Source of the DNA: a virus
Taxonomy: Duplodnaviria > Heunggongvirae > Uroviricota > Caudoviricetes
Reading direction: 5' to 3' (one strand)
IMG/VR virus record: IMGVR_UViG_2671180676_000004
Coordinates: 1-64,000 of that record
DNA length: 64,000 bases
In this document: in pieces, positions 1 through 64,000 of the stretch
Layout of the letters: the number at the start of each line of letters is the position of its first letter
How positions within the stretch are numbered: position 1 is the stretch's first letter
Position numbers and translations under genes: made by a program
Notes under the pieces: model-generated
Told to the model about the DNA's origin: nothing
What the model saw: the letters and a program-made list of their open reading frames with translations, nothing else
Database searches by the model: none

Positions 1-125
1 ACTATTGGTGGGTAAGATCAGGGCACTCTATAAGCAAGATCCCTTTGGACGTCATGAAAAGTCTGGGAGGGTATGATCCTGCGAATGTGATCAGGAAAAA
101 AAGACCATCAAAGAAGGCTGCTTAG
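1..125 (+). CDS. 3' end of an ORF running off the left edge (partial)
   Basis: Open frame ending at TAG 123-125 (…GYDPANVIRKKRPSKKAA*); followed by hairpin H1. Confidence 0.2.
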   Translation, partial: YWWVRSGHSISKIPLDVMKSLGGYDPANVIRKKRPSKKAA

Positions 126-146
126 TTTGTTCTGGCGTCTGTAATT

Positions 147-210
147 AGCCTGCTTCTGTATATATAAATAACTACATATTAATTATTAATATACGGAAGC
201 AGGCTGTTTT
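147..210 (+). terminator. Hairpin H copy 1, intrinsic-terminator-like
   Basis: Arms 147-163 / 190-205 (agcctgcttctgtatat … atatacggaagcaggct) with one T·G wobble, AT-rich loop, then GTTTT. Confidence 0.55.
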
Positions 211-310
211 GTATCAGAGACTCCAGACCTGAACATCACTACAGAATCCACTAGAACCCCTTCCCAGACGCTTTAAAATCGATTTTATGAACCACTTTAA
301 GGAAACCAAC

Positions 311-541
311 ATGTCATACCCGACTAATGTCGTTGCGCTCGTAGAGAGCGATTTTCTGGCCCAGGCTCGTGAAATGATGAAAGATCGTGAGCAGGCTTTC
401 AACTTGTACGAATGGGCAATTAAGTGCTTGCATCTTGGCGAGCATCGCGAACTTGTTGAACAGCTTTTAGGTGAGTTGATCAATGAGGTGTTTGCCTTGA
501 ATGTTCAACTACATGGTAGAGAAAATAATCAATCACAATGA
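311..541 (+). CDS. Hypothetical small protein (76 aa)
   Basis: ATG 311 preceded by AAGGA; track ORF 287..541 trimmed to the SD-supported start. Confidence 0.45.
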   Translation: MSYPTNVVALVESDFLAQAREMMKDREQAFNLYEWAIKCLHLGEHRELVEQLLGELINEVFALNVQLHGRENNQSQ

Positions 542-1126
542 TAGATAAGTACAAACTATTCATAAAGTGAATTGTAAGTGCTAAGATCTGATAGTTTCCA
601 GTCGTAGACTGGAGACTCGACCTGATGGGTGGGGGTAAGCGTCACTGGCGTCAGGTTTAAAAAAGCTCACTACCAGCGTAGAACTGGTGCCGTTTAGGTG
701 TCGGGGAAGGGGGAACCAAAGTGAGCGGAGACAAGGGTCACTTTATGATTGTCGAGTCTGGGGTGTTTCGAGAGGTTGAATCCAGTACTCCCCTTCATAA
801 AGTGTGGGAAGATCTCGGTTCTGGGGTGCTGTCATCCATAACTTCCCAAGTCTAAGCTGGCAGTAGACTTAGACCATAACTTTTCAGGTTATGAAACGAC
901 CAGGTTGGTGAGGGATTTTTATACTCACCTCCCTGGGAGAGTATTACCTGAAAAGACAACCTCTCACTTCGTTCGAGGTGAACTTCACTCACTTCGTTCG
1001 TTCAGTTCAGGTTTATAAAAACCTGTTCTGGGAAGTAATTTGTTTATTTTAATAATTATTAACACGCACGCGTGTGCGCACGCGCGAGGAAAAAAAATCG
1101 GCGCGGCGCTTGATTCAGGAGTTTAT

Positions 1127-1720
1127 ATGACGACGAAGACACCAGCCCGATCGCAAGAAAAAACTCGCAAAAAAGCCAAAAACAAAAATTCTCCCCGCAC
1201 CAATTCCACAACGCCTGTCGTAGAGTTCAATCCCCAGCTTAAAACCGTGAAAATCTTCAGTGATGGCTCTTGCCTTAAAAATCCGGGTGGCCCGGGCGGT
1301 TACGGTATAGTTCTCCAGTATCGTGGTGAGGAACGCGAGTTCTCAGATGGTTTTCATAGCACCACCAATAACCGCATGGAGATGATGGGGGCACTTATCG
1401 GGCTGGAGCGTTTGAAATATCCATGCAACGTTATTTTGCACTCTGATAGCCAGTATCTGAAAAACGGCATGACACAGTGGATGAAATGGTGGAAACGCAA
1501 TGGATGGGTGACTTCTGACAAAAAACCGGTAAAGAATGTTGATCTGTGGAAGCGTCTGGATGAGGCTGCAAGTCGACATAATGTTCGCTGGAAGTGGGTT
1601 AAAGGTCACGCCGGGCATCGTGAAAATGAAATATGTGATCGACTCGCGAAGATCGCAGCTTTTTCCGCAGCAGATATGCCTCACAAGAAAGATATTGGTT
1701 TTGTTTACAACAAGCAGTAA
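1127..1720 (+). CDS. RNase HI-family ribonuclease with basic N-terminal extension
   Basis: Aligns by eye to E. coli RnhA; catalytic D/E/D/D positions retained ([29 protein letters not shown]); SD CAGGAG before ATG 1127. Confidence 0.85.
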
Positions 1721-1737
1721 GTAAGTGTTTACCTATC
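1718..1737. repeat. Motif B copy (taagtaagtgtttacctatc)
   Basis: Near-identical to the copy at 63701-63720. Confidence 0.5.
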
Positions 1738-1865
1738 ATTTTAAATCATGTATCTTATCGGCGTCAGGATGACAATGTGTCGGTAAGACACAGTTCCAGG
1801 ATGGAACGAGAAAGGCGGCTGGCAATCGCCAGCCGCAACTCTTTCTGACACTGGATGGAGTCCAC

Positions 1866-2360
1866 ATGGCACGTCAAACCTATTTCACTTCTGCAACTAA
1901 ACGTCCTCGTTCACTACGTCAAATTTTGGCCGAATTATTTAGCGGTCGTGTTCTGTCACGTCTTGATGAACTAGAGACTGCCGTTCGGTTGCTGAATGAA
2001 CGTTTAGATAAGCAAGCGTCAGTTGTTGCGAACGTGGGGGCGATTGTTACCTCTGGTTCTTCACGCGAAGCGAAAAGTACACGGCCTTTAGTGAAGGAGA
2101 AAAACAACAAGGACAGTTCGAATGGAAAATTTTCAAAGAAAGAGGCTGAAACCAATGGCCTACGTTCTCATTATAGTTTCACTGGCGACGGTAGCCGTTC
2201 CAGCCGGCCAGAGCCTTTTGATGCCGGGTTCATCCATCACCACACCTCCGTCGACGACAATTACCACCACTCCAGTAGAGCGTCCTGTCACTCTGGATGG
2301 GATGACGGTGGATGCGATACCTCAAGTTCATCCAGTTACTCAGGATCATGCTGTGACTAA
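1866..2360 (+). CDS. Hypothetical protein; C-terminal half may be out of frame
   Basis: N-terminal 85 aa protein-like; C-terminal part low-complexity while overlapping frame 2122..2373 encodes a TM/Thr-Pro-rich segment. Confidence 0.3.
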   Translation: MARQTYFTSATKRPRSLRQILAELFSGRVLSRLDELETAVRLLNERLDKQASVVANVGAIVTSGSSREAKSTRPLVKEKNNKDSSNGKFSKKEAETNGLRSHYSFTGDGSRSSRPEPFDAGFIHHHTSVDDNYHHSSRASCHSGWDDGGCDTSSSSSYSGSCCD

Positions 2361-2369
2361 GGCGGTTGT

Positions 2370-2567
2370 ATGAACTGGTTTTCAAATCACTTTGGAAAAA
2401 CTTGGCTGGCGATTCTGGCTTTCATAGCTCTCATGGCCGCCGGTTGGGTATCGAACATTGTAAAACTCGTTTGCTCTGGTGATCTCCAGTTTCAGGCTGG
2501 TATGACCTTGGCTCGTGTTGTTGGGATTTTTGTTTTTCCAGTCGGTTCGGTACTTGGTTATTTCTGA
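2370..2567 (+). CDS. Small membrane protein (65 aa)
   Basis: Two hydrophobic segments; ATG overlaps end of frame 2122..2373. Confidence 0.4.
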   Translation: MNWFSNHFGKTWLAILAFIALMAAGWVSNIVKLVCSGDLQFQAGMTLARVVGIFVFPVGSVLGYF

Positions 2568-2621
2568 CGGTTGTTAGTGCATATGCATTGACCGTCTTTT
2601 CGTAAGCAATTCATGTAACTA

Positions 2622-2637
2622 GAAAACAACTTGTTTT
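2622..2637 (+). promoter_or_regulatory. Motif A palindrome (gaaaacaacttgtttt)
   Basis: Perfect 7-bp inverted repeat, about 30 nt upstream of ATG 2661. Confidence 0.45.
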
Positions 2638-2660
2638 AACAAATAACAAAAGGAAAGCAC

Positions 2661-3086
2661 ATGTTAGGTTTATTCAAAAAGAAAACTCGTAAAGCTGTTA
2701 TCGAGGTCAAAAAAATGGAGAACCGAGATGCGGTTGAAGCCACCGTGTGGGGCGCGTACATGATCTCCTATGCCGATGGCACATGCGACGCAAAGGAAAT
2801 TTCCATTCTTGAGAAAACAATTGCAGCTCTGCCTGCGTTTTCTCCGTTTGCTGGTGAGATTGCCCAAATGAGCGCCAATATCCGTGCTCAATACGAAGCC
2901 TCACCGCGCCGCGCTAATGCCCAGGCTTTACGTGAGCTGGCTGATGTGGCCGGGACTAATGATGCAGTAGATGTACTGTGTCTGTGCCTTGATATTGCCG
3001 ACCAAGACGGTATTGGCGAACAAGAAGAGCTGGCCCTGAAAAAGATCGCACAGGCGCTTCAGTTGTCACTGGATGCTTATCTCTAA
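2661..3086 (+). CDS. TerB-like domain protein
   Basis: Two repeats of the h-x-ADG … E-E-L pattern (YMISYADGTCDAKEIS / CLDIADQDGIGEQEEL) typical of the TerB fold; SD AAAGGAAAG. Confidence 0.5.
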   Translation: MLGLFKKKTRKAVIEVKKMENRDAVEATVWGAYMISYADGTCDAKEISILEKTIAALPAFSPFAGEIAQMSANIRAQYEASPRRANAQALRELADVAGTNDAVDVLCLCLDIADQDGIGEQEELALKKIAQALQLSLDAYL

Positions 3087-3350
3087 TGCTTGAGAGATTC
3101 CGGCTTGTGACCGTCATTGCTCTTCTGGTGATGGCGGTGTTGGTGGATTTTACGGGAAAGATGATGTCTGTCATTTCTGATGGCGTCCTCATTGGTCTGG
3201 CGATCTACTTCGCTTATCCGCTAGTCCGTAAAGCAACGTGTTAATGACAAGGGCCAAATGGCCCTTGTGTTTCGTTGACCGAAATAGAGAGTTTGCACCT
3301 TTACGTTTAGCTTGCTCCCCTTTTATGCCACATCACAATAAAGCCAATAA

Positions 3351-3365
3351 GAAAACAACTTGTTT
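3351..3365 (+). promoter_or_regulatory. Motif A palindrome
   Basis: gaaaacaacttgttt, about 26 nt upstream of ATG 3384. Confidence 0.45.
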
Positions 3366-3383
3366 AAGCATTAGGAAAAACAC

Positions 3384-3953
3384 ATGTGCAAGAAATGCAA
3401 AGCGATAGCTGATGAACAAAACGCCTTATTCGAAGAAATGGATGCTAATGAACTGGTCAAAATGTTAGCCATTCTTCGAGGAATAGAAGACGTTTCCATA
3501 TTTGAGAGAGTGGTTACAGCACTTAATTTTGAGTCCACCTTTGAAGAGCCAACTCAGGTTGTAGCTTTAGCACATCATTTCGGTGTTCATTATCTTGCTG
3601 AAAAAGAGCGCGCTGATAAGTTGCAGGCGACTTTGGATATGGTGAGCGAGACTCAACGAACTGATGACACTAACAAGAGTGAGGCGATTATTGCCAGCAA
3701 AGATCGTGAAATTGCTGGGCTTAAATCCTCTCTAACGATGTTGATGTCTGCGTTCAATCTTATATCTTCTCAGGCGGGTTATAAAATGCCATCACTAAAC
3801 AGCGATGATCCGATGGCCGTTCGTCAGCTTTTGGGAGCAATGGCCGACCAACTCGACGACACAAAGAGTCGGCTTGAAGACATGATGCGTGAGTTAAGCC
3901 ATCGACATAACCTCGCAACACAGCCACACAAAGCCTTTCAAAGCTCTAATTGA
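3384..3953 (+). CDS. Hypothetical protein (189 aa)
   Basis: ORF with SD-like AGGAAA; followed by hairpin tatggccg…cggccata at 3959-3980. Confidence 0.5.
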   Translation: MCKKCKAIADEQNALFEEMDANELVKMLAILRGIEDVSIFERVVTALNFESTFEEPTQVVALAHHFGVHYLAEKERADKLQATLDMVSETQRTDDTNKSEAIIASKDREIAGLKSSLTMLMSAFNLISSQAGYKMPSLNSDDPMAVRQLLGAMADQLDDTKSRLEDMMRELSHRHNLATQPHKAFQSSN

Positions 3954-4008
3954 TCTGATATGGCCGCATGATCGGCCATATTGTGTTGATAAAAAACAAG
4001 GATGAAAA

Positions 4009-4290
4009 ATGGCATACGGTACAGGGATTTACAACAATAAAGGAATTAACGTTACTGGCTTCCTTACTCCTATTTTTTTTCTTGATCGATTTACTGCGTC
4101 ATCAGGCTCTAAGACGTACTCCAATCCGCCACCGGGTAAATCGCTACATGCCGTGTGGTCATTGATGCCTCTTAACAACGACAACTACATTAATTTACCT
4201 GTTCCAACAGTTACTATTAATGGAAATACGGTTAGTTGGTCAAATTTATATACGGGGCTTGGTTCTTACATATACACATACTGGGGATAA
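4009..4290 (+). CDS. Hypothetical protein (93 aa)
   Basis: ATG 4009 with SD CAAGGA 6 nt upstream. Confidence 0.4.
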   Translation: MAYGTGIYNNKGINVTGFLTPIFFLDRFTASSGSKTYSNPPPGKSLHAVWSLMPLNNDNYINLPVPTVTINGNTVSWSNLYTGLGSYIYTYWG

Positions 4291-4292
4291 TT

Positions 4293-4907
4293 ATGTTCGG
4301 GATGTCAATTACTCAATCAGATGGAAGTTTGTGGATGAGTCCAGAATTTACTCCGCAAAATCTGATTAATAAAGGGACAATGTCTACATCTAAAGGTTCT
4401 GTTTTTCAAACATCAATCCCATCAAACAAATCATGCTTTTTCTTCATAAAAAGCAGTAATAAGGCGAACATGATGTTTATTCATGAGCATAGTAACGGAT
4501 ACAATGCTCTCAGATTGCATCAGGTAAATGGTAGCCCCGGAACAATAACAGTTTATGCTTTTTCTGATATGGTGTTACCACATTCTGGCTATGGCATTGC
4601 CATGTATAACAGCGCAGGCGCAATGGTGTATCACGGTGAGATGATGCCCCTTGATGCGAAACTTATCACTATTTCTGACCCTCAATTTACAATAGATATG
4701 GGGTATCCATGTGCGGTAATGCCTGCTATGGTTGGGGTATATAACTATAGACGAACCGATTACGACAGACCTGTCTATGTAACAATGACAGGTGCAACTG
4801 AAAACCAAGTATATAACGGTCAATGGTATTCCGGTAATGTCACATGGGATATTAAGAAGATTTATACAAACAAAATTCTGGTGATAAATACCTCCAAGTA
4901 TGATTAG
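4293..4907 (+). CDS. Hypothetical protein (204 aa)
   Basis: ATG 3 nt after the upstream stop; frame already open from 4236, so possibly one gene split by a frameshift. Confidence 0.4.
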   Translation: MFGMSITQSDGSLWMSPEFTPQNLINKGTMSTSKGSVFQTSIPSNKSCFFFIKSSNKANMMFIHEHSNGYNALRLHQVNGSPGTITVYAFSDMVLPHSGYGIAMYNSAGAMVYHGEMMPLDAKLITISDPQFTIDMGYPCAVMPAMVGVYNYRRTDYDRPVYVTMTGATENQVYNGQWYSGNVTWDIKKIYTNKILVINTSKYD

Positions 4908-5010
4908 CCAATGCCTTTATTTGAAGGATTGCCTGTTTATTTCTATTTAGTACCTTTTCATTTTTGAAATAATTGCACCATTAAACAAATCACTTCTTAA
5001 TGGTGCAATT

Positions 5011-5487
5011 ATGAATACAGCCCTTTCCATCATCGACGATGCCAACTCAAACACTGCTATCGACTATCGGCAGGAAATGAACGTCATCCACGAAATTGTG
5101 GCCGAGTGCGAGAAAGAGATCGCCTTCATGTATCAGGTACACGACTTCGTTTATGGCGACGAACGCCACAACATGATTAATCGCCTGCTGAGACTAAACC
5201 ATCGACCAGATGAAGATCGCTCGCGTTTAAATCGAGGTTGGTTGGATAAAGTCGATCTGGAATGGGTGAAACAGAATATTTGGGCCGAGTACTGGAGGAA
5301 GGTCACGGACATGACTAACGTTTTGCTGATCATGCCAGCTTCCCGTCGTGACGAGTGGTATGAGCAATTTATCGAGGGCAAGCAGGAAGTCATCAAAACT
5401 GACAGAACCGGCTATCAGATGAAGGTTAAAGAGTTCGTTGGTGTACCTGAGTTCAAAGTGGATACAGACATCCCTACGATGGCTTGA
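5011..5487 (+). CDS. Hypothetical protein (158 aa)
   Basis: ORF preceded by inverted repeat gcaccattaa…ttaatggtgc at 4974-5008; convergent with hsdR. Confidence 0.5.
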   Translation: MNTALSIIDDANSNTAIDYRQEMNVIHEIVAECEKEIAFMYQVHDFVYGDERHNMINRLLRLNHRPDEDRSRLNRGWLDKVDLEWVKQNIWAEYWRKVTDMTNVLLIMPASRRDEWYEQFIEGKQEVIKTDRTGYQMKVKEFVGVPEFKVDTDIPTMA

Positions 5488-5545
5488 TCTGACAGCTATC
5501 TGCAAATTGCACAGATATCTGCCAGATCTGGTTCAGATTAATACA

Positions 5546-8500
5546 CTATATCTGCCCACCTACTCCTTTGAACTTTTCAATAAACGTGACGATTTTCTGG
5601 AAAACCGTCTGTTTTTTCGTTTTATATTGCGGGTTTAACGGACTAAGTTTTGGTAATGTCTCGTTTAATTCTGTGCCATTTTCGGTGGCGTATTCGCGTT
5701 TTAAAGACGTGCGAATATAGCGTTTCGCCGCCTCTTCATTGAGATTTTCTTCTTTAATCAACGCTTCTGCTTCACGTAGCTGTTCGTGTTGAGCAAAGGT
5801 AAAGAACGCGTCAATGATGCTGGCTTTGTCTGGTAAATCATCCAGGTTCGTTTGCTGAATAAAATCGACCACCAGGCCCTCTTTAGCACGGTTCCCTAGG
5901 CTTGAACGAATTAAGCGTTTGACCTCTTCGATCATTTCGCCCTTGCCTTTATTTTGTCTGTTGTGTTCGAAAATCAGTCCAAGGATATAATCCAGGTTTA
6001 TTTCCTGAGACTTCAGCAAATCGACCTCAAAAACTACGTCATCCCAGTCAGTGGTTGATTTCTCTTTTTTCTCAGCTTCTTTCTCACGGCGCTGCCAGTC
6101 GCGAATATCGTTATAGGCAGAACGATAATCCTGAATCTTGCGATCAGCAGGGAGACGAATTGTTTGCAATTCAGCGAACTTTTCATCATCCACATAATGT
6201 TCTGCTTTGAATTTTTCTACCGCAACAGGATCGCTAAGATCGATTTGTTGCAGGGCTTTTAGCGTGGCAAATTCATCATAGTTTTGCAGGATGTTCTCGG
6301 CACGCAGGTATTCGCCAAACAGTTTAACGAAGTCTTTCTTCTCTTTTTCACTTTCAATACTGGCAGGGTCAGGGAACCGTTGTTCCAGTTCTGAAACTAC
6401 TGCCATAAAGCCGCGTTTAGCTTCACCTGTAGCAGCATCAGTAAAGCCTTCCATATACTCTGCATAACTCTTTTCTAACACTACATTTTTGGTGTTTTTG
6501 TCACCAAACAGCGTTATGGCATCGATGGTTGAGCGTTCCAGATCGCGGAAAGTGACGATATTACCGAAGGTTTTAGTCGCGTCATAAATGCGGTTGGTAC
6601 GGGAAAATGCCTGCATCAGGCCGTGAAAACGCAAGTTTTTATCGACGAATAGCGTGTTTAATGTTGGAGCATCGAAGCCGGTTAAAAACATCCCCACGAC
6701 GATTAACAAGTCAACATCCTGATTTTTAACCCGCTGAGCCAGGTCCCGATAGTAGTTCTGAAAACCCTTGCTATCAGTGCTGAAATTCATTTGAAAATGG
6801 TCGTTATACTCACGAATTGCAGCGTCCAGAAACTCTTTAGCACTGCTGTCCATTGCACTGGTATCAAAAGATTCATCGGATATTTCACCAATGGCATTTT
6901 GTTCTTCATTAGCGGCAAAGGAGAAGATTGTCGCAACACGCAGTGGTTTATAGGTAGCAGATTTATTAGCTGCTTCCTCTTGTAACCGTTTAAACGTCGC
7001 GTAATAGGCTTTCGCGGCATCCACGCTGCTCACTGCCAACATAGCATTAAAACCTTTTGAGCCAGGGAAGGTACGGTGGGTTTTCTGGCGGAAATTATTC
7101 AGAATATATTGCGTGATTTCCTGAATACGCATGGGATGAAGAAACGCCTGCTGATTTTCAGCCGCACTCAGTTTTTTCTCGTCAGTTTCTGTCTCTAAAG
7201 ACTTAAACTGTGGCCGCACATCGTTGTAGTCCACCTTGAATTTGAGCACTTTTTCGTCACGAATCGCATCGGTAATTACATACGAATGCAATTCACGACC
7301 AAATACGCTGGCGGTTGTTTCTGAGCCTAAGGCGTTTTCCGGGAAAATAGGGGTGCCGGTAAAACCAAACTGATAATAACGTTTGAATTTCTTCTTCAGG
7401 TTTTTCTGCGCTTCTCCAAACTGGCTGCGGTGGCATTCATCAAATATAAACACCACTTGCTGATTATATACAGGCAGGTCGCTTTCTGCTTTCATCAGGT
7501 TATTGAGTTTCTGAATAGTAGTGACGATAATTTTGTTATCGTCCTTATCCAGATTTCGTTTAAGGCCTGCGGTATTTTCCGAGCCGTTGACGCTGTCTGG
7601 CGAAAAACGCTGATATTCCTTCATGGTCTGGTAATCGAGGTCTTTCCTGTCGACCACAAAGAAGACTTTATCAATAAAGTCCAGCTCTGTTGCCAGACGC
7701 GCGGCTTTAAAGCTGGTGAGGGTTTTACCAGAACCGGTAGTGTGCCAGATATACCCACCGCTTTCCGGTTTTGACCAGTTCTTCGCTGTAAAGGAACTCT
7801 TAATTTTCCACAGAATGCGCTCGGTGGCGGCAATCTGGTACGGTCGCATCACCAGTAGCGTCTGACTACTGTCAAAAACGCTGTAGTTCACCAGAACATT
7901 CAGCAGAGTATGTTTCTGGAAAAAGGTAGCGGTAAAGTCTTTGAGGTCTTTAATCAGCGTGTTGTCTGATTTCGCCCAATTCATGGTGAAGTCAAAACTG
8001 TTTTTATCGCGCTTTGTGGTGTTGGCAAAATAACGGGTATCAGTGCCGTTGGAAATGACGAACAGCTGCAGATACTTAAACAGGGAATTTTCGCTGTTAA
8101 AACTCTCTTTACTGTAACGATGTATCTGGTTGAAAGCCTCACGAATCGCCACCCCGCGTTTTTTTAGTTCGATTTGCACCAGCGGTAAACCATTAACCAG
8201 GATCGTGACGTCATAACGGTTAGCATGAGAACCCGTCTGTTCAAACTGCTGGATAATCTGCACCTTATTGCGCATGAGATTCTTTTTATCTATCAAATAG
8301 ATGTTCTCAAGTCGCCCGTCGTCAAAAATAAAGTCGCAGATATAGTCGATATGGATTTTACGGGTTTTATCCAGAATACCATCGCTGGGGTTGTCCAGAT
8401 ACTGCTCCGTGAAGCGCCGCCACTCGCTGTCATTAAACATCACACCATTGAGGCTCTGAAGCTGTTCCCGAACATTGGACAGCATTGCCGACTGTGATTT

Positions 8501-8662
8501 TACGGAAATAAATTCATAACCCTGATTCCGCAGGTCCTGAATCAGTTCACGTTCCAGGTCCGATTCGCTCTGGTAGCTGTCGCTTGTTTGCTCAGCTTTG
8601 ATGTACTTATCAAGGACGATAAAGTTATTGGATTCAGCAATGGTGTGTGTTTGATGAGTCAT
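5546..8662 (-). CDS. hsdR: Type I restriction enzyme R subunit
   Basis: 1038 aa; SF2 motifs TGSGKT and DECH ([10 protein letters not shown]); directly downstream of hsdM-hsdS. Confidence 0.9.
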
Positions 8663-8784
8663 AGCGCATCCTTTGTGCCGCCTGGCAAGAGCCGGAAGGG
8701 CGTTAAGAGTGACTTCCGGCGCGTAAAAAAATAGTCTATATACTGACCGGGTGTTAAGGTGGCCCGATCGGTAGCAATGGTCAA

Positions 8785-10023
8785 TTAATTACTGACAGTT
8801 TCAGGTTTCGGGAAACTGAACAGTAAATCACGGTAGTATTCGTATTGTTTCTGGCGCAACTCGATTTCACGCGGGAGACCTTCGGTGATGGAGTTGGTCA
8901 GGGTGTCGAATTTATCGAGCAGAGCAGATATTCGCTCTTGTTTCTGTTTATCAGGCAATGGCACTGGTAATGTTTTTATAATATCTGCATTCAAGTTACT
9001 GACCGACCCGCTATTGATTTTACTTTCCCAATAATTTTTCACCTTTTTTGATGAAAGATAGTGATACAGATAATCAGCATTTAATTTTTCACCAAAATTG
9101 CTGATTGATGCCCATCCATCATGGATAGCTCCGGTTATCCTTAAAATATATGGTCTGCCAAAGCTCATAGAGTTAGAAATGACGAAATCACCGGGGTTCA
9201 AGATTCGCGATTTTTGGGCACCCTCTGCAGTTATTTTTTGTAAGGTTTTGTCAATGTATTTAGAGCCGGGGATAGTATCTCCGATTTTAATCCATGGGAT
9301 ACCATTTCCTTGTTCAGTAAGATAATTAACAATTGGCCTGGGGGATGCCCCACGTTGTATTTTGGCTACTTCTCCCAATGCCTTCCACTCAACCTCACCC
9401 TCTTTAAAACTCAGCAACTGGTCGCGATAGTAGTTGTACTGTTTTTTACGCATGTTAAGCTCAGCGGTAAGCTCAGCGGTAAGTGCAGTAAACTTATCCA
9501 GAATCCGAACAATTTCAGACTGGATGGCAAGGGATTTTCCCGGGGCGCTGGGACAAGGGATGGGTATTTGATAGTTTAAAATTGCATCTTTACTGCCTCG
9601 AGGCATCTTTGCCCCTTTAGCGTGCTGCATACTGTAAGAAAAAAATGAATCCGACGATAATGCATAGTAGAGATATTCTGGACTAATAATTTTTTTACAG
9701 TCTGCTAAAATGCGTATAGCAAGGACATCACCACTGCACCCGCCATTATTCTCCGCCATCCAAACTTTCTTTAAATATGGGCGAATATTACCTAAAAGAA
9801 TATCACCTGGCTCATAGGCAGTTAAACGTGCCGTATTAGGCTGATAGGTGGCGTCAATGCGACCGCCTTTATCAGCAAGGAGATTATCAACGCCAACGAA
9901 TGAAGTGGCATCAAGTTTATCAGCATCAACTTTGGTTGTTGAATACCCGGCGATATCGCCCACTGCTTTCCACTCAACCTCAACCCCATCCAGCAATTTT
10001 TCCAGATAACTCAACTCGCTCAT
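8785..10023 (-). CDS. hsdS: Type I restriction-modification specificity subunit
   Basis: 412 aa with two target-recognition halves, each ending in a conserved coiled spacer (…[16 protein letters not shown] / …[16 protein letters not shown]); overlaps hsdM by 4 nt. Confidence 0.85.
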
Positions 10024-11582
10024 TTCTGCACCTCGCAGCCTTCAATTTCAGCCACAATCGCATCAATATCTTTACGCAACTGGTCGATTTTGCTGACCGT
10101 GGTTTTCAGCTCTGCATTCAACTCAGCGATATCGATAATTTCGCGAGTATCTTTCACTTCAACATAGCTGCTCACCGACAGGTTATAGTCATTAGCAACA
10201 ACAGTCTCAAACGCAACAGATTTCGCCAGATGAGCAACATCTTCCTTGCTGGCAAATACCTGCATAATTTTTTCTATATGGGCATCGGTCAGAATGTTGT
10301 TGTTAGTCTCTTTTTTGAACAGTTCGCTGGCATCAATAAACTGAACTTTGGTATCCGTTTTATGTTTAGACAGCACCAGAATATTGACGGCAATGGTGGT
10401 GCCAAAGAACAGGTTCGGTGCCAGTGAAATCACGGTTTCGACATAGTTATTGTCAACCAGATACTGACGGATTTTCTGCTCCGCGCCGCCACGGTAAAAA
10501 ATGCCCGGGAAGCAGACAATCGCAGCACGACCTTTGGCAGAAAGATAGTTCAGCGCATGTAATACAAACGCAAAGTCAGCTTTGGATTTGGGGGCCAGAA
10601 CGCCAGCCGGGGCAAAACGTTCATCGTTAATCAGCGTCGGGTCATCGCTGCCAATCCATTTCACCGAATACGGCGGGTTAGAAACGATGGCATCAAACGG
10701 TTTTTCATCTCTGAAGTGCGGCTCAGTCAGCGTATTGCCCAGCTTGATATCAAACTTGTCGTAGTTGATGTTGTGCAAAAACATGTTCATACGCGCCAGG
10801 TTATAGGTCGTATGGTTGATCTCCTGACCGAAAAAGCCTTCTTCGATGATGTGGTCATCGAACTGCTTTTTCGCCTGCAACAACAGCGAACCGGAACCTG
10901 CTGCCGGGTCGTAGATTTTGTTAACGTGGGTCTGGCCGTGCATTGCCAATTGTGCAATCAGCTTAGAGACGTGCTGCGGTGTAAAGAACTCGCCGCCTGA
11001 CTTACCAGCATTCGCGGCATAGTTAGAAATCAGGAACTCATAGGCATCGCCGAACAGGTCAATCTGATGTTCGTTGAAGTCACCAAGTTTTAACCCTTCA
11101 ACCCCTTTCAGAACCGCAGCCAGGCGGGCATTTTTATCTTTAACGGTGTTACCCAGGCGGTTACTGGTGGTATCGAAATCAGCAAACAAACCTTTGATGT
11201 CAGCTTCTGAAGGATAACCGTAAGCAGAACTTTCGATAGCAACGAAGATGCTGTTTAAATCTGCGTTCAGTCTGTCATTGGTATTTGCTTTCGCCGCTAC
11301 GTTGCAGAAAAGCTGACTGGGGTAGATGAAGTAGCCTTTAGTTTTGATGGCATCGTCTTTAATGTCATCAGTAATTACGCTGTCATCCAGTTTCGCATAA
11401 CAGATACTGTCATCACCGGCTTCAATATAGCTGGAAAAATTTTCGCTGATAAAACGGTAGAAAAGTGCGCCCAGAACGTATTGCTTAAAATCCCATCCAT
11501 CGACCGAACCCCTGACATCGTTAGCAATTTGCCAGATTTGACGATGAAGCTCTGCACGTTGTTGAATACTTGTCATTTTCAT
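10020..11582 (-). CDS. hsdM: Type I N6-adenine DNA methyltransferase subunit
   Basis: 520 aa; SAM motif [10 protein letters not shown] and catalytic NPPYS. Confidence 0.9.
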
Positions 11583-11706
11583 CCACTTATTTCAGGCTTA
11601 TGTAATTGGCGGTGATTCTACAGCAACTTGGATGCTTTAGCAGTTCGGACATTAGGCAACGAATGACCTAATTAGAGCTTTTTGGAAAAGCGGTATTGTC
11701 GGTGCG

Positions 11707-11931
11707 ATGATAGCTATGTTTGGGTGCGCGATGGTGCAATACAATGACGGTGAAAAGGTAAGCATCCAGTCTGATGGCTGGTATGGGCTGGATAGCCTGC
11801 AAAAAACCGCAGATAAAGCCTGTCAGCAATATGGAAAGTCTAAAGCCGTATATCAGCATAGCGCGAACGCTAATCCACATCTCGCGCCCGGCACGGGCGT
11901 TCAGAACACTATTTGGAAATGCGAACCATAA
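11707..11931 (+). CDS. Hypothetical small protein (74 aa)
   Basis: ORF only; no clear SD. Confidence 0.25.
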   Translation: MIAMFGCAMVQYNDGEKVSIQSDGWYGLDSLQKTADKACQQYGKSKAVYQHSANANPHLAPGTGVQNTIWKCEP

Positions 11932-12114
11932 CGCAGGTTGGCTTTTTACATCTTGGGCCGAATACTGATTCCGCGCTAAGTTGTTTGTGCGGAAGTGACA
12001 CTGTGGAGCTTAGAAATAGTAAATACTGGTGGGCAACAAATTGAGCCTTCACACGCTCACCAGCACACACAAAAAATGGTTAAACAGCAAGGGAATTAAT
12101 ATCTCATCGCGACA

Positions 12115-12252
12115 TTAAATAAGCCAGCGCACGCCTCTGTTTATCACTGACTTGAAAAACCATATCAGAACCACGATGAAGACAATCGCCAGCACTTGGC
12201 TAAGAACAGGCGCATTTAAAAATGCACTTAGAAACTGAAAAAATACAATCAT
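12115..12252 (-). CDS. Small hydrophobic peptide (45 aa), type I toxin-like
   Basis: Not in ORF track; minus-strand ATG at 12252-12250 with SD GAGGA; product MIVFFQFLSAFLNAPVLSQVLAIVFIVVLIWFFKSVINRGVRWLI. Confidence 0.35.
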   Translation of the reverse strand: MIVFFQFLSAFLNAPVLSQVLAIVFIVVLIWFFKSVINRGVRWLI

Positions 12253-12708
12253 CAGGGTAATCCTCGTCTAATGTAAAGCTGTGTGCTCTCACGTTGACGT
12301 AGAAACCCAACCTCTATATAGTTGGATTCGGTGAAAGAAAGTCGTTAACGTGAACTTACGGCACATGTTTTCGGTATAAAAATCAGGGAACTGTGAATTC
12401 CTTGATGTAGTTGGGGCCTGTAATGCAGGCCCTATCTATTAATGTCATGATTACATCTCAAATTTTCTCCTTATCATTATTATTTAATAAAATTCAATTA
12501 ATATAATATCCATTTCCTGTGTGTGCAAACACAGTATGAGGAAAATGGCCCCGTTGCAAGTGCATAACTTTGTGGATAACTCTGAAGGCGAATTTACATT
12601 TCGGCGCACCGCAAGCCAGATAAGCTGTGCGCAAAAAGCAATGGGGTGAGAAAAAAACTTTGAAGATATTGCGGCGACTAAATAATAGCCGTTATTCAAT
12701 TATTCTGG

Positions 12709-12972
12709 ATGGGATTTAATATGAACGAATGGAACATAGCAGCCAAAAGCCAGGAAGAAAGGAATAAAGTTAACGTTGACCTGGCTGCCAGGGGGGTTGC
12801 CTACAAAGAGCGATTGAACATACCCGTCATAGCGGAACAGGTAGCCCGTGAGCAACCTGAGAACCTGCGCACCTATTTCATGGAACGGCTACGGCACTAC
12901 CGGCAGTTAAGCCTCCTGCTGCCAAAAGGAAACGATCCGGTATATCAGAAAGAAGATATAGCCAAAAAATAA
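12709..12972 (+). CDS. Hypothetical protein (83-87 aa)
   Basis: ORF; alternative ATG at 12721; immediately upstream of the UmuD'-like gene. Confidence 0.4.
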
Positions 12973-13070
12973 CGCGCCACCAGGCGAGCGCAAAGCATCG
13001 CGCTATTGCACACTTCAAGCATCTTTAATGTATACTGTATGGATAAACAGTACTCTGAGGTGAAAACGCT

Positions 13071-13460
13071 ATGGGCTTCCCTTCTCCTGCGGCGGATTAT
13101 GCTGAGAGTCGTATTTCTCTTGATCAGCAGATAATTAGACATCCTTCAGCGACCTACTTCTTGAGGGCAGCTGATAGTCATCATCGTGAGGGAATATTAC
13201 AGGGTGCATTGCTGGTGGTCGATTCCTCACTTACCCCGGTTGATGGTTCTCTGCTTGTATGCGCTCTGGATGGGGAATATCGCGTAAAAAGATACCGGAA
13301 GTATCCACGTCAGCATCTGGAGGATTTGAGAACCGGTAAGAAGGAAGCATTGCCAAAGGATGACGATGGATGCACGGGCAGCAATGCCGTGTTTGGTGTG
13401 ATCACTCACATTATCAACGACGCAAGAAGTGGCGAGTTTGATGATTGTCCCGTGATGTAG
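13071..13460 (+). CDS. UmuD'-like S24-peptidase domain protein
   Basis: Begins MGFPSPAADY…HPSATYF, matching UmuD from its Cys-Gly autocleavage site onward; Ser and Lys positions kept (ADSH…VKRY); no umuC partner. Confidence 0.6.
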   Translation: MGFPSPAADYAESRISLDQQIIRHPSATYFLRAADSHHREGILQGALLVVDSSLTPVDGSLLVCALDGEYRVKRYRKYPRQHLEDLRTGKKEALPKDDDGCTGSNAVFGVITHIINDARSGEFDDCPVM

Positions 13461-13496
13461 GAGAACTGATTAGGCGGTGCAATGCACCGCCTTTTA

Positions 13497-14597
13497 TCAC
13501 ACTGCGCGGAATGCGATCTCGCCAGGTATTACTTCGCCTTGCCAATACATTTGGGCAGCAACGCGATCTGCGAGGTCACGATAAATAGCCGTAAATTCGC
13601 TATCTGGACGACTAATAACGGTTGGTGTTCCGTTATCCAGATCTTCACGAAGAGAGATATGAAGTGGCATTTGGCCTAACAACTGCGTGTTGTATTTCTC
13701 GGCCAGTTTCTGTGCGCCACCGGTGCCAAAAATTGGCTCGTGATGACCGCAGTTACTGCAAATATGCACACTCATGTTTTCGACGATACCCAGTACCGGC
13801 ACTTCGACTTTTTCGAACATCACAATGCCTTTCTTCGCATCGATCAGCGCGATGTCTTGCGGCGTAGTTACCACAACCGCACCAGTTACAGGAATGTTCT
13901 GCGCCAGCGTCAACTGAATATCACCAGTGCCCGGCGGCATATCGAGAACGAGATAGTCCAGATCAGGCCATAGAGTTTCCTGCAACATCTGCATCAGCGC
14001 CTTGCTGGCCATCGGTCCACGCCACACCATTGCATTGTCGTCGGTGACCAGATAACCAATAGAGTTGGTTGCCAGGCCATGAGACATGATAGGTGCCATG
14101 TGAGTACCGTCCGGTGAGGTTGGACGTTGGTTTTCCGCGCCCAGCATGGTTGGAATTGATGGACCATAGATATCGGCATCCAAAATACCAACTTTCGCAC
14201 CTTCAGCAGCCAACGCCAGTGCCAGGTTTACCGCCGTGGAGGATTTACCCACGCCGCCCTTGCCTGAGCTGACGGCGATAATGTTCTTAACGCCATTAAT
14301 GCCTGGTTGGTTTTTGACGCGCTTAAGCGTGGCAATGTTGTACGACAGCTTCCAGTCAATAGCCTTTGCGCCAGTGATACGGAGCAGATCACCACTACAT
14401 TGCTCTTTCAGGTCTTCAAAAGGCTTATTCCACACGAAAGGCATGATTAGTTCGACATGCAGTGTGTCATCCATCAACGCAACATGGTGTAACGCTTTAA
14501 GCGTAGTCAGGTTGTGTTTCAGGGTTGGGTGCTGAAAATTAGCCAGCGTACCGGCTACCATTGCTCTCAGGGCATCCGGCGATTTGGACTCGCTCAT
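13497..14597 (-). CDS. apbC: Fe-S cluster carrier ATPase Mrp/ApbC
   Basis: 366 aa; P-loop SSGKGGVGKSST; MinD/Mrp family; divergent from metG as in E. coli. Confidence 0.95.
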   Translation of the reverse strand: MSESKSPDALRAMVAGTLANFQHPTLKHNLTTLKALHHVALMDDTLHVELIMPFVWNKPFEDLKEQCSGDLLRITGAKAIDWKLSYNIATLKRVKNQPGINGVKNIIAVSSGKGGVGKSSTAVNLALALAAEGAKVGILDADIYGPSIPTMLGAENQRPTSPDGTHMAPIMSHGLATNSIGYLVTDDNAMVWRGPMASKALMQMLQETLWPDLDYLVLDMPPGTGDIQLTLAQNIPVTGAVVVTTPQDIALIDAKKGIVMFEKVEVPVLGIVENMSVHICSNCGHHEPIFGTGGAQKLAEKYNTQLLGQMPLHISLREDLDNGTPTVISRPDSEFTAIYRDLADRVAAQMYWQGEVIPGEIAFRAV

Positions 14598-14754
14598 CCC
14601 GTCTCCTTTATTTTAATTTGCGCAATTGTCGCCTTGTAGTGTACTCCAGCTACGACATTTAATCATTTATGAGAAATGCTGTTATCACATGGCAGACATA
14701 AGGCCATTTTGTTACTATCAAGCCCCTTTTCACTACAAAGAAGTAATGCCTACT

Positions 14755-16788
14755 ATGACCCAAGTCGCGAAGAAAATTCTGGTGACGTGCGCGCTGCCGT
14801 ACGCTAACGGCTCAATCCACCTCGGCCATATGCTGGAGCACATCCAGGCTGATGTCTGGGTTCGTTACCAGCGAATGCGCGGCCACGAGGTTAATTTCAT
14901 CTGTGCCGACGATGCCCACGGTACGCCGATCATGCTGAAAGCACAGCAGCTTGGTATCACACCGGAGCAGATGATTGGCGAAATGAGTCAGGAACACCAG
15001 ACTGATTTCGCAGGCTTTAACATCAGCTATGACAACTATCACTCGACGCACAGCGAAGAGAACCGTCAGTTGTCTGAGCTTATCTATACTCGCCTGAAAG
15101 AGAACGGTTTTATTAAAAACCGCACTATCTCTCAGTTGTACGACCCGGAAAAAGGCATGTTCCTGCCGGATCGTTTTGTAAAAGGCACCTGCCCGAAATG
15201 TAAAGCGCCAGATCAATACGGCGATAACTGTGAAGTCTGCGGCGCAACATATAGCCCGACTGAATTGATCGAGCCGAAATCGGTGGTTTCTGGCGCTACC
15301 CCGGTAATGCGTGATTCCGAACACTTCTTCTTTGATCTACCTTCTTTCAGCGAAATGTTGCAGGCATGGACCCGCAGCGGCGCGTTGCAGGAGCAGGTGG
15401 CGAACAAAATGCAGGAATGGTTTGAATCCGGCCTGCAACAGTGGGATATATCCCGCGATGCGCCTTACTTCGGTTTTGAAATTCCGAACGCGCCGGGCAA
15501 ATATTTCTACGTCTGGCTGGACGCGCCGATTGGCTACATGGGTTCCTTCAAGAATCTGTGCGACAAGCGCGGCGATACCACCAGCTTCGATGAATACTGG
15601 AAGAAAGACTCCACCGCCGAGCTGTACCACTTCATCGGTAAAGATATTGTTTACTTCCACAGCCTGTTCTGGCCTGCCATGCTGGAAGGCAGCAACTTCC
15701 GCAAGCCGACCAACCTGTTTGTTCATGGCTATGTGACGGTGAACGGCGCGAAGATGTCCAAGTCTCGCGGCACCTTTATTAAAGCCAGCACCTGGCTGAA
15801 TCATTTTGACGCTGACAGCCTGCGTTACTACTACACTGCGAAACTCTCTTCGCGTATTGATGATATCGATCTCAACCTGGAGGATTTCGTTCAGCGTGTG
15901 AATGCCGATATCGTTAACAAAGTGGTTAACCTGGCGTCCCGTAACGCTGGCTTTATCAATAAGCGTTTTGACGGTGTGCTGGCAGGCGAACTGGCTGACC
16001 CGCAACTGTATAAAACCTTCACTGATGCTGCTGAAGTGATTGGTGAAGCATGGGAAAGCCGCGAATTTGGTAAAGCTATCCGTGAAATCATGGCATTGGC
16101 TGACCTGGCTAACCGCTATGTCGATGAACAGGCTCCGTGGGTGGTGGCGAAGCAGGAAGGACGCGATGCCGATCTGCAGGCGATTTGCTCTATGGGCATT
16201 AACCTGTTCCGCGTGCTGATGACGTACCTGAAGCCGGTACTGCCGAAACTGACTGAACGTGCAGAAGCATTCCTGAATACAGAACTGACCTGGGATGGTA
16301 TCCAGCAACCGCTGCTGGGCCATAAAGTGAATCCGTTCAAGGCACTGTATAACCGCATCGATATGAAGCAGGTTGAAGCACTGGTGGAAGCATCCAAAGA
16401 AGAAGTGAAAGCCACAGCCGCACCGGTAACTGGCCCACTGGCTGACGACCCGATTCAGGAAACTATCACCTTTGACGACTTCGCCAAAGTTGACCTGCGC
16501 GTGGCGCTGATTGAAAACGCAGAGTTTGTAGAAGGTTCTGACAAACTGCTTCGCCTGACGCTGGATCTCGGTGGTGAAAAGCGTAATGTCTTCTCAGGCA
16601 TCCGTTCCGCTTATCCAGATCCACAGGCACTGATTGGTCGTCACACCATTATGGTGGCTAACCTGGCACCACGTAAAATGCGCTTCGGTATCTCTGAAGG
16701 CATGGTGATGGCTGCTGGCCCCGGCGGGAAAGATATCTTCCTGTTAAGCCCGGATGCTGGTGCTAAACCTGGCCACCAGGTTAAGTAA
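14755..16788 (+). CDS. metG: Methionyl-tRNA synthetase
   Basis: 677 aa from [11 protein letters not shown]; class I HIGH (HLGH) and KMSKS motifs; zinc knuckle CPKC…CEVCG; C-terminal tRNA-binding domain. Confidence 0.97.
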
Positions 16789-16810
16789 TTAAACAACCTC
16801 TCTTCGCAAT

Positions 16811-16836
16811 GCCCGGCAACACGCCGGGCATTTTCA
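16811..16836 (+). terminator. Intrinsic terminator of metG
   Basis: gcccggc-aacac-gccgggc followed by TTTT. Confidence 0.8.
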
Positions 16837-16871
16837 TATAGACACAATCCCTTCTGATTTACACAGTACCT

Positions 16872-16886
16872 AAAACAATTTGTTTT
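16872..16886 (+). promoter_or_regulatory. Motif A palindrome
   Basis: aaaacaatttgtttt; first of two tandem copies downstream of metG. Confidence 0.45.
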
Positions 16887-16921
16887 CTACCTTTTGTTGA
16901 TGGAGATAATAAACCACATAA

Positions 16922-16937
16922 GAAAACAACTTGTTTT
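16922..16937 (+). promoter_or_regulatory. Motif A palindrome
   Basis: gaaaacaacttgtttt, 13 nt before ATG 16950. Confidence 0.45.
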
Positions 16938-16949
16938 GGAGTGGTTGAA

Positions 16950-17249
16950 ATGTTGAACATTACCCAAGCCTACCAGGTGGCATTGATCAGCTCATCTCAT
17001 ACATCAGAGGAAGATGCTCGCCGATTCATGATCGCAAGCAATGAGCTGGATTGGGTTTCACAAATTGAGTACGGTTGCATTGTCCACGCCGGGTTACAGG
17101 ACGATGACTGGAAAGATGAGTTGCGTCGATATGGTATATCCGAGGGCGCGATTGCGAACATTCAGAAAGTACTTGATGTAGGCTTTGACTCTGTACATTT
17201 TGATTGTGGTGCACCGGTCGTTGAAGGGCTAGAGTGCTGGCAATGGTAA
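16950..17249 (+). CDS. Hypothetical protein (99 aa)
   Basis: ATG 16950 with SD GGAGTGG; the track start 16941 is GTG. Confidence 0.5.
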   Translation: MLNITQAYQVALISSSHTSEEDARRFMIASNELDWVSQIEYGCIVHAGLQDDDWKDELRRYGISEGAIANIQKVLDVGFDSVHFDCGAPVVEGLECWQW

Positions 17250-17285
17250 TCCGGCAATCGCTTCATACTAGACAACGGAGAATTT

Positions 17286-17471
17286 ATGCTTAAAGAAGAC
17301 TCATATCTACTAAAGGCGCTTGAAATGCGTGGCGTTGAACCTACAGTGAAAAACGCTCACGATATCTACCTTCAGTTTTCACCGGAGCTGAAACGGTTCA
17401 TAAATCAATACGGGGTTAATGACTCAAGTGTTAAAGCAATGATAGATGATGAATTAGACCATCTCATCTAA
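17286..17471 (+). CDS. Hypothetical small protein (61 aa)
   Basis: ATG 17286 with SD GGAG. Confidence 0.45.
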   Translation: MLKEDSYLLKALEMRGVEPTVKNAHDIYLQFSPELKRFINQYGVNDSSVKAMIDDELDHLI

Positions 17472-17623
17472 TCGTTTCCTATGATAATGGTTTTCACTTT
17501 GAGATTGTTATTTTTCATAGCTAAAGCTGATGTTTGTGGAAGGTGGATTGATAAACGGATGCGTATTTAGGTTATACAAGTGAGAAAATTGATAATATAT
17601 AAACGCGATTTTTATGTGATGGA

Positions 17624-18193
17624 ATGGATGTGATGGAAACCCAGAACCAACAAACAAAACCTCTGAATAACATTTATGCGTGGATTCTAGCGTTCATGCC
17701 TTTCTTCTTTGGAGTATCGCCGGAAGAGTATACCAATTACGCTATTATAATTGGGGGTGTAACTACCATCGGTTTGTTAGTAGCTGACAGAATGGCTCTA
17801 TCGGAGTCTGGCTGTGAACCACCTTCAATTCTATGGGGGGTATTCCTCCTGCCTGTCTATCTCTGGAAGCGCGCGACTATTACAAAAGGCAGCAGAGTGC
17901 CATTTATCATAATCGTTGCGTCGCTGGCTTGGGTTATCTTCATCGGCATCCCACACAAGGACGAGGTTGCTCTTGAAGAAGCAGCCTGCCCTCTCGTGAC
18001 AACTATTCTGAAAGAGAATAACGGTTCGACTGCACCAAAATGTATGAAGGTGACAATAGAGGACAAGGTGACGGATAAGTTCTATAGAGCAACGGCTACA
18101 CTAGACAATGGTAATGACATTAACATTACTCTGGAACTTACCGGCGACAGGAACTTCTACGTCCGTGTTCCAAATGTTTATCTGAACAACTAA
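17624..18193 (+). CDS. Membrane protein with four predicted TM helices and a soluble C-terminal domain
   Basis: Hydrophobic segments IYAWILAFMPFFF, AIIIGGVTTIGLLV, ILWGVFLLPVYLW, FIIIVASLAWVIFIGI; alternative start 17633. Confidence 0.5.
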   Translation: MDVMETQNQQTKPLNNIYAWILAFMPFFFGVSPEEYTNYAIIIGGVTTIGLLVADRMALSESGCEPPSILWGVFLLPVYLWKRATITKGSRVPFIIIVASLAWVIFIGIPHKDEVALEEAACPLVTTILKENNGSTAPKCMKVTIEDKVTDKFYRATATLDNGNDINITLELTGDRNFYVRVPNVYLNN

Positions 18194-18289
18194 CGGTTGC
18201 AACTCATTGATAATGGCGGTCACAATTTGATTCTTTTCTATAAGAATCCGTTGATCGCCACTACTCCCCTTCCATACCCGCAATCACAT

Positions 18290-19100
18290 CCTTAAATATC
18301 AATAAGTTATAGTTGTTTATACAATCAAGAAAACAACTGAATAACAGATCAACGAAACATCAACGCTTTCACCCGATTTGGTCTAAAAAATTGACGTTTT
18401 CACACATCACTGCTTATACCCGTAATTCTACGCAGCAGACAGCGCCACAGCGTCCAATTTTCACCACAGACGACCCAACACACTACCAACAAAAACACAC
18501 GCTCAAAATCGTTCCCGTTGCGTTACATAACCATATAAACAACTTATTTCAGGCATAACAAAACAACTAAATAACACATATGCCATTCCCAAAACAACCA
18601 ACCTCTTTATGGCAGGCTACCGAAAAGACCCACCTCTTCTTCCCAGGCTACCGGACAACCAACCTAACTTTCACAGGCAATCCGAAAACATTCATACGCG
18701 CGATACCCACGACACGCCATTACCCAAACAGCGAAGAAACATCAGAATCACTGAAACCCCAACGAAGCCTGTAACCGCAAGGTTTCTCTCAATCCCAAAA
18801 GACACGAAACATAACAATCACGGGAAACGCCATTACCCAATACACGAATAACTACAAAAGCCCTTCACGCACTCCAGACAAACAACTCAAACACAATAAC
18901 GAAAGGAATCGCCCACCTGCCATTACTCCATACACGGAGAAGAACAATCACCAAAACGACGAGAACACCCCATAGAAGAACCACCGCAAAACGAACGAAA
19001 CCATTTACACCGACAGAGAGAACAACACGCCCAATTCACCAACAGAAATAGTCGCCGTATAGAACGTTCTGGAAGGAGTGAGCATTAACGCCTATAGAGA
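18290..19100 (+). repeat. A+C-rich, G+T-poor strand-skewed region with degenerate tandem repeats
   Basis: Repeated units such as acgccattacccaa(a/t)ac… and caggctaccg…; track ORFs here have implausible Thr/Pro/His/Gln-rich translations. Confidence 0.5.
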
Positions 19101-19261
19101 GGTTGAGACAGATAAAACACGAAGAAAACACAACATGTATAGCGAAGAAGCCAGGTATGTATAAGTGGGGAGGGAAGGAGGGGTGTCGCCTCCTTTTTCG
19201 TATTTATTCAACTCCTGATTTTATCCCCCGTAACACCCCTACGGTCAGCCTTCGGTCCATA

Positions 19262-19395
19262 CAGGGAAAAGGTTGCATCCCGCTACAGAAACGGCTGGGT
19301 TGCCTTCGGGGAACGGCTGGAGGTTTTCAGGGAAACGGTCGAGTTGCCTGTGTGGATTTCGGGAAAAGGCTCGATGCCGGTTCAGGAACGGCGGC
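19262..19395. repeat. Iteron-like direct repeat array (GGGAAAcGGc)
   Basis: Six copies (gggaaaagg, agaaacgg, gggaacgg, gggaaacgg, gggaaaagg, ggaacgg) spaced about 21-24 bp, one gap about 31 bp. Confidence 0.45.
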
Positions 19396-19728
19396 GTACC
19401 GGTATAGCGTGAGGGAGAGTTGCGGCTACCCACCTGTAATGTGCGGGAAGAAGAGAGGCGCTCACGTGCAGGCGAACTTACTTACCGCTGGATTCCCTCT
19501 GAATGCCCAGCTACAGCGTAATTGTGCCAGACAGCCAACGGGTCACAATCGATTTCAGTAGGTTTTCGGGGAGAGGATTATTCTGCCCACCAGCCACCTT
19601 CGGCCACTAAATCAGAATAATGTAAAAAGTGTACTCGATACTGAACCTGAAAACTCACTGCCAAAACAACATTCACCGGAATAAAATCCTTTTTCGCCTG
19701 TGCGTTATTGCGATAATAACACCAACGA

Positions 19729-19743
19729 GAAAACAATTTGTTT
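19729..19743 (+). promoter_or_regulatory. Motif A palindrome
   Basis: gaaaacaatttgttt, 13 nt before ATG 19756. Confidence 0.45.
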
Positions 19744-19755
19744 AAGGATTGCTTT

Positions 19756-20085
19756 ATGTTTGCAAATATCGACATCAACCAAATCAAGAAATTAACTCAA
19801 AAAGAGTTTGATCAGTTTTATGAGTTAGAAGGTTGGTCTTCCACTCTGATCAATTCGCGGTGGGTGCTTGAGCTGATGACTCGTGATGACGCACCTGCTT
19901 TGATGATTTGCGACATGGGTGAAGATGCTGACTTTATGGATATGAGCGAATTTTGTGTGGACACATACAACCGCAGCCAGAAGTACTACTTCACATGCGA
20001 TAGCGAAAATGACGTGATTTCTAAGGTCTATCTTCACCTCGTCCAGCATTGGGACGTTCAGGAGTTTCTTGAAGTATTCGAGTAA
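19756..20085 (+). CDS. Hypothetical protein (109 aa)
   Basis: ATG 19756; track start 19738 is TTG. Confidence 0.5.
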   Translation: MFANIDINQIKKLTQKEFDQFYELEGWSSTLINSRWVLELMTRDDAPALMICDMGEDADFMDMSEFCVDTYNRSQKYYFTCDSENDVISKVYLHLVQHWDVQEFLEVFE

Positions 20086-20212
20086 CCCCAACCAAAGCCA
20101 GCAATGCTGGCTTAATTTCTCTATAGCCGCAGGGAGGAACCTGCATATCGATCATGCACCTGATCATTATGCTTTGTAGCCGTTTTCTTACTGGTATTAT
20201 TTACGCCATTGA

Positions 20213-20227
20213 GAAAACAAGTTGTTT
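20213..20227 (+). promoter_or_regulatory. Motif A palindrome
   Basis: gaaaacaagttgttt, 12 nt before ATG 20239. Confidence 0.45.
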
Positions 20228-20238
20228 ACGGAGTTGTG

Positions 20239-20550
20239 ATGAAAAAATCATTGGTTCTTGGTCTGGACAAAGACCAGAAGAGAAAAGAGAAGCCTGCACT
20301 GGTTGCTCAATTAACTTTGCTAGACATCGTTGCCAATGGAACTTCTATTCGTCTGTTCCGTGAAACAGCGGTGTCTTTCGATAAAAACACCTTTACTCGT
20401 TATGTAATGAATGTTCGTCGCCAGCGTGGAAAAGGATGGGTGGCATTTCAAAGAATGTGGCCGGAACATCAGCTCGAACTGGCCTTGATGGAAGTTAACC
20501 GCGTGGCCCAGCAAGAAATTCAGAGAGCATCAGTGATGGCAATAGCCTGA
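20239..20550 (+). CDS. Hypothetical protein (103 aa)
   Basis: ATG 20239 with SD GGAG. Confidence 0.5.
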   Translation: MKKSLVLGLDKDQKRKEKPALVAQLTLLDIVANGTSIRLFRETAVSFDKNTFTRYVMNVRRQRGKGWVAFQRMWPEHQLELALMEVNRVAQQEIQRASVMAIA

Positions 20551-20584
20551 TAATGTGCAAGTGGTAATTAGTCGACAGTACGAC

Positions 20585-20612
20585 AGCCCCGCCATCCTTA
20601 CGGGGCTTTTTT
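20585..20612 (+). terminator. Intrinsic terminator
   Basis: agccccg-ccatcctta-cggggct + TTTTTT. Confidence 0.8.
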
Positions 20613-20618
20613 GTATTG

Positions 20619-20634
20619 TAAGTACATACTTACG
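20619..20634. repeat. Motif B palindrome (gtaagtacatacttac)
   Basis: 7-bp arms GTAAGTA/TACTTAC upstream of gene 20677. Confidence 0.5.
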
Positions 20635-20676
20635 ATCATAGAATATAAAAATAACCAATACACTACGGAGAGTGAA

Positions 20677-21072
20677 ATGACCGTTAAACGCGAAAAACTG
20701 ACAGTTGATGTTTACTATGCCTCTGAAACCGCCGAAGGTAAGAATGTGGCAAAAATCACCGTTGTTACGTACAACACCGAAACTGGTGCCGAAGTCCAGG
20801 CCAGTACGATCGTGCGTAAAGGTGACGCCTCCGGCGGCGAGTACGCGACTCAATACCAGTCCATTCTCGATGCAACTGACCCGCTGCTGCTGAAAATCGA
20901 GAACTACTTCCGCCAGGTTGATGAAGAGGTGTTTGAAACCATGATGAATATGGTTAACACCGTATTCGCCTCCAGCCTGAACACCAGCACCACCTGGATT
21001 GGCCAGTACGGTCTGCGCATTACCTCTGGCATTCCTGCCGACACCTTAATCCCTGAAAGCGTATTCGCTTAA
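20677..21072 (+). CDS. Hypothetical protein (131 aa)
   Basis: ATG 20677 with SD GGAG; bracketed by intrinsic terminators. Confidence 0.5.
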   Translation: MTVKREKLTVDVYYASETAEGKNVAKITVVTYNTETGAEVQASTIVRKGDASGGEYATQYQSILDATDPLLLKIENYFRQVDEEVFETMMNMVNTVFASSLNTSTTWIGQYGLRITSGIPADTLIPESVFA

Positions 21073-21081
21073 TCCTCTTTA

Positions 21082-21108
21082 AATGGCGCGTAAACCGCGC
21101 CATTTTAT
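21082..21108 (+). terminator. Intrinsic terminator
   Basis: aatggcgcg-taaac-cgcgccatt + TTATTA. Confidence 0.7.
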
Positions 21109-21118
21109 TATGCCCGAT

Positions 21119-21131
21119 AACAATTTGTTTT
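21119..21131 (+). promoter_or_regulatory. Motif A variant (aacaatttgtttt)
   Basis: Upstream of ATG 21154/21190. Confidence 0.35.
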
Positions 21132-21189
21132 CTGCCTTATCAGATTTGTGAAAATGATTTCACTGAAGCAACTTAATAAGGAAACCATC

Positions 21190-21564
21190 ATGGGACTTGA
21201 TATCTATATCGAGACACAGCCTAAAAACGATCTGAATAACGAGGCATCCAGAAAGCAGGTTGCTTACTTCCGTAAGTTCAATGCGCTCGTTGGGTGGATG
21301 GAGCGCAACGTAGGTGAAGTCGAAAATTGTGAGCTTTTAGAATTAACGATGAATGACATTTGTCTTCTGAAAGCTCATTTGATGCACATAAACGAAAGCA
21401 ATTGCGAAGAGTACTTGCCTACTCGGGAAGGTTTTTTCTTCGGCAGTCAGGAGTACGACGAAGGTTACTGGCATGACGTGGATAAGCTGAAAAAACTTGT
21501 GGAAGACCTGATCAGGAACCACGACTTTCACAATAACAGACTGACCTTCTGCGCCTGGTGGTAA
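21190..21564 (+). CDS. Hypothetical protein (124 aa)
   Basis: ATG 21190 with SD AAGGA; in-frame alternative ATG 21154 lacks an SD. Confidence 0.45.
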   Translation: MGLDIYIETQPKNDLNNEASRKQVAYFRKFNALVGWMERNVGEVENCELLELTMNDICLLKAHLMHINESNCEEYLPTREGFFFGSQEYDEGYWHDVDKLKKLVEDLIRNHDFHNNRLTFCAWW

Positions 21565-21566
21565 AT

Positions 21567-21710
21567 ATGGGCGATTTCAAGAAACGCCTGAAGGAAAGAG
21601 CCGAGATGGTCAGAAAGCAAAACGCCTCTTCTGTCATCAGATACGCAAGGCAGTTTAGTCGCAACAACAAATCAGTTGAGGAAAAGATCCTTAGCGTAAT
21701 CGGTCGATAA
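21567..21710 (+). CDS. Possible coupled small ORF (47 aa)
   Basis: ATG 2 nt after upstream stop (MGDFKKRLKERAEMVRKQNASS…); followed by hairpin 21716-21741. Confidence 0.25.
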   Translation: MGDFKKRLKERAEMVRKQNASSVIRYARQFSRNNKSVEEKILSVIGR

Positions 21711-21715
21711 TTATT

Positions 21716-21741
21716 AAGGCCATCAGCATTGATGGCCTTAA
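21716..21741. terminator. Perfect 8-bp-stem hairpin (ggccatca-gcat-tgatggcc)
   Basis: Perfect stem but no T-run, so terminator function uncertain. Confidence 0.35.
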
Positions 21742-21764
21742 ATGACCATCCTGTTTCCCGCAGG

Positions 21765-21850
21765 CTAAAAACACCAACCTCTTACCTCCAGGCAACCGAC
21801 AAACCCACCTGTTCCCGTCCGGCTACCGCAACTTTCCACTTTGACGCCTT
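21765..21850. repeat. Repeat related to 18590-18680
   Basis: accaacctctt…caggc(a/t)accg(a)ca(a)acccacct… shared between the two loci. Confidence 0.45.
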
Positions 21851-21879
21851 ATTCGTACAACGATAATTAACACCAATAA

Positions 21880-21893
21880 GAAAACAATTTGTT
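21880..21893 (+). promoter_or_regulatory. Motif A palindrome
   Basis: gaaaacaatttgtt, 22 nt before ATG 21915. Confidence 0.45.
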
Positions 21894-21914
21894 ATTTACG
21901 ATAAGGAATTAATC

Positions 21915-22397
21915 ATGAATTTTATCGCTACTGTAAACGCACCCGCACATGGCAATATCGCTGTAACGTTCTCTGACATTGAAAAACGAGTACTTGGTGC
22001 ATGGCGCGACAATGAGACGGTAGAACTGTCAGCACAAGAAAAATGCATTATTGCACGCGACATCATTGGCAATCGTCGTTACTCGCGGGTATTTGAGAAA
22101 GCGTATGTGGTAAATTCTGGATTCGGAACGTTCGTCTTTCCGGTGCGCTCCGGGCGATTCTGCCAGTCCAAGCTGATTGAGTTCGCTACGCAGATTTCTG
22201 TCTGGATTAAAACTCAATCGTCGTTCAAATTTTCCGACGATGAAGCAGTATCGCAGGGGATGCGGATCGCCAACAATGCGATTAAATGCAAAAACATTAC
22301 GTATACCGCTGGCGTTGACACATGGAAACTGTTTTGCGCTAACTTTATGCTGAATGTATACGCAAGCAACCGCATCCACATCCTTGATGGCGTGTAA
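21915..22397 (+). CDS. Hypothetical protein (160 aa)
   Basis: ATG 21915 with SD AAGGA. Confidence 0.5.
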   Translation: MNFIATVNAPAHGNIAVTFSDIEKRVLGAWRDNETVELSAQEKCIIARDIIGNRRYSRVFEKAYVVNSGFGTFVFPVRSGRFCQSKLIEFATQISVWIKTQSSFKFSDDEAVSQGMRIANNAIKCKNITYTAGVDTWKLFCANFMLNVYASNRIHILDGV

Positions 22398-22404
22398 CTG
22401 AGAA

Positions 22405-22428
22405 GAGGGCCAGAAACGGCCCTTTATC
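22405..22428 (+). terminator. Terminator-like hairpin (gagggcc-agaaac-ggccctt)
   Basis: Stem-loop right after the stop of 21915..22397; weak T tract. Confidence 0.45.
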
Positions 22429-22440
22429 TATAGCCACCAG

Positions 22441-22525
22441 CTGCCGCAGGGAAATTTTCAGAAACGGCGAGGAACGTATTCATGAGCCGACGGGGAACGG
22501 CCAGGATTTTTTCGGGAAACGGCTG
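22441..22525. repeat. Second iteron-like block (GGGAAAcGGc-type repeats)
   Basis: cagggaaa, cagaaacggcg, aggaacg, ggggaacggcc, cgggaaacggctg. Confidence 0.4.
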
Positions 22526-22987
22526 CATTCGCCTTTATGTAGAAAAAACATCGGGAAGCTGGTGGAATCCAACCAGCGGTTGTCGGACAGGTGAGCGGGG
22601 AAAATTATGATGACTTTCGTCACCTGAGACATCCAGATTTCTTTCGTAGCATAATTACATACGTGATTAAGTGGTGTGATTATGTGAAAAATCACGCGCA
22701 CATAATACGCGAGCGGATACGGAACAAAACAAAATGCCGATCCGCGCCGACAAATAAACGCGGATCATAAAGCAAGACTAAAAGCCAATGATTAACCATA
22801 CTCTATAGCGCAATATAACGCGTTTTAAGCGCGTTAATGTGTTAAGTAATGGGTATGTACTGGTAAGGATATAAAAGCGCGTCTATGGCGTTATTTTGGC
22901 GCTTATTTTTATGTTGTTGGAGTGAGTTAAAGACAATAAAAAACGCGCTAATGATGGCGCGTTATGGTGGGAGTATTGGAAACGAAA

Positions 22988-23006
22988 AAAGCGCCCATAG
23001 TGGGCG
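22988..23006. terminator. Bidirectional hairpin (agcgccca-tag-tgggcgct)
   Basis: On the minus strand it is followed by TTTTTT, so likely terminates the minus-strand operon ending at 23014. Confidence 0.6.
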
Positions 23007-23013
23007 CTCGATT

Positions 23014-23244
23014 TTATTTGTGTAAACTGATTTTAAATCCCATTTCTACAAACGCTTTTAACATTAAAAATATATCAGCGTCGTTCACGTCTGCTTTTTT
23101 TCGCTCCTGGTCGCTCAATAAGTCAATTTTGCGCGTCGTTTCATCTATAAGCTCGACTGCGCGCCCAGCGTAACCAGCGATCCCAGCGATGCGATTAACA
23201 TAATATTCATTATGGACGTTAACGCCAGCGATAAGAACAAACAT
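23014..23244 (-). CDS. Hypothetical protein (76 aa)
   Basis: ORF in the AT-rich cassette. Confidence 0.4.
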   Translation of the reverse strand: MFVLIAGVNVHNEYYVNRIAGIAGYAGRAVELIDETTRKIDLLSDQERKKADVNDADIFLMLKAFVEMGFKISLHK

Positions 23245-23263
23245 GATTAAGCTCCTTAAAAAA

Positions 23264-23467
23264 TTAAATAGAATTTTGAAGTTTTCCGATTAATGCGCTT
23301 AAACGTAAGTATTCACGTTTACGCTTGCAATCTCGCTTGCTGTTAAGCAAATCAGAAAACGTAAAATTTAATTGGTCGCGTTGCGCGATCAAATCATCGA
23401 TTAATTCCAGTTTATAAGCGCGATACTTTGCGCGATATTCCGCGCGGATCTTGTCATAGCTGACCAT
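23264..23467 (-). CDS. Hypothetical protein (67 aa)
   Basis: ATG 23467 with SD AGGAG; track ORF trimmed because its upstream part overlaps the hairpin. Confidence 0.4.
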   Translation of the reverse strand: MVSYDKIRAEYRAKYRAYKLELIDDLIAQRDQLNFTFSDLLNSKRDCKRKREYLRLSALIGKLQNSI

Positions 23468-23488
23468 TTTTAAAGCTCCTTTAAAGCG

Positions 23489-23507
23489 CCCACTATGGGC
23501 GCTTGAT
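23489..23507. repeat. Inverted copy of the 22988-23006 hairpin
   Basis: agcgccca-cta-tgggcgct, reverse complement of the first copy. Confidence 0.5.
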
Positions 23508-23515
23508 TCCATTAA

Positions 23516-24166
23516 TTACGCTTTGAAAGCATCAGCTAAATAATTGTAGAAATCATTTTTAATGAAGCGATATTGCTGAGTACCAGCTTTCGCACTCCCA
23601 GCTCCTTTGACTTTTTCAACAAGTCCAAGACGTTCGCAAAGATTGATCAACTGGTTGGCTTGAGTATAGCCAGCGTCCAATTTAATTTCACACGCTTTTT
23701 TAGCTTCATTCATTAAATCGAAAACAGCGCCATTGGTGAACGTGTCGATCTCGTCGTTAATCATATCGATTAAAGCGAATACACGAGATCCAGACATATC
23801 AGCGATGGAATAAACGCATTTACCAGATTTAATTGATTTAACCAGATAAACCAGTTTTTCCAGAGAATAACTATTAGTCATTGCATCACGAAAAAATACT
23901 TCTGGCGCTTGTTTGCTTGCTTTAATCGCATAGTAGAAAACAGAGCATAATTTTTCGTCTTCTACTGCGTTTACGACGTTGTTGATGAAGTAAGCAAGTT
24001 TAGTGGTCGCAGCTTGCATATTTGCTTTGTCTGCTTTAGTGTGCGTACCATTTTTATAATGTTCGTTATATGTTTGAGTTGCCAGATCTGCTTTTTCGCG
24101 CAGTTCATCGGATACAATGGAAGCAGCTTCAATGATGGATTTTTTAGAAATGATAATGTTAGCCAT
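23516..24166 (-). CDS. Hypothetical protein (216 aa)
   Basis: ORF in AT-rich DNA; no recognisable motif. Confidence 0.5.
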   Translation of the reverse strand: MANIIISKKSIIEAASIVSDELREKADLATQTYNEHYKNGTHTKADKANMQAATTKLAYFINNVVNAVEDEKLCSVFYYAIKASKQAPEVFFRDAMTNSYSLEKLVYLVKSIKSGKCVYSIADMSGSRVFALIDMINDEIDTFTNGAVFDLMNEAKKACEIKLDAGYTQANQLINLCERLGLVEKVKGAGSAKAGTQQYRFIKNDFYNYLADAFKA

Positions 24167-24449
24167 GATAATTTTTCCTTATGTAAATTTAAAATTTATT
24201 GTCGTTAGCGTCTTCGCTTTCGACGAGTTCAATTATCGATACGCGAAAAAAGATTGCAAGTGTTTTTTTAAAATTTTTTGCAGGGATGAAAGTCCTAGAA
24301 ATAAAAGCGAGATCGTCGAAGGTGTTCCCTAAATAAATAATCGATTCCGGCTTTCGACCTTATATATATTTAGATTATTTGATTTATAGATATAAAGAAG
24401 TGATGTGAAAAATAATAACCGGACTTAGCCGGTTATTAACCTTATAGAT

Positions 24450-24758
24450 TTATTGAACAGACTCTACAGCCTTACGATTGGTGTCAAATAGCGCATCAAC
24501 GAACTGTGCCGATGACTCGCTAGATTCGCAATCCAACATTGCCCGTTCTTCATTTGCCACTTTCTTACACAGTTCCACATTCTCACCTATCGCTTTTCCT
24601 GCTTTTACGGCTGCCGAAAATTGATACATGCAAACTGATACATTCTGAGACGTTGAGCACACGTCATTCATCAGCGACTGAATGACAGGCTTATAGTCCA
24701 TTGCATTTGCCGCAACTGAGCAAAGTAAAAATAATGGTGGTAACAATATCGATTTCAT
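24450..24758 (-). CDS. Secreted Cys-containing small protein (102 aa)
   Basis: N-terminal signal peptide MKSILLPPLFLLCSVAANA; four later Cys. Confidence 0.5.
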   Translation of the reverse strand: MKSILLPPLFLLCSVAANAMDYKPVIQSLMNDVCSTSQNVSVCMYQFSAAVKAGKAIGENVELCKKVANEERAMLDCESSESSAQFVDALFDTNRKAVESVQ

Positions 24759-24761
24759 AAC

Positions 24762-25286
24762 TCAAAAAGGCAAAATTCGTTCAACCCAATCGAACAAAAC
24801 AACTATTTTTCTACCGTTCTCGACACGTAGTGTAACCTGACAAGCATCTGCGCCTGCTGACACCCCCTCAATTTCACGGCCATCCGCCATGTACACCCTT
24901 ATAGATTTGTTTGCTTTGTAGGCTTGGTTGCAAATTGCAAAAAAATCGCGGCGTGATGGCCGATTATCGACATAATCAGGGTGAACTGTTAGTCGACCTT
25001 TGAAATCGTGAGCGATACTGTCAACCACACCTGATTCAATTGTACTAATGCGTTCAAGTGGGAGCCTTATACGATTTTCTTTGTCAAAAGGGGCTGGGCA
25101 AAGGTCAACTTTGTTACGAGATGGCATGAGGCCATAAACGTACATGCAAAACGCCTGGCCATCTTCGAGAGTGACCCTTACAGGAATTTGTTCTCTGCGC
25201 CAGAACATCAGTAGTTTTTCAACGTTAGTGTAATCTCGCGGCCAGAGTTCAGCTTGGATACCGTAGGTAATATCTTTGGTTGTCAT
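24762..25286 (-). CDS. Hypothetical protein (174 aa)
   Basis: Start set at MTTKD to avoid overlap with the upstream lipoprotein gene. Confidence 0.45.
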   Translation of the reverse strand: MTTKDITYGIQAELWPRDYTNVEKLLMFWRREQIPVRVTLEDGQAFCMYVYGLMPSRNKVDLCPAPFDKENRIRLPLERISTIESGVVDSIAHDFKGRLTVHPDYVDNRPSRRDFFAICNQAYKANKSIRVYMADGREIEGVSAGADACQVTLRVENGRKIVVLFDWVERILPF

Positions 25287-25290
25287 GTCA

Positions 25291-25713
25291 TCACAGAGTT
25301 GTTGGCAGAATGTCGATGTCACCAGAATTGCTGGTGAACACCCTGAACGCTTTTGTGTCTCCATTCTTCAGAGTCGTTTCTCGCTCTTGACGAGCGGGGT
25401 TTAGAGCACATAAACCTGCACCTTCAAGAGATGCACCCACAATTAATTCTCCGGCATTTAAATGGAAAGTCGCTTTTTCGCCTGTAGCCAGTTTTGCGAC
25501 AGTTTCGCCGTTGATGAAAATGGAAGCATCACATCCAGCTCCTACAAAACCTGTGTCTCTCATTACCACCAACGTAGCTGGCGCTGCGCTTTGATACTTG
25601 AACACTTTGGCCTGCGGTGCTGGTTTGGCGTCATGGATTGATATTGGGCGTGATTGGCACGCGGTAAGCATCAACACTGGTAACGTTAGTAGAGGGAGAA
25701 GCGAGTATTTCAT
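25291..25713 (-). CDS. Putative lipoprotein (140 aa)
   Basis: Signal peptide with lipobox MKYSLLPLLTLPVLMLTAC. Confidence 0.5.
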   Translation of the reverse strand: MKYSLLPLLTLPVLMLTACQSRPISIHDAKPAPQAKVFKYQSAAPATLVVMRDTGFVGAGCDASIFINGETVAKLATGEKATFHLNAGELIVGASLEGAGLCALNPARQERETTLKNGDTKAFRVFTSNSGDIDILPTTL

Positions 25714-25781
25714 GATAGTTTTAGAACAGAAAGTGAACAGTATGGGAGACTTCATCTTTGTCTCCCTAATTGATAGCGTGA

Positions 25782-26060
25782 TTATTTTAATCTGCTTAAT
25801 AGCGTTTCGAGATCTTCCTTTGTCATATTAGAGTTCTCATAGATACGCATGATTTTCTCACGAGTCTTAGCGGAAGCCCCGACAGAAGATATAACCTTGT
25901 CAAAGTCGGCCATTGTCAATTGTTCCAGAATGGTATTTATGACTTCAGCCTTAGACATTTTGATATTTTTTTCTTTTAGTTTCACTTGAAACTTTCCAAG
26001 TTTGTCATTGGCCTTATCAGACAATGCTACCTGACAATAAGTTGTTTTCTTTTCGCTCAT
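25782..26060 (-). CDS. Hypothetical protein (92 aa)
   Basis: ORF 2 nt downstream of the helicase gene. Confidence 0.45.
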   Translation of the reverse strand: MSEKKTTYCQVALSDKANDKLGKFQVKLKEKNIKMSKAEVINTILEQLTMADFDKVISSVGASAKTREKIMRIYENSNMTKEDLETLLSRLK

Positions 26061-26062
26061 AA

Positions 26063-27622
26063 CTAATCTCGTTTCAGAACTCCAAAATCGAATGCTCCAT
26101 CAATAGGCAATACACCTTCTGCAAAGCCAGGTGTGGTGTCGATGATGTGTTTTCGCTCATAAGAGTGAGACAACAGGTATTTGTTGCTAATGTCAATGAA
26201 ATCAGTGATAAAACACACGTTTGCCTGATTTTTTTTGGCTCGTAAGCCACGACCGACACGCTGCCTCATTTCAACTTCTGCTTTCCCACCACCAGCAAGA
26301 ATGACCGCACCAACGCTTGGCACATCAACACCGACATCCAGAATAGTCGAGCCTATTAAAACATCTATTTCTCCAGACGCTAAACTGTTCAGCTTTGCTT
26401 GCCTTGTCGCCTGGTTAGATTCCCCATAGATGAAGTCAACTCTAAGGCCGGACTCTTTCATCATTTCCATCAGGATTTGCCCGTGGCGTTTAAGACGAAC
26501 CAGAGTCATACAATTGAGAGAATGTTGCTTATAGAGCAATGCTTCGCGAACAATGGCCTCGTTACGTCCCAAATTATACACGATCCCCAACTGATAAGCC
26601 TTTTGGTAGGCGGTGCTCATACCAACTCTAAAATTGAGGTGTTTGTTGGCAAGTTCGGCCTTGATTCTGGCCTCGTCTGGCTTGTAGGCAACTTTATGAT
26701 AAAGGAAGTACGGCTTTGCCAGAATGCCTCGATCAATCAGGTACTTTTCTGTGACTTTAATTTCAATTCGCCCGGCCACCGCCATCAGGCGCATGTTGGC
26801 TTCCGTCGAATCCTTCATGAACGGCGTGGCTGTAAGCGCCAGACGATAGTCTGCGTTCACACATAATCTGGCGATGTCATAGAAATTTGAGCCTGAAGAC
26901 TCATGCGCCTCTTCCAGAATAAGAAGAGAGACACTTGAAAGGAAGCGTTTCACCAACTCCCGACGTTTGAGGTGGTAGCTTTTCTTATCTGGTGTTGCAT
27001 CGCGTGGTGGTTCTTCGAGGAAACTTGCAAGAGTTTGAACTGTAGCGACGTTGATATGTCGTGATACCTGGAACTCACCCGAGCCAATGACTCCAACCTT
27101 TTGGTCTTTTAACCACGGTTCGCCATTTTCGGCGCGGTAGTCGATGGATCTCTGGAAGTTTTCGGCCATTTGAAACATCAGAACAGAGCGGGTTGTTAAA
27201 AATAATGTCATTCGACCGATACGTGCAGCTGCTTTGCAGGCAACGTTAGATTTCCCGCCACCAGTAGCGATCTGCGCAATCATCATTCCCTCTCGAACCA
27301 GTGTTTCCACAGTCTGATCCTGATACGCATAATCAGGATTGTATGGGAATGGGTTAACCGCAGGATTTGGTTTACCAAGCGCCGGGGCTTTGTCTTTGCG
27401 GATATGAACACATTTGATGCCCGCCTTGTTCAAGTTCGCCGCTACAGGCTTGGCAAAGCCAGCAGGGAACGAGTTTTTACTCCAGTTGAACATCGTGCTT
27501 GTGCCCTTCCAGTCGCCAGTCTCGACTTCGTAGCTCAACATCTGTTGCACCATTTGCTTTACCTTGTCATCTGCGCCAGAAATAAGCGCATTAACTGCGT
27601 TAGATACAATCCGAACAGTCAT
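26063..27622 (-). CDS. SF2 DEAD/DEAH-box-type helicase
   Basis: Motif I ATGGGKS, motif II LEEAHE, motif VI QRVGRGLR. Confidence 0.8.
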   Translation of the reverse strand: MTVRIVSNAVNALISGADDKVKQMVQQMLSYEVETGDWKGTSTMFNWSKNSFPAGFAKPVAANLNKAGIKCVHIRKDKAPALGKPNPAVNPFPYNPDYAYQDQTVETLVREGMMIAQIATGGGKSNVACKAAARIGRMTLFLTTRSVLMFQMAENFQRSIDYRAENGEPWLKDQKVGVIGSGEFQVSRHINVATVQTLASFLEEPPRDATPDKKSYHLKRRELVKRFLSSVSLLILEEAHESSGSNFYDIARLCVNADYRLALTATPFMKDSTEANMRLMAVAGRIEIKVTEKYLIDRGILAKPYFLYHKVAYKPDEARIKAELANKHLNFRVGMSTAYQKAYQLGIVYNLGRNEAIVREALLYKQHSLNCMTLVRLKRHGQILMEMMKESGLRVDFIYGESNQATRQAKLNSLASGEIDVLIGSTILDVGVDVPSVGAVILAGGGKAEVEMRQRVGRGLRAKKNQANVCFITDFIDISNKYLLSHSYERKHIIDTTPGFAEGVLPIDGAFDFGVLKRD

Positions 27623-27668
27623 AAACCTCTTTCCTTAGTGCCTTTTGTATGTTATTTGGCTATTATAA

Positions 27669-27687
27669 TAAGTAAGTGATTACTTAG
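27669..27687. repeat. Motif B copy (taagtaagtgattacttag)
   Basis: In the divergent region between the helicase and ParB-like operons. Confidence 0.5.
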
Positions 27688-27704
27688 TGGATTGTAGCAA
27701 TAAA

Positions 27705-28385
27705 ATGGATGTAAAAATCACGATTTTGCAGGTTGATGTTGCCAACCTTCGCCCGAATACCTGGAACACCAATTCGGTTGGTGCGCAGAATTTTGAAAAA
27801 CTGAAAGGTTCTATCGAAAAATTGGGCTTTTTTAAGCCAATTTTGGCTCGTGAACTTGAAGATGGATTTTTTGAAATCCTCGGCGGCGAACATCGCTGGC
27901 GTGCTGCTATTGAGCAAGGAATTTCAACGGTTCCGGTGCTTTCTGTGGGCAAAATTAGCGATGTCGTAGCTAAACAGATGTCACTGGTGGACAACGAGCG
28001 ATACGGTGAAGACGACCAAATCGCATTGCAACGCTTCATTGAAGAAATTCAGTCAGAACTTGACTATCAACTGTCTGAAATCGCCCCGTATGACGACGAA
28101 ATCTCGATGGTTTTAGCAAAAGAGGCGGCAATCGACCTTGAAGCACTGGAGGCGTTGTCTCGTGGTAGTGATGAGCCTGTCGATACCGACAAACGAGAGA
28201 AAACCGAACGTGTGGGTGCGGAACATCAGACCATGCGCTTCAAAGTAACTTTCGATGCGTCAGATCGTGTTGCAGAAACCATAAAAAACATCATCAAAGA
28301 GCAGGCTATTAACACCGGTAATGAAATGGAGAACGCTGGTGAGGCTCTGGTGTGGCTGGTCGACTACTACAAGGAGCGTATGTAA
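27705..28385 (+). CDS. ParB/Srx-like nuclease-domain protein
   Basis: ParB N-domain motif GGEHRWRAA. Confidence 0.7.
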   Translation: MDVKITILQVDVANLRPNTWNTNSVGAQNFEKLKGSIEKLGFFKPILARELEDGFFEILGGEHRWRAAIEQGISTVPVLSVGKISDVVAKQMSLVDNERYGEDDQIALQRFIEEIQSELDYQLSEIAPYDDEISMVLAKEAAIDLEALEALSRGSDEPVDTDKREKTERVGAEHQTMRFKVTFDASDRVAETIKNIIKEQAINTGNEMENAGEALVWLVDYYKERM

Positions 28386-29053
28386 TGACCAAAAAGTTTG
28401 AAATCGTATATCGCGACCCGGCAGATCTTATTCCCTATGAGATGAATGCCAAAAAGCATGATGAACAGCAGATCCGAGATCTGGCCGCAGCCATTAAAAA
28501 GCGCGGATTTGACCAGCCAATTACGGTCGATAAGAACGACGTAATTATTACTGGCCACGGCCGCCGTGAGGCTGCAATTTTTGCTGGACTTGAGCGCGTA
28601 CCGGTTATTGTTCGCGATGATCTCAGTGATGACGAGGTTCGTGCGAAGCGCCTTGAAGATAACCGACTTGCCAGCATTGATTACGATGCAATTAAGCTAC
28701 AGAAAGAGCTTGAGTCGCTTGTTCTGGACGATATCGAGGTTTTCGGCTTTGAAGAGCGTGAGTTGAATGTTCTCGTTGGCAGTATGACAGAAGAAATGGA
28801 CACCGACTCGCTAGTTATCGATCTTGGCGAAGAAACTAAACGACAGAAGGATGAACACACCGAGATCAGTCGTGAAGTTGCAGCGGAAGAAGTACGTGTT
28901 GTCGACGTATTGGGCTTTAAAACGCTCCCTGCTGGCTCTGCCATTGTTGTTGGTGATTTGCTTGCCCATATGGAAGAAATGACGGGAGAAAGCGGGGTAG
29001 ACGCATTTGTGGCATATGCGGAGAAGATCTCTTCCGGGGAGATGGCTGCATGA
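28385..29053 (+). CDS. ParB/Srx-like domain protein (paralogue)
   Basis: Motif TGHGRREAA; ATG overlaps the upstream stop (TAATG); SD AAGGAG. Confidence 0.7.
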   Translation: MTKKFEIVYRDPADLIPYEMNAKKHDEQQIRDLAAAIKKRGFDQPITVDKNDVIITGHGRREAAIFAGLERVPVIVRDDLSDDEVRAKRLEDNRLASIDYDAIKLQKELESLVLDDIEVFGFEERELNVLVGSMTEEMDTDSLVIDLGEETKRQKDEHTEISREVAAEEVRVVDVLGFKTLPAGSAIVVGDLLAHMEEMTGESGVDAFVAYAEKISSGEMAA

Positions 29054-29715
29054 GCAAATACATCATCAACATATCGTTTCAGACACGCGTAAATAAAACC
29101 ACGCGCACGTTGGAAATCGCTGAGTCGTTCGGGCTTGGCCTGGACGAAAAAGAGTGGACGCTTTACGACAATCTGGAGCTGGAAGTGAAGCAGGGCGATG
29201 TGGTGTACATCACCGGCCAATCCGGTTCCGGCAAATCCGTTGTGCTGCGCGAGTTGCAACGACAGATGAAGGATGAAGGGCTGTCTGTAGCCTCCATCGA
29301 TGATTTTACCTTCGATAATGAGGTTAACGTCATCGATCAGTTGGGCAAAACGACCAGTGATGCGCTTGGGTTGTTATCTATGGCTGGTCTGAACGATGCA
29401 TATCTGTTTGTTCGCAAGCCTTCTGAAATGTCAGACGGCCAGAAATATCGTCTCAAGATTGCCAAACTGATTGAGTCAGGCGCTAAAGTGTGGGCTGCTG
29501 ACGAGTTCGGCGCTGTTCTCGACCGTGTAACCGCTCAGGTTGTGGCGTCTAACCTCCAGCGTGCCGCGCGAAAGGTTGGTGCGACGGTAATGGTGGCGAC
29601 GACTCACGAAGACCTGAAGAACGCGCTGCGCCCGGATATGCAGATCACCAAGCACTACAAAGAACGCGTGAAGGTGGAATATCACAATGGTAGTCATGAT
29701 GAGGTCCATTCATGA
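29050..29715 (+). CDS. ABC-type ATPase (nucleotide-binding-domain-like)
   Basis: Walker A GQSGSGKS, signature-like SDGQKYRL, Walker B VWAADEF, H-loop ATTHE; ATGA overlap. Confidence 0.65.
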   Translation: MSKYIINISFQTRVNKTTRTLEIAESFGLGLDEKEWTLYDNLELEVKQGDVVYITGQSGSGKSVVLRELQRQMKDEGLSVASIDDFTFDNEVNVIDQLGKTTSDALGLLSMAGLNDAYLFVRKPSEMSDGQKYRLKIAKLIESGAKVWAADEFGAVLDRVTAQVVASNLQRAARKVGATVMVATTHEDLKNALRPDMQITKHYKERVKVEYHNGSHDEVHS

Positions 29716-30602
29716 CGGACATCATCATTAAACGCTACCGCCCTGAAGAGTTTCCGCGTCATCTGGACTTTCTGGAGCGAATGACTGTTACAAAGGGAAC
29801 TGTAGAGGACTGGCACGCTCTTAAGTCGCTTCACTACAAAACAGACGGCAAACCTTTCGCGCCAACTTACTATCGCTGCGAACTTGATGACCGTCTGGTG
29901 GGCGTCGTGGTTATGGCTTACCCGAAACTACTGTTGGCACCTCGCCACCGCATGTTTCCTAAGTTGAAACCAACCACTAATACCACCGTGGCTAACCAGT
30001 ACTGGGGTCGGTACGTGAATAACAACTTTGCGGTGATCAGTCGCTCAGTTGTGGATACTCAGTATCGTGGCGTAGGCGTCTCTTATCGAATGATTAACCT
30101 GGTTAGCAGGATGCATGACCGGCCAATCATTGAGATCCAGTCCTCGATGAGCAAATACAATCCCTTCGCCATGAAAGCAGGGTTTAAGTTCATCCGCCCT
30201 GAGCGACCGAAGAGCTATGAAAGTGCACTGCGTGTATTCCAGCGCCATTTTCGTTCCGACCCGGGTGATAACGAGGCGATCGTCAAAGAGTTGTTCGCAA
30301 TGAGCGAGTCTCGTCGTCGCCGTGCACTGCGTGATCTGGTGGCGGACTACCATAAGAACAGTTCCCTGGCAAAAGCTGGGCGGAATCGTGGCACGACGAT
30401 TCAGGACATTGCCGACAGTCTGGTGGACGAGGCCAGCATTGTGAAGTTGCTCAAGGACATTCACAACCTGAGCTTTACGTCTCCGTTGTATGGGGTGTAT
30501 CGAAACCCTGACTTTGGTCGTCGACTGCCTGACACGCTGCCACTGCTGGCATTCGACAAACAACCTTTGGATAAACCGTTAGAAATTGCTTTACCGGCAT
30601 AA
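29712..30602 (+). CDS. GNAT-fold acetyltransferase-like protein with C-terminal extension
   Basis: GNAT motif A-like QYRGVGVSYRMI and motif B-like NPFAMKAGFKFI. Confidence 0.4.
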   Translation: MTDIIIKRYRPEEFPRHLDFLERMTVTKGTVEDWHALKSLHYKTDGKPFAPTYYRCELDDRLVGVVVMAYPKLLLAPRHRMFPKLKPTTNTTVANQYWGRYVNNNFAVISRSVVDTQYRGVGVSYRMINLVSRMHDRPIIEIQSSMSKYNPFAMKAGFKFIRPERPKSYESALRVFQRHFRSDPGDNEAIVKELFAMSESRRRRALRDLVADYHKNSSLAKAGRNRGTTIQDIADSLVDEASIVKLLKDIHNLSFTSPLYGVYRNPDFGRRLPDTLPLLAFDKQPLDKPLEIALPA

Positions 30603-30611
30603 GGATTTGCC

Positions 30612-30878
30612 ATGACGTTAACCGATAAACAAAAGGACATCATCAAAACGCTCAATCTCGGTTATGAGCGAGGTCATCTACTTGATCTGGACGAATTGCT
30701 TGAAGTTTTGCCGTACAAGACAACCAAGCAAAGTATCCAGTTCTCAATTCGCGCTCTGATAAAAAAGGGGCTTGTGGAGAAAGGGCATACGCGCCAACGC
30801 AGTGACAATCGCTATCACCGCCGAACTCTTGGGTTAACCACTTTAGGTCGAGCCAAAGCGAAGTTACTGGTGATGTAA
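30612..30878 (+). CDS. Small basic putative winged-helix DNA-binding protein
   Basis: 88 aa; last gene of the coupled operon; followed by hairpin H2. Confidence 0.4.
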   Translation: MTLTDKQKDIIKTLNLGYERGHLLDLDELLEVLPYKTTKQSIQFSIRALIKKGLVEKGHTRQRSDNRYHRRTLGLTTLGRAKAKLLVM

Positions 30879-30900
30879 TCGGTCTGGGAGCTTATTTAAA

Positions 30901-30960
30901 GACCTGCTTCTGTATATATAAATAATAAGTAACTTATTAAATATATACGGAAGCAGGCTT
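30901..30960 (+). terminator. Hairpin H copy 2
   Basis: cctgcttctgtatatat … atatatacggaagcagg with the same T·G wobble; nested inside outer inverted repeat ggtctggg (30881-30888) / cccagacc (30972-30979). Confidence 0.5.
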
Positions 30961-30994
30961 AATAAGACATGCCCAGACCTAATTAAACAACCCA

Positions 30995-31035
30995 GAAAAC
31001 AAGTTGGTTAGAAAATGCAGTAAACAAGTTGTTTT
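30995..31035 (+). promoter_or_regulatory. Tandem motif A copies upstream of the small terminase gene
   Basis: gaaaacaagttgg and aaacaagttgtttt, followed by palindrome agagcgc-atggac-gcgctct. Confidence 0.4.
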
Positions 31036-31074
31036 AGAGCGCATGGACGCGCTCTGTGTGTTTTAGAGGGATCT

Positions 31075-31707
31075 ATGACGGTCGAAAAAGACGAGGTAAA
31101 AACTCGCCTGACACCAGCGGAGTGGGCCGAAGCTGAAGCCAAATGGACGTCAGGCGAATATACACTCTCAAAGCTGGAGGAAGAGTACGGCATTCGTCGT
31201 GAAACACTCTCCAGACATTTCAAAAAGCGAGGATTAGAGAAAGGCGCGGACTCTGTTGGGAAGATGGTTCGTGAGTCTCTTAAATCTGACGCAGAGCTTC
31301 GCGCTAAAGCCCGTGCGGAAAAGATAGAAGAACGTCGTACACGTTATGACGGCTGGGCGTATGCGTTGGGGCAGATGGTGATGGTCGAAGTCACTACGGC
31401 CAAACGTGAGGGTAAGCCTTTAGGGGCGATTGAGGATTCTCTCAAGAGCTTACAGAGAGCCAGTAATACCCTTGCAAAATGCTTTGAAGTTTCGTCCAAA
31501 GCATTGGGCATGGATCATGCGGAAAATGACGAGGAAGAAATTCCGAACCTGGTATTTGGTGAGCTTACGCCTTCCCAGGTGGCGAAATTACGTCAGGAAG
31601 ACGACGAGCCTGAAATCATCGATGACGAATTGCTTGAGACGTTGGAAGAAGAAGCTCTAAGCGAATTTGATGCGACAGATGATGGAAGTGAAGGGGAGGA
31701 CGAATAA
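31075..31707 (+). CDS. Terminase small subunit (putative)
   Basis: 210 aa directly upstream of and overlapping TerL; acidic C-terminus. Confidence 0.55.
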   Translation: MTVEKDEVKTRLTPAEWAEAEAKWTSGEYTLSKLEEEYGIRRETLSRHFKKRGLEKGADSVGKMVRESLKSDAELRAKARAEKIEERRTRYDGWAYALGQMVMVEVTTAKREGKPLGAIEDSLKSLQRASNTLAKCFEVSSKALGMDHAENDEEEIPNLVFGELTPSQVAKLRQEDDEPEIIDDELLETLEEEALSEFDATDDGSEGEDE

Positions 31708-32963
31708 TGGCAATCCCGTCCTCGCTCAGTCTTGTGCAACTGCATTCTGGACAGATGAAAGTCTTCCAGTCTCCGCATCGATTTAAAGTTGTTTGTGCTG
31801 GTCGACGCTGGGGAAAATCCCGGTTGTCGATCTCCACTATTATTCGTGCGGCGGCAAAGGAAAAAAAGCAAAGGGTCTGGTATGTCGCTCCTACTTACCA
31901 GATGGCTCGCCAGATTTTGTGGGACGATCTACAGGAAGTTCTGCCTCGTAAGTGGGTTAGGAAAAAGAACGACACCACGATGACAATCGTGTTGAAGAAC
32001 GGTTCGGAGATCGCCCTCAAAGGTGCTGATAAGCCTGACACTCTGCGCGGCGTAGCGTTGCATTTTGTAGTGCTTGATGAATTTCAGGATATGAAGGCTG
32101 ACACCTGGTACAAGGTGTTACGACCTACTCTTTCATCGACACGCGGCGGTGCACTGATCATTGGTACGCCAAAAGGTTTCTCGGAATTTCACAAACTGTG
32201 GACTATAGGCCAGAACGTAGAGCTGCAAAGAAAGGGACAGTGGAAGAGCTGGCAGTTTGTAACTGCCGATTCTCCGTTTGTGCCTACGGCGGAAATTGAA
32301 GCTGCTAAGAACGATATGGACCCGAAATCGTTCGCTCAGGAGTACCTGGCGAGCTTTGAGAACATGTCCGGGCGCGTTTACTACCCGTTCGATCGTAACG
32401 TGCATGTAAAACCGCTTCAGTTCAACCCTCGGTTGCCTATATGGGTAGGGCAGGACTTCAACATTGACCCGATGTCTTCAGTAATTTTGCAACCTCAGCC
32501 AAATGGTGAGCTATGGGCAATTGATGAATTGGTGCTCTTTTCCTCTAACACGGCAGAGGTTTGTGATGAGCTTGAGAGACGCTTCTGGCGCTGGAAATCA
32601 CAGATAACGGTATTTCCAGATCCGGCAGGTGCTTATCGCCAACATGCTCGCGGGGAGTCTGACGTCGACATATTCAAAGAGAAGGGATTCTTACGTGTCG
32701 ATTATTCGAAAAAGCACCCGCCAATTGCGGATCGTGTTAATGCTGTTAACCGAATGCTGATGACCGCATCTGGAGATATCCGGTTGTATATCGATCCGAA
32801 GTGCAAGCATTTGATTGATTCACTGGAAAAAGTCATCTACAAGCCTGGAACACGAGATATGGATAAGACAGGTGGCATTGAGCATAGTGCAGACGCATTG
32901 GGCTATCCAGTACATCGTAGGTATCCAGTCAAAAACCGTGTTATTCTTGGTGGTTCTCGATAG
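31707..32963 (+). CDS. Terminase large subunit
   Basis: Walker A-like VVCAGRRWGKS; C-terminal acidic nuclease-type segment. Confidence 0.85.
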   Translation: MAIPSSLSLVQLHSGQMKVFQSPHRFKVVCAGRRWGKSRLSISTIIRAAAKEKKQRVWYVAPTYQMARQILWDDLQEVLPRKWVRKKNDTTMTIVLKNGSEIALKGADKPDTLRGVALHFVVLDEFQDMKADTWYKVLRPTLSSTRGGALIIGTPKGFSEFHKLWTIGQNVELQRKGQWKSWQFVTADSPFVPTAEIEAAKNDMDPKSFAQEYLASFENMSGRVYYPFDRNVHVKPLQFNPRLPIWVGQDFNIDPMSSVILQPQPNGELWAIDELVLFSSNTAEVCDELERRFWRWKSQITVFPDPAGAYRQHARGESDVDIFKEKGFLRVDYSKKHPPIADRVNAVNRMLMTASGDIRLYIDPKCKHLIDSLEKVIYKPGTRDMDKTGGIEHSADALGYPVHRRYPVKNRVILGGSR

Positions 32964-32980
32964 GTAAGTAATTATCTAAG
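32961..32980. repeat. Motif B copy (taggtaagtaattatctaag)
   Basis: TerL/portal junction. Confidence 0.45.
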
Positions 32981-32989
32981 GTTATTCAA

Positions 32990-34564
32990 ATGGAATTGAA
33001 CGACAAACAAATTAAGGATCTGGTGGCGCGACGCCACCCGGAATACGAAAAGAAAAAAGAACATTGGGACTTCCTCGCCAGCACTTACGCTGGCGGGCGT
33101 GGTTGGTTTACAGACAATATCTTTCGTTACTTTAAAGAGGGAGATCAGGAGTTTAAGGAGCGAGTTGAACGTGCTTATCGCTTCAACCACACTCGTGAGG
33201 TGGTAAACCTCATCAACAAATATCTCTTTAAAGAAGACATTCATAGAAATATCGAAGAGGCACCAGAGCAGATCCGCAATTTCTGGAAACGTGCGACTCG
33301 CCAGAATGCCTCTATTGACTCATTTATGGCCGCTATTGATTTGCAGTCGTCTATTTACGGTCGCATATGGGTTGTTGTCGATAGCACGATGAGTGGTGAT
33401 GTTGAGTCAGTAGCTGACGAGAAAAAGAAAGATGCTCGCGCCTACGCCTACTGGATTTCACCTCAGCAAATGCTGGATGTGGCATGGGACGACGACGGGA
33501 ATATGTTGTGGGCGTTAATTGTGGAAGTCGCTCGTGATGACGCAGATCCTTTTACTTCTACAGGTCAGGAATACCAACGTTATCGTCTGTGGACACAAAA
33601 CGAGTGGTATCTGTTCCGTGAGGAAGTGAAGAAGGGCGCTGGTGGAGCAGGTCGCCGTCAGGCAAAAGTTATTTTAGAGGATAGCGGTGAGCATAATCTC
33701 GGCGTAGTTCCTGTGTTTCCTGTTGATTGTATTGGAGAAAGTGAATCACCGTATTTCAGCCCATCGTTGATCGATGATATCGCTTATCTTGATCGTGCGG
33801 TTGCAAACTATCTGTCAAACCTTGATGCCATTATTCAGGATCAGACATTTAGCCAGTTGGCTATACCGGTACAGTCGCTTTTACCTGGTGATGAAAACCA
33901 CACTAAAGTGCTTGAAATGGGCACAAAGCGAGTCTTCACCTACGATTCTGAAGGTGGAAACCAGCCGTTTTATCTGTCACCAGACCCGAAACAAGCTCAG
34001 ATGATCATCACTACGATTAAGACGGTGATTAACGAAATCTACCATTCAGTTGGTGTAGCTGGTGAGCGAACGAAGCAGGACAACGCACAGGGAATCGATA
34101 ATTCATCTGGTGCCGCAAAAATGTATGACTTCCAGCGTGTAAATAGCTTGCTTGTCACAAAAGCAGAGCGTCTGGAAAGGGCTGAACGCCAAATCATGCT
34201 ACTGGTTGCGAAATGGATGGGGGTAGATCTGGACGAAGACCACTCTTTAATTGCGTATCCAGAAAGTTTCGATATTCGTGGCCTTACTGATGAATTTTCT
34301 GTTGCCGAGAAACTGTCATTACTTCAGGCACCGGACTCTGTACGTCGTCACCAGATGGAAATGCTTATTGAGAAGATTTTCCCGAACATTACTGAGGCGA
34401 TGAAAAAGGAATTTGATAAAGATCTCTTGAATTTTCCTCCAAAAAATGATCTAAATACCCTTGAAAATAAGTCAGTACTTACTTATGATCGTGGTGCAGC
34501 CCAAGAAAGCGGGCAAGATCAACCCCGAGGGAATGGGGACTCATCTACTCAAGAGAACGAGTGA
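32990..34564 (+). CDS. Portal protein
   Basis: 524 aa immediately after TerL; acidic C-terminal tail. Confidence 0.75.
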   Translation: MELNDKQIKDLVARRHPEYEKKKEHWDFLASTYAGGRGWFTDNIFRYFKEGDQEFKERVERAYRFNHTREVVNLINKYLFKEDIHRNIEEAPEQIRNFWKRATRQNASIDSFMAAIDLQSSIYGRIWVVVDSTMSGDVESVADEKKKDARAYAYWISPQQMLDVAWDDDGNMLWALIVEVARDDADPFTSTGQEYQRYRLWTQNEWYLFREEVKKGAGGAGRRQAKVILEDSGEHNLGVVPVFPVDCIGESESPYFSPSLIDDIAYLDRAVANYLSNLDAIIQDQTFSQLAIPVQSLLPGDENHTKVLEMGTKRVFTYDSEGGNQPFYLSPDPKQAQMIITTIKTVINEIYHSVGVAGERTKQDNAQGIDNSSGAAKMYDFQRVNSLLVTKAERLERAERQIMLLVAKWMGVDLDEDHSLIAYPESFDIRGLTDEFSVAEKLSLLQAPDSVRRHQMEMLIEKIFPNITEAMKKEFDKDLLNFPPKNDLNTLENKSVLTYDRGAAQESGQDQPRGNGDSSTQENE

Positions 34565-34585
34565 TAAGTAACAAAGGGAATTTTT

Positions 34586-35473
34586 ATGAAACTGTGGCAA
34601 ATGCTTTTGGCCCGTCGTGGTCTGATGGATGTTGCTGAAGCGCATGAGCGTGGGGGCGCTGGCGGTGTAGCTGCTGATAATGAGCAGAGTACACAAGATC
34701 CTGACAAGCAGGGTGAACAAAAAGAGCAGCCGAAGGGTGATGACGAATACGCTGGCATGACTCATGAAGAGTTACTGGCCGAACTTCGCAAAACCAAGAA
34801 AGCTGGTGCTGAACTGCTGAAAGAGAACATGAAGCGCAAAGAGAAAGAGCGCACATTGGCCGATCAGCTTGCTCAGTACGGTGAAATCGACCCGGCGCGT
34901 GCTCGCCAGCTTTTAGAAGCTGAACAGGCCGCAGAAAACGCACGTCGTGAGGCGGAGCAAGCTGAACTGGAGCGTCGTGGTGAGTTCGATGCTGTTAAAA
35001 AACAGATGATCGAAGCACACCAGGCAGAGCTGGCACAGCGTGACGAACGTTATGCAGCACTGGAAAGTGAAAACGCATCACTGAAATCTCAATTAGTCGA
35101 GATGACCGTGGGCGCTTCCTTCAGTAACTCTCTCTTCCTACGTGACAAAGTTCTGATGACTCCGGCAAAAGCCCGCGTGATCTACGGTTCTCATTTTGAA
35201 GTGGGTGAAGACGGTAGCGTAGTGGGTTATGACAAACCGGCAGGTCATAAAGAACGAGCTGTTCTGGTTGACGGTGAAGGTAAGCCGTTGCCGTTTGAAT
35301 CCGCGATTGAACGCATTGTGCGGGCAGATCCGGAAGCTGACGCATTGATGCGTAGCGAAGCCAAGCAGGGTGTAGGCTCACATTCCAAATCGACCTACAC
35401 AATATCCCAACCGAAGAACAAGTCGACTATGGATAAGTTGGCCTCCGGTCTGGGGAAAATTGGACTTAAGTAA
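34586..35473 (+). CDS. Head scaffolding protein (putative)
   Basis: Charged helical/coiled-coil composition; between portal and capsid genes. Confidence 0.55.
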   Translation: MKLWQMLLARRGLMDVAEAHERGGAGGVAADNEQSTQDPDKQGEQKEQPKGDDEYAGMTHEELLAELRKTKKAGAELLKENMKRKEKERTLADQLAQYGEIDPARARQLLEAEQAAENARREAEQAELERRGEFDAVKKQMIEAHQAELAQRDERYAALESENASLKSQLVEMTVGASFSNSLFLRDKVLMTPAKARVIYGSHFEVGEDGSVVGYDKPAGHKERAVLVDGEGKPLPFESAIERIVRADPEADALMRSEAKQGVGSHSKSTYTISQPKNKSTMDKLASGLGKIGLK

Positions 35474-35498
35474 CATCTAAATCAAAGGGAATTGATAG

Positions 35499-36374
35499 AT
35501 GCCATTACTGCGTGAAGAAGCTGAAAAGCTGTCTAACAACGAACTTGAACAGGGCGTGATTGAAACCATCATCGATCGCGATGACCTGTTTGCCATCCTG
35601 CCTTTTATGAAAATTACTTCAAAGGCATATCTGTACAACCGTGAAAAAACGCTGAGTGAAGCTACCTTCATCGACGTTAACGACACCATCCCGGAAGGTG
35701 CAGCAACCTTCGAAGAATGCGTTGCGAAACTGCGTATTCTGGCTGGTGACGTAGACGTTGATAAATTCCTGGCAACCACTATGGCCGACACCAATAACCA
35801 GTTGGCTATTCAGGTTCGTCAGAAAGTTAAAGGTCTGGCTCGTGCGTTCCGTCGCAATCTGATTTTGGGTGACTCCAGCACCAACAACAAAGCGTTTGAC
35901 GGCATTCCACGCCTGATGCACGCAGATCAGAAGATCGATATCGCCGGTGCATCTATGACTTTCTCTATGTTCGACGAACTGGTCGATGCGGTGAAAGATC
36001 TTGGTGCTGACTGCATCATGATGCGTTCAGAGCACCTTCGTGCTTACCGTGCGCTGCTGCGTACAGTAAACGTAGGTCCGTCTGAAATCATGATGGAGAA
36101 CTTCGGTCGTCCGATGCTGTGTCATAACGGCGTTCCGTTCATCATCAACGACTTCATCCCGACTGATTCTGGCAAAGCAAGCATCTACTGCTTGCATCTG
36201 TCAGAAGAGAACGGCGTTACTGGTCTGTATGGCGGCGATAACGCAGGTATCGTTGTTGAAAACATTGGTACTGTACAGAACAAAGACGCAGTACGTACCC
36301 GTGTGAAGTGGTACTGCTCTCTGGCGAATAAGCACGATAAGGCTATCGCTGCACTGACCAATGTAAAAATTTAA
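35499..36374 (+). CDS. Major capsid protein (putative)
   Basis: 291 aa after the scaffold gene; followed by a strong intrinsic terminator. Confidence 0.7.
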   Translation: MPLLREEAEKLSNNELEQGVIETIIDRDDLFAILPFMKITSKAYLYNREKTLSEATFIDVNDTIPEGAATFEECVAKLRILAGDVDVDKFLATTMADTNNQLAIQVRQKVKGLARAFRRNLILGDSSTNNKAFDGIPRLMHADQKIDIAGASMTFSMFDELVDAVKDLGADCIMMRSEHLRAYRALLRTVNVGPSEIMMENFGRPMLCHNGVPFIINDFIPTDSGKASIYCLHLSEENGVTGLYGGDNAGIVVENIGTVQNKDAVRTRVKWYCSLANKHDKAIAALTNVKI

Positions 36375-36384
36375 TCAGTGTAGT

Positions 36385-36400
36385 AGATAAGTAGTTATCT
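36385..36400. repeat. Motif B-like palindrome (agataagtagttatct)
   Basis: Capsid/decoration junction. Confidence 0.35.
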
Positions 36401-36407
36401 ATGTTAA

Positions 36408-36436
36408 AGGGTGGGCTATACGCCCACCCTTTTTGT
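36408..36436 (+). terminator. Intrinsic terminator after the major capsid gene
   Basis: agggtgggc-tatac-gcccaccct + TTTTGT. Confidence 0.85.
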
Positions 36437-36447
36437 AGGAGCGAGAA

Positions 36448-37368
36448 ATGCCAGAACAAAAGATGAAGATTACGGAAGAGGCATTTTCGGATTTTACGGG
36501 GCATATGTGCCGTGCCGGATTTACCAATTCTATCTCCGATGAACCTTTAACCGAGCGGCAACAAAGTCAGCTATCTGCTTGTTTGCAGGCGGTTCCCCTC
36601 TCCCAATCCGTAAACATAACCCCGGCTTCACCGTCAGTTTTGGTTGGGAAAACTGTTCAACTTAGTGCAGGTATTAGTATGGGTAAGAGTGCCAGTTCAT
36701 TCACCTGGAAGTCAGCCAATGACCAAATTGCAACCGTTAACGGCACTGGATTAGTAACTGGCGTAGCACCAGGCAAAGTAAAAATTACTGCAACTGATCA
36801 GGAAACCCAGCTTTCCGCTTCAGTGGAAGTCACCGTAAATCCGGTAGCCGTTCAATCCGTAACGGTAACGCCAGAATCAACGTCTGTTGAGAAAGGGAAA
36901 TCAGTCAGTCTGAAAGCGAATGTTCAGCCGTCAAATGCGACGAATAAGGCTGTTACCTGGTCTTCCAAAAATGAAGATAAGGCAACGGTAGACCAGAGCG
37001 GGAACGTTACTGGTGTAGAAGTTGGCACTGCGACGATTGAGATCGTTTCCCAAGATGGCAGCAAAAAGGCAACTGCAACGGTGGAAGTAACTGCGCCTGT
37101 TGTGGCTGTTACCGGCGTCGAAATCGACCCAAATAGCACAACCGTTGAGGCAAACAAAACTGTTCAGCTGACAGCAAATGTCGAGCCGGCAGGAGCCACA
37201 AATAAAACCGTTACTTGGGAATCCAAAAATACCGAGTTTGCAACGGTTGACAGCGAAACCGGTGTTGTAACTGGTGTTGCGGCTGGTACTGCCACAATCG
37301 AGGTTACTACCCAAGATGGTAGCCACAAAGCGACAGCAACTGTAGAAGTTACTGCCGCACAGGAATAA
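36448..37368 (+). CDS. Ig-like (Big_2-type) repeat protein, putative head decoration
   Basis: Three repeats of a roughly 90-aa unit (…VTV/VTA…KxVxLxANVxPxxATNKxVTW(S/E)SKN…ATVD…GVxxGTATIEV…DGSxKATATVEVTA). Confidence 0.6.
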   Translation: MPEQKMKITEEAFSDFTGHMCRAGFTNSISDEPLTERQQSQLSACLQAVPLSQSVNITPASPSVLVGKTVQLSAGISMGKSASSFTWKSANDQIATVNGTGLVTGVAPGKVKITATDQETQLSASVEVTVNPVAVQSVTVTPESTSVEKGKSVSLKANVQPSNATNKAVTWSSKNEDKATVDQSGNVTGVEVGTATIEIVSQDGSKKATATVEVTAPVVAVTGVEIDPNSTTVEANKTVQLTANVEPAGATNKTVTWESKNTEFATVDSETGVVTGVAAGTATIEVTTQDGSHKATATVEVTAAQE

Positions 37369-37412
37369 CCGATATTGGGCGGCTTTCGCCGCCCAAGTGG
37401 AGAGAAAGCGTT

Positions 37413-37847
37413 ATGAAACCAGCAAAAATTGTTTTATTAGAACCGCAATTTTCCGGTTATTCGGGAATGCTGTGTGGCGTTCAGTTCGAGAACGGGGTAT
37501 CCGTAGCGGAGTTGCCTTTTATCGATCAGCAGAGGATTTGTGCTTCAATGCGAGCGTCAACAGTAGAGGGCAAAAATGTTTCTCCGTCTGCCGCATACAG
37601 TGATCGTGGTGAATTGACAGCAGACCTGATTACCGAGCCAGCAGCGCCTGACATTGTGCCAATGAAACGTGGGACACCAGATGAACCGGCCAAACAGATC
37701 CAGACTTTCACACGAGAAGAGCTGGAGTCAATTGCAGACAACGAAGGTATTGCCGGTCTACGAGTTATTGGTAATCAGGTTGGTGTCAAAGCGAAAGGAA
37801 TTGTCGAAATGATTGACGGCATCCTGAAAGCACAAGGCGGTGAGTAA
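37413..37847 (+). CDS. Hypothetical head/neck protein
   Basis: ORF in the morphogenesis operon. Confidence 0.45.
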   Translation: MKPAKIVLLEPQFSGYSGMLCGVQFENGVSVAELPFIDQQRICASMRASTVEGKNVSPSAAYSDRGELTADLITEPAAPDIVPMKRGTPDEPAKQIQTFTREELESIADNEGIAGLRVIGNQVGVKAKGIVEMIDGILKAQGGE

Positions 37848-38680
37848 TGGCGCAGATCGACTCGTATCGTAGCGGTGAAGCTGTTTCTCTTTCATTTGCC
37901 TTCAACGTGCTGGATATCGAATCTGCCACCTACACAGTAAAGGACAGCACCGGGGCTATTCTCGTTGATGGCGAGCCGCTAGAAATTACCATCGGTCAAA
38001 TGTCGATTCCGGTTGTCGTGTCGGCTGAATATAACCAGCTCTCTGAGAAAGAGCGAGATCTGCGGTACGTCATTGTGAAGGCTGTTGCATCGGGTCTGAC
38101 GCATGAAGAGCGGCAAATGTATGTTCTGCTGAATAGTTTTGAACTGTCGATACCAGAACAGTCGTTTGCAACTGTCGCTGATGCTCAAATGCAGGCGATC
38201 GATATGCTGAATGGGGACACTTTGCTGTCGGATGGTGAAGGCTTAATGCGCAAGCGTCTCATTGAGGCTACCAGACGAATTAAAACTTTACCGTTCTCAA
38301 TCCGCAAAATTCTACGTATCGACTTTGACCGATACGATCGCCCTCAAAATATGCTGAATGTGTATGACATTCCGTGGGGAGCAGATGGAGCGTACCGGCA
38401 TGATTTAGTCGATTGGGAAAAGATGACGCAGGAGAAGTTTGAAGAGTTCCCTGACTACTTCAAAGAAGCGTTGATGCTTGCCGTTGTCAACGAAGCGTGT
38501 GAGATCGCAAATGGCAATGATGTAGCCGCAGCACGAGAGGATGGCATTTTGTCAGAGTCCATCGGTGAAACAACCAACATGTACCGTACCGGTAAAGCTG
38601 CAAACGTGCATGTGGCTCGTAGTACCTGGCGCTTGCTGGTCAGTTACATCAACAACCGTATGATTGTTCGCCGTGCGTAA
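37847..38680 (+). CDS. Hypothetical head-tail connector/completion protein
   Basis: ATG overlaps the upstream stop; position. Confidence 0.45.
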   Translation: MAQIDSYRSGEAVSLSFAFNVLDIESATYTVKDSTGAILVDGEPLEITIGQMSIPVVVSAEYNQLSEKERDLRYVIVKAVASGLTHEERQMYVLLNSFELSIPEQSFATVADAQMQAIDMLNGDTLLSDGEGLMRKRLIEATRRIKTLPFSIRKILRIDFDRYDRPQNMLNVYDIPWGADGAYRHDLVDWEKMTQEKFEEFPDYFKEALMLAVVNEACEIANGNDVAAAREDGILSESIGETTNMYRTGKAANVHVARSTWRLLVSYINNRMIVRRA

Positions 38681-38759
38681 CGCCAGTCGCATTATTTACT
38701 TTTGGTCGAAAGGTTTTTTGGCCAGTAATGAGAGCGACCGACAACAACAGGGAGAGAGC

Positions 38760-39104
38760 ATGAATATTTCATGGCAAACAGAAATTGCGATCTACCGCTT
38801 TGGCGCAAAGAACGTTTACGGTGAGGCGCAATTACAATTCGTCAGGAAGACGAATGTCGGCGTGGTTAAGTTCGAACAGAGTAATGAGAAATCGTCAGTT
38901 CGTGCTGATAGCTCTGGTAGTCGTGGTAAGGCGAGTCTGGAGCTGTTTGATGCTGTGTTAGTTGTCCCTTTAGAAGCGGCTGTACAACTTGATGATGTAC
39001 TGATCCTTGAAGGTCAAAAATTAAAGGTGTCCAGTGTTCATCGCCGCTGGGGGCTACGAGGAAGACCTGGGCATCTTGAAGTAGGGGCGAATATATGGGT
39101 CTGA
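38760..39104 (+). CDS. Hypothetical head-tail joining protein
   Basis: ATG 38760 with SD GGGAGAG. Confidence 0.45.
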   Translation: MNISWQTEIAIYRFGAKNVYGEAQLQFVRKTNVGVVKFEQSNEKSSVRADSSGSRGKASLELFDAVLVVPLEAAVQLDDVLILEGQKLKVSSVHRRWGLRGRPGHLEVGANIWV

Positions 39105-39568
39105 AATACGATGCGCATCAGTTCAAACGTGCGGGGAATAGACTCAACAACAGCCAGAAAGCATTTAAGCGATATCTTATTCGGGACATGGAAAAGCTGG
39201 CGCGTTTGGTTGAGCGCCTCAGCCGTGCAATGGCCCCGCTGGAAACCGGATCTCTGGAGACAGCCATCTTTGCCAGGGTGATTAAAGAAGGTTATTCAGG
39301 GCTGCGTATTGAGCTTTCTGTGTCTGGAGCAAAACCACGTCAGGGGCATCCGGGCGTAGAAGTAGGTGACTATGCTAAGTACATGGAGCTGGGTAAATAC
39401 CGACTCGGTTATCTTTCTCGAATGAAGAACGTGACAAACCCACCAATTGCCGGTGTTAAACCCCGTGTTGGGCCACACTTTCTGGAAAGAGCGGTGGAAA
39501 TTAGCGAGAAGCAGTTCTCAGAAGCGATTCTTGAGGCTGCCAGAAAAGCCGGATTTACGAGAGGTTAA
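39095..39568 (+). CDS. Hypothetical tail completion/neck protein
   Basis: Coupled ORF. Confidence 0.45.
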   Translation: MGLKYDAHQFKRAGNRLNNSQKAFKRYLIRDMEKLARLVERLSRAMAPLETGSLETAIFARVIKEGYSGLRIELSVSGAKPRQGHPGVEVGDYAKYMELGKYRLGYLSRMKNVTNPPIAGVKPRVGPHFLERAVEISEKQFSEAILEAARKAGFTRG

Positions 39569-39569
39569 T

Positions 39570-39953
39570 GTGTTTATTGAAGCGTTTGCAAGTTTGATGC
39601 AGAAGGCAAAGATTGGCACGGTCGGGACTGACATTTTCTGTCACTACTTGCCTGCCAATGTGAAATCTGGCGTCCTGCTTATTAACCCAAATACCGGTAT
39701 CAGCATCGATCATGAGCTACAGGGCTTTTATCACGAATCATTCACAATCATTGTGCGTGGTTCGTCAATTACTACGACGGTTGAGAAAGCCAATAAAATC
39801 ATTGAGATGTTTCCAGTAGAGGAAACGGAATCTGGTGGTGTTTATTTTCGACTTGTACGACCGATGGCGATGCCAATCATTTATCCCAAAAATGATGGGG
39901 CATTAATAGAAGCAGGCATTCCTGTTGAATTTGCTGGCTATTTATTGAATTAA
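39570..39953 (+). CDS. Hypothetical tail terminator-like protein
   Basis: GTG 39570 with SD GAGAGG; the track ORF from 39447 overlaps the previous gene. Confidence 0.4.
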   Translation: MFIEAFASLMQKAKIGTVGTDIFCHYLPANVKSGVLLINPNTGISIDHELQGFYHESFTIIVRGSSITTTVEKANKIIEMFPVEETESGGVYFRLVRPMAMPIIYPKNDGALIEAGIPVEFAGYLLN

Positions 39954-39960
39954 CTCAATT

Positions 39961-39978
39961 GGTAAGTATATACTTACT
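39961..39978. repeat. Motif B perfect palindrome (ggtaagtatatacttact)
   Basis: GTAAGTATATACTTAC is a perfect 16-bp palindrome; upstream of the major tail gene. Confidence 0.5.
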
Positions 39979-40027
39979 ATTAGCGCAATGAATGCGTAGA
40001 ATTAACGGAAAAAGGAGTTTTCCATCA

Positions 40028-40774
40028 ATGTCTAATACCCATGTAAAAAACATCAAACTTGGTGCCTGTAAGGTGTCGTTTGGTGGTGTGGATTTGGGTT
40101 ACACCAAAGGTGGTGTTCAGGTTGAAGTAGCCACTGAAACGCTGAAAGTCACCGTCGATCAGTTGGGGCAGACCGTAATTTCCGAATTAGTTCAGGGGCG
40201 CAACATTACCATCACCGCGCCTCTGGCTGAGTCTGTACTCCAAAACATGGTTGACCTGATGCCTGGTTCTACTCTGAGCGAAGATGACAACTCTGTCACG
40301 ATCACATCTGCACAGGGCGTTAACCTGATTGATGTGGCGAAGGAGCTGGTTCTGACTCCGCAGGACACCACCGACTATGTGTTGACCATCCCGAAAGCGG
40401 CAACCGCGGGCAACTTCACTATGACCTACCAGTCTGATGATGTTCGTGTGTTCTCTGTTCAGTTCAGCGCATACCCGGATGATGAAGGCGTTCTGGGCAA
40501 AATGAGCGGTCCTAAACCGGTAAAAACTGTGTCGATCTCACCGGAATCTCCAACCGTAAAAGCTGGAGAAACTGTGCAACTGACAGCCGAAATCACTCCA
40601 GCTGATGCCGCAGACAAAACCGGTGTTTGGGAATCCGAAGACCAGGAAAAGGCCACGGTAGATCAAACGGGTCTTGTGCGCGGTGTGGCGCAGGGTACTG
40701 CAAACATCTCCTTCACCAGCAATAGCGGTTCTAAGAAGGCTACTAAGTCAGTAACGATTAACTCCGCAGATTAA
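40028..40774 (+). CDS. Major tail protein with C-terminal Ig-like domain
   Basis: ATG 40028 with SD AAGGAG; C-terminus resembles the 36448 repeats (…AEITPADAADKTGVWESEDQEKATVDQTGLVRGV…). Confidence 0.65.
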   Translation: MSNTHVKNIKLGACKVSFGGVDLGYTKGGVQVEVATETLKVTVDQLGQTVISELVQGRNITITAPLAESVLQNMVDLMPGSTLSEDDNSVTITSAQGVNLIDVAKELVLTPQDTTDYVLTIPKAATAGNFTMTYQSDDVRVFSVQFSAYPDDEGVLGKMSGPKPVKTVSISPESPTVKAGETVQLTAEITPADAADKTGVWESEDQEKATVDQTGLVRGVAQGTANISFTSNSGSKKATKSVTINSAD

Positions 40775-40829
40775 TCAGTAATTAAGCAGAGGCTCAGGAT
40801 GAGCCTCTCTTTTAAAAGGATTTTAACCA

Positions 40830-41147
40830 ATGACCAAATTACTCGATCTCGATTCCATTCTGCCTCCGAAGAAAAGCATCAAATTTGGCGGTCAGGAATA
40901 TCCCATCGTTGAAATGACGGTAGGTCTGTTCGTTTCCATCAAGCAGATGGAAGGCAAAGATCTCATGAACATGTCTCCTGTTGAGCAAGTGACAGCTTAT
41001 GCAGATCTGGTTCGTAAGGTTATCCCTTCAGTACCTGACGAAGTTCTTGAAAAACTGACTGTTCCGCAACTCCAGCAGATCTTCACCTTCGCTATGGAAG
41101 TGATTGATGAAGAAAACGAAAAAGCGGCTGGCGAAGGGGCAAAGTAA
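40830..41147 (+). CDS. Tail assembly chaperone (lambda G-like)
   Basis: Small acidic protein between major tail and tape measure genes. Confidence 0.65.
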   Translation: MTKLLDLDSILPPKKSIKFGGQEYPIVEMTVGLFVSIKQMEGKDLMNMSPVEQVTAYADLVRKVIPSVPDEVLEKLTVPQLQQIFTFAMEVIDEENEKAAGEGAK

Positions 41148-41227
41148 TTTCCCGCGATGAATCCGGGACAAGGACCGTCTCAATAGATCTCGGATTCTAT
41201 TTCAGTCGTGTAGTTGCTCACTACGCC

Positions 41228-41497
41228 GTGTCGCCATTAGAGCTACTGAACGTTCCTCTCACGATGTTCTGGATGCTCAGTCGCAATATAGACCGTCTGC
41301 GTGCGGAAGAGGATGTCCGCAACTTACAAGTCGCTCGTGCGTCCCAGGCGGATGGCGAGGCTGTGAAGGCGTTCATGGAGGGTTTGCAACTCAGGATTGG
41401 AAGACCAGTCGTAACAGATAAAGTCTACGATCCAAGCCAGGATAAGGCAGACCCTGACGCCAAAGAGCAACTGATGCAAATATTTGGCAGAGGATGA
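41228..41497 (+). CDS. Tail assembly chaperone frameshift extension (lambda T-like)
   Basis: -1 frame open from 41111, overlapping the last 12 codons of the G-like gene; no independent ATG (track start is GTG). Confidence 0.45.
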   Translation: MSPLELLNVPLTMFWMLSRNIDRLRAEEDVRNLQVARASQADGEAVKAFMEGLQLRIGRPVVTDKVYDPSQDKADPDAKEQLMQIFGRG

Positions 41498-41504
41498 CAA
41501 GGGA

Positions 41505-44500
41505 ATGTCACAAAACGTAGAGTTTATCCTGTCGCTGGAAGACAAACAGTTTACAGCGTCAATCGATCGTGCGGGGAAACTGCTTACTCGATTTGGTGAG
41601 CAGGTAACAAAGCCTGCTCAAAAAATCCAAACCTTTGAACGCTCTTTGGGTTCGGTCGCCCGTATCATGGGCGTTCTGGAAAGCAAGCTCGATTCTACGG
41701 CAGATAAACTACAGGATGTAGCTGCCGGTTTTGAGCTTGCTTCAGATGCTACGCGTAAAATGCGTGGCAACATCACCAGCCTCAATTCTGGTCTTAAAGC
41801 CCTGATTGAGCGCGTCGATACGACAACTTCTTCAGTAGATAAACTCACCGCGTCATTACGTAAAGTGCAATCAGAGCTAAATGATTTCTCTGATTGGGCG
41901 ACCTATGCAAGCAAAAGCGCAAGCCGCTTTGGTACGGAGGTCAAAGAAGCCTCTGCGTCCGTGAGTGGCATGAATACGCGCCTTAATACCACGACGAAGC
42001 GACTCAGTAATTGGGGTGTCACAACGAGTCAGGCTGCCGAGGGACTGAAAAAGGTTCGTGAGCAGATGGACGAAGTTATCGGACGTCAGCAACTGATTAG
42101 CAAGCCGGTACGCGTTCGTACATCTGGAAGTGGCGATGGTGGTAGCGGGCGGCGTAGCGGCGCTTCTGGCCATAGCGGTAAAAGTAACGAAGGAGGTATG
42201 TTCTCTGGCCTTCGTGGCAACATTTTCCTGCTTGGCGAGATCGGAGATGCAGCCAGAACGGTTACTGACATAATGTTTGGGTGGCAGAAGCCTATTGTTG
42301 AAGCTGCGGCCGAAATGGAACGTATGCGGGTGATGCTTCGAGGGTTGAATAAGGAGAAGTCCAACCCGGGCCAGGCTGCCGCTGATGATATGAAGTACAT
42401 CGTAGACATGGCGCAAAATGCGCCGTTCGCGATGCAGGCGTTAACAGATTCCTTCGTGAAGTTTCGTTCTGCTGGCTTAGATCCAACCGATGGTTCTCTG
42501 AAGGCGCTGGTGGACTCCGTTGCTCGTTTTGGTGGTGATAGTGAGCTGTTGAAACGTGCGGCTGTGGCCGTTCAGCAGATGTCCGGTAAGGGCGTTGTGT
42601 CAATGGAAGAGCTACGTCAGCAATTAGGTGAAGCCGTTCCTAACGCGATGCAGGCAATGGCAGACGCCGCAGGCATCACTATGGGGGAACTGACTAAAGC
42701 CGTTGCCAGCGGTACGGTTGAGGCAAAACAGGCGTTGTCTCTGATGTTTGTTGGTCTGCGTGCGGAGAATGAGAACGCAGCGAAAGACATGATGCAAACC
42801 TACACAGGTGCGCTGGCACAACTTCAGACCTCATTTACGCTATTTGCAGATCGTGTTGGTCAGGCCGGATATCTGGATTCTCTATCAAAGGGGATGAAAG
42901 AACTGGCTTCAATCATGAATAGCGCGGAAGGGATTTCGTTTGCCAATTCTTTAGGTTCGGGGTTAACGACGGCAATCGATGGGTTGCGTCAGCTTGCTCA
43001 ATGGTTAGCAAAGAACCAAGAGTTGGTAATTAATCTCGGTAAGGTTGTGGCCGCGATGGTTGCGTTCAAACTGATGCGAGCAGGGGTCATGGGGGTAGTT
43101 GGCGCTGGCAGCCAGATGGTTAGCACCTTTGCCACGATGGCGACCGCTATACAGACTCCATTTAACCTCGGCGCTACAGCAGTAACTCGATTCAATCGTG
43201 CGGCACGTATGGGGCTGGCTCCGATCCCCTCTCTTATTTTCGCCATCCGTGGGGCGATTACGGGGCTTAAAGGCGCTTTTGCAGGATTAACGGCGTTCAT
43301 TGCGGCAAACCCTATAGGGGCAGCATTTACAGTCGCCACTGTAGCTGTTGCTGGCCTAATCACGTACATGACCATGCTCCGCAGCGAAACTTCAAAGGTC
43401 GTTGACGAGATTAGGAAAATACCAGAGGCGATGACGGCGGCCAAACGTGCACAAATGGCCGACCGCGCAGAAAAGCTCGAAAAGCAGATTCTTGCTGATC
43501 AACGAGCATTAAAAACTGGTGAGGGTGTTAATTACGTATCTAACTCTGCCGGTGTTATTACTCACAAAGAGTCGAAGGCTGACATCGAAGCACGCCTGAA
43601 AAAAAATCAGGAGGAGTATCAAAAGATAACCGGCACGATAGCTCTTGGTGACGGCGCTGTAGCAAAGCGTTTGGCTAAAGAGGCTGCCGAATCTCAGATT
43701 GAGAAAATTCGAGCGGAAAACCAGATTTTCGCGGCAACATTCGTGAAAGCCCGGCAAGAGGCTCTGGATAAGATCCAGAAAATCAATGATGACGGTTCAC
43801 TTTCAGATGACGAAAAGAACAAGCTATTGGCACCGTTACGTGAAACGGTAAACAAAAGCTATCTGGAGCCTGCGCAAAAACTGGTTGATTCACTTTCTTC
43901 TCGTAAGAATGCGACCGAGAAGCAAATTGCGACTCTTAATGATCAGCTTGAAAAAGCCAAAAAGGATGGAAATACCGAGCAGATCCAGAAACTGCAAGGC
44001 AGTATTCGTGGTTATCAGGAGCATTTGGAAGCCGTTGCTCAGGAGCTGACTCAGGCAGAGTTCGAGAGAGATAACGCGGCCAAAACTGGTAAGGGCGTAA
44101 TGTCAAACCAGGGGACTGTTCTTGGGTTAGGTACAACTGATAAAGCTGCTCAGAAGGCGCTGGCGCAATATATGCGAAACCAGATGGATTCTGCGACTTA
44201 TCAACGTACTTTGCCTGACGGCACTCCGATGATGGACTTCGAAGGTAAGCCGATTATTGGGCCTAAACAACTCAAGACGCAGCTTAATTTGCAGAAAGCA
44301 TCCAGTGCCAGCTCTCTGGAGAAAATGAGCGATGAAGAGCGTGCCGCAGCCATTGCCGCACTTACTAAAGCTCGTGAACAGGATGCCGCAGCCGCCGAGA
44401 AAGCAGCCCAACGATCAGCTAATGCCTCGCAGCGTGCGGCCAAGAAAGAACAGGCAGCGCAACAGAAACTGGCGGCCGGATATCAGAAGGCTCTGGATAA

Positions 44501-46076
44501 AGCCGATCAGCTTATGGGGCAAATGGGTGAAAGCTCTAAGGCTACGGTATCGTTTGATCAGTCTCTTCGCGATACAACAAAATCGCTAACTGATTTGGCT
44601 AATGCGATTCCTAACGAGTTCATCACTCAAGAGATGATCGACAAGGCGAAAAAACGTCTTGAAGACCTCAAAAATGCGACACCTGAATATCGCGAGATGT
44701 TTAATCGCCGCAATGTTGAGCAGATGATCTCCACTTGGGCACCGGAGGCGGATTCCATTATTAGTGCTGGCTATACGCCATCTCGCGAAGAGAAAGTTGC
44801 TGATTTCGAAGACACCTACAACCGCAATCTCAAAGCGTTGATAGAACTTCGTGATAAGGCGTCTGATCCTAAAGTTGTGGCGCTTTATACAAAGAAAATC
44901 AATCAACTGATTGCTGCTGGCAATACCGCGCTTATTAAAGAGACGGGGACTGCGACGCAGAAGTTGGCACTGGAATACGAAAACCTGGCAGAGCAGGTCG
45001 AAAGCACCTGGACTGATTTGTTTAGTGGCTTAACTGATGTCCTGACTGATTTCGTTATTAACGGGAAGATGAGCTTCTCCAGCCTATCTCAGTCCATTTT
45101 GAAAGATATCACCAATATGGTCGTGAAGTCGCAGATCACGCTGCCTCTAATGAACATGTTGGGGATGGGAACCACCGCAGCTGGTAGTTCACAGAGTGGC
45201 AATTTGCTGACCGGGGTTGCTTCTGCCGTTGCCAATCAAGGTGTACGAATGGGCAACACTGTTAATGGCGACAAGTCGGTAGGAGAAGCCACGAAGGAGA
45301 CGTCCAGTTCGGTAACTGGATTGGGGCAAACAACACAGCAGACCACCAGCGCAATTGGCACAGCAACAAATGCGATTGGTAGCTGGGTATCGGGGCTATT
45401 TGATAGCACCGAAGCCAAAGATGCTGAGACAAAAGCAGTGAAGGACTCCATCTTCTCGATGCAGAATCTCAGCTCTGTTACCGGCGCTCTGTCAGCCGCG
45501 TTTGCAATGCTTGGAGCTAATGCTTCCGGCTCTGGTAATAAGTGGTTGAATTTCGGCGCGACAGTTGCATCTGGTTTGGTTTCAGTATGGGCTGGTGGTG
45601 GATTCGATGGATTGATGTCCGGTTCTTCTGGCTCAACTTCCGGGTTCAACAATCTGACCAGTTCTGCTGCCGATGGCACGAATGGTATTCCTGCAATTCC
45701 GAAGTTTGCAAATGGTGGCATATTCGGAAAAGACGGCGTGATCCCGCTCCGGGCATACCAGAAAGGCGGTATCGCCAACTCACCTCAATTGGCGTTGTTT
45801 GGGGAAGGCGATATGAATGAGGCGTATGTTCCATTGCCTGATGGTCGAACAATCCCTGTAACGCTCAGTACCGATGGTATGAGTGGAGGAGGAAATGTTC
45901 TTTCTCCGGTATCAATTGAGATCAACGTCCATAGTGACGGTAGCACAACTGAATCCGGCGATACAGAAAGCATATGGAACAATGCCGCTCAACGGATGAA
46001 AGCAATCGCGCTTGAGACTATCGCTCAAGAGAAACGCCCTGGCGGATCACTCAACCCAAACACTCAACGTAACTAA
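41505..46076 (+). CDS. Tail tape measure protein
   Basis: About 1520 aa, helical, Gly/Ala-rich TM-like central block; ATG 41505 with SD AAGGGA. Confidence 0.85.
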   Translation: MSQNVEFILSLEDKQFTASIDRAGKLLTRFGEQVTKPAQKIQTFERSLGSVARIMGVLESKLDSTADKLQDVAAGFELASDATRKMRGNITSLNSGLKALIERVDTTTSSVDKLTASLRKVQSELNDFSDWATYASKSASRFGTEVKEASASVSGMNTRLNTTTKRLSNWGVTTSQAAEGLKKVREQMDEVIGRQQLISKPVRVRTSGSGDGGSGRRSGASGHSGKSNEGGMFSGLRGNIFLLGEIGDAARTVTDIMFGWQKPIVEAAAEMERMRVMLRGLNKEKSNPGQAAADDMKYIVDMAQNAPFAMQALTDSFVKFRSAGLDPTDGSLKALVDSVARFGGDSELLKRAAVAVQQMSGKGVVSMEELRQQLGEAVPNAMQAMADAAGITMGELTKAVASGTVEAKQALSLMFVGLRAENENAAKDMMQTYTGALAQLQTSFTLFADRVGQAGYLDSLSKGMKELASIMNSAEGISFANSLGSGLTTAIDGLRQLAQWLAKNQELVINLGKVVAAMVAFKLMRAGVMGVVGAGSQMVSTFATMATAIQTPFNLGATAVTRFNRAARMGLAPIPSLIFAIRGAITGLKGAFAGLTAFIAANPIGAAFTVATVAVAGLITYMTMLRSETSKVVDEIRKIPEAMTAAKRAQMADRAEKLEKQILADQRALKTGEGVNYVSNSAGVITHKESKADIEARLKKNQEEYQKITGTIALGDGAVAKRLAKEAAESQIEKIRAENQIFAATFVKARQEALDKIQKINDDGSLSDDEKNKLLAPLRETVNKSYLEPAQKLVDSLSSRKNATEKQIATLNDQLEKAKKDGNTEQIQKLQGSIRGYQEHLEAVAQELTQAEFERDNAAKTGKGVMSNQGTVLGLGTTDKAAQKALAQYMRNQMDSATYQRTLPDGTPMMDFEGKPIIGPKQLKTQLNLQKASSASSLEKMSDEERAAAIAALTKAREQDAAAAEKAAQRSANASQRAAKKEQAAQQKLAAGYQKALDKADQLMGQMGESSKATVSFDQSLRDTTKSLTDLANAIPNEFITQEMIDKAKKRLEDLKNATPEYREMFNRRNVEQMISTWAPEADSIISAGYTPSREEKVADFEDTYNRNLKALIELRDKASDPKVVALYTKKINQLIAAGNTALIKETGTATQKLALEYENLAEQVESTWTDLFSGLTDVLTDFVINGKMSFSSLSQSILKDITNMVVKSQITLPLMNMLGMGTTAAGSSQSGNLLTGVASAVANQGVRMGNTVNGDKSVGEATKETSSSVTGLGQTTQQTTSAIGTATNAIGSWVSGLFDSTEAKDAETKAVKDSIFSMQNLSSVTGALSAAFAMLGANASGSGNKWLNFGATVASGLVSVWAGGGFDGLMSGSSGSTSGFNNLTSSAADGTNGIPAIPKFANGGIFGKDGVIPLRAYQKGGIANSPQLALFGEGDMNEAYVPLPDGRTIPVTLSTDGMSGGGNVLSPVSIEINVHSDGSTTESGDTESIWNNAAQRMKAIALETIAQEKRPGGSLNPNTQRN

Positions 46077-46118
46077 CTATCGACTGCCCCGACCGGGGCA
46101 GTCTCACAAGGATGTGAG

Positions 46119-46454
46119 ATGGAAAGACAAACGTTTAATTGGTATCCAGATTACGAATCTGAAAAAAGCGTAAAACCGAATGTAACGGTACTTAATTTTG
46201 GTGATGACTACGAGCAGCGACAGGCTCAAGGTCTTAATCGTATTAAAGAAGAATGGTCGTTAACCTTTACCAGATCATACAACGAAATTAATGCAATCGA
46301 TGACTTCCTGACTGAGCGATCAGGCGTTGAATCGTTCTATTGGGTTAATCCAAGAGGCAAGCAGATTGTAGTTGTATGTGACAGTCATACGGTCAAGCGA
46401 TATCAGGGGCACTGTGTCTTAACTGCTACATTCAGACAAGTATTTGAGGCTTAA
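46119..46454 (+). CDS. Minor tail protein M (lambda M-like)
   Basis: Pattern F.W…FGD.YEQR…GLN…W…FL.ERSG.ESFYW…V.C…FRQVFE matches lambda M. Confidence 0.65.
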   Translation: MERQTFNWYPDYESEKSVKPNVTVLNFGDDYEQRQAQGLNRIKEEWSLTFTRSYNEINAIDDFLTERSGVESFYWVNPRGKQIVVVCDSHTVKRYQGHCVLTATFRQVFEA

Positions 46455-46460
46455 GTATCT

Positions 46461-46479
46461 GGATAAGTAAGTACTAATC
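46461..46479. repeat. Motif B-like copy (ggataagtaagtactaatc)
   Basis: M/L junction. Confidence 0.35.
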
Positions 46480-46536
46480 TACTATCATTGTGGCGCTGAC
46501 AGGATGTTAGCGCCTACTTATTTCAAGGATGAAACA

Positions 46537-47235
46537 ATGGGAATTAAAGCTGATATTCAGAGCTTATCTCCCTCTGCACTCATTGAGTTGTTCGTACTGG
46601 ATATGTCGAACACAACTTCAGGGGGGAAGCTATTCTTCCACGCCGGAACAAACGAACTGATGCAACCGGTCGTCTGGCAAGGGGTGACATACGAGCCGTG
46701 GCCAATCAAAGCATCAGGCTTTGACAAAACGGGCCAGGGAACGTTGCCACGTCCAAAAATTCAGGTATCGAACTTTGCCGGAACCGTCTCTGCGGAAGTT
46801 CAGGCGAACGACGATCTTGTTGGCTGCCGCATTATTCGCAAGATGACGCTGGCTCGCTTCCTCGATGCCGTTAATTTTAAAGACGGCAACCCAACAGCAG
46901 ATCCAAACCAACATTTCCCGGATGAAATGTGGTTTATCGAACAGAAAACTCTCGAAACTCATCAGGTTGTCGAGTTTGAATTGTCCAGTGTGTTCGATTT
47001 GATGGGGGTGCAACTGCCGTATCGTCAGATCATTAAAAACACCTGCCCGTGGAAATACCGAGGGCCAGAATGCGGCTATACCGGTCCATATTTCGACAAA
47101 AATAACCAGCAGACGTCTATGTCTGGTGCGGATTACTGCACAAAACGTTATGACGCCTGTAATGCGCGTCGGAATTATTTTGCCGACGGTGTGATCCATT
47201 TTGGCGGATTTATTGGAGCTACGCGGTATGGGTAA
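46537..47235 (+). CDS. Minor tail protein L (lambda L-like)
   Basis: ARFLDAVNF…G…ADP and Cys cluster CPWKYRGPECGY…C…C match lambda L. Confidence 0.75.
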   Translation: MGIKADIQSLSPSALIELFVLDMSNTTSGGKLFFHAGTNELMQPVVWQGVTYEPWPIKASGFDKTGQGTLPRPKIQVSNFAGTVSAEVQANDDLVGCRIIRKMTLARFLDAVNFKDGNPTADPNQHFPDEMWFIEQKTLETHQVVEFELSSVFDLMGVQLPYRQIIKNTCPWKYRGPECGYTGPYFDKNNQQTSMSGADYCTKRYDACNARRNYFADGVIHFGGFIGATRYG

Positions 47236-48025
47236 TAAAGCAATCCCTGAGCTTGGCTCTGACGTTATGCAGCAAATCTATCTCTGCGCCATAAATCGCT
47301 ACCCTAATGAAGCGTGTGGCTTTCTGGTTAGAACTAATGGCGACAAATATCGCTTTATGGAAGCGCGGAATGTTTCGGAGAACCCGCAGAACACTTTTGT
47401 AATGCACGTTGACGACATTATGGCGGCAGAGGATGCGGGTGATGTTATCGCAATCTGGCATTCACATACTGATGAATCAGCAGAAGCATCTGATGCCGAT
47501 CGTGCAGGCTGCGAAGCGACGGAAGTTCCGTGGATGATTCTGGCTATTCGCAAGAATGTTGAGGGAGATGCCCCTTTCCATTTTAGCGAGATGAATGTGA
47601 TCACACCTGATGGTTTCGAAATGCCATACCTGGGTAGACCGTATGTATTTGGCGTATTCGATTGCTGGATGTTGTGTCGGGACTATTTGAAGCGTGAGTT
47701 TAACGTCGAGCTTAACCCGAACGCACACCTGCATATTCCATCGTGGTACACCGGCGATAACGACATTCTCGACCAGAACTACCGAAACGAAGGGTTGGTA
47801 CGGCTTGCGCCTGGAACAGAGCCTCAACGTGGGGACGTCTTCTTTATTCAATACGGGAAAATGCCAGATCACTGCGCGGTTTATATCGGTGATGGAATGA
47901 TTCTTCATCACCAGATCGACCGTCTTAGTTGTCGTGCTTATTACGGCGGAATGTATCAGAAACATACGACGCATCACTTGCGTCACAGAGACTTGCTCAA
48001 GGGAGATGAGACGTGTCTGAGTTAG
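47201..48025 (+). CDS. Tail tip assembly protein K (JAB/MPN + NlpC/P60)
   Basis: JAB-like HSHTDESAEASDAD plus C-terminal NlpC/P60-like Cys/His segment; start uncertain. Confidence 0.7.
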   Translation: MADLLELRGMGNKAIPELGSDVMQQIYLCAINRYPNEACGFLVRTNGDKYRFMEARNVSENPQNTFVMHVDDIMAAEDAGDVIAIWHSHTDESAEASDADRAGCEATEVPWMILAIRKNVEGDAPFHFSEMNVITPDGFEMPYLGRPYVFGVFDCWMLCRDYLKREFNVELNPNAHLHIPSWYTGDNDILDQNYRNEGLVRLAPGTEPQRGDVFFIQYGKMPDHCAVYIGDGMILHHQIDRLSCRAYYGGMYQKHTTHHLRHRDLLKGDETCLS

Positions 48026-48606
48026 TTCATGTGCAGCTTGGCGGACCTATGGCTAAACATTTTGGTCGCCACTGGCATCTAAAGGTGCGCAATACAAAAC
48101 AGGCTCTGGATTTAATTGAAGCCAACAAGCCTGGGTTTAAAGCATGGATGAAGCGCAATATCAAAACCTATGACAGTTACCACATCCAGATCACCAATAA
48201 ACAGGGCCACAAGTGGTCTGTTGACGAAAGTGAATATCAGATGATGGGGCAGTCTGACAACATTGCCAAAATCCGCATTACACCTGTTCCGCGAGGAAGC
48301 GGTGGATCTGCTTTTGGGTGGTTTCAGACGGTAGTAGGGGCCGCTTTGTTGGTTGTATCGGCGGTAGTGATGCCTGCTTTAGCACCTCTCGGTTTGTCAC
48401 TGATGATGGGCGGCATATCACAAATCATATCGCCGCAAGCCACTAACGAAAGTGTGAGACAGGCAGATAACTCGAACTCTTATTATTTCGACGGCCCTCA
48501 AAATACAGAAAACCAGGGCAACCCAGTACAACTTATCTATGGCGAGGAAATTCTGGTTGGCTCACAGGTTGTGAGTTCTTCAATCACGATTGACCAGCTA
48601 ATGTAA
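48013..48606 (+). CDS. Tail tip assembly protein I
   Basis: Position after K; hydrophobic central segment GWFQTVVGAALLVVSAVV. Confidence 0.65.
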   Translation: MSELVHVQLGGPMAKHFGRHWHLKVRNTKQALDLIEANKPGFKAWMKRNIKTYDSYHIQITNKQGHKWSVDESEYQMMGQSDNIAKIRITPVPRGSGGSAFGWFQTVVGAALLVVSAVVMPALAPLGLSLMMGGISQIISPQATNESVRQADNSNSYYFDGPQNTENQGNPVQLIYGEEILVGSQVVSSSITIDQLM

Positions 48607-48617
48607 ACAAGGATTTT

Positions 48618-51600
48618 TTGAACATGGAACAGTTCAAGAAGAAAAAGCTACCGCTGTTTATTGCCGGTGCGGGTGGTAAAAAAAGCAGCAAAAGCTCCAG
48701 CCGTACACCGGTTGAAGCCGACGATACCGTAAATTCTCGTGCAATGGCCGCTATCCTCGATCTTCTTGGGGAAGGGGTAATTGGCGGCTTAGTAAATGGC
48801 GCAAGATCTATTTTTATCGACGATCTGCCGATTGTAAATGAAGACGGTTCCTCCAACTTCAGCGGAATCACATGGGATTTTCGCGACGGTTCACAAGACC
48901 AGACTCCAATGTCTGGCTTTGATTTCGTTGAAACGCCTAAATCCGTCAATATCCAGTTAAAAAAAACACATTATGTAACGGTTTCAATCGATAACGATGA
49001 AGCTGATCGGGTTCGTGTCATCATGAAGTTTCCTTCTTTGCGAAGCATAGATAAAAAAACTGGTGACACGAACGGTACGACTGTTGAGTACAAGTTCCAG
49101 ATAGCAAATGGCGACTCAACATTTGTAGATGTGGTCGCGGAAGGTGAAAAAAGCGTTGGCATTAAGCTAACAGCAAAGAAGACCGGCGTTTATTACCGTA
49201 GCTACGAGCTGAAGCTGCCTAAGCCTGGACGCGCATACAAGGTTCGTGTAGTCCGTATTACCGATGATAACAGTAGCCAGTATCTCTATAACGATACATG
49301 GGTGGATTCAATCGGGGAAATTGTCGATACACCGATGAACTATCCAAACTCTGTTTTGGTTGGATTGAAGGTAAACTCTGAGCAATTCGGCAGCACCATG
49401 CCATCTCGCTCTTATCTGGTGCGTGGCCTAAAAATTCGAGTACCTTCAAACTATAACGAGTCCAGTAACACTTACGCTGGGGTATGGGATGGTACTTTTA
49501 AGCTGTTGTCTTCTTCGAACCCCGCGTGGATTCTCTTTGATTTGCTGACCAATGCTCGATATGGCCTTGGTCAGTATGTGTCGGAATCTATGATTGACCT
49601 TGGCCAGTTGTACCAGATTGGTCGATATTGTGACGAAGAGGTCGATGATGGCTTTGGTGGCAAAGAGAAACGCTTTGCAATCAATACGCAGATCACCAGT
49701 CGACAGGACGCATACCGGCTAATTCAGGATATTGCTGGAGCATTCCGCGGCATGGTGTTTTGGGCTGGTGGGATGGTTAACATCATGCAGGATAGCCCAT
49801 CAGATCCGGTAATGATGTTTACCAACTCCAACGTCAAAGATGGATTGTTTACCTATAAAGGTTCTGCGCGTAAAGATCGCCCATCCGTTGCGCTCGTAAC
49901 CTACAACAACAAGGAGGACGGTTATAAGCAAAACATCGAGTACGTCGAAGATCAGGACGCAATGCGCCGTTATGGTGAGCGTAAAACAGAAGTCGTAGCA
50001 TTTGGCTGTACAAGCCGAGGGCAGGCTCACCGAGTTGGTTTGTGGCTTTTATATACCGCCAGAATGGAGTCGGATGTAATTACATTTACTGCCGGCTTAG
50101 ACGCGTCATTTCTGATGCCTGGTGAAACCGTTCTGATTCAGAACAAATATCGCGCAGGCAAACGTAACTCAGGTCGAATTGTGGCGTTTACCAAAAACAG
50201 CGTCACACTCGATGCGCCTGTGTCGTTAGCCAAAGGCGGCTGCTTTATTCGAATACTGAATAAGGAAGGCAAAATCGTTGAACGCGATGTTCTTGAAACT
50301 GGCGAAAATATAACAAAAGTTACGTTTTCAAAAGCCCTGTCTTCGGCTGAAACGCCTGTTTTGAACGGCGTCTGGACTATTACAGAACCAGACCTCGAAC
50401 CTATGCGCGTTCGCATCGTTAACATCGCGCAGGGGGAAACGCCGGGTAGCTTTGACATCACCGCTGTTGAGAACAATCCGTCTAAATATGAGGCGATCGA
50501 CAATGGTGCAACGCTTATCCCTCAAAATACGACGGTATTGGACCCGACTTACTCCAAGCCGTCTAATTTGCAAATCACCGAAGGGACTTATCTCTCAAGC
50601 CCTGGCAACCTGTCAGTAAAACTGACTGCAACATGGGAAGGGAAATCTCCAGAGTATTGGATCAGTTGGCGACGTTCTGATGAAAACAATGTATCGAACT
50701 GGCAATCGGCGCGTGTAACCGAAGAGCAATACGAAATCGTTAATGTTGCGGAGAATGGACGCTACGACTTCCAGCTGTATGCGGTTTCATTCAACGGTAA
50801 AAAAACAGAGATTATCAGTACCGTTTATCAGGTGCTGGGCACAATGACACCGCCAGATGCCCCAACGTCATTAACGGCCGTTGGAGACTATCGTAATGTG
50901 ATACTGAATTGGGTTAATCCAGATTCGGTAGACCTTGATCACATTAATGTTTACGCATCCCAGACCAACAATCTGGATACGGCGAAACTGATCGCAGAGT
51001 CTGCAAGCACCACCTTTACACATGCTGGTCTTGGGGATAGCGAAACGTGGTATTACTGGGTTCGAGCATCGAACAAGCGAGGTATGTTAAGTCCTCCGAA
51101 CTCAAACTTGGGTACAGAGGCGACAACTCGCGATGTACTGTCGTTCCTGACTGGCAAAATTACATCTTCCGAGCTTGGTCAGGCTCTGCTTGAGGACATC
51201 AACAGCAAAGTCTCTCAAGAAGCAGTTGACGAGTTAAATGAGCATATCAACCAGAGCGTCGAATCTTTGGAGGGGTCGGTAAACGACGTTAAGGAAGATA
51301 TAGCTGAATTAGATAAGCAGTTCAGCGATAACCTCGCGGATTTTGAAATAAAATTCAACGAGCGTAGCGATGCTTTGGAGAACGCACAAACCGAGCTTAA
51401 AGGTGAGGTTTCGGCAACGATCGACAAGGTCAATGAAGCGTTTGAAAAAATTGATGCTACTGATGCTGCAATTGTTGAAATCGAAAACACCGTATCTGAA
51501 CACGATAAAGCTCTCGCTAATACAGTCGAGGCAATAAAGGCTGCAAGAGATGAAGCGGCGGCTCTTATTGCTAAGGAAAGCGAGGCTCGTGTTGAAGGCG

Positions 51601-53351
51601 ATGCTGCAAACGCTAAACAATTGGAAGTGTTGCAGTCAACGGTAGAGGAAAGCTCCGCTGCCGTTGAAGAAATGAAAAAGACGGTTGCAGAGGTCGATCG
51701 TGCAAGTGCAGAACTGACTACGAACATTGAGGCTTTGGCCAAAACAAATATTGACCTGGCTCTTCGTCAAGATGAAGACCAGCACAAGCAGATGGTCAAT
51801 AACGCGAAGATCGCAACAACACAGAAAACCTTTGCTGATGATATGTCTGCAATGGCCACGAAGGTTGAGGAAATTCGCGTAGAAATTGGCGAAGACATTA
51901 AGGCCAGTATTCTGGAAGAGTCCACCGCTCGTGCCGATGGCGATGAAGCGTTGGCAAAGCGTGTCACTCAGCTGCAATCTAAGTTTGAAGGAGATATCAG
52001 CGCGGCGATTAGTACAGAGCAGGAGGCTCGTACATCTGCCGATGAAGCTCTGACGACACAGATCACTCAGCTTGAGTCGAAAGTAAGCAACGATATCGTC
52101 GCAGCTATTAAGGAAGAGCAAGAAGCCCGAGCAACGGAAGATTCGGCTCTGGCAAGCCAGATCACCCAACTTCAGGCAAAGGTTGATGATGATATTTCTG
52201 CTGCAATACGTAGTGAGCAGGAGGCCCGAGCAAGCGGGGACTCTGCGTTAGCCAAACAAATAAACCAGCTTCAGTCAAAGGTTGACGGTGATATATCCGC
52301 GGCCATCACTCAGGAGCAGGAGGCCAGAGCAAGTGCTGACCAGGCGCTCTCACGAGAAATTAACAGCCTGCGAGCACAAACCGGAACTGATATTGCCGCA
52401 GCGGTTGCTGTAGAGACAAAAGCAAGGACTGATGCCGATAGTGCATTGTCTACCCAGATTACGTCTCTTACAGCAAAAGCTAATGATCTCGAGGCGTCTC
52501 TTGCCAGAGAAACAACGGCTCGTGCAGATGGTGATACCGCTTTAACAAAAGAGGTTTCAAGTTTAAAAGCACAGACAGCGAAAGATATTAGTGCGGCCGT
52601 TGCAGTTGAAACGCAGGCTCGAACTGATGCTGACTCGGCGTTGTCGTCTCAGATCACCAAGCTGACCTCTCAATACAAAGAGGATATTAAAGCGGCTGTA
52701 GCAACCGAAACGAAAACGCGTACAGAGCAAGATGCTGCATTGGCGACTCAAATCACAAACTTAGAGTCTCAAACGGCAGCCAACATTTCCGCGGCGGTCA
52801 CAACTGAAACGACAGCGAGAACGCAGGCAGATAATGCTCTGAGTGGGCGAATCGATACTCTGAAAGCAGAGGTGAATGGAAATACCGCGACAATTCAACA
52901 GCAGGCAACAGCTATTGCTGATACCAACAAAAAAGTGTCAACCGCGTGGACGTTGAAAATGGAGACTTCAACGAGCGGAGGGCAGAAGTATATTGCCGGT
53001 ATTGCGCTTGGTATTGACACCACTGGGCTATCTCAGTTTTTGGTTCAGGCGGACAGGTTTGGTTTGGTCAACTCTGTTAACGGGAAGATCACAACGCCAT
53101 TTGTTATCGAAAACAGTATCGCCTATATGAATGGAGCGTATATCAAGGATGGCACAATCACCAATGCAAAAGTAGGCGATCTGCAATCTACCAATTTTGT
53201 TAGCGGTAGATCTGGATGGCGGTTCGGCAAAAATGGAACGCTTGAGATCAACGGTAATAGCGGCGGCAATGGGCGATTGGTTATAAATGGTCAGCGGATT
53301 GACGTTTATGACGATAACAACGTCCTACGAGTAAGAATTGGCCGTCTGTGA
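48618..53351 (+). CDS. Host-specificity / central tail fibre protein J-like
   Basis: 1577 aa; N-terminus J-like; central run of about ten 29-aa heptad-type repeats. Confidence 0.85.
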   Translation: MNMEQFKKKKLPLFIAGAGGKKSSKSSSRTPVEADDTVNSRAMAAILDLLGEGVIGGLVNGARSIFIDDLPIVNEDGSSNFSGITWDFRDGSQDQTPMSGFDFVETPKSVNIQLKKTHYVTVSIDNDEADRVRVIMKFPSLRSIDKKTGDTNGTTVEYKFQIANGDSTFVDVVAEGEKSVGIKLTAKKTGVYYRSYELKLPKPGRAYKVRVVRITDDNSSQYLYNDTWVDSIGEIVDTPMNYPNSVLVGLKVNSEQFGSTMPSRSYLVRGLKIRVPSNYNESSNTYAGVWDGTFKLLSSSNPAWILFDLLTNARYGLGQYVSESMIDLGQLYQIGRYCDEEVDDGFGGKEKRFAINTQITSRQDAYRLIQDIAGAFRGMVFWAGGMVNIMQDSPSDPVMMFTNSNVKDGLFTYKGSARKDRPSVALVTYNNKEDGYKQNIEYVEDQDAMRRYGERKTEVVAFGCTSRGQAHRVGLWLLYTARMESDVITFTAGLDASFLMPGETVLIQNKYRAGKRNSGRIVAFTKNSVTLDAPVSLAKGGCFIRILNKEGKIVERDVLETGENITKVTFSKALSSAETPVLNGVWTITEPDLEPMRVRIVNIAQGETPGSFDITAVENNPSKYEAIDNGATLIPQNTTVLDPTYSKPSNLQITEGTYLSSPGNLSVKLTATWEGKSPEYWISWRRSDENNVSNWQSARVTEEQYEIVNVAENGRYDFQLYAVSFNGKKTEIISTVYQVLGTMTPPDAPTSLTAVGDYRNVILNWVNPDSVDLDHINVYASQTNNLDTAKLIAESASTTFTHAGLGDSETWYYWVRASNKRGMLSPPNSNLGTEATTRDVLSFLTGKITSSELGQALLEDINSKVSQEAVDELNEHINQSVESLEGSVNDVKEDIAELDKQFSDNLADFEIKFNERSDALENAQTELKGEVSATIDKVNEAFEKIDATDAAIVEIENTVSEHDKALANTVEAIKAARDEAAALIAKESEARVEGDAANAKQLEVLQSTVEESSAAVEEMKKTVAEVDRASAELTTNIEALAKTNIDLALRQDEDQHKQMVNNAKIATTQKTFADDMSAMATKVEEIRVEIGEDIKASILEESTARADGDEALAKRVTQLQSKFEGDISAAISTEQEARTSADEALTTQITQLESKVSNDIVAAIKEEQEARATEDSALASQITQLQAKVDDDISAAIRSEQEARASGDSALAKQINQLQSKVDGDISAAITQEQEARASADQALSREINSLRAQTGTDIAAAVAVETKARTDADSALSTQITSLTAKANDLEASLARETTARADGDTALTKEVSSLKAQTAKDISAAVAVETQARTDADSALSSQITKLTSQYKEDIKAAVATETKTRTEQDAALATQITNLESQTAANISAAVTTETTARTQADNALSGRIDTLKAEVNGNTATIQQQATAIADTNKKVSTAWTLKMETSTSGGQKYIAGIALGIDTTGLSQFLVQADRFGLVNSVNGKITTPFVIENSIAYMNGAYIKDGTITNAKVGDLQSTNFVSGRSGWRFGKNGTLEINGNSGGNGRLVINGQRIDVYDDNNVLRVRIGRL

Positions 53352-53391
53352 TGGTGGAAAAAAAATTTTATATCGGTAAAAATAGGTAAGT

Positions 53392-53410
53392 ATTTACTTA
53401 ATGGCGGACA
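53392..53410. repeat. Motif B copy (ataggtaagtatttactta)
   Basis: J/tail fibre junction. Confidence 0.5.
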
Positions 53411-53444
53411 AGGATAACCCGCCAAATCAAGGAGCATATTCAAC

Positions 53445-56400
53445 ATGTGGTACAGGGAAGGTACTATCACATTTACACAGGGTAGCAATACTCTGGTTGG
53501 GGCAGGGACAGCCTGGAACGTAACAGCTAATGGTGTGTTGCCGGGGATGATCGTCATTGGCCCCGACAATAAGCTGTATGAGATCAAGCGCGTAATAAGC
53601 GATACGAATATTGTTCTCTCAGAACCTTATACCGGCGAAACTCAGTCTGAGGTTCCGTGCCGAATCATTACGACCTATGAAGGCGACTTAACACAGTTTA
53701 GCGCGCGCTTTACAGCACTAATGTCGCGTATGTCGGCTGATTCCAAGTCTATGCGCAGTTGGTTGACTGCTCTGGATGAGGTGACAATCGAGCGTGAAGA
53801 CGGTACAGAAGTAACCGTTAAGCCGCTAATGCAGATCGTCAACGAGCACAACGAAAACGTTGAGTGGTATAAAAATAACACTGACGCGATTGATGCTGCT
53901 GGCGACAAAGCTCGTGAGGCGGCGGCCAGTGCTGCCGCAGCAGCAGAAAGCGCCAATACCGCTGGAGAAAAAGCCTCTCAAGCGTCTCAAAGTGCATCCG
54001 CTGCGGCATCCTCACAAAGTGCCGCAAGTGCGAGTGCAACTGCTGCGAAAAAATCTGAAACGAATGCCGCAGCGTCACAACAATCAGCAGCCACTTCTGC
54101 ATCCACCGCGACCACGAAAGCGTCAGAAGCTGCCACCTCAGCCCGGGATGCGGCGGCCTCAAAAGAGGCAGCGAAATCATCAGAAACGAGCGCAGCCTCG
54201 AGCGCCAGTAATGCCGCTTCCTCGGCAACGGCGGCAGGAAATTCCGCGAAGGCGGCAAAAACGTCCGAGACGAACGCCAGGTCTTCTGAAACGGCAGCGG
54301 GACAGAGCGCCTCGGCTGCGGCAGGCTCAAAAACAGCGGCTGCGTCGTCTGCCAGTGCCGCGTCAACAAGTGCCGGGCAGGCCTCAGCCAGTGCCACCGC
54401 CGCCGGAAAATCGGCAGAAAGTGCCGCATCGTCTGCTTCAACAGCCACAACGAAGGCTGGCGAAGCCACTGAACAGGCCAGCGCAGCAGCGAGGTCTGCT
54501 TCCGCAGCGAAGACATCCGAAACGAACGCGAAAGCGTCGGAAACCCGTGCAGAATCCTCAAAAACGGCAGCCGCATCGTCCGCCAGTTCGGCAGCGTCAT
54601 CGGCATCATCGGCGTCTGCTTCAAAAGATGAGGCGACCAGACAAGCGTCCGCAGCGAAGGGCAGCGCCACGACAGCATCCACGAAAGCAACAGAGGCGGC
54701 AGGCAGTGCGACGGCAGCATCTCAGAGCAAAACTGCTGCTGAATCCGCTGCGACCCGTGCGGAAGCTGCTGCTGATCGTGCTGAAGAGATTGCCGGTGCA
54801 GTTGCGATGGAAGATGCAAGCCTTACCACCAAAGGTGTTGTGAAACTTAGCAGTGCTGTCGACAGCACCAGTGAATCTTTAGCCGCGACACCAAAAGCAG
54901 TTAAGACCGCATATGATAATGCTGAAAAACGACTACAGAAGGATCAGAATGGTGCTGATATCCCCGACAAGGGCCGCTTCCTGAATAACATTAATGTTTA
55001 CAGCAAAGGTGAAGTGGATCAGAAAAAGGGGATGCGATACGTTGTGGTCAATGCCCCGGCGGGTGTCCAGGAAGGTAAATATTATCCGTTAGTGATAAAA
55101 AGGAATGACAGCCATCGGGCATCCCGCGTTGTCATTTCAACGCCAAGTCGCACAGCTAATCACAGAATGAATAACTGTGAGTTTAATGGTTTTGTTTGCG
55201 CAGGCGGCTGGACGGACCGGGGTAGCTATGCCTGTGGTATGTTCTGGGCTTATTCATCATCGGAACGCGCTATTCATTCCATTCTGATGAGTAATAAAGG
55301 CGATACCGTAGACAGCGTATTCTATATAGAAGGTGGGGCATTTCCCGTAGAGGTCTTTTTAGAAGAAGGACTTTCTGTTACTGCTCCTGCTTCTGATTAT
55401 GTTGTTGCTGAAACGACTTATAAATTTGGCGCAACTGATCCTTATTCTGAATCAGTTGCGGTAAATTTAATTTTAGATTTTAAACAAGGTAATGGATTTT
55501 ATAGTTCGTATCCTGTTTTGAGTAAGTCAGACATTAGCGGTAATAAGGTTTACGCTAATGATGAAGTTATTGTCCGTAGTCAGAATGCGTTAAGGATGAT
55601 TGCTGGCGATTACGGTGTCATATGGCGAAATGATGGAGCAAATACTTACTTGCTCATGACTGATAAAGGCGACCAGTACGGTGGCTGGAACGGTCTTCGA
55701 CCATTTGCAGTAAATAACGCAACAGGTGAAGTGACGATCAATACACCACTTAATTCTCCAAAAGGGGTTAAGGGGAACTCTGATACAGCTACGAAACTTC
55801 AGACTGCAAGAAAAATATCCGGTGTTCCATTTGATGGCTCTACTGATATCACTTTAACCGCCGCGCATGTTGCCGCTTTCGCAAGAAGAGCAACAGGGTC
55901 ATATGCTGATGCTGATGGCGGCGTGCCGTGGAATGCTGAATCTGGTGCTTATAATGTAACTAGAACGGGCGACAGTTATATTCTTGCCAACTTTTATACT
56001 GGTGTAGGTAGTTGCCGTACGCTTCAAATTAAGGCTCACTATAAAAATGGTGGGTTGTTTTATCGTTCATCTCGCGATGGAAGTGGTTTTGAAAGTGGTT
56101 GGGAGCAGGTTTACACGACTGGATTTAGACCTCAGCCGGCTGATATAAACGCACCAACCGCTGCCGCCGGATGGTTAAATAGTGGTAACGGAACAGCATT
56201 TACGACTGCTCAGTTTATAACGTGGCTAAATAATCAGGGTGCATTTTCAAACAAATATTGGATTGCACGGTGCTCATGGACTTACGCCAACAATAATTAT
56301 ATAGACGACACTGGATGTGGCAGGATCGATCTATCTGGTTCCGTGATTGAGGTGTTTAGTAATAAGTCAACAAGCCACTACACTATTCGTGTTACAACGA

Positions 56401-57734
56401 CAACAACATCGGGCCATGGTGGTGTTAATAATGCGGAGTTTATTTATGTGTACAATGGCAGTGATTACTCGCCAGGCTGGCGTCGTTCTTATAATACTAG
56501 AAACAAACCAACAGCTTCTGATGTAGGAGCATTATCGCTTTCTGGAGGAGCGTTAACTGGCGGATTAACTGCTGCTGGCGAGATTATTTCAAAATCGGCG
56601 AATGGTCTGCGCATTGCCTACGGAAACTACGGATTCTTTATCCGAAACGATGGTTCAAGCACATACTTCATGTTGACCGATTCGGGTAACAGCCTGGGAA
56701 CCTATAATAGTTTAAGGCCGCTTATCATTAACAATGCCAATGGTGCTGTTAGGATCGGTAATGGACTCAATGTTACTGGCGGCATCAATGGTAGTTTGGA
56801 CGGTAATGCTTCAACAGCTACGAAGTTGCAAACAGCGAGAAACATCAATGGTGTTAAGTTTGATGGTTCAGGCGATATCAATATTAATACATTGGTATCT
56901 CGTGGCCGAGTTACGGCGTTAAGCGGCTCTACTCAAGGCACTGCTGGCATTCAAATGTATGAGGCGTACAACAATAGCTACCCGACCATGTATGGCAACG
57001 TATTGCACATGAAAGGTGCGAGTGCTGCTGGTGAGGGAGAGTTGCTTATTGGCTGGAGTGGTACGAGCGGTGCACATGCGCCAGTTTTCATTCGCTCACG
57101 AAGAGATAACACAGGTGCGGCATGGTCAGCGTGGGCGCAGGTATATACCGCTAAGGATTCAATCCCTGGTGTGAATACAACTGGTAATCAGAACACTACT
57201 GGTAATGCCGCAACCGCCACAAAATTGCAGACAGCAAGGAAAATTGCTGGTGTGGCATTTGATGGCTCTGCCGATATAACTTTGACTGCGGCTAACCTTA
57301 ATGCTTACACGAAAACAGAGGTAACAAACCTTCTAAGTTCCTATGTGAAGAGCAGTGCTCTTCCAAGCATGACTGTGCGAACTTCCTCTGTTTCAGGTGG
57401 GGATATGGGCATGAGCTTGTCCGCATTCATTAGCCACCTAAAATCAAATGGGGCGTTTAGCAAAAGTTATTGGATTGGCTTTGGCGATGCTATGGGATTC
57501 AATGCTGGCAGTATCAACAATATAACGGGATTTGGTGCTGTAGAATTAGCAGAATCTATAATCGAAGTTTTTAATCTACCTAACGGTGATTATACAATTC
57601 GTTTAACAACGTCACATAAAGCTGACTACGGTGGAGTTACAAACGCAATCCTCGTTTATCACTACCGTAGTAATAGAAGTCCGTCAGGTCAATGGCTGAA
57701 ATTTGCAGGTACTGTTGGGGCAACAAGTAACTGA
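53445..57734 (+). CDS. Side tail fibre protein
   Basis: 1429 aa; long Ala/Ser-rich segment; fibre motif ATPKAVKTAYD; three ATKLQTAR(K/N)I.GV.FDGS.DI repeats. Confidence 0.8.
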   Translation: MWYREGTITFTQGSNTLVGAGTAWNVTANGVLPGMIVIGPDNKLYEIKRVISDTNIVLSEPYTGETQSEVPCRIITTYEGDLTQFSARFTALMSRMSADSKSMRSWLTALDEVTIEREDGTEVTVKPLMQIVNEHNENVEWYKNNTDAIDAAGDKAREAAASAAAAAESANTAGEKASQASQSASAAASSQSAASASATAAKKSETNAAASQQSAATSASTATTKASEAATSARDAAASKEAAKSSETSAASSASNAASSATAAGNSAKAAKTSETNARSSETAAGQSASAAAGSKTAAASSASAASTSAGQASASATAAGKSAESAASSASTATTKAGEATEQASAAARSASAAKTSETNAKASETRAESSKTAAASSASSAASSASSASASKDEATRQASAAKGSATTASTKATEAAGSATAASQSKTAAESAATRAEAAADRAEEIAGAVAMEDASLTTKGVVKLSSAVDSTSESLAATPKAVKTAYDNAEKRLQKDQNGADIPDKGRFLNNINVYSKGEVDQKKGMRYVVVNAPAGVQEGKYYPLVIKRNDSHRASRVVISTPSRTANHRMNNCEFNGFVCAGGWTDRGSYACGMFWAYSSSERAIHSILMSNKGDTVDSVFYIEGGAFPVEVFLEEGLSVTAPASDYVVAETTYKFGATDPYSESVAVNLILDFKQGNGFYSSYPVLSKSDISGNKVYANDEVIVRSQNALRMIAGDYGVIWRNDGANTYLLMTDKGDQYGGWNGLRPFAVNNATGEVTINTPLNSPKGVKGNSDTATKLQTARKISGVPFDGSTDITLTAAHVAAFARRATGSYADADGGVPWNAESGAYNVTRTGDSYILANFYTGVGSCRTLQIKAHYKNGGLFYRSSRDGSGFESGWEQVYTTGFRPQPADINAPTAAAGWLNSGNGTAFTTAQFITWLNNQGAFSNKYWIARCSWTYANNNYIDDTGCGRIDLSGSVIEVFSNKSTSHYTIRVTTTTTSGHGGVNNAEFIYVYNGSDYSPGWRRSYNTRNKPTASDVGALSLSGGALTGGLTAAGEIISKSANGLRIAYGNYGFFIRNDGSSTYFMLTDSGNSLGTYNSLRPLIINNANGAVRIGNGLNVTGGINGSLDGNASTATKLQTARNINGVKFDGSGDININTLVSRGRVTALSGSTQGTAGIQMYEAYNNSYPTMYGNVLHMKGASAAGEGELLIGWSGTSGAHAPVFIRSRRDNTGAAWSAWAQVYTAKDSIPGVNTTGNQNTTGNAATATKLQTARKIAGVAFDGSADITLTAANLNAYTKTEVTNLLSSYVKSSALPSMTVRTSSVSGGDMGMSLSAFISHLKSNGAFSKSYWIGFGDAMGFNAGSINNITGFGAVELAESIIEVFNLPNGDYTIRLTTSHKADYGGVTNAILVYHYRSNRSPSGQWLKFAGTVGATSN

Positions 57735-57854
57735 TTTAGACATTATTTATATGGCTGTGAGGTTTAAAATGCGATCTCACAGCCGCAATCATAGGGATAT
57801 ATTAGTGAGTTACTAGATACGAATTTGAACAGCCGTTAAACGGTATATACATAG

Positions 57855-57874
57855 ATAGGTAAGTATATACCTAT
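57855..57874. repeat. Motif B palindrome (ataggtaagtatatacctat)
   Basis: 7-bp arms ATAGGTA/TACCTAT; tail fibre/lysis junction. Confidence 0.5.
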
Positions 57875-57936
57875 AATTGAAAGGAGAAGTGTGATATAAA
57901 TCCGCCATCCCGATTTGACTTTTCATGGAGGAAAAC

Positions 57937-58260
57937 ATGTCGAACGAGATGGCGGGCGTTACAACAGAGCAAGTTGAGCGTATAGCCGCGATCGTTGCTC
58001 GGGAGGTTGTTGGCAAATTAGGTAAAGAGCTACGTGAAGAAATTGGCCAGGAGGTCAATGATCAGCTGAAAACCTACTTTGGTGATATGACCCCGGCGCA
58101 ACATAGTATTCAACACTCCAATCTGGACAAACTCCTTAACCGGTTAGATTCCATCTCAAGTGGGTTCTTTGGCGGCATTGTTTCTAAAATAACGTCGTTC
58201 ATTATTACCGCACTGCTTTTGGGGTTAGCCGCGTATGGCGTAAAAAGTGGACTGCAATAA
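57937..58260 (+). CDS. Putative holin-like protein with one C-terminal TM helix
   Basis: ATG 57937 with SD GGAGG; TM FIITALLLGLAAYGV; first gene of the lysis cassette. Confidence 0.35.
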   Translation: MSNEMAGVTTEQVERIAAIVAREVVGKLGKELREEIGQEVNDQLKTYFGDMTPAQHSIQHSNLDKLLNRLDSISSGFFGGIVSKITSFIITALLLGLAAYGVKSGLQ

Positions 58261-58273
58261 CAGGAGATCAAGG

Positions 58274-58966
58274 ATGAAGACTCCGAGAGGCATTCGTAAT
58301 AATAACCCCGGTAATCTTGATAAAGGATCACCGTGGCAAGGTCTGGTTGCGAATCCAGACGAACCGCGCTTTTGCACGTTTAAAGACCCTGTTTGGGGGA
58401 TTCGTGCGCTGGCGGTGACTCTAATTACCTACCACGATAAACGTCGCGCAAAAGACGGCACAAGTATCGATACCATTCGTGAAGTTATTGAACGCTGGGC
58501 ACCGCCGAATGAAAACAATACTGACGCCTACATTAATGAGGTGTCTAAAGCCGTTGGTGTAACCGCAGACATGATCATCGATCTGCATGATTACGACATC
58601 CTTCGACCTTTGGTTGAGGCAATCATTCGCCACGAGAATGGCCGAGGCCCGCTAAAAACGCTGAACACCTGGTATGCGGCAGAAGTTATTGAGGAAGGTC
58701 TGCGTCGAGCTGGCGTTGTTAAGCCGGTGAAAACCGTGAAGGCTGTTCCTGTAACTAAAGAAACCGCAGGCGCAACTGTTACAGCAGGTATTGGTCTGGC
58801 GCAGCTGGCCGATGTTATGCCGCAGGTTTCCGCTGCTATGGATAAAGCACAAGGTCATATCTCTAGCGGGGATACAGTACGCATCATCTTCGGTATTGCC
58901 ACTATTGTTGTGGCAGGATTCATTGCCTGGTCGCAGGTAAGAAAACATCAGAAAGGGATGGTCTAA
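58274..58966 (+). CDS. Putative lysis protein / candidate endolysin (family unassigned)
   Basis: Sits between holin-like and spanin genes; motif GIRNNNPGNL; C-terminal hydrophobic segment IFGIATIVVAGFIAW. Confidence 0.4.
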   Translation: MKTPRGIRNNNPGNLDKGSPWQGLVANPDEPRFCTFKDPVWGIRALAVTLITYHDKRRAKDGTSIDTIREVIERWAPPNENNTDAYINEVSKAVGVTADMIIDLHDYDILRPLVEAIIRHENGRGPLKTLNTWYAAEVIEEGLRRAGVVKPVKTVKAVPVTKETAGATVTAGIGLAQLADVMPQVSAAMDKAQGHISSGDTVRIIFGIATIVVAGFIAWSQVRKHQKGMV

Positions 58967-58967
58967 T

Positions 58968-59219
58968 ATGCTAGGCAGCCTGATGACAAAGCTAAAAGTT
59001 GCTTTGATTACGCTGGCTGCCGTTCTTTTCGTTCTTGTCGGCGCTTACACGATGGGCGGGAATGCGGCGCGACGAGCAATGGAAGAGAAGGCAAAACAGG
59101 AAGACAGAAAACGACTTCAAAGCACAGTGGAAGTGGTGAATGAGACGAGCAATAAAATACGTCAGAAAGATGCTTCTGCCGTTCATCGTGAGTTGTATGA
59201 TAAGTGGGTGCGTCATTAA
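58968..59219 (+). CDS. i-spanin (Rz-like)
   Basis: N-terminal TM VALITLAAVLFVLVGAY then charged helical periplasmic part. Confidence 0.6.
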   Translation: MLGSLMTKLKVALITLAAVLFVLVGAYTMGGNAARRAMEEKAKQEDRKRLQSTVEVVNETSNKIRQKDASAVHRELYDKWVRH

Positions 59220-59355
59220 ACCACAAACCGCCAGCGTATTGTTCTGCGATGGAGCTGGGCCTATCTATATCAGCAATAATGATGTGATGACCGAAGAAAC
59301 CGAACGCCAAATCCTTTTTCACAATACGATGGGAGAGAGAGTTTGCGGTTGGTGA
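59140..59355 (+). CDS. o-spanin (Rz1-like lipoprotein), overlapping Rz in another frame
   Basis: Lipobox MISGC after a basic n-region; starts inside the Rz gene and extends past its stop. Confidence 0.5.
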   Translation: MRRAIKYVRKMLLPFIVSCMISGCVIKPQTASVLFCDGAGPIYISNNDVMTEETERQILFHNTMGERVCGW

Positions 59356-59386
59356 TGCGAAGTTCCCCTCACTTGAGGGGAGTACA

Positions 59387-59908
59387 TTATTCTTCGAACA
59401 ATTTTTCGATAGATTTTGTAGGATAGAACAAAGAACGCTCGTTGTTACCAACCAGCTGGATAAAGCCTAAACTTTTATAAAACGCCTTGGCTTTGTCATT
59501 TAACGCCTCAACGAAAAGTCCATGAATGCCTACAGCAAGAGATGCATTGTACACAACGCGCATTGCATGTGTTACAAGCATTGAGCCAAATCCTTGACCT
59601 TGAAGGGACTTGTCCAAAGCCAGCCTACCCAAAGTAACACTTGGAACATTCCGATAAGGTACCTTCTTTTGCTGGCTTCTTGAAGGTAAGGACTCCTTTT
59701 CAAAGCAGCTGCCTGACAAAGTGTAATACCCTAACACTTTTGGTCTGTCTTCTTTCGTGAAAAGCACATAAGCGCGAAGAATTTTTCCCTCATGCTGCCT
59801 TTTTAAGTGGTTGGTTAAAAAGGCATTTAGTGATTCTTCACCGCAATCAAAACCATTCAAATCATAATCTTTCTCTCCAGAGAAAATTTCTATCTTTATA
59901 TTATCCAC
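59387..59908 (-). CDS. GNAT-family tRNA-acetylating toxin (AtaT/ItaT/TacT-like)
   Basis: 173 aa; strong resemblance to remembered AtaT (…DYDL..FDCGEE.LN.FLT.HL.RQH…ILRAY.L…VLGYYTL.GSCFE…LPS.S.QKK.PY.N.PSVTLGRLA.D.SLQGQG…GIHGLFVEALN.KA..FYKSLGF). Confidence 0.8.
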   Translation of the reverse strand: MDNIKIEIFSGEKDYDLNGFDCGEESLNAFLTNHLKRQHEGKILRAYVLFTKEDRPKVLGYYTLSGSCFEKESLPSRSQQKKVPYRNVPSVTLGRLALDKSLQGQGFGSMLVTHAMRVVYNASLAVGIHGLFVEALNDKAKAFYKSLGFIQLVGNNERSLFYPTKSIEKLFEE

Positions 59909-59915
59909 GAGTAAA

Positions 59916-60185
59916 CTACTCCATGCTTTTCAGACGATCAGCAGCTCGTTTCAGCTTGTCGTTCGGTGCCGGAGGATTGCTTATAGCGTCCATAACCAGA
60001 TTCCAGGATTCTTCATTCAGAACTAGTCTACGGTGTTGCTCTATAACTTTCACGGCACGTTCAGATGCACTGCTAACCATAAACTGAGTAATGCTCTGGT
60101 TAGACATTGCGGCAGCTTCCTCGATGATGCTTTTATCGTCATCGGTTAATCTCAAATCGATGCGCTGCTTTTTTAGTGCTGACAT
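59916..60185 (-). CDS. DUF1778 (RHH) antitoxin, AtaR-like
   Basis: …KKQRIDLRLTDDDK…NQS..QFM..SAS.RA..VIEQHRR..LNEESW…NPP.P..KLKRAA.RL; ATG 60185 with SD AGGAGG; 7 nt upstream of the toxin. Confidence 0.8.
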   Translation of the reverse strand: MSALKKQRIDLRLTDDDKSIIEEAAAMSNQSITQFMVSSASERAVKVIEQHRRLVLNEESWNLVMDAISNPPAPNDKLKRAADRLKSME

Positions 60186-60453
60186 GTATTCCTCCTGATG
60201 GCCGTGATGTAGGAAGGCCATCAATCTCCTCTGTTCAAACTGAGTTTTCGACTCAAAAATTACTTTAAAAGGCTATAGCCCATTACGTGTGCATTATCAA
60301 ATTGTGTACGGCATATCACCGTACTTGTAATATAGAGGTCATTGTTACTTTTTTCAACAGACAAATACAAGCTATGATTGCCAATTGTTAATCACAACCT
60401 ACCATTTAACCTTTACACCGCAGCCGTAGGCATTTAGGCTATATCACATATAA

Positions 60454-60468
60454 GAAAACAAGTTGTTT
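60454..60468 (+). promoter_or_regulatory. Motif A palindrome
   Basis: gaaaacaagttgttt, about 35 nt before ATG 60504. Confidence 0.45.
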
Positions 60469-60503
60469 CAGACGATAATTATATACGCAAAGGGAACTCT
60501 CCA

Positions 60504-61172
60504 ATGACCAAGATCTTTGTGGTTGGCGGCACAAAGGGCGGGCCTGGCAAATCCACCGTTGCCCAGCAAATTGCCGTTTGCCTGAAAGTCAAAAAGAAGA
60601 AGAAGGTTTATATTACCGATATAGATATTCAGCGCACGACAACGAGCTGGTGTGAAGACCGTCGACAGAACGAAGACCTTGAGCTGATTCCTTTTGCATA
60701 CGTTCAGGATGACATCATTAAGCACCTAAAATCGCTTCAGGGTAGAGCTGAGTTTGTAGTGGTAGATGCTGGTGGCTTCGACTCCGAAATTCAGCGACAA
60801 GCGATGCTGATGGCTGACGTTATCATTATCCCGCTGCGTCCTAAGCGTCGTGATTTGAAATCTTTACGTGACATCGATCCTATTATCGACAATGTTCGCA
60901 ATGTAAACGATAAAGTGAAGGTCCGCGCGGTCATGAACCAGTGCCCGGCTTTGCCATCACAAGTGTCTCGCATTCTGGCGGCTAAAGAGATTGTCGAGAC
61001 GTTTGGCATCGAGTCTGCGCCAGTCAATCTATATAACCGCAACGTCTACGATGATGCGGAAGAGTCTGGTCGTTCTATCTTCGAAATGACCGGTAGCGAG
61101 CGCGACAAAAAGGCGGAAGCCGAGTTTGAAGAATTTGTAGATTATCTGTTGAGTCTGGAGGAAGAAGAATAA
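60504..61172 (+). CDS. ParA/MinD-family partition ATPase
   Basis: Deviant Walker A GGTKGGPGKST. Confidence 0.75.
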   Translation: MTKIFVVGGTKGGPGKSTVAQQIAVCLKVKKKKKVYITDIDIQRTTTSWCEDRRQNEDLELIPFAYVQDDIIKHLKSLQGRAEFVVVDAGGFDSEIQRQAMLMADVIIIPLRPKRRDLKSLRDIDPIIDNVRNVNDKVKVRAVMNQCPALPSQVSRILAAKEIVETFGIESAPVNLYNRNVYDDAEESGRSIFEMTGSERDKKAEAEFEEFVDYLLSLEEEE

Positions 61173-61531
61173 TGTCCATGAAAATGGGTGACCTAGCAAA
61201 GCGCAAAGAGCCTGATGCACCGGCTAAGAACACAACTCCTTTGCGCCAACCAGTCAGACCACAAGGACGCCCGACTCGTGGCAAAGAGAAAATTAAAAGC
61301 CGCACCATGTCACTGGAAGACGAATACTTCGAGCTTCTGGAAATGATGAAGTTTATCCCTCGTTTCGAGAAGTTCACCCGCTCTGATGTGATTCGTGCTG
61401 CTATTTTCCATCTGGCAGAGAAGTCGCCGCAGGAAATCGAGGATATCGTGAAACTTAACGAGGCGATCACTGCTGCCGACGTCACGATGCGTACCGATGA
61501 AATCAAACGCGAGTTGATGAAGAAAGGTTAA
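61172..61531 (+). CDS. Small partner protein of the ParA-like ATPase
   Basis: 119 aa; basic disordered N-terminus then helical domain; ATG overlaps parA stop. Confidence 0.45.
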   Translation: MSMKMGDLAKRKEPDAPAKNTTPLRQPVRPQGRPTRGKEKIKSRTMSLEDEYFELLEMMKFIPRFEKFTRSDVIRAAIFHLAEKSPQEIEDIVKLNEAITAADVTMRTDEIKRELMKKG

Positions 61532-61538
61532 TTTTATT

Positions 61539-61563
61539 GAGGTGCTGCTTGGCACCTCTTTCT
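61539..61563 (+). terminator. Intrinsic terminator
   Basis: gaggtgc-tgcttg-gcacctc + TTTCT. Confidence 0.7.
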
Positions 61564-61575
61564 ATAGGTTCCCTA

Positions 61576-62295
61576 ATGCTCTACAAATATATTGGAAGTG
61601 AAGATTCGCAAAAAGTGTTACGTAACCTCAAACGGTTTGTAGAGGACGGCACTATCTCTGCTAGCGCACCTTCTTCATTCAACGACCCATCAGAGTTCAA
61701 AGTTTCGATAACGATGGGAGGTACAGAAGTGGAGCGCCGGAAACACTTTGAAGACAATGGATGTAAGGATTTTTCCTTTGAAGACTGGGATGCTGTAGCT
61801 CCTGAAGCTGCAAAATCGTTGGCTGTGGATTTGCGGAAAGAATCATTAGGGGCTTTTGGTGTGGTGTGCTTGTCACCAAACGAAGATAACATCTTGATGT
61901 GGTCACATTACTCAGTGTCGCATAAAGGTTTCTGCATAGGCTTTGATGATGATTTTGTTACCTCTATTGAGGGGTATCACAGCTTTGATAATGTGAAATA
62001 TATACCTTCTGTTCCCGTGTTCGATGAAGTTACAGATGAGTTTAAGGTACTTTTTGATAAGCTCTTTTTCTACAAGCACGAATGCTGGAAATATGAGGAA
62101 GAACAAAGGGTTATTACTAAAAAAATAGGCGCTCAGGCATTTGATAAGAAATATATTAGAGAGATCATTCTTGGACATAACGTTTCTCCTGAAGTAGAAG
62201 AATATGCCCGGACACAGCTAGACACGAGCATCGAGGTTTACAAAATGAGTACACCTGATGATGGTTATCTTCTTGTCAAAGAAAAGCTGAAGTAG
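61576..62295 (+). CDS. DUF2971-like protein
   Basis: Starts MLYKY…; motifs SFNDPSEF and MWSHYS as I recall for DUF2971. Confidence 0.5.
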   Translation: MLYKYIGSEDSQKVLRNLKRFVEDGTISASAPSSFNDPSEFKVSITMGGTEVERRKHFEDNGCKDFSFEDWDAVAPEAAKSLAVDLRKESLGAFGVVCLSPNEDNILMWSHYSVSHKGFCIGFDDDFVTSIEGYHSFDNVKYIPSVPVFDEVTDEFKVLFDKLFFYKHECWKYEEEQRVITKKIGAQAFDKKYIREIILGHNVSPEVEEYARTQLDTSIEVYKMSTPDDGYLLVKEKLK

Positions 62296-62361
62296 CTCCA
62301 GACTTTCCTCAAATGATTATGTTGGGCGCTTTTCTTATTGAACTGGTTAGTGAGGCTAATA

Positions 62362-63534
62362 ATGGATTTGTTCTCAACCAAAATAGCAAAAAACAAGCTG
62401 CACGAATCTTTTAAACAGATTTATCAAGATAATACATATGCTCCAGTAAGAGAAGTGATACAGTCGTGGGGGCGTGGGTTACTGGAGCGTAGCGGTGAGC
62501 AGACTAAATTCGTTAAAGAGTTTCAGACAACCTTCAATTCCGCCTTATGGGAATTGTATCTGAACGAAATGTTTATTCGTCTCGATTATTCTGTCGACTA
62601 CACAAAAGACAGTCCCGATTTCTGTGTTACTACACCGTCAGGCTACCAGTTTAACGTCGAAGCTGTGATATCAGATCGGCCACATAATCCACCTGCAGGT
62701 GCTCTTTTTAGCGAATTAAAATTCAAACATCAATCAACGCTAAAATTAATCGGAAAAATCAAAGACAAACATGATCTTTTTACAGGAGTTAATGGCAAAA
62801 AATTCCCGTACTCTACGATGTCTCATGTAGTTAATAAGCCGTTTGTTCTGGCGCTTGCACCCTTTGACTCCGATTTATCATTGTCTCAAAATAACACAAT
62901 CATCAATCGAGTGTTGTTTGGCATTGAGGAACCTACCACCAGAAATTTGGTGACTGGCAGCCAAACTAAAGTTACCTCAATCAAAAAGAATGAAGACGTT
63001 GAAATTCCATTAGGTATATTTACTAACGACTCATATAAAGAAATAAGTGCGGTTATTTTCTCCACCACCGGCACTTTTGGAAAAGCCGTGGTTCAAAGCG
63101 GTATCGGTAGATATGTAAGGTCAACACGATATCGAGCCATTGATGTGAATGATTTCATCGCCAATGAAGGGATGAAAAACGAGGGAAAGCACACACAAAG
63201 GATAGGACCTGATCATTTCATCACTACATATCGGCATTTTTTAAATAACGAAGTCACTGGTGCGGATATTGTAGTTTGTCATTCCACTGCTCATGAAGAG
63301 ACGCACTTTGACGGCCTTCATATTTACTACAATCCTTTTGCGACAGTGCCACTGGACAGAAATATTTTCTTCCCCCCAGAGATAACTCATAATTTTTACG
63401 ATATGGAAAAAGAACAGTCTGTTCAGAATCATCCTGATGGAGCGCTGGTATCTAGACAGGTTTTTGAACCAACTAGAGCACATTTTAGGTATATCATGAA
63501 ACATTGGTTTCCAGGCTTTCTAAAAGATGTTTAA
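62362..63534 (+). CDS. Hypothetical protein (about 390 aa)
   Basis: ATG 62362 with SD GAGG; track start 62338 is TTG; followed by hairpin H3. Confidence 0.5.
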   Translation: MDLFSTKIAKNKLHESFKQIYQDNTYAPVREVIQSWGRGLLERSGEQTKFVKEFQTTFNSALWELYLNEMFIRLDYSVDYTKDSPDFCVTTPSGYQFNVEAVISDRPHNPPAGALFSELKFKHQSTLKLIGKIKDKHDLFTGVNGKKFPYSTMSHVVNKPFVLALAPFDSDLSLSQNNTIINRVLFGIEEPTTRNLVTGSQTKVTSIKKNEDVEIPLGIFTNDSYKEISAVIFSTTGTFGKAVVQSGIGRYVRSTRYRAIDVNDFIANEGMKNEGKHTQRIGPDHFITTYRHFLNNEVTGADIVVCHSTAHEETHFDGLHIYYNPFATVPLDRNIFFPPEITHNFYDMEKEQSVQNHPDGALVSRQVFEPTRAHFRYIMKHWFPGFLKDV

Positions 63535-63556
63535 GCATCCTGCTGGTTGAATTTGG

Positions 63557-63619
63557 AACCTGCTTCTGTATATAAATACTAAGTTACTTATTATTATTTA
63601 TACGGAAGCAGGTCTTTTT
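63557..63619 (+). terminator. Hairpin H copy 3, intrinsic terminator
   Basis: acctgcttctgtatataaata … tatttatacggaagcaggt, same T·G wobble, then TTTTT. Confidence 0.6.
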
Positions 63620-63700
63620 CTATGCCAACTTCCCAGACACATTCCCTTCCGTTTCCACTTCCAAAAACTGCCACCAGTCGCTATCATCCGCTCATTGCAA

Positions 63701-63720
63701 TAAGTAAGTAACTACCTATC
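63701..63720. repeat. Motif B copy (taagtaagtaactacctatc)
   Basis: Near-identical to the copy at 1718-1737; just upstream of the last partial gene. Confidence 0.5.
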
Positions 63721-63731
63721 TGGTGAGCCAC

Positions 63732-64000
63732 ATGAGCCAAATCTTTTTTGATACCATTGACAACGACCAGTACGACTTCATGACAGAGTGGAATACCGCT
63801 GTTATGGACAAGTGGGTCGCTGAAAACATTGGTTTGTCGCGCTGCAAAGACGAGGCTGAACTCTTCGAGACGAAGTGGTTTGATTACCGCGATATGCATC
63901 CTCTCATGGCCACCTGTCTGTTTACGGAGGCGTACAAACGTCAGTACTCAAATATCATGCTGACGCACGGTCGCGAACACTTTGAAACAGCTCCGTTCAC
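63732..64000 (+). CDS. Hypothetical protein, 5' part (runs off the right edge)
   Basis: ATG 63732; frame open to the window end (MSQIFFDTIDNDQYDFMTEW…). Confidence 0.35.
   Translation, partial: MSQIFFDTIDNDQYDFMTEWNTAVMDKWVAENIGLSRCKDEAELFETKWFDYRDMHPLMATCLFTEAYKRQYSNIMLTHGREHFETAPF

Follow-up and report, generated by a model that had tools for sequence, protein, structure and literature searches.

We consider it fairly probable that the interval from 24450 to 27622, on the minus strand of the window (the whole 64,000-nt stretch of DNA analysed), is the mosaic accessory tail of a tightly packed gene string, built around an RNA-binding repressor whose target is perhaps not flagellin. The string would consist of a fixed frame (SF2 helicase, 92-aa protein, FljA-like gene and terminator) and of two cargo slots. 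The first, between the 92-aa and FljA-like genes, would be occupied here by an outer-membrane lipoprotein, and the second, which follows the stop codon of the FljA-like gene and precedes the terminator, by a small periplasmic protein with four cysteines. The features are the following:

26063-27622, minus strand: SF2 helicase (DEAD/DEAH, UvsW/XPB-like), 519 aa, first gene of the string (ResIII, DEAD, Helicase_C)
25782-26060, minus strand: 92-aa protein, predicted cytoplasmic (phrog_1466), in a fixed place after the helicase
25291-25755, minus strand: predicted accessory outer-membrane-type lipoprotein, 154 aa, LTAC lipobox (phrog_890)
24762-25286, minus strand: 174-aa FljA-family protein (Pfam Flag1_repress), conserved core gene of the tail, predicted not to be exported
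24450-24758, minus strand: accessory 102-aa protein, predicted Sec-type secreted (periplasmic), four Cys in the mature part (phrog_9536)
24413-24438, minus strand: predicted intrinsic terminator closing the string (10-bp stem, 6-nt loop, T-run)
24167-24412, minus strand: conserved intergenic region, with a promoter-like site and the leader hairpin of the next, separate 216-aa gene

The element and its gene string

A backbone resembling, and syntenic with, that of SSU5, pHCM2 and pMT1, together with the presence of maintenance and siphovirus structural modules, identifies the window as part of an Escherichia coli phage-plasmid of the SSU5/pHCM2 type. It is 100% identical to the E. coli plasmid pUTAK-6-1 (111.5 kb), and shares 79.6% nucleotide identity with SSU5 over 78% of the region. 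The ParA, terminase, portal and tail genes lie inside the window, and RepB and the replisome genes outside it, on the remainder of the plasmid. Elements of the SSU5/pHCM2/pMT1 type are frequent in clinical E. coli, Klebsiella, Salmonella Typhi and Yersinia pestis; more than 800 plasmids of PLSDB carry the helicase or the FljA-like gene.

The sequence-only reading had described five genes in a row on the minus strand, as an extension of a replication operon. All five open reading frames are present, and the four small ones can be taken as genes rather than chance frames since all match phage protein families (PHROGs, E from 1e-46 to 1e-100). The presence of an SF2 helicase followed by a gene string was likewise borne out, but its assignment to replication is doubtful: dnaE, the DnaB-like helicase, ligase, nrdAB and RepB are located elsewhere on the plasmid. 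The helicase is of the UvsW/XPB/PbeA-like type (phrog_16, E 7e-94), and its counterparts in SSU5, pMT1 and Klebsiella relatives share 91-92% identity with it. The 92-aa protein (phrog_1466, E 5e-46) was found in all examined relatives, at 35-86% identity. It had no match in Pfam or NCBIfam and only two chance-level hits in PADLOC (E 0.006-0.008), and shows neither a hydrophobic segment nor a lipobox. The mosaic junction with the variable slot falls within the 3' end of its gene, near 25807.

From the helicase to the 102-aa gene, the successive gaps between genes are of 2, 26, 4 and 3 nt. A good Shine-Dalgarno sequence is missing from the last two genes (174-aa and 102-aa), which fits with translational coupling. 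A terminator-like hairpin (24438-24413) comes immediately after the stop codon of the 102-aa gene; seven lineages retain it, and in the most divergent of these the stem carries compensatory changes. Inside the string, 15 promoter-like sites were found against 11.3 ± 3.3 in shuffled sequence, i.e. no excess. From the spacing and the single terminator, we infer that the string is probably polycistronic. The operon reading may nevertheless be restricted to the arrangement found in the window: in Cyrano and in one Klebsiella lineage, a gene on the opposite strand lies between the helicase and the FljA-like gene, so that the latter must be capable of being expressed from its own promoter.

A conserved frame with exchangeable cargo

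The order of the genes is maintained in SSU5, pMT1, Cyrano and three Klebsiella lineages. SSU5, pHCM2, pMT1 and Cyrano share with the window both the backbone and the frame formed by the helicase, the 92-aa protein, the FljA-like protein and the 216-aa protein. What differs is the cargo. SSU5 and pMT1 possess the lipoprotein but not the secreted 102-aa protein; Cyrano has neither, and carries instead other genes and a different FljA-like allele. In close relatives, the lipoprotein and 102-aa genes are absent or swapped for unrelated genes. The lipoprotein was found in 421 PLSDB plasmids (about half of the relatives), as well as in 58 phage records, and the 102-aa protein in 259 plasmids (about 30%), all SSU5-like elements, as compared with about 830 plasmids having the helicase and the FljA-like gene. 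This distribution marks the two genes as accessory cargo flanking the FljA-like gene.

The proposal that exported proteins are encoded downstream of the helicase was accompanied by the suggestion that signal peptides and lipoboxes be predicted. Export signals were detected in two of the four small proteins, the lipoprotein (lipobox) and the 102-aa protein (signal peptide), so that this part of the proposal stands; the idea that exported proteins are a fixed part of the operon does not.

The lipoprotein gene can start at the ATG at 25755, giving 154 aa, or at the conserved ATG at 25713 used by relatives, giving 140 aa. In the 154-aa form, residues 30-33 form the lipobox LTAC, which follows a hydrophobic stretch and agrees with the rule for a bacterial lipoprotein (a signal peptide ending in [LVI][ASTVI][GAS]C). 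The predicted mature protein starts at the lipobox cysteine, invariant in 15 homologues, with a Gln at position +2 and two further conserved Cys. The protein matches phrog_890, annotated 'lipoprotein' (E 1e-51). For the 102-aa protein (phrog_9536, E 6e-55), the predicted signal peptide is MKSILLPPLFLLCSVAANA, and the N-terminal hydrophobic segment ends with A-N-A. The N-terminus reads MK-SILLPPLFLLCSVA-ANA, with the predicted cut before MD; homologues keep the MK, the hydrophobic core and ANA, VSA or ASA. A heuristic check found the three elements of a Sec signal, namely a positive N-terminus, a hydrophobic core and an A-x-A motif. Cys34, Cys43 and Cys64 are invariant in homologues.

The two exported proteins would be mobile accessory genes (morons) acting in the envelope, and the lipoprotein would most plausibly mask receptors or exclude superinfecting phages. 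Receptor-blocking lipoproteins such as Cor and Llp are typically sited beside tail-tip or tail fibre genes. Homologues of the window's lipoprotein are inserted in the tail-tip modules of lambdoid phages and of a Klebsiella linear phage-plasmid, beside the central tail fibre gene: those of mEp390 and of the Klebsiella N15-like plasmid adjoin that gene, and the HK639 copy lies in a moron cluster. Like Cor of T1, phi80 and N15 and Llp of T5, the protein is a small phage-encoded lipoprotein of the outer-membrane type, it is accessory, and in some phages its homologues adjoin tail-tip or receptor-binding genes. It is however larger (about 121 mature residues), and no sequence similarity to Cor or Llp was detected.

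That the lipoprotein and the secreted protein both serve the resident element as superinfection-exclusion or envelope-modifying factors against incoming phages, as had been suggested, is a possibility we regard as rather doubtful. The conserved export signals of both proteins, their patchy distribution, typical of morons, and, circumstantially, the proximity of lipoprotein homologues to central tail fibre genes are all in keeping with it. On the other hand, no PADLOC defence model matched the lipoprotein, the 174-aa protein or the 102-aa protein, and none of the matched PHROGs is annotated as exclusion (they are labelled 'lipoprotein' or 'unknown function' only). An NCBIfam scan of the small proteins gave no match. 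The sole Pfam hint, for the lipoprotein, is to a domain of unknown function, DUF2846, at 18 bits and hence below the 34.3 cut-off (weak matches were obtained for 10 of 15 homologues, the best with an E of 9e-4). Its AF2 model was too poor for a fold search (pLDDT 57.9), and a profile search of PDB sequences found nothing. Moreover, the virulent SSU5 also has the lipoprotein, which is unexpected for a gene that would only protect lysogens, though SSU5 comes from a temperate stock.

The FljA-family protein

The 174-aa protein is identified by its sequence as a cytoplasmic member of the FljA family and not as an envelope protein: it has neither a hydrophobic segment nor a lipobox. It matches Pfam PF03614 (FljA, repressor of phase-1 flagellin) with an E of 1.5e-84 and 282.4 bits (cut-off 24), its residues 5-171 being aligned with positions 1-170 of the 170 of the profile. 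It also aligns over its full length, at 36% identity (E 1.2e-25), with P0136, named 'phase 1 flagellin gene repressor FljA' at NCBI; P0156, from the same cluster as P0136, is encoded directly after flagellin and resolvase genes. A 200-aa open reading frame called mechanically, starting at 25364, was discarded: it overlaps the lipoprotein gene and gets no support from homologues.

Salmonella enterica FljA, the product of an fljBA operon whose promoter is inverted by Hin, falls along its whole length in the same Pfam family (179 aa versus 174 aa here, with only 36% identity), and the two proteins have in common the motifs DITYG..AE.WPRDY, PSRRDFF.IC and FDWV.RI. Their contexts differ. Canonical fljA is found in a hin-fljB-fljA arrangement, whereas the 174-aa gene sits in the helicase string of a phage-plasmid, without an adjacent flagellin or invertase gene, and is, unlike Salmonella fljA, conserved on elements of non-flagellated hosts. 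A tblastn search with FljB and Hin of the window and a further 44.6 kb (108.6 kb of the 111.5-kb plasmid) revealed no flagellin and, for Hin, a 27-residue match at chance level (E 0.06); the annotation of the plasmid includes no flagellin gene either. In these 108.6 kb, the 174-aa gene has no alternative flagellin gene (fljB) with which it could be co-transcribed under a promoter inverted by hin or pinR. Two other FljA-like genes, P0074 (on a chromosome-sized contig) and P0135, lie in phage-like contexts with no flagellin gene.

In a confident structure model, the 174-aa protein is predicted to fold into two tandem Hfq/Sm-like domains, with the hallmarks of the Sm/Hfq-like fold: a helix at the N-terminus and, after it, an antiparallel sheet of five strands that is strongly bent. 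A structure search of BFVD yielded nothing beyond phage proteins with a single Sm-like domain and long alignments of poor quality, and searches of PDB sequences with the 174-aa, 92-aa and 102-aa proteins gave nothing meaningful. Relative to Hfq and to bacterial and archaeal Sm-like proteins, the model has two Sm-like domains fused in one chain, and a trimer might resemble the hexamer of Hfq. The sequence motifs of Hfq are not conserved, and FljA is a specific repressor where Hfq is a general RNA chaperone. We found no paper linking FljA to the Sm fold, nor any on the function of the FljA-like gene in SSU5, pHCM2 or pMT1.

The gene accompanies the helicase closely. The numbers of plasmids with the helicase and with the FljA-like gene are 346 and 345 in Klebsiella, 228 and 229 in Escherichia, 92 and 92 in Enterobacter, and 62 and 62 in Yersinia, where the plasmids are those of Y. 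pestis. Of 835 records, 826 contain the gene at full length, and it evolves under purifying selection (dN/dS 0.08-0.16). On E. coli backbones sharing at least 97% identity, at least four divergent alleles (67-100% identity) occur. The family itself is small: 26 representatives among 1.84 billion proteins, most of them from phage-plasmids.

Candidate targets

By analogy with FljA, the 174-aa protein would bind an mRNA leader and block its translation. In flagellated hosts such as E. coli, the fliC mRNA is a candidate target. FljA-type proteins of other mobile elements do repress fliC: fljA(z66), carried by the linear plasmid pBSSB1, represses it (PMC2652032), and an acquired fljAB-pinR island brings the same type of repression (bioRxiv 10.1101/2025.10.27.684867). 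Just as the fljA(z66) of S. Typhi pBSSB1 and the E. coli flk-type or fljAB-pinR islets, the window's gene is a member of the FljA family on mobile DNA entering new hosts. The full-length family membership of the 174-aa protein goes in the same direction, and so does the fact that the E. coli, Salmonella, Enterobacter and Citrobacter hosts are flagellated, with conserved fliC leaders. If flagellin synthesis were shut off in this way in a lysogen, the outcome would be lysogenic conversion, with less motility, less TLR5 stimulation and protection from flagellotropic phages; during lytic growth, it would be a host shut-off sparing resources.

We hold such a shut-off of fliC to be rather unlikely. 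The identity between the 174-aa protein and a proven FljA is a mere 36%, whereas the copies found on plasmids and islands are 67-98% identical to canonical FljA and always come with the flagellin gene they favour (PMC2652032); the window's gene has no such partner and travels alone. It is intact, and close to one-to-one with the helicase, in the 345 Klebsiella and 62 Y. pestis plasmids. Klebsiella and Y. pestis hosts make no flagella. Frequent movement of the elements between hosts might also retain a flagellin-directed gene, and the argument drawn from non-flagellated hosts is in that sense indirect. There are at least four FljA-like alleles, yet the examined E. coli and Shigella leaders differ at few positions. 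S. Typhi CT18, which harbours pHCM2, expresses H:d flagellin, and E. coli LF82, which harbours Cyrano, is flagellated; at least in lysogeny, flagellin would not be silenced in these two cases. Intactness in Klebsiella and Y. pestis elements, the lack of a partner flagellin gene and allelic diversification suggest that the main target is not flagellin; it may instead be a transcript of the phage-plasmid or a different one of the host. That flagellin is the only target is disfavoured, indirectly, by the conservation of the gene in Klebsiella and Y. pestis elements.

A fliC-leader-like operator was searched for in the window with leaders from E. coli, Salmonella, Enterobacter and Leclercia genomes; the best match was of 12 nt and was equalled by 94% of shuffled queries. 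The region following the terminator was a second candidate. Alignment shows a block of conservation from 24167 to 24412, comprising a promoter-like site at 24232-24259 (TTGCAA-16-GATAAT) for the 216-aa gene (23516-24166, minus strand) and a predicted leader hairpin at 24201-24224, in which a single pair shows a compensatory change (AU in 20 sequences versus GC in 4). A role of this hairpin as an operator for the FljA-like protein is not supported: it is unchanged beside alleles of 83, 67, 66 and 64% identity, and is also present in a lineage without any FljA-like match in the 1.5 kb that precede the 216-aa gene. Scanning 22500-28000 against Rfam produced chance-level matches only.

The FljA-like protein might alternatively regulate the phage-plasmid itself, for instance as a translational repressor of early or maintenance genes in a role like that of T4 RegA, Salmonella FljA being then a domesticated copy. 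We would not put this forward as probable. It accords with the core, fixed position of the gene in all enterobacterial SSU5-like lineages, irrespective of host flagellation, with purifying selection on the gene and with the predominance of phage-plasmid members in a tiny family; the chromosomal fljBA-hin locus, for its part, looks mobile, with the invertase in both orientations. Against it, no cognate operator came out of the above searches, the 24201-24224 hairpin does not co-vary with the FljA-like alleles, and Acinetobacter and Aeromonas records with a related helicase have no FljA-like match.

A broader proposal, which we make tentatively, is that the FljA family consists at its root of tandem Sm/Hfq-like RNA-binding repressors of SSU5-type phage-plasmids. 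Their target would be other than flagellin (a phage-plasmid transcript, a host RNA or a defence component), with specificities differing between alleles, and Salmonella FljA would be a domesticated offshoot.

Implications

The exported cargo appears to be made of ordinary morons, the main relevance of which would be as candidates for phage-phage exclusion in phage therapy. As to the FljA-like gene, if it does silence flagellin, its arrival would alter motility, serotyping, innate immune recognition and sensitivity to flagellotropic phages in recipient hosts. If the protein acts on another RNA, as its occurrence in non-flagellated hosts suggests, it would be an unstudied phage-encoded Sm-like translational regulator and would provide a clue to the origin of the Salmonella phase variation repressor. 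The name 'repressor of phase-1 flagellin' would then be a misnomer on many hundreds of plasmid genes from Klebsiella, Yersinia and E. coli.

Organization of the gene string

On the minus strand, the SF2 helicase gene is followed by four small ORFs and a terminator-like hairpin:

27622-26063, minus: ORF of the SF2 helicase (519 aa)
26060-25782, minus: ORF of the 92-aa protein
25755-25291, minus: ORF of the lipoprotein
25286-24762, minus: ORF of the 174-aa FljA-like protein
24758-24450, minus: ORF of the 102-aa secreted protein
24438-24413, minus: terminator-like hairpin (10-bp stem) and T-run, after the last stop codon

The gene order proposed in the sequence-only reading was recovered in full, with gaps of 2, 26, 4 and 3 nt between successive ORFs. 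All four small ORFs match PHROG families (E 5e-46 to 2e-100) and are therefore real genes. The lipoprotein gene has GGGAGA as ribosome-binding site; inspection of the sequence upstream of the 174-aa and 102-aa genes revealed no such site of note, which fits translational coupling. Promoter-like sites inside the string were not commoner than in shuffled sequence, and the hairpin is kept in seven lineages, the most divergent of which shows compensatory changes in the stem. Co-transcription of the helicase and the downstream genes is what we infer. There are relatives in which an opposite-strand gene lies between the helicase and FljA-like genes, so that there the latter is not simply the tail of the helicase transcript.

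A phage-plasmid backbone

The 4.4-kb region around the string is 100% identical to pUTAK-6-1, a 111-kb E. coli plasmid; its identity is 98% with 'Escherichia phage CMS-2020a', 94% with phage Cyrano (pLF82) and 79.6% with Salmonella phage SSU5. Of the 246 complete E. coli genomes with a match, 96 cover at least 80% of the region, which was plasmid-borne in every case. A ParA-like partition gene and terminase, portal and tail genes also lie in the window, and RepB, dnaE, a DnaB-like helicase, ligase, RecA and nrdAB are on the remainder of the plasmid. On these grounds the window belongs to a phage-plasmid of the SSU5/pHCM2/pMT1 type. In the part of pUTAK-6-1 outside the window (1-44580), dfrA51 (trimethoprim resistance) adjoins thymidylate synthase and nrdAB; four tRNA genes, an AbiGi-like gene and a tyrosine recombinase are also found there, and genes for a 5'-3' exonuclease and a CobT-like protein, both frameshifted, are annotated as pseudogenes.

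The 92-aa protein (phrog_1466) keeps its position but evolves fast in sequence, with identities of 35-86%. Visual inspection suggests a DNA-binding motif of strand-helix-helix (ribbon-helix-helix-like) form at the N-terminus, for which profile searches gave no support. Against the defence library, the best match of the helicase was PbeA (E 7e-23), with a weak match to a Dnd restriction helicase. Transcribed divergently from the helicase, in the conserved cluster at 26063-30602, are two ParB/Srx-like genes, the gene of an ABC-type ATPase and that of a 296-aa protein which other records annotate as an ATPase fused to an acetyltransferase. The cluster may serve DNA modification or anti-defence instead of replication.

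Two exported proteins as accessory cargo

The sequence-only reading described exported products downstream of the helicase, and only two of the four small proteins are of this kind. In the lipoprotein, the invariant Cys of an LTAC lipobox is followed by Gln at +2, and two further Cys are conserved; the 102-aa protein combines a signal peptide (MKSILLPPLFLLCSVAANA, followed by MD) with three invariant Cys and one nearly invariant. The sequences of the 92-aa and 174-aa proteins carry no export signal. Annotation starts the lipoprotein at 25755 (154 aa), whereas most relatives begin at the counterpart of the ATG at 25713 (140 aa). For the 102-aa protein, RefSeq uses a TTG at 24746 (98 aa), at the cost of the Lys of the signal peptide; homologues favour the ATG at 24758.

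The 102-aa protein, found only on SSU5-like elements, had no match in Pfam, PDB or defence models; a counterpart with the same Cys spacing also follows the FljA-like gene in a very divergent Klebsiella lineage. The lipoprotein gave a structure model of poor quality and, in Pfam, DUF2846 alone, below threshold. Its family is a phage moron that travels, with homologues in 58 records of phages from E. coli, Pseudomonas and Vibrio. In mEp390, whose annotators likened the homologue to the pMT1 lipoprotein, its neighbours are a minor tail protein gene (similar to HK97 gp19) and the tail assembly gene, one on each side, with the central tail fibre gene just beyond; a linear Klebsiella phage-plasmid has it at the same site, and HK639 in a moron cluster with a toxin. 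Cor and Llp are comparably placed near tail genes. The suggestion that the lipoprotein acts in superinfection exclusion thus gains some support, of a purely circumstantial kind.

Comparison with Cyrano revealed a mosaic. Identity is 97.5% from the ParB genes through the helicase up to position 25807; the lipoprotein slot is unrelated, the FljA-like gene is 77.7% identical, the 102-aa gene is missing from Cyrano, and beyond that point identity is again 89-97%. The same pattern separates two Klebsiella plasmids (flanks 98%, FljA-like gene 69.7%). Among 80 IMG/VR loci, those backbones in which the 216-aa protein encoded beyond the terminator is at least 97% identical have FljA-like alleles of 100, 95-98, 78-79, 77 and 67% identity. 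In relatives, the FljA-like gene is preceded by a slot with the lipoprotein, other genes (some on the opposite strand) or nothing, and followed by one with the 102-aa gene or nothing. Plasmid counts are 421 for the lipoprotein and 259 for the 102-aa protein. Both are accessory: the view of a helicase operon continuing into exported proteins stands as to gene order and the two exported products, but these are cargo, and the region is an ordinary mosaic accessory tail on a well-known phage-plasmid backbone.

The FljA-like protein

The 174-aa protein matches the whole of Pfam PF03614, 'repressor of phase-1 flagellin' (E 1.5e-84), and weakly Hfq. Among 1.84 billion representative proteins, scanned exhaustively with HMMER, only 26 family representatives turned up. 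One of them, named Salmonella FljA by NCBI, is 36% identical over its full length (E 1e-25), and a cluster mate of it sits in a classical hin-fljB-fljA locus, where the hin invertase is seen in both orientations. Two Salmonella contigs with the resolvase (hin) gene oppositely oriented relative to fljB are both states of the invertible switch, caught in public assemblies.

The AlphaFold model, built from 24 homologues, is of high confidence (pLDDT 90.5, pTM 0.86) and has two consecutive units, each a helix then five strands. As modelled, the family is one of tandem Sm/Hfq-like proteins, a fold stated for FljA in no paper of the literature searched. The predicted fold fits the published block of fliC translation by FljA (as cited in PMC2652032), and RNA binding with translational repression is the most likely mechanism.

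By tblastn against PLSDB the gene is on 835 plasmids, full length in 826; 797 of the 835 are typed non-mobilizable, and the matches listed are mostly of about 100-120 kb. Its counts parallel those of the helicase (345 versus 346 in Klebsiella, 229 versus 228 in Escherichia, 92 versus 92 in Enterobacter, 62 versus 62 in Yersinia). SSU5, Y. pestis pMT1, Cyrano and three Klebsiella lineages all share the order helicase, 92-aa gene, FljA-like gene, 216-aa gene, and dN/dS is 0.08-0.16 wherever dS is unsaturated.

No flagellin or Hin homologue was found within 108.6 kb of the 111.5-kb plasmid, and a search of the window for sequence like the fliC leaders of enterobacteria gave nothing beyond chance. 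K. pneumoniae and Y. pestis are not known to make flagella; as a weak check, an exact 20-mer from the start of fliC had no Klebsiella genome among the matches listed. S. Typhi CT18, which carries pHCM2, expresses H:d flagellin, and LF82, which carries Cyrano, is flagellated. Retention in non-flagellated hosts, orphan status and these two flagellin-positive carriers argue that flagellin is not the sole target, and perhaps not the main one.

The intergenic region 3' of the terminator is strikingly conserved, with a promoter-like site and a leader hairpin (24201-24224). This hairpin is not supported as a cognate operator, because it is the same alongside very different FljA-like alleles and also occurs in a lineage where the 1.5 kb of sequence before the 216-aa gene gave no FljA-like match. 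The palindrome, with one compensatory pair, may function at the RNA level, as a hairpin, or at the DNA level, as an operator. An Rfam scan of 22500-28000 gave no family match above chance. Within 24167-24449 (minus strand as sense), blocks are conserved even against a lineage whose proteins are 36-49% identical, with three copies of [CA]TATAAGG (the third at the ribosome-binding site), an invariant ATTTATTTAGGnAACACCTTC and the promoter-like TTGCAA-16-GATAAT.

To conclude, the FljA-family protein, a tandem Sm protein by prediction, is an orphan, core and allelically diverse gene product, retained even in the absence of any flagellin to repress, and it is the sole feature of wider interest in the region.

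Follow-up and report, generated by a model that had tools for sequence, protein, structure and literature searches.

Gene layout and flanking palindromes

The window (the whole 64-kb stretch of DNA that was analysed) is an SSU5-like phage-plasmid in which a block of five ORFs, all on the + strand, lies directly 5′ of the terS-terL-portal genes. The block and its surroundings are made up of the following features:

26063–27622, − strand: helicase gene, upstream of and divergent from g1, with an 82-nt intergenic region
27665–27686: upstream cis site, 11-mer ATAATAAGTAA plus inverted repeat
27705–28385, + strand: g1, 226 aa
28385–29053, + strand: g2, 222 aa
29050–29715, + strand: g3, 221 aa
29712–30602, + strand: g4, 296 aa
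30612–30878, + strand: g5, 88 aa
30881–30979 (~100 bp): long imperfect palindrome between g5 and terS
31075–31707, + strand: terS-like gene, conserved downstream neighbour outside the block
31707–32963, + strand: terL, conserved downstream neighbour outside the block

The starts of g1 to g5 are those of the phage Cyrano annotation. Successive genes are joined by a TAATG overlap (g1/g2) or by ATGA overlaps (g2/g3 and g3/g4), g4 and g5 are separated by a 9-nt gap, and a Shine-Dalgarno-like purine run is found 5′ of the start at each junction. The terS/terL calls are based on matches to phrog_867 (E 2e-100) and Terminase_6N (E 3e-9). In the explanation we favour, the rightward late transcription unit of the SSU5-type phage-plasmid begins with the cistrons of this block. 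A preliminary description of this DNA had reported five translationally coupled genes immediately upstream of the packaging genes, starting at a 'motif B' site and ending at a hairpin, 'H2'. Apart from the gap between g4 and g5, ORFs and junctions were located where it had placed them, and the two boundary elements correspond to the cis site and the palindrome listed above; its choice of GTG 27687 as the start of g1 was not retained, ATG 27705 being more likely.

At the upstream site, the 11-mer ATAATAAGTAA (27665–27675) overlaps an inverted repeat (TAAGTAA-GTGA-TTACTTA, 27669–27686). Exact repeats of the 11-mer occur at 30922, which is the middle of the palindrome 3′ of g5, and, on the − strand, at 63584, and when up to one mismatch is allowed the window contains four matches versus 1.05 expected. 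The upstream site may act as an operator or promoter element. The downstream palindrome has an AT-rich centre and its strong arms are at 30899–30961 (arms, CCTGCTTCYGTATAT; within the centre, ATAATAAGTAACTTAT). Near-identical copies of it are present at 148–205 and 63555–63616, and three distant relatives (L002, L003 and L140) carry other long palindromes at the equivalent position.

Two ParB paralogues, a split ABC–GNAT enzyme and a small basic protein

The first two genes encode acidic ParB/Srx NTPase-fold proteins that have kept the NTP-binding motifs. g1 (labelled 'partition protein' in RefSeq) is of type A (pI 4.55; motifs GGEHRWRAA and DNERYG) and matches Pfam ParB_N (E 3.3e-13, above the Pfam cut-off) and phrog_723 (E 2e-79), its best solved relative being Spo0J (1vz0, E 2.7e-9, with box II aligned). 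g2 is of type B (pI 4.53; motif GHGRR.AA) and matches ParB_N (E 1.5e-8, also above the Pfam cut-off) and phrog_930 (E 1e-112). In addition, the ParB domain of g2 and the helices that follow resemble the N-terminal part of ParB–DNA-methyltransferase fusions (phrog_498, E 5e-32), and g2 matches the PADLOC model MTase_II (E 2.9e-17). In an AlphaFold2 (AF2) model of g2 (pLDDT 81), a helical linker joins the nucleotide-binding domain (pLDDT >90) to a small C-terminal domain; the model matches the structures of Noc, ParB-CDP and KorB in Foldseek. ParB_N was the sole domain found by Pfam in g1 and g2, and no HTH was detected in either.

g3 is a stand-alone ABC-type ATPase (Pfam ABC_tran, E 5.8e-13) with intact Walker A (GQSGSGKS), signature (MSDGQ), Walker B (WAADE), D-loop (AVLD) and H-loop (TTHE) motifs; a match to CbiA/ParA (E 0.0017) was below the cut-off. 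It aligns to the N-terminal halves of fused ABC–GNAT proteins of 450–500 aa at E 1e-40 to 7e-64, and to transporter ATPase domains of the PDB at ~1e-13. The adjoining gene, g4, encodes a basic protein (pI 9.8) with a GNAT-fold acyltransferase domain (residues ~25–165), in which the acyl-CoA binding motif is complete, and a C-terminal helical domain (~170–296). Since g3 and g4 match the N- and C-terminal halves of the same proteins (residues ~1–220 and ~200–480, respectively), sequence comparison identifies them as one enzyme, the split form of a widespread viral ABC-ATPase–GNAT fusion. Some relatives are fused to family-B DNA polymerase domains.

Two other assignments were rejected. An ABC transporter would need partners, and neither permease nor substrate-binding protein genes are found within or near the block, the partner of g3 being the GNAT protein; the 'ABC transporter' annotations in public databases are name transfer. 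A GNAT/RHH toxin-antitoxin pair of the TacAT/AtaRT type does not fit g4 either, which is 296 aa long, ATPase-coupled and without a DUF1778 neighbour, and PADLOC and Pfam gave no match to components of such pairs in the block.

The product of g5 is strongly basic (pI 10.2) and belongs with phrog_900 (E 2e-45). Its three other profile matches are independent of one another but weak (LexA_DNA_bind, E 0.07; Sta1/Lrs14, E 0.003; a CARF-protein profile, E 4.5e-5), and the alignment of its orthologs has a winged-helix-like pattern, from which g5 is probably a winged-helix DNA-binding protein. Together, these Pfam, motif and profile matches bear out the order ParB-like, ParB-like, ABC-ATPase, GNAT-like and winged-helix proposed in the preliminary description, for g5 by way of weak matches.

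Recurrence of the cassette beside terminase genes

The block was found in 260 of the 5,426 complete E. coli genomes, and was plasmid-borne every time. The same gene order, at ~40–45% protein identity, is present in Ectothiorhodospira (a chromosomal prophage), in Comamonas and in lytic phages of Pseudomonas, Rhizobium and Stenotrophomonas; in the lytic relatives the block counts as core, and its position is always between the helicase gene and terS. The genes are therefore conserved as a block, against the possibility, raised in the preliminary description, that they are not. The number five applies to the E. coli lineage only, however, as in SSU5 and others the block is longer by one to three small ORFs, most of which lie between the ABC and GNAT genes.

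A carried defence or superinfection-exclusion system, or a plasmid partition/maintenance system, is hardly probable at all. ParB-superfamily proteins and ABC ATPases are known in defence systems, PADLOC gave weak matches to mad3, mad8 and PtuA, and the element is a plasmid prophage with a RefSeq partition label on g1. However, the PADLOC 2.0 search returned only generic ATPase and methyltransferase-N-terminal-domain matches and none for g4, so that no defence-system model fits g4 or the whole set; the position is invariant, the block is core across ~40% identity divergence, including strictly lytic phages without a plasmid stage, and ParA, HTH and effector nuclease are all absent. ParABS partition in particular was rejected. 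What g1 and g2 have in common with ParABS is a ParB/Srx NTPase fold at the N-terminus that includes box II and box III-like motifs, but they are acidic and without an HTH match, and the ATPase is of ABC type. Partition is excluded by the absence of ParA and by the core status of the block in strictly lytic relatives.

The order ParB → ABC–GNAT → terminase also occurs in Streptococcus phiNIH1.1, Lactococcus P335, Gordonia Axumite (genes 1–4), Leptospira LE3, Pseudoalteromonas SL25 and marine contigs, with the ParB gene immediately 5′ of ABC–GNAT and the terminase and portal genes following. Rhodococcus phage Jace has the cassette, separated from terS by three opposite-strand genes, and in two Planctomycete loci the ParB gene is adjacent to ABC–GNAT (L011) or ~1.1 kb apart (L013), a terminase being confirmed at neither. 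Overall, a ParB gene lies beside ABC–GNAT in at least eight unrelated lineages, and the cassette is found with different terminase families (Terminase_6N and PBSX-type); it is a widespread cassette, not peculiar to the SSU5-like element. The single ParB of the Streptococcus, Lactococcus, Gordonia, Rhodococcus and SL25 cassettes matches the type-B profile best (down to E 3e-38), that of Leptospira LE3 matches type B weakly and type A slightly better, and the ParBs beside ABC–GNAT in Planctomycetes are of type A. The position of g5 is kept throughout the SSU5 supergroup and the gene is absent from the ParB–ABC–GNAT cassettes elsewhere. It may not belong to the enzyme module, and could have its site of action in the palindromic region 3′ of the block.

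The variable neighbours of the cassette belong to acyl or small-molecule chemistry and are not structural proteins: an ASCH domain in Streptococcus, a formyltransferase in Gordonia and Porphyromonas, and an aspartate decarboxylase (PanD) with a CoA-transferase III in Jace. YqfB enzymes, which are of the ASCH type, are hydrolases of N4-acyl-(deoxy)cytidines (PMC9599836). In a virus group that is probably archaeal, the fused ABC–GNAT gene comes straight after TerL, overlapping it by 4 nt, and ParB is absent from this TerL-linked group. Among 79 IMG/VR loci, the immediate same-strand upstream gene is TerL in at least 35, and many upstream neighbours overlap by 4 nt, suggesting translational coupling.

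Such proximity could also mean that the module is a packaging accessory, in which ParBs and ABC–GNAT would help the terminase to recognise, load or process concatemers without any base modification, either as a pac-site/initiation complex or through acylation of terminase, portal or capsid. The module does sit beside terminase genes across the lineages examined (with L011 and L013 unconfirmed), the IMG/VR loci and their overlaps point the same way, the palindrome between block and terS is conserved in position, the ends of the linear SSU5 and Cyrano records fall within it, and the ParB-less, TerL-linked fused gene of the probably archaeal group fits a packaging role equally well. We nevertheless consider this decidedly unlikely: the formyltransferase, PanD plus CoA-transferase and ASCH neighbours indicate small-molecule acyl chemistry on a base-like substrate, several terminase families accompany the cassette, which is thus not a fixed subunit of one machine, a separate terS-like gene exists, and the enzyme has its full acyl-CoA motif.

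Putative ATP-dependent acylation of DNA

That an ABC-coupled GNAT acylates a DNA nucleobase was predicted by the Aravind group (Iyer, Zhang, Burroughs & Aravind 2013, as related in section 3.4.7 of PMC7824862), with Tenacibaculum phage pT24 as an example. As far as that section describes it, the predicted system has the same two catalytic domains, which in the SSU5-type block are encoded by adjacent, translationally coupled genes, and it shares the viral context, pT24 itself being among our tblastn matches. Going by the same account, the SSU5-type block differs in that the enzyme is split in two, the GNAT half carrying an extra C-terminal helical domain, in that two ParB paralogues and a winged-helix gene are added, and in that it always stands first in the packaging/late operon. 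By its sequence, the block is a variant of a computationally predicted system. The preliminary description had not recognised the combination as a described one; this stands for the SSU5-type architecture (two ParBs, split enzyme, winged-helix gene) which, with the systematic terminase link, is undescribed as far as we found, but not for the pairing of ABC and GNAT, predicted in 2013, nor for the activation of a phage base-modifying enzyme by a ParB, which has been shown.

In the latter case (O'Toole et al. 2026, PMC13229309), a phage thymine dioxygenase acts on dsDNA only when activated by its cognate ParB-like protein, which has no DNA-binding domain; this requirement is known only for 5mYOX176/ParB176. 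ParB176 consists of a nucleotide-binding and a C-terminal domain and lacks a DNA-binding domain, a layout shared by the model of g2, and its gene adjoins that of a post-replicative base-modifying enzyme, just as the ParB genes lie beside ABC–GNAT. Moreover, thymine dioxygenases form ParB-dependent and ParB-independent subclasses, paralleled here by the bacterial-phage cassettes and the ParB-less TerL-linked group. Unlike in 5mYOX176/ParB176, the SSU5-type partner is a predicted ABC–GNAT acyltransferase, not an Fe/2OG dioxygenase, and there are two ParB paralogues. ParB_N–DNA methyltransferase fusions (phrog_498; PMC12704722) likewise pair a ParB fold with a DNA-modifying enzyme, whereas the pairing in the block is in trans and with an acyltransferase. 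Phage Mu Mom, a late gene product with a GNAT fold, modifies DNA adenine with an acyl-CoA-derived group. Although Mom is the second-best match of g4 in a viral structure library, the likeness is no better than that to generic GNATs, no sequence-level membership of g4 in the family was apparent, and Mom needs neither an ATPase nor a ParB partner.

The most likely function of the block, to which we give an even chance, is that of a ParB-assisted, ATP-dependent DNA acyl-modification module expressed with packaging, and among the functions offered in the preliminary description (packaging-site recognition, DNA modification, defence or anti-defence) it is DNA modification that is favoured. The acyl donor of the GNAT domain would be an acyl-CoA, in the SSU5-type lineage probably acetyl-CoA, as genes for making a donor are absent from this lineage, and the acyl group would end up on an exocyclic amine of a base in the double-stranded DNA of the phage. 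The ABC dimer, closing and opening as ATP drives it, would do the work of exposing the base or of cycling the enzyme on DNA, by analogy with the ATPase module of the tRNA cytidine acetyltransferase TmcA. g1 and g2 would have no role in segregation but, on the model of the ParB-dependent phage thymine dioxygenases, could be cognate activators or clamps that enable the enzyme on dsDNA. g5 would probably bind the palindromic sites flanking the block and the late operon, setting timing or location, and expression with the terminase, translationally coupled in other lineages, would limit the mark to DNA awaiting packaging. The purpose is likely to be protection against host restriction, or possibly altered DNA charge or packaging properties. 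The strongly basic nature of g4 and g5 speaks for DNA acylation, as does the kinship of g2 to the ParB kind fused to phage DNA methyltransferases. Against it, g3 resembles transporter-type ATPases (CcmA, DevA, LolD, FtsE) and not the DNA-binding SMC, Rad50 or UvrA classes, ASCH domains are RNA-associated too, and neither a donor-synthesis nor a 'reader' gene is present in the SSU5-type block itself. In the literature searched we found neither chemical evidence of a modified base in SSU5-type phages nor a report of acyl transfer to a DNA base by the ABC–GNAT family.

The substrate of the enzyme could instead be a protein or small molecule (e.g. host RNA polymerase, a defence protein, polyamines or a signalling nucleotide), acylated for host takeover or anti-defence with the ParBs as NTP-dependent regulators. 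Acetylation of host RNA polymerase is known from phage GNATs, phiKMV Rac among them (PMC7824862), and ParB folds, which bind a range of NTPs, occur in fusions with many kinds of enzyme (PMC12704722). This is unlikely, as the module is a late-operon, terminase-linked core set rather than an early or variable accessory, is constantly paired with a DNA-associated ParB fold, of which the g2 subtype is common to DNA methyltransferase fusions, and has relatives fused to family-B DNA polymerases.

RNA is a further candidate substrate. In TmcA/NAT10, an NTPase module and a GNAT domain acetylate a nucleic-acid base, and the block, which follows the same ATPase-plus-GNAT logic, might be an ATP-dependent cytidine acetyltransferase of host or phage tRNA. 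N4-acetylcytidine is hydrolysed by ASCH proteins, and in phage nickie genes for tRNA-Met and tRNA-Asn precede the block by ~2 kb. We regard this as very unlikely, since the 64-kb window contains no tRNA genes, g3 is ABC-type and not helicase-type, there is no homology to the helicase or tRNA-binding domains of TmcA, and the linkage to ParB and terminase and the DNA-polymerase fusions point to DNA.

Returning to DNA acylation, a more far-reaching proposal, which we put forward tentatively, is that SSU5-type and many other tailed phages install a never-observed N-acyl base mark (N4-acetyl-deoxycytidine, for example, or a derivative of the aminoacyl/β-alanyl kind) by means of an ATP-driven, ParB-clamp-activated ABC–GNAT. 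Functional coupling to the terminase would then mean that only DNA entering the capsid is marked ('modify as you package'). If true, this marking would extend to Yersinia and Salmonella plasmids of 80–90% identity, which presumably include pMT1 and pHCM2.

Architecture and carriage of the five-gene block

As the preliminary description had it, five co-directional, coupled genes (g1-g5) lie directly upstream of the packaging genes, with a terS-like gene (phrog_867), terL (Terminase_6N) and then the portal gene coming next. The successive junctions are TAATG, ATGA, ATGA and a 9-nt gap, all four being preceded by a purine-rich ribosome-binding stretch. On the other side, a UvsW/DEAD-type helicase gene (26063-27622, - strand) diverges from the block across an 82-nt spacer. 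The block also starts and ends where had been proposed, i.e. at an 11-mer ('motif B') and at a palindrome ('hairpin H2'), respectively, and the 11-mer recurs at the centre of the palindrome.

Features of the block and its borders
27665-27675: 11-mer ATAATAAGTAA ('motif B'), overlapping a small inverted repeat
27705-28385, + strand: g1, ParB/Srx paralogue, ParB_N above Pfam threshold
28385-29053, + strand: g2, ParB/Srx paralogue, ParB_N above Pfam threshold
29050-29715, + strand: g3, complete ABC ATPase
29712-30602, + strand: g4, predicted GNAT half of a split ABC–GNAT protein
30612-30878, + strand: g5, basic protein of 88 aa with weak winged-helix profile matches
30881-30979: imperfect palindrome of ~100 bp ('hairpin H2')

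The g1 and g2 proteins are both acidic (pI 4.5) and fall into two orthologous ParB groups, type A (g1), with the motifs GGxHR..A and DNxRYG, and type B (g2), with GHGRR.AA. No HTH was detected in either protein by domain profile search. In an AF2 model of g2 (pLDDT 81), the ParB/Srx nucleotide-binding domain is predicted with confidence, as is a small helical C-terminal domain, and the helical linker is poorly defined; the structures most similar to the model are those of Noc, ParB-CDP, KorB and PadC. Over its N-terminal part, g2 also matches the module with which phage ParB–DNA-methyltransferase fusions begin (phrog_498, E 5e-32; PADLOC MTase_II, E 2.9e-17). Alignment hinted that g1 and g2 end in an RHH DNA-binding domain, but this had no Pfam support, and the C-terminal domain in the g2 monomer model is helical without any β-strand. 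For g5, three winged-helix profiles gave weak matches, and a winged-helix-like pattern is conserved across its orthologs.

By nucleotide comparison, many E. coli plasmids match the 3.4-kb block region at 100% identity; phages Cyrano, PhiR41_1 (recorded host E. coli K-12) and CMS-2020a share it at 98-99%, and Salmonella phage SSU5 at 85%, which identifies the window as an SSU5-type phage-plasmid. Hundreds of database plasmids carry exactly the same copy of the block as the window. In PLSDB, 792 plasmids have the block, among them 307 from Klebsiella, 237 from Escherichia, 91 from Enterobacter, 62 from Yersinia and 49 from Salmonella; it is also present in 260 of the 5,426 complete E. coli genomes (~5%), where it is plasmid-borne in every case. 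With g1 alone as the query, homolog searching yielded nothing beyond near-identical variants from Klebsiella and E. coli.

The ABC–GNAT family and its gene neighbours

Searching a g4-family profile against 1.84 billion representative proteins yielded 897 relatives, many of which are 450-500 aa long, with the g4-like region at ~200-480 and, according to Pfam, an ABC_tran domain N-terminal to it. The g3 protein matches the N-terminal halves of these long relatives at E 1e-40 to 7e-64, as against ~1e-13 for transporter ATPase domains. Since g3 and g4 match halves of the same long proteins, the coupled pair is a fused ABC-ATPase–GNAT protein in split form. The family is named 'ABC-type ATPase fused to a predicted acetyltransferase domain' by IMG and some phage annotators. 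The ABC transporter of the public annotation can be set aside, given that g3 has no permease partner and that its true kinship is with the N-terminal portions of ABC–GNAT fusions. Four protein representatives (P0176, P0204, P0165 and P0154) are ABC–GNAT relatives predicted in one protein with a family-B DNA polymerase, a LAGLIDADG intein or a TFIIB repeat, which may be gene-calling artefacts.

Within the SSU5 supergroup, i.e. SSU5-type phage-plasmids together with distant relatives that share the block order, the conserved arrangement is helicase (- strand), ParB-A, ParB-B, ABC, GNAT, small winged-helix gene, terS, terL and portal. Conservation as a block, on which the preliminary description had made its reading depend, extends at ~40-45% protein identity to contigs of Ectothiorhodospira and Comamonas and to a prophage within a 3.3-Mb chromosome, and also to lytic siphoviruses of ~105-120 kb (Pseudomonas nickie, Rhizobium RHph_N1_15 and RHEph10, and Stenotrophomonas BUCTxx99). 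The block is a core module of this phage supergroup, not plasmid cargo. Several lineages carry 1-3 unrelated small ORFs inserted mostly between the ABC and GNAT genes, SSU5 having one. At the compared loci L002, L003, L006, L139, L140 and L154 this variable slot encodes Phage_gp49_66, a RyR domain, DUF2829, thioredoxin and other products without assignment, and it is empty in the E. coli lineage of the window.

A tblastn search with a fused ABC–GNAT representative, followed by reading of the neighbourhoods of matches in cultured phages, revealed shorter ABC–GNAT genes in unrelated phages, in the following arrangements.

ABC–GNAT cassettes in unrelated phages and contigs
Streptococcus phiNIH1.1: ParB, ABC, unannotated GNAT ORF, ASCH, TerL, portal
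Lactococcus P335: Orf23 (ParB), Orf24 (ABC), Orf25 (GNAT), TerS, TerL
Gordonia Axumite: genes 1-4, ParB, ABC–GNAT, formyltransferase, terminase
Leptospira LE3: ParB, ABC–GNAT, TerL
Rhodococcus phage Jace: ParB, ABC–GNAT, aspartate decarboxylase, CoA-transferase III, then TerS
Porphyromonas phage: ABC–GNAT, formyltransferase; cassette at record end
Pseudoalteromonas SL25: ParB and ABC–GNAT (both unannotated), then TerL
Marine contigs: ParB, ABC–GNAT, two unassigned genes (231 and 524 aa), DUF4055 protein

By our own reading, the 231- and 524-aa genes and the DUF4055 protein of the marine contigs are the terminase subunits and the portal. ParB is also paired with ABC–GNAT in two Planctomycete loci. 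Type-specific profiles assign the Firmicute, Actinobacterial and SL25 ParBs to type B (down to E 3e-38) and the Planctomycete ParBs to type A, the SSU5 supergroup carrying both. A class of ~396-aa proteins also scores high with the type-B profile (the representative of cluster P0508 stands for 116 sequences); one member, at L152 5001-6191, sits between a small HTH gene and a downstream 532-aa gene, with ABC–GNAT absent, and has a C-terminal half without domain assignment. Public annotation lacks the phiNIH1.1 GNAT ORF (L142 4516-4911) and both SL25 ORFs (L149 2848-4271), and labels Axumite gp3 a 'tRNA-methyltransferase', the profile match being Formyl_trans_N.

Scanning IMG/VR with an alignment of the fused family confirmed 236 contigs, from which 79 loci were analysed. 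TerL is the immediate same-strand upstream gene in at least 35 of the 79, and a 4-nt overlap with the ABC–GNAT gene is common among the upstream neighbours. No ParB was detected within 8 kb of the fused gene in this group. The nearest cellular matches of these ParB-less contigs are Bathyarchaeia and Nitrososphaeria MAGs, so the contigs probably belong to archaeal viruses. The fused gene lies within 300 nt of the 3′ contig edge in 26 of the 79 loci, far above chance, and in no locus does it come within 2 kb of the opposite end; this bias may stem from the trimming of proviruses, from genome termini or from assemblies that break at a hypervariable region further downstream. Among loci L059-L138 from IMG/VR, 19 ABC–GNAT ORFs run off the contig end.

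Proposed function, alternatives and precedents

We give about even chances to the proposal that the block encodes an acyltransferase that depends on ATP, is assisted by ParB and targets phage DNA late in infection. It draws directly on the folds, the intact catalytic motifs, the split-fusion relation, the recurrence of ParB with ABC–GNAT and terminase, and the acyl-chemistry neighbours. The substrate would be phage DNA, the ParBs would act as activators or clamps of the enzyme, g5 could be the factor reading the flanking palindromes, and the purpose might be evasion of restriction. For the SSU5 type, acetyl would be the most economical acyl group because donor-making genes are absent. In Jace, aspartate decarboxylase (PanD) and CoA-transferase III (gp87-gp88, L147 4310-5421) lie directly 3′ of ABC–GNAT, which suggests a β-alanyl group; a formyltransferase gene is found in the same position in Axumite (gp3, L143 1805-2452) and at L146 4385-4858, and such neighbours suggest a further decoration.

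The main rival is a direct role of the block in packaging, which is kept in play by the tight linkage to TerL. This role and DNA acylation are compatible, and an enzyme modifying DNA during packaging would explain both sets of observations; the consistent terminase adjacency raises the separate mechanistic question of modification coupled to packaging. Acylation of a protein, a small molecule or RNA is also possible, since the GNAT fold does not reveal the acceptor; a link to tRNA was rejected, tRNA genes being absent from the window. Plasmid partition was rejected, as the block has neither ParA nor an HTH and is itself core in lytic phages. PADLOC matched no specific known defence system, and the architecture does not fit a GNAT toxin–antitoxin pair (Pfam, PADLOC).

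The view that the block is not a described system held in part. The catalytic pair is of a computationally predicted kind: a paper citing its authors' 2013 survey presents the prediction of DNA-base acylation by ABC-coupled GNATs, with phage pT24 as example (PMC7824862). The architecture of two ParBs, a split enzyme and a winged-helix protein was not found described, and neither was the five-gene block in the literature on SSU5, ParB and phage-plasmids. Literature searches likewise found no experimental work on ABC–GNAT enzymes, no DNA-modification experiments in SSU5-type phages, nothing on COG2401, the fused ABC-type ATPase or N4-acetyldeoxycytidine in phages, and no description of the systematic terminase-adjacent placement across bacterial and probably archaeal viruses or of the contrast between ParB-linked and ParB-less, TerL-coupled forms. 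For Nickievirus, titles and abstracts make functional data unlikely. The ParB partnership does have an experimental precedent, with a different enzyme: O'Toole et al. (2026) describe a phage ParB-like protein as a required, cognate-specific activator of a thymine dioxygenase on dsDNA (PMC13229309), and this protein has nucleotide-binding and C-terminal domains without a DNA-binding domain (PMC13229309). YqfB-type ASCH proteins hydrolyse N4-acetylcytidine and N4-acyl-2′-deoxycytidines (PMC9599836).

If correct, the proposal would make ATP-dependent base acylation a new chemical class of DNA modification and would provide a second case in which ParB-like proteins have been co-opted to activate enzymes that modify DNA. 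The mark could affect restriction evasion, plasmid and phage host range, and the interpretation of native long-read signals. The cassette reaches phages of Proteobacteria, Firmicutes, Actinobacteria, Spirochaetes and Bacteroidota (Porphyromonas, Tenacibaculum), Planctomycete loci and probably archaeal viruses. Since the recorded host of PhiR41_1 is E. coli K-12, a decade-old computational prediction is directly and cheaply testable in a standard host.

Palindromes and repeats around the block

A long palindrome occurs in three copies in the window (148-205, 30899-30961 and 63555-63616; chance expectation 0.08 matches); the arms of the copies are conserved (CCTGCTTCYGTATAT / ATATACRGAAGCAGG) and their centres are AT-rich. 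Copies 2 and 3 bracket the entire + strand packaging/morphogenesis operon (31075-63534). The three copies could be bidirectional terminators or protein-binding sites. The GenBank records of SSU5 and Cyrano are both linearised inside the palindrome (~30939/30940), 1 nt apart, which reflects either a physical genome end/pac region or a convention copied between records. Between palindrome and terS (30983-31056) there are two 25-nt direct repeats with AAACAAGTTG and an overlapping inverted repeat, and a terminator-like GC hairpin with a T run (31035-31056) lies immediately 5′ of the terS start. The 8-mer ACAAGTTG upstream of terS was considered as a conserved site and rejected as probably due to chance, as it is found there in the window, SSU5 and nickie only and also elsewhere in the window. 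Distant relatives have different long palindromes between the winged-helix gene and terS (L002 11175-11289; L003 11181-11322; L140 6621-6705; L154 9394-9600), those of Comamonas consisting of repeated copies of TAGCGCTAACAATTGTTAGCGCTA. Palindromes at the same position in distant relatives suggest an operator or pac-like region that is specific to each lineage and that the neighbouring winged-helix protein may read.

Follow-up and report, generated by a model that had tools for sequence, protein, structure and literature searches.

A probable −1 frameshift abutting the G stop codon joins the tail assembly chaperone genes of SSU5-type phage-plasmids

In SSU5-type phage-plasmids, the two small genes that separate the major tail protein gene from the tape measure protein gene are likely to encode a pair of tail assembly chaperones, i.e. 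a short G protein and a longer GT fusion that would be made by a −1 ribosomal slip at the tetramer A_AAG, immediately before the stop codon of G. The G/GT frameshift is an ordinary, expected feature of the siphovirus tail module, and the mechanism is already known; its presence in the SSU5-type group is unannotated in the records examined.

The window, a stretch of 64,000 nucleotides (positions 1 to 64,000 of the IMG/VR record IMGVR_UViG_2671180676_000004), is, judging from its matches to SSU5-like phages and to plasmids in PLSDB, part of an SSU5-type phage-plasmid. The 780 nt surrounding the two genes show 99.9% identity to Escherichia phage CMS-2020a, 99.7% to phage Cyrano, 92% to Salmonella phage SSU5 and 87–89% to Klebsiella phage-plasmids. 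A search of PLSDB detects the region in 785 plasmids, including those of the Y. pestis pMT1 type along with plasmids of Klebsiella, E. coli, Enterobacter, Salmonella, Citrobacter and Cronobacter. As in the tail modules of lambda-like siphoviruses, the genes run terminator, major tail, G, T, tape measure, M, L, K, with both chaperone ORFs following the major tail protein gene and preceding that of the tape measure:
39570–39953, plus strand: tail terminator gene (Pfam PF12691 Phage_tail_terminator_6, E = 3.6e-16).
40028–40774, plus strand: major tail (tube) protein with a C-terminal Ig-like domain (Big_2, E = 4.6e-26; PHROG matches to major tail proteins).
40830–41147, plus strand: G-like tail assembly chaperone ORF, frame 0 (105 aa, 11.7 kDa; TAA stop at 41145–41147).
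41144–41497, plus strand: T part, −1 frame (117 codons, from GTA 41144 to TGA 41495–41497).
41505–46076, plus strand: tape measure protein gene (PF20155 TMP_3, E = 4.3e-27; PF09718, E = 2.4e-13).
The major tail ATG at 40028 has a Shine-Dalgarno match of −8.2 kcal/mol, and the length of the gene agrees with that in RefSeq; the tape measure ATG at 41505, 7 nt past the T stop, has a match of −6.3 kcal/mol, and G itself has one of −5.4 kcal/mol. Past the tape measure gene, Pfam domains mark M (PF05939), L (PF05100) and K (JAB and NlpC/P60).

The original prediction described the G-like ORF at 40830–41147 and a −1 frame that is open from 41111 over the last 12 codons of G, and both are confirmed in the sequence. 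The −1 frame has a TGA at 41108–41110 and is then open from 41111 to the TGA at 41495–41497 (128 codons), overlapping the 3' end of G by 37 nt (12 codons). For comparison, 88 SSU5-like loci (63 distinct sequences) were collected from IMG/VR and from GenBank phages and plasmids. In all 88, the T frame is −1 relative to G and remains intact for 117–119 codons past the slip site at the end of G.

The pattern of substitutions in these loci tells which frame is translated where. Within G, it is the frame-0 wobble position that varies most (87 of the 93 columns are variable among the 63 distinct sequences). Past G, in 41148–41227, the variable columns at positions with remainder 0, 1 and 2 modulo 3 number 2/27, 22/27 and 11/26, respectively, among the same sequences; the phase with 22 variable columns is the wobble position of the −1 frame, so that the variable phase flips right at the G stop. 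The only indels are two insertions, both of 3 nt. Given this −1-frame wobble pattern and the 3-nt indels, the stretch past the G stop is, by all appearances, translated in the −1 frame even though it contains no start codon, which is the signature of a frameshift extension. From the shift site on, the −1 frame is thus constrained as a protein-coding sequence. The overlap itself, 41111–41147, still varies in the wobble position of the G frame (9/13 columns, against 1/12 and 4/12 for the other two phases), and the switch of frames must therefore be at the very end of G. In agreement with this placement, when the −1 translation from 41144 is used as a tblastn query, the matches begin at residue 1 in essentially all loci, and at residues 1–3 in near and distant relatives alike.

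In the annotated public records examined, G and T are always two separate hypothetical proteins. The GenBank or RefSeq entry for T is a ‘hypothetical protein' of 75–90 aa that begins at GTG 41228, ATG 41264 or ATG 41273, the choice varying from record to record. These in-frame starts, none of which falls within the first 39 codons, contradict the statement of the original prediction that the T-like frame lacks an ATG of its own, and, being used by GenBank and RefSeq, they raise the alternative that there is no frameshift at all and T is a separate small protein initiated at one of them. We consider this alternative unlikely. The Shine-Dalgarno duplex energies with the 3' end of 16S rRNA are −1.6 kcal/mol for GTG 41228, +0.4 for ATG 41264 and −0.5 for ATG 41273, none of them as strong as the local background, which averages −2.9, compared with −5.4 to −11.2 kcal/mol for most of the neighbouring gene starts tested; no Shine-Dalgarno match was found at any in-frame T start. 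The downstream ORF accordingly overlaps the 3' end of G without initiation signals of its own. The inconsistency of the annotated starts also speaks against a separate T, as does the switch of the coding phase, which precedes the first possible T start codon by 80 nt: throughout these 80 nt, the −1 codon constraint is apparent and the indels are limited to 3 nt, and the protein similarity begins at the G stop rather than at any of the starts. T belongs to phrog_1131, labeled ‘unknown function', and the profile of this family spans just residues 45–128 of the −1 frame; this 5' truncation is a symptom of the truncated ORF calls.

Two sites within or next to the overlap, and a structure past it, bear on the question of where the ribosome would slip:
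41118–41124, plus strand: GAAAAAG run (phase GAA.AAA.G), not the conserved slip site.
41141–41147, plus strand: proposed slip site, A_AAG with the G stop TAA directly after it (AAAGTA invariant in 88 loci, 63 distinct sequences).
41153–41210, plus strand: candidate stimulatory hairpin (RNAalifold consensus of 23 distinct sequences), starting 8 nt past the slip site.
No in-phase X_XXY_YYZ heptamer is present in 41111–41147; the only tetramers there are A_AAA (41120–41123) and A_AAG (41141–41144). Minimal −1 sites are tetramers of the form Z_ZZN (PMC4066793).

The slip site is most likely A_AAG_TAA at 41141–41147, the conserved one of the two, because AAAGTA is invariant and because AAG alone can re-pair where the overlap is minimal. 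The invariant hexamer, 41141–41146, covers two invariant wobble positions of the G frame, 41141 and 41144, when just 10 of the 105 wobble positions of G are invariant overall among the 63 distinct sequences. AAG is always directly 5' of the stop codon of G, which is TAA except in a few loci with TAG; the C-terminal Lys of G is invariant across all aligned G homologs. The 12-codon overlap seen in the window turns out to be lineage-specific, given that in 35 of the 88 related loci a −1-frame TGA cuts the overlap to 10 nt (AGGGGCAAAG). This minimal overlap reads AGG GGC AAA G in the −1 frame and GGG GCA AAG in frame 0, and AAG is the sole codon that can re-pair with a cognate −1 codon (AAA). The site that permits −1 re-pairing, A_AAG, is invariant in the 88 loci and is also found in the more distant lineage L095.

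The GAAAAAG run is indeed present inside the overlap, at 41118–41124, and the original prediction placed the slip of the Lys-tRNA here. Under this alternative, Lys AAA at 41121–41123 would move to 41120–41122, yielding a fusion that reads ...EENEK-SGWRRGKVISRD...; such a GT-like product could be made wherever the −1 frame is already open upstream of GAAAAAG, as it is in the window and 54 of the 88 loci, and A_AAA belongs to the six tetramers that a stimulator enhances in E. coli (PMC4066793). The phase, GAA.AAA.GCG, however, makes this run the A_AAA tetramer only, not a heptamer, and A_AAA is the weakest of the active tetramers (PMC4066793). Moreover, the run reads GAAGCCG in four divergent loci, and in the 35 loci with the short overlap, including SSU5, Y. 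pestis pMT1 and Cronobacter, the Gly codon at 41130–41132 is GGT, which creates a −1 TGA (TGG TGA) after GAAAAAG. With this TGA between GAAAAAG and the G stop, a shift at GAAAAAG cannot give GT in those loci. The synonymous position 41132 is T, making the −1 TGA, in 25 of the 63 distinct sequences; to judge from this variation, the −1 frame at 41132 is clearly unprotected by selection. Substitutions in 41111–41147 likewise track the G frame and not the −1 frame, and the candidate hairpin lies about 30 nt from GAAAAAG. A shift at this site is therefore very unlikely. In the comparison of the overlap across the 88 loci, which had been proposed as a check, the T frame past the slip site is intact in all of them, and the −1 frame inside the overlap is interrupted in 35.

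Two further explanations, transcriptional slippage and termination followed by reinitiation at the G stop, are highly improbable. An A8 run in the relative ANB28 could permit slippage of the polymerase; the conserved site, however, has three A residues only, and three are too few for polymerase slippage. Reinitiation might be suggested by the stop/restart overlap TAATT, which superficially resembles coupling motifs; the −1 codon at the stop, however, is GTA in L095 and ATT, GTT or ATA in the SSU5-like loci, and no efficient start codon is among these.

If the ribosome slips at A_AAG, the predicted product is a GT fusion of 222 aa (24.8 kDa) in which ...AAGEGAK is followed directly by VISRDESG.... 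In E. coli, no other tetramer assayed comes close in efficiency to A_AAG, which reaches 5.6% with the IS3 pseudoknot; in the same reporters, it gives about 0.15%, near background, without a stimulator (PMC4066793). A_AAG is used by IS1222 and is present in B. subtilis cdd (PMC5009743). The molar ratio of lambda gpG to gpGT is about 30:1 (PMC5009743), and because the bare tetramer is near background, a stimulator is to be expected at the SSU5-type A_AAG. The A_AAG explanation thus depends on stimulators that are themselves predicted, namely the adjoining stop codon and the downstream hairpin.

The candidate stimulatory hairpin consists of a middle helix, 41153–41158 with 41205–41210, and an inner helix, 41159–41168 with 41188–41197, with an 8-bp core of 41159–41166 and 41190–41197. 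The 8-bp inner helix is paired in 100% of the 23 distinct sequences. Its substitutions comprise G-U transitions at three pairs and one double change from U-A to G-C, and the two pairs that extend the inner helix show changes from G-C to A-U and from A-U to G-C. The observed pairing is 96.8%, compared with 29–46% for slid controls, and none of 500 shuffles reached the observed pairing or covariation. The folding energy is unremarkable (z = −0.9 to −2.2; z = −0.9 for 41150–41214), and the middle helix is broken in the two most divergent Klebsiella plasmids. The structures predicted past the slip sites of the 8 lineages folded have z-scores averaging about −2.2 (range −0.6 to −3.5), and in all 8 the 3' arm falls in the codons of a conserved IDxGFYF motif. 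The conservation of the hairpin overlaps this peptide motif, IDLGFYF, so that coding constraint could contribute to it. The hairpin is accordingly best regarded as a candidate stimulator, the sequences from which it was derived being related and protein-coding. Several other elements were considered and rejected. A small hairpin formed by UCCCG 41150–41154 and CGGGA 41164–41168, with a 5-nt spacer, is lost in Cronobacter, Photorhabdus-like and divergent Klebsiella sequences; a second hairpin at 41210–41224 is broken in 7 of the 23 sequences; and an upstream GAAGGGG, which might act as a Shine-Dalgarno-like stimulator, varies (GAAGAGG, GAAGAAG, GAAGACG) and is not far enough from the slip site.

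The arrangement extends well beyond the SSU5-like group. T homologs with 27–37% identity are encoded by Pseudomonas Nickievirus and by Rhizobium and Stenotrophomonas phages, and G homologs with 28–35% identity were found by profile search and then located on contigs. In all seven distant lineages, the T frame is −1 and overlaps the end of G, and in six of the seven the overlap contains a canonical in-phase heptamer:
hairong: G_GGA_AAA.
V1VFA-S: G_GGA_AAG, lambda's own motif (lambda was checked in L090).
RHEph10: G_GGA_AAC.
ANB28: A_AAA_AAA.
L097: G_GGA_AAA.
L099: G_GGA_AAC.
L095: A_AAG, then TAG (G identity 35%).
These canonical heptamers are a further argument against T as a separate protein. 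Among the lineages examined, a stop directly after the shift codon is found only in those with the tetramer, i.e. the SSU5 clade and L095; in the heptamer lineages, the G stop lies 1–11 codons past the motif. None of the four GenBank phage records of distant relatives has an annotated slippage join. In its broader claim, that of a conserved G/GT arrangement in which a −1 shift joins the two frames, the original prediction is borne out by synteny, frame, the switch of the coding phase, the lack of initiation signals and the heptamers of distant relatives.

It is conceivable, with chances that we would put slightly short of even, that lineages of phrog_893 (the family of G) and phrog_1131 exchanged the heptamer for an A_AAG tetramer that is made efficient by the abutting stop and the hairpin. 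If true, this would provide a natural series in which classes of frameshift signals substitute for one another while the G:GT ratio holds.

G is a member of phrog_893, whose label is ‘unknown function'. An exhaustive profile search yields 433 remote homologs of about 100–130 aa, and the 78 of these remote homologs tested for family membership were all assigned to phrog_893 (78/78); PF10109 Phage_TAC_7 is touched weakly by just 3 of the 78 (best E 1.3e-4). A word-indexed protein search retrieves close relatives of G only, the remote homologs being reached by the exhaustive profile search. Pfam searches with G and T at E ≤ 0.1 gave no relevant family (an irrelevant MGT5A_N appears at E = 0.084), sequence searches of the PDB with G and T returned nothing relevant, and an hhalign comparison of the 78-sequence G profile with lambda gpG detected no similarity (probability 2%). 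The AlphaFold2 model of G (pLDDT 71.5) contains two short strands and four main helices. In a Foldseek search with this model, of pLDDT 71.5, there was no match among PDB structures at E ≤ 0.001, and the top-ranking BFVD entry is a ‘Tail assembly chaperone' (E = 2.8e-4, TM 0.67/0.60). At least ten further tail assembly chaperone names, with E from 0.008 to 0.11, are among the top 50 BFVD matches, where ‘tail assembly chaperone' is the commonest name. At the sequence level, G and T lie outside the gpG and gpT families; in architecture and predicted function, the pair is the lambda G/GT system.

The proposed course of events is as follows. Most ribosomes would make the 105-aa G and terminate at TAA. 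In a small fraction, Lys-tRNA(UUU) on AAG 41142–41144 would slip back by one base and re-pair with AAA 41141–41143, after which translation would continue in the −1 frame, with GTA ATT TCC and so on, as far as the TGA at 41495–41497, producing the 222-aa GT. The adjacent stop probably aids the slip through slow decoding of the next codon, and the conserved hairpin 8 nt downstream probably aids it too. A role for a zero-frame stop immediately 3' of the shift codon is reportedly an old idea, the ‘shifty stop' of Weiss et al. in 1987. By analogy with lambda gpG and gpGT, coating of the tape measure protein would fall to G together with the G portion of GT, the T portion would recruit the major tail protein with its Ig domain, and neither G nor GT would remain in the virion.

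The value of these observations is mainly corrective, in that recognition of the G/GT frameshift mends the annotation, disposes of the arbitrary starts of T and assigns a function. If the interpretation is true, a function is gained for two sizeable PHROG families of ‘unknown function' and for genes that hundreds of plasmids from clinical Enterobacterales carry, Y. pestis pMT1 among them; SSU5-like phage-plasmids occur very commonly in clinical isolates of this order. In the open-access literature, which omits most subscription papers, no report of a tail-chaperone frameshift in the SSU5-type group was found. The group would also furnish a clear case of a phage tail chaperone with an A_AAG-plus-stop tetramer in place of the canonical heptamer, a class that is absent from the backward motifs listed for PRFect (PMC10885494).

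One comparison is with the distant homologs in phrog_893 and phrog_1131. The SSU5-type pair shares with hairong, nickie, V1VFA-S, RHEph10 and ANB28 homologous G and T, the −1 overlap and the neighbouring genes, and in those relatives the pair is likewise annotated as two hypothetical proteins; the difference is that the relatives have canonical heptamers, whereas the SSU5-type genes have a tetramer with an adjoining stop.

The lambda gpG/gpGT tail assembly chaperones are another of the closest known systems (Levin, Hendrix & Casjens 1993; Xu, Hendrix & Duda 2004, 2013, 2014; summarised in PMC5009743). As in lambda, the SSU5-type genes come after the major tail gene and before the tape-measure gene, a short G is followed by a −1 ORF that overlaps its 3' end and lacks initiation signals, and the M, L and K homologs flanking them genuinely belong to the lambda family. 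The predicted slip is also alike, with Lys-tRNA moving on AAG; lambda reads GCG GGA AAG (L090). Unlike in lambda, G has no detectable similarity to gpG, neither G nor T has a Pfam match, and A_AAG abuts the stop, whereas lambda G_GGA_AAG lies about 6 codons before it. A conserved downstream hairpin is predicted in the SSU5-type group, another difference from lambda, which, according to what Levin et al. are said to have found in 1993, needs no downstream stimulator structure.

In its minimal Z_ZZN site, at which Lys AAG would re-pair to AAA, the SSU5-type signal resembles IS3, IS1222 (G_CGA_AAG) and B. subtilis cdd (A_CGA_AAG). The efficiency of A_AAG-type sites depends on a structure a few nucleotides downstream (PMC4066793, PMC5009743). 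IS3, IS1222 and cdd are transposase or cellular genes, whereas the SSU5-type pair is a predicted phage tail chaperone, and the zero-frame stop directly 3' of the shift codon distinguishes the SSU5-type site from these three. Finally, the predicted SSU5-type stimulator, a bulged hairpin, is spaced 8 nt from the site, compared with the pseudoknot and 5-nt spacer of IS3.

The proposed -1 slip site, A_AAG, is kept in a remote homolog (locus L095, NCBI GCA_040136825.1, a 107-kb contig; 2812-2821) with 35% identity in G, the probable upstream tail assembly chaperone, and is followed there by the zero-frame stops TAG TAA in tandem. In all the distant lineages compared (L091-L094, L095, L097 and L099), the 3' arm of the hairpin predicted downstream of the slip site lies within the codons of IDxGFYF, a conserved motif of the T part, and the 5' arm maps to a linker that varies, with a different sequence in each lineage. 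This layout of the predicted arms is a hint of RNA-level co-evolution between the linker and the codons of the motif.

The profile match between the T part (41111-41497) and its PHROG family, phrog_1131, is confined to residues 45-128 of the -1 frame and, therefore, this family was built from 5'-truncated gene calls. Both phrog_1131 and phrog_893, the family of G, carry the PHROG label ‘unknown function'.

Gene starts chosen by the longest ORF are misleading for the two genes flanking the chaperone pair. The Shine-Dalgarno match of the major tail gene is -8.2 kcal/mol at ATG 40028, compared with +1.3 at the longest-ORF start, 39992 (ORF 39992-40774), and that of the tape measure gene is -6.3 at ATG 41505, compared with -2.1 at the longest-ORF start, TTG 41484 (ORF 41484-46076), so that the most likely starts are ATG 40028 and ATG 41505, respectively.

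Two further ORFs of the window are:
35499-36374, putative major capsid gene, with weak matches to PF19307 and PF20911
36448-37368, ORF of 306 aa, immediately after the putative major capsid gene
Judged by eye, the 306-aa ORF appears to contain about three Ig-like repeats; its product may be a head decoration protein.

Two related plasmids differ in this region. In Klebsiella pneumoniae plasmid pCRKP18622-1 (L004, an SSU5-like plasmid locus; 1958-2655), an inserted IS1B element separates the T stop from the start of the tape-measure gene, and the insertion has probably uncoupled or disrupted the tail operon. In Yersinia pestis NZ_CP084346.1, a 77-kb pMT1-type plasmid, the match to the G region stops after its first 254 nt (35174-35427; hit H84), which suggests a deletion that took out the T part and, probably, further sequence of the tail module.

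What the first reader, a model, noticed from the sequence alone, without database searches (positions are those of the whole stretch)
51880..52900. About ten tandem 29-aa repeats inside the J-like tail tip protein
The protein is about 450 aa longer than lambda J because of in-frame repeats of the form …E(Q/T)EAR(A/T).AD.AL…QI(T/N).L..K….I.AA…. Such repeats are prone to slippage or recombination and could vary fibre length and host range.
Basis: seen in the sequence. Interest (0 to 1): 0.4.

Follow-up and report, generated by a model that had tools for sequence, protein, structure and literature searches.

The report
Variable-copy repeat shaft of phage tail fibre
The tail-tip protein of this E. 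coli phage-plasmid carries ten tandem 33-residue repeats that form a long helical shaft, match a published motif for a helix-to-sheet "spring" used to puncture cells, and vary in copy number among natural relatives.

Summary
The repeats are real, but the period is 33 aa (99 nt), not 29. There are ten units at aa 1090-1418 of the J-like protein (nt 51885-52871).

The window is an SSU5-like phage-plasmid; its J protein is 99.6% identical to that of Escherichia phage Cyrano.

The array is the distal part of a roughly 550-aa alpha-helical shaft, inserted between the FN3 domains and the PF09327 tail-tip domain. Lambda J has no such shaft.

Each unit fits the published fold-switch motif SxSxxMxxLxS twice, in opposite orientations (100/100 positions), with an invariant E12-R16-D20 ladder. 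The region is homologous to the F-type pyocin central-fibre shaft. In F7 pyocin that shaft converts from a coiled coil to a beta-prism to drive puncture (He et al. 2026).

Copy number does vary: 4-11 units in close E. coli relatives and about 22 in a 46%-identical homologue. Near-isogenic plasmids differ by exact 99-nt gains or losses, with junction microhomologies of 3-11 nt.

The units are only about 52% identical at the DNA level. About 93% of sampled copies of this allele keep ten units, so this is slow modular evolution, not a slippage hotspot.

Any effect on host range is untested.

Verdict: a new member of a recently described kind, with an undescribed modular, copy-number-polymorphic architecture.

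The parts
48618..53351 (+). J-like tail tip / central fibre gene (1577 codons from TTG 48618; annotated start ATG 48624, 1575 aa)
   Evidence: ORF list. Pfam hits are FNIII-A_GpJ 104-238, Phage-tail_3 360-523, fn3 747-826 and Phage_Tail_Tip 1425-1559. The protein is 99.6% identical to Cyrano 'tail host specificity protein J', which lies after TMP-M-L-K-I, and 100% identical to P0001.
51216..51737 (+). Shaft part 1: predicted helix aa 867-1040, heptad-like, without the regular 33-aa unit
   Evidence: AF2 helix H37-210 of model m2478a962cff9. The hydrophobicity period is 3.56, with no strong period-2 component. One weak degenerate unit lies at aa 976-1008 (nt 51543-51641), HMM score 11.
51738..51770 (+). 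Predicted break or kink in the shaft, aa 1041-1051 (AKTNIDLALRQ), followed by acidic DEDQH
   Evidence: This is the only non-helical gap in the AF2 shaft, with pLDDT <50. The block is invariant in 24 homologues. By analogy with the acidic kink that docks side fibres in F-pyocins it is a candidate docking site; this is inference only.
51885..52871 (+). Array of ten tandem 33-aa (99-nt) units, aa 1090-1418. Unit starts: 51885, 51984, 52083, 52182, 52281, 52380, 52476, 52575, 52674, 52773
   Evidence: Lag-33 autocorrelation and shuffles. Unit HMM scores are 45-57 bits each. Unit alignment A1. The fold-switch motif fits 100/100 positions. AF2 predicts one continuous helix.
51984..52379 (+). Units 1-4: the sub-array where all observed exact 99-nt gains and losses map
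   Evidence: These are the most similar units (57-64% nt identity, exact runs 8-12 nt). Events mapped here are L005 (-198), L006 (+99), L013 (+99), L014/L016 (-99) and L015 (-99).
52872..52940 (+). Degenerate eleventh unit / junction, aa 1419-1441 (VNGNTATIQQQATAIADTNKKVS)
   Evidence: ATIQQQATAIA fits SxLxxMxxSxS with Q at the M position and no Arg at i+4 (read from the sequence). AF2 predicts strands here with an 81-sequence alignment and a helix with a shallow alignment. The homologous F2-pyocin residues, up to 1084/1085, are coiled coil in cryo-EM.
52890..53348 (+). C-terminal tail-tip (central straight fibre) beta domain, PF09327, through the conserved end ...LRVRIGRL
   Evidence: Pfam E=2e-41. 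AF2 predicts a beta-rich fold with pLDDT 81-94. Foldseek hits are the lambda gpJ central fibre (8xcj/8xci) and the SU10 tail tip fibre 7z4b_EA. The 159 aa after the array are near-invariant among relatives.
53445..57734 (+). Adjacent side tail fibre gene (1429 aa); context, not part of the repeat
   Evidence: Pfam Gp34_trimer. Its length differs among relatives: 1341 aa in Cyrano, 1260 in SSU5, 597 in PhiR41_1.

Best explanation
The ten 33-residue units are the modular building blocks of the distal alpha-helical, presumably trimeric coiled-coil shaft of the central tail fibre of an SSU5-like phage-plasmid. The shaft connects the J hub and FN3 domains to the small beta-prism tip domain.

Each unit has nine helical turns, with core positions at about 3.67-residue spacing and a buried E12-R16-D20 charge ladder. 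Each unit also encodes two 11-residue beta-strand motifs of opposite polarity.

I infer that, as shown for the homologous shaft of F7 pyocin, the array is a metastable spring. On receptor engagement it would refold from coiled coil (about 49 nm for ten units) into one beta-hairpin per unit stacked on the tip domain's beta-prism (about 1 nm per unit). That would shorten the fibre, open the tail tip and release the tape measure.

Copy number changes slowly, through in-register, microhomology-mediated unequal recombination between units. The result is lineages with 4 to about 22 units.

Shown: the repeat anatomy, the homology, the motif fit, the helix prediction, and natural gains and losses of exact units.
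Inferred: trimeric state, the fold switch itself, and any consequence of copy number for reach, stored energy or host range.
For: - Anatomy and significance of the repeat.
- Position between FN3 and PF09327, where lambda J has nothing.
- AF2 predicts one continuous helix through the array. pLDDT is about 90 for aa 1289-1409 with an 81-sequence alignment, and the helix spans aa 1052-1438 with a shallow alignment.
- Homology of the last units plus tip to the F2-pyocin fibre 25vf_A: E=1.8e-24, aligning unit 9 to F2 residues 1029-1060, inside the cryo-EM coiled coil 907-1085.
- The published fold-switch motif SxSxxMxxLxS, with alternating orientation and a Glu(M)-Arg(i+4) salt bridge, comes from He et al., PMC12874032. 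Here A7-x-I9-x-x-E12-x-x-A15-x-A17 and A22-x-A24-x-x-I27-x-x-L30-x-S32 fit in 100/100 positions, and E12, R16 and D20 are invariant.
- The array's hydrophobicity spectrum has strong components at both 2.06 residues (beta) and 3.65 residues (alpha). The upstream shaft has only 3.56.
- The 'array followed by PF09327' architecture recurs. A unit-profile search found 1797 clusters at E<=0.001 and arrays of up to 20-30 units, with or without a J hub.
- Copy-number variation with hybrid units and exact 99-nt indels occurs in >=97%-identical backgrounds, with junction microhomology of 3-11 nt.
Against: - The fold switch has been demonstrated experimentally only for F7 pyocin. For phages it rests on AlphaFold predictions in a preprint, and SSU5-like phages are not mentioned there.
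- My own AF2 runs are monomeric. They show the array only as a helix. Only the junction (aa 1414-1438) flips between helix and strand depending on alignment depth, and at moderate confidence.
- The array is twice as long as the F7 switch region and has a 33-aa rather than the commoner 32-aa period, so behaviour could differ.
- F-pyocins have small receptor-binding proteins encoded directly downstream of the fibre gene. Here the next gene is a 1429-aa side fibre, so the trigger would have to differ.
- No oligomeric state, virion image or functional data for this protein were available.
Confidence: 0.6

Rival explanations
1. Static spacer. The array is an ordinary, stable trimeric coiled-coil stalk that only sets the distance between the tail hub or side fibres and the tip domain. 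Copy number tunes reach through the LPS or capsule layer, and there is no refolding.
For: - AF2 predicts an uninterrupted helix with high confidence.
- Copy number varies in whole units, as expected for a length-tuned rod.
- Lambda and T5 work without such a switch (He et al. discussion).
Against: - A plain spacer does not explain strict conservation of small residues at solvent-exposed helix positions (A7, A15, A17, A22, A24, S32) across 10/10 units despite saturated synonymous divergence.
- It does not explain the buried E-R-D ladder or the strong period-2 component that the upstream shaft lacks.
- The homologous pyocin shaft does switch.
Confidence: 0.25
2. Contingency locus. The repeats are a slippage-prone hypervariable tract that generates within-population fibre-length and host-range diversity at high frequency.
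For: Exact +/-99-nt variants exist among near-identical plasmids, from at least five independent events.
Against: - Units are 45-64% identical at the DNA level, with exact runs of 12 nt or less.
- Tandem Repeats Finder finds no tandem repeat.
- 50 of 54 sampled >=97%-identical alleles in complete E. coli genomes have exactly ten units, and 33/33 copies of a five-unit allele are invariant.
- Invariant residues use many synonymous codons. That is the opposite of what homogenised, slippage-prone repeats show.
Confidence: 0.07
3. Docking ladder. Each unit is a binding site for side fibres or decoration proteins, so copy number sets how many accessory fibres are carried.
For: In F-type pyocins the coiled-coil shaft is the platform for three side-fibre trimers.
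Against: - In pyocins docking occurs at one acidic kink, not at each repeat.
- The units here are regular and are predicted as unbroken helix.
- The only predicted kink (aa 1041-1051) lies upstream of the array and is invariant.
Confidence: 0.05

Closest known systems
Central fibre protein of F-type pyocins (PyoF10 / PA0641; F7 and F2 pyocin structures, He et al. 2026 preprint PMC12874032; PMC13455828; bioRxiv 10.64898/2026.02.24.707460)
   Same: - Same architecture: J-like hub, FN3 domains, long trimeric alpha-helical shaft, PF09327 beta-prism tip, and no lambda-type receptor-binding domain.
- Detectable sequence homology through the last units and the tip.
- Same SxSxxMxxLxS motif in alternating orientation, and the same Glu-Arg(i+4) pair.
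   Different: - The motif-bearing region is 329 aa in ten near-perfect 33-aa units, against 163 aa (about five 32-aa units) in F7.
- The element is an infectious phage-plasmid, not a tailocin.
- No small receptor-binding genes lie directly downstream.
- The modular repeat and its natural copy-number polymorphism are not described in those papers.
- The switch has not been shown here.
Bacteriophage lambda gpJ (tip attachment protein J; PDB 8iyk, 8xcj)
   Same: The hub, FNIII-A, FN3 and central straight fibre (PF09327) domains are homologous. Gene order after the tape measure is M-L-K-I-J.
   Different: Lambda has no helical shaft between FN3 and the tip domain (J 836 to 840). It carries a C-terminal LamB-binding domain (about 972-1132) that is absent here.
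P22 gp26-type tail needles (trimeric coiled-coil needles whose helical core length varies between phages; from my own knowledge of Bhardwaj et al., not checked here)
   Same: A trimeric coiled coil at the very tip of a phage tail, whose length differs among relatives by insertion or deletion of helical repeats.
   Different: Unrelated protein in podovirus tails, heptad-based, with no J hub. It is not known to refold into a beta-prism.
J homologues of other SSU5-like and lambdoid elements (Salmonella phage SSU5 gp20, PhiR41_1 J, Burkholderia phage KS9 gp19, Vibrio phage P2)
   Same: Same protein family. SSU5 has five units and PhiR41_1 nine. KS9 has about seven units of 32 aa, and Vibrio phage P2 has two.
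   Different: Copy number and period differ. mEp043 J has none of these units, and the Klebsiella pJN2-26 homologue replaces the array with about 2850 aa of mixed coiled-coil and beta domains.

Membership tests
Lambda J / TipJ tail tip protein family | N-terminal hub domains (FNIII-A_GpJ PF24801, Phage-tail_3 PF13550) | tested here: met
   E=1.5e-29 and 7e-34. phmmer to lambda J 8iyk_J gives E=2.8e-124 over aa 21-862.
Lambda J / TipJ tail tip protein family | Gene position after the tape measure and M, L, K, I homologues | tested here: met
   ORF order in the window, and the annotation of the 99.6%-identical Cyrano locus.
Lambda J / TipJ tail tip protein family | Central straight fibre domain (PF09327) | tested here: met
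   E=2e-41 at aa 1425-1559. Foldseek matches lambda gpJ 8xcj/8xci.
Lambda J / TipJ tail tip protein family | C-terminal receptor-binding domain after PF09327 (lambda J about 972-1132) | tested here: not met
   The protein ends 18-28 aa after the PF09327 match, and lambda J 972-1132 has no counterpart.
Fold-switching central fibre shaft (F-type pyocin CFP type) | Long alpha-helical (coiled-coil) segment immediately N-terminal of the PF09327 domain | tested here: met
   AF2 predicts a helix at aa 1289-1409 (pLDDT about 90) and at aa 1052-1438. The trimeric state was not testable.
Fold-switching central fibre shaft (F-type pyocin CFP type) | Sequence homology to a pyocin shaft solved as coiled coil | tested here: met
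   phmmer to 25vf_A gives E=1.8e-24. Unit 9 aligns to F2 residues 1029-1060, within the resolved coiled coil 907-1085.
Fold-switching central fibre shaft (F-type pyocin CFP type) | SxSxxMxxLxS motif in successive strands of alternating orientation | tested here: met
   100/100 motif positions are satisfied in ten units. Full matches recur at fixed offsets in each unit. The motif definition is from PMC12874032.
Fold-switching central fibre shaft (F-type pyocin CFP type) | Acidic residue at the M position paired with Arg at i+4 (buried salt bridge in the coiled coil) | tested here: met
   E12 and R16 are invariant in 10/10 units, and R16-D20 is also invariant.
Fold-switching central fibre shaft (F-type pyocin CFP type) | Acidic kink in the shaft that docks side-fibre trimers | tested here: inconclusive
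   AF2 predicts one break at aa 1041-1051, followed by DEDQH and invariant among homologues. There are no binding data.
Fold-switching central fibre shaft (F-type pyocin CFP type) | Small receptor-binding proteins (PyoF11/F12-like) encoded directly downstream | tested here: not met
   The next ORF starts 94 nt after the stop codon and is a 1429-aa Gp34_trimer side fibre. There are no small ORFs in between. No homology search for PyoF11/F12 elsewhere in the window was done.
Fold-switching central fibre shaft (F-type pyocin CFP type) | Actual coiled-coil to beta-prism conversion on cell binding | not testable with these tools
   The only indirect hint is that aa 1414-1438 is predicted as strand with a deeper alignment and as helix with a shallow one.
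Slippage-prone tandem repeat / contingency locus | High nucleotide identity between adjacent units | tested here: not met
   Mean identity 52%, maximum 64%, longest exact run 12 nt. Tandem Repeats Finder finds nothing.
Slippage-prone tandem repeat / contingency locus | Frequent copy-number differences among near-identical alleles | tested here: not met
   4 of 54 sampled >=97%-identical alleles differ by +/-99 nt, and 0 of 33 do in a five-unit allele.

The most novel reading that the evidence does not exclude
The 33-aa unit may be a quantal 'spring element'. Under this reading each added unit lengthens the pre-infection fibre by about 5 nm, and adds one beta-hairpin of refolding energy and about 1 nm of post-switch prism. 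Natural copy-number polymorphism (4 to about 22 units, with near-isogenic 8-, 9-, 10- and 11-unit plasmids) would then be how SSU5-like phage-plasmids tune reach and puncturing power to host envelopes with different capsule or O-antigen thickness.
Probability: 0.2. Interest if true: 0.7.

Novelty: new member of a known kind. Interest (0 to 1): 0.5.

Why it matters
How non-contractile phage tails get the energy to breach the envelope is a long-standing question. [quoted passage not shown]

This locus offers a culturable, widespread E. coli and Salmonella phage-plasmid family. About 3% of complete E. coli genomes carry this allele. In it the putative switch region is a clean, periodic array.

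Nature has already made the deletion and duplication series: 8, 9, 10 and 11 units on backgrounds that are 97% identical or better. That makes it directly testable how function depends on the number of switch modules.

The result also corrects routine annotation. These proteins are labelled only 'DUF1983' or 'phage tail tip fiber protein'. It also warns that length differences in such genes are real alleles, not assembly errors.

Tried and rejected
- **29-aa period.** Rejected. Lag 29 gives background identity of 21/300, against 144/296 at lag 33.
- **DNA-level tandem repeat.** Tandem Repeats Finder at minimum score 30 finds nothing in the array. The repeat finder gives only short 60-86% matches at 99-nt multiples.
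- **Fixed 33-codon register.** A first comparison of units in this register gave misleadingly low identities for units 6-9, because unit 6 is one residue short. It was redone with HMM-defined unit starts.
- **Hypervariable contingency locus.** Rejected on DNA divergence and population stability.
- **Capturing the beta-prism state with AlphaFold2.** Only the junction changes with alignment depth.
- **Foldseek against PDB.** It matched only the tip domain (lambda gpJ, SU10) and no post-ejection pyocin entry.
- **Supplementary phage list of He et al.** It is not held, so I could not check whether SSU5-like phages were among their 24 predicted cases.
- **The look-up of encoding contigs for the four-unit protein P0117.** It found no record, so that junction was examined at protein level only.
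- **Literature search for DUF1983 with repeats.** Nothing relevant came back.
Full report
**What the window is.** The region lies in a lambda-like tail module: tape measure 41484-46076, then M, L, K and I homologues, a 1577-codon ORF at 48618-53351, and a 1429-aa side tail fibre at 53445-57734. The large ORF carries the Pfam domains FNIII-A_GpJ, Phage-tail_3, fn3 and, at its very end, Phage_Tail_Tip PF09327. Its product is 99.6% identical to 'tail host specificity protein J' of Escherichia phage Cyrano. Cyrano is the SSU5-like phage-plasmid pLF82 of E. coli LF82. The product is 100% identical to a protein cluster with about 2000 members. The annotated start is the ATG at 48624; my residue numbers count from the TTG at 48618 and are therefore +2.

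**Checking the observation.** The translation shows an obvious periodic stretch. Self-comparison gives a single sharp maximum at lag 33, with harmonics at 66 and 99, and nothing at 29. Lag 33 gives 144 identities out of 296; the maximum over all lags in 2000 shuffles was 55; lag 29 gives 21. A profile built from the units finds ten consecutive copies scoring 45-57 bits each, at aa 1090-1418 (nt 51885-52871). One unit (number 6) is effectively 32 aa, and a weak degenerate copy lies upstream at aa 976-1008. Seven columns are invariant: A7, E12, R16, D20, A22, L23 and L30.

At the DNA level the repeat is cryptic. Tandem Repeats Finder sees nothing. Units are 52% identical on average (maximum 64%), and exact in-register runs never exceed 12 nt. 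Third-codon positions are only 33% identical. Invariant residues are spelled with many synonymous codons; R16, for example, is CGT, CGA, AGA or AGG. These are old duplications held in place by selection on the protein.

**Where the extra length comes from.** Lambda J residues 3-836 align to aa 21-862 of this protein, and lambda J 840-971 aligns to aa 1421-1549. Lambda therefore goes straight from the FN3 domains into the tip domain. This protein instead has about 560 extra residues in between, and it lacks lambda's C-terminal receptor-binding domain. AlphaFold2 models the insert as helix: aa 867-1040, a break at aa 1041-1051, then one uninterrupted helix from aa 1052 through the whole array. 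With a more diverse 81-sequence alignment, aa 1289-1409 form a single helix at pLDDT about 90, followed by a beta-rich tip domain. The tip domain matches the lambda gpJ central fibre and the SU10 tail tip fibre by Foldseek. The array is 329 aa of a roughly 550-aa shaft.

**What the repeats are.** A literature search turned up three 2026 studies of F-type pyocins, whose central fibre protein is a J homologue. Its C-terminal part is a trimeric coiled-coil shaft that carries the side fibres (PMC13455828; bioRxiv 10.64898/2026.02.24.707460). In F7 pyocin, 163 residues of that shaft convert into a triangular beta-prism on cell contact, opening the tip and releasing the tape measure. Gln substitutions at small 'corner' residues block killing without blocking assembly (PMC12874032).

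That paper defines a motif, SxSxxMxxLxS, in each strand. The orientation alternates, each subunit forms one sheet, and Glu at the M position is paired with Arg at i+4.

The 33-aa unit here contains that motif twice. It appears once reversed (A7-x-I9-x-x-E12-x-x-A15-x-A17) and once forward (A22-x-A24-x-x-I27-x-x-L30-x-S32). All 100 motif positions in the ten units comply, and full matches recur at fixed offsets in each unit. E12-R16 is exactly the described salt-bridge pair, and both residues are invariant.

The homology is also direct. The last 356 aa hit the F2-pyocin fibre (25vf_A) at E=1.8e-24. Unit 9 aligns to F2 residues 1029-1060, which lie inside the coiled coil resolved by cryo-EM (907-1085).

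The array's hydrophobicity spectrum has strong components at both 2.06 and 3.65 residues. These are the 16th and 9th harmonics of 33, a beta-like alternation and an 11/3 helical period respectively. The upstream shaft shows only a 3.56-residue period.

The stretch just after the array (aa 1419-1441) looks like a degenerate unit that has lost the Glu-Arg pair. AlphaFold2 models it as strands with the deeper alignment and as helix with the shallow one. Its F2 counterpart is helical in the pre-ejection structure.

None of this proves a switch in this phage, but every sequence-level criterion I could test is met.

**How widespread the module is.** A profile of the unit, searched against 1.84 billion representative proteins, finds 1797 clusters at E<=0.001 and 137 at E<=1e-30. 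Arrays reach 20-30 matched stretches. The commonest period is 32 aa, followed by 33, 36 and 39. Where domains can be recognised, the array is followed by PF09327, with or without a J hub on the same chain. One 46%-identical SSU5-type J (P0121, 2138 aa) has 21-22 units of 33 aa. Burkholderia phage KS9 gp19 has about seven 32-aa units, Vibrio phage P2 has two, and mEp043 J has none.

**Does copy number vary?** Yes. Among the 120 best homologues (>=80% identity, nearly all E. coli), strong-unit counts are 4, 5, 6, 7, 8, 9 and 10. Five units is the commonest cluster type, and two very large clusters have ten. SSU5 has five, PhiR41_1 nine and another CMS-2020a isolate ten.

Junction units are hybrids of neighbouring units. 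At the DNA level, near-isogenic comparisons show the following events.
- A 198-nt loss made of two in-register crossovers (L005).
- A 99-nt duplication, 98/99 identical to the preceding 99 nt (L006).
- In complete E. coli plasmids, one +99 event (pCUPF07B) and two different -99 events (pPEC178_2 and HCP30S3_I2 share one; AH04 has the other).

All these events are exact multiples of 99 nt. All map to units 1-4, the most similar units. Junction microhomologies are 3-11 nt. One Shigella sonnei contig also has an in-frame but out-of-register 354-nt deletion.

Against the idea of a hotspot, 180 of 5426 complete E. coli genomes carry this allele, always on plasmids. Of 54 sampled full-length copies at >=97% identity, 50 have exactly ten units. 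A five-unit allele is invariant in 33 genomes, many of them from what looks like one strain collection. The picture is slow, modular, microhomology-mediated gain and loss. Selection probably filters it to whole units, because only whole units keep both the reading frame and the structural register. It is not high-frequency slippage.

**Mechanism proposed, and its status.**
- *Shown:* the repeat; its position; the helix prediction; homology and motif identity with the pyocin switch region; and natural unit-wise polymorphism.
- *Inferred:* that the shaft is a trimeric coiled coil. At 0.15 nm per residue this is about 49 nm for the array and about 80 nm for the whole shaft.
- *Inferred:* that the shaft is metastable and refolds into one hairpin per unit per face. 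At about 0.96 nm per unit this would shorten the array roughly five-fold.
- *Inferred:* that the invariant kink at aa 1041-1051, followed by DEDQH, is where side fibres dock.
- *Untested:* whether unit number affects host range. The tip domain after the array is nearly invariant, whereas the adjacent side-fibre gene differs among relatives. Specificity therefore more likely resides in the side fibre.

**Novelty.** The kind of device was described in 2026 for F-type pyocins and predicted there for 24 siphophages. In the texts I could search, neither the 33-aa modular repeat, nor SSU5-like phage-plasmids, nor copy-number polymorphism is mentioned; the supplementary list was unavailable. I therefore class this as a new member of a known kind. 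Its useful extra is a strictly periodic, twice-as-long version, with a natural allelic series in unit number.

Noticed in passing
L012 (MZ779062.1 55798-67935), Klebsiella phage pJN2-26: The J homologue of Klebsiella SSU5-like phage-plasmids is 4045 aa. It has the same hub (81% identity over aa 1-906) and a PF09327 tip at 3765-3894. Between them lie about 2850 aa of alternating coiled-coil segments and beta-rich CBM-like/ILEI domains instead of the 33-aa array.
   Followed up: partly
window 51738-51785 (aa 1041-1056): This is the only predicted break in the roughly 550-aa helical shaft: AKTNIDLALRQ followed by acidic DEDQH, invariant in 24 homologues. It resembles the acidic kink that docks side fibres in F-type pyocins.
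   Followed up: partly
window 52857-52931 (aa 1414-1438): AlphaFold2 predicts strands here with an 81-sequence alignment and helix with a shallow 24-sequence alignment. The homologous F2-pyocin residues are coiled coil in cryo-EM.
   Followed up: partly
L006 (Shigella sonnei ABGPZI010000001.1), corresponding to window 52562-52915: An in-frame 354-nt (118-aa) deletion, out of register with the 99-nt unit, fuses unit 6 to the post-array segment. It occurs in the same gene as a 99-nt duplication (98/99 identical to the preceding copy). The junction microhomology is 1 nt, and the allele is possibly non-functional.
   Followed up: partly
NZ_CP029421.1 25124-28228 (hit H46); NZ_CP024271.1 (hit H41): One E. 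coli plasmid has an ISEc52 insertion inside the J shaft region. Another copy is 2 nt longer than the query, which could be a frameshift or a sequencing error.
   Followed up: no
window 53445-57734: The side tail fibre gene next to J (1429 aa, two Gp34_trimer stretches) differs in length from its counterparts in Cyrano (1341 aa), SSU5 (1260 aa plus a separate adhesin) and PhiR41_1 (597 aa). It looks like the more variable specificity determinant.
   Followed up: no
window 50138-52169, minus strand: Several long antisense ORFs (up to 177 aa, for example 51636-52169) overlap the J gene. They are most likely by-products of the Ala/Glu-rich repeat coding sequence and not genes.
   Followed up: no
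PDB chain 9l9p_S (1172-aa 'putative tail fiber protein'): This solved J-like protein has near-identical ~33-aa repeats of the same family just upstream of its tip domain (for example IGDDIQASLTDIREVIATETEALSREIDQLKAQ). An experimental structure containing such units may therefore already exist.
   Followed up: no
Literature: PMC9928086 (Cyrano virions): The measured tail length of putative Cyrano virions (259 +/- 12 nm) exceeds the 230 nm predicted from the tape measure. The paper does not discuss a distal fibre, and whether the excess reflects tip structures is unknown.
   Followed up: no
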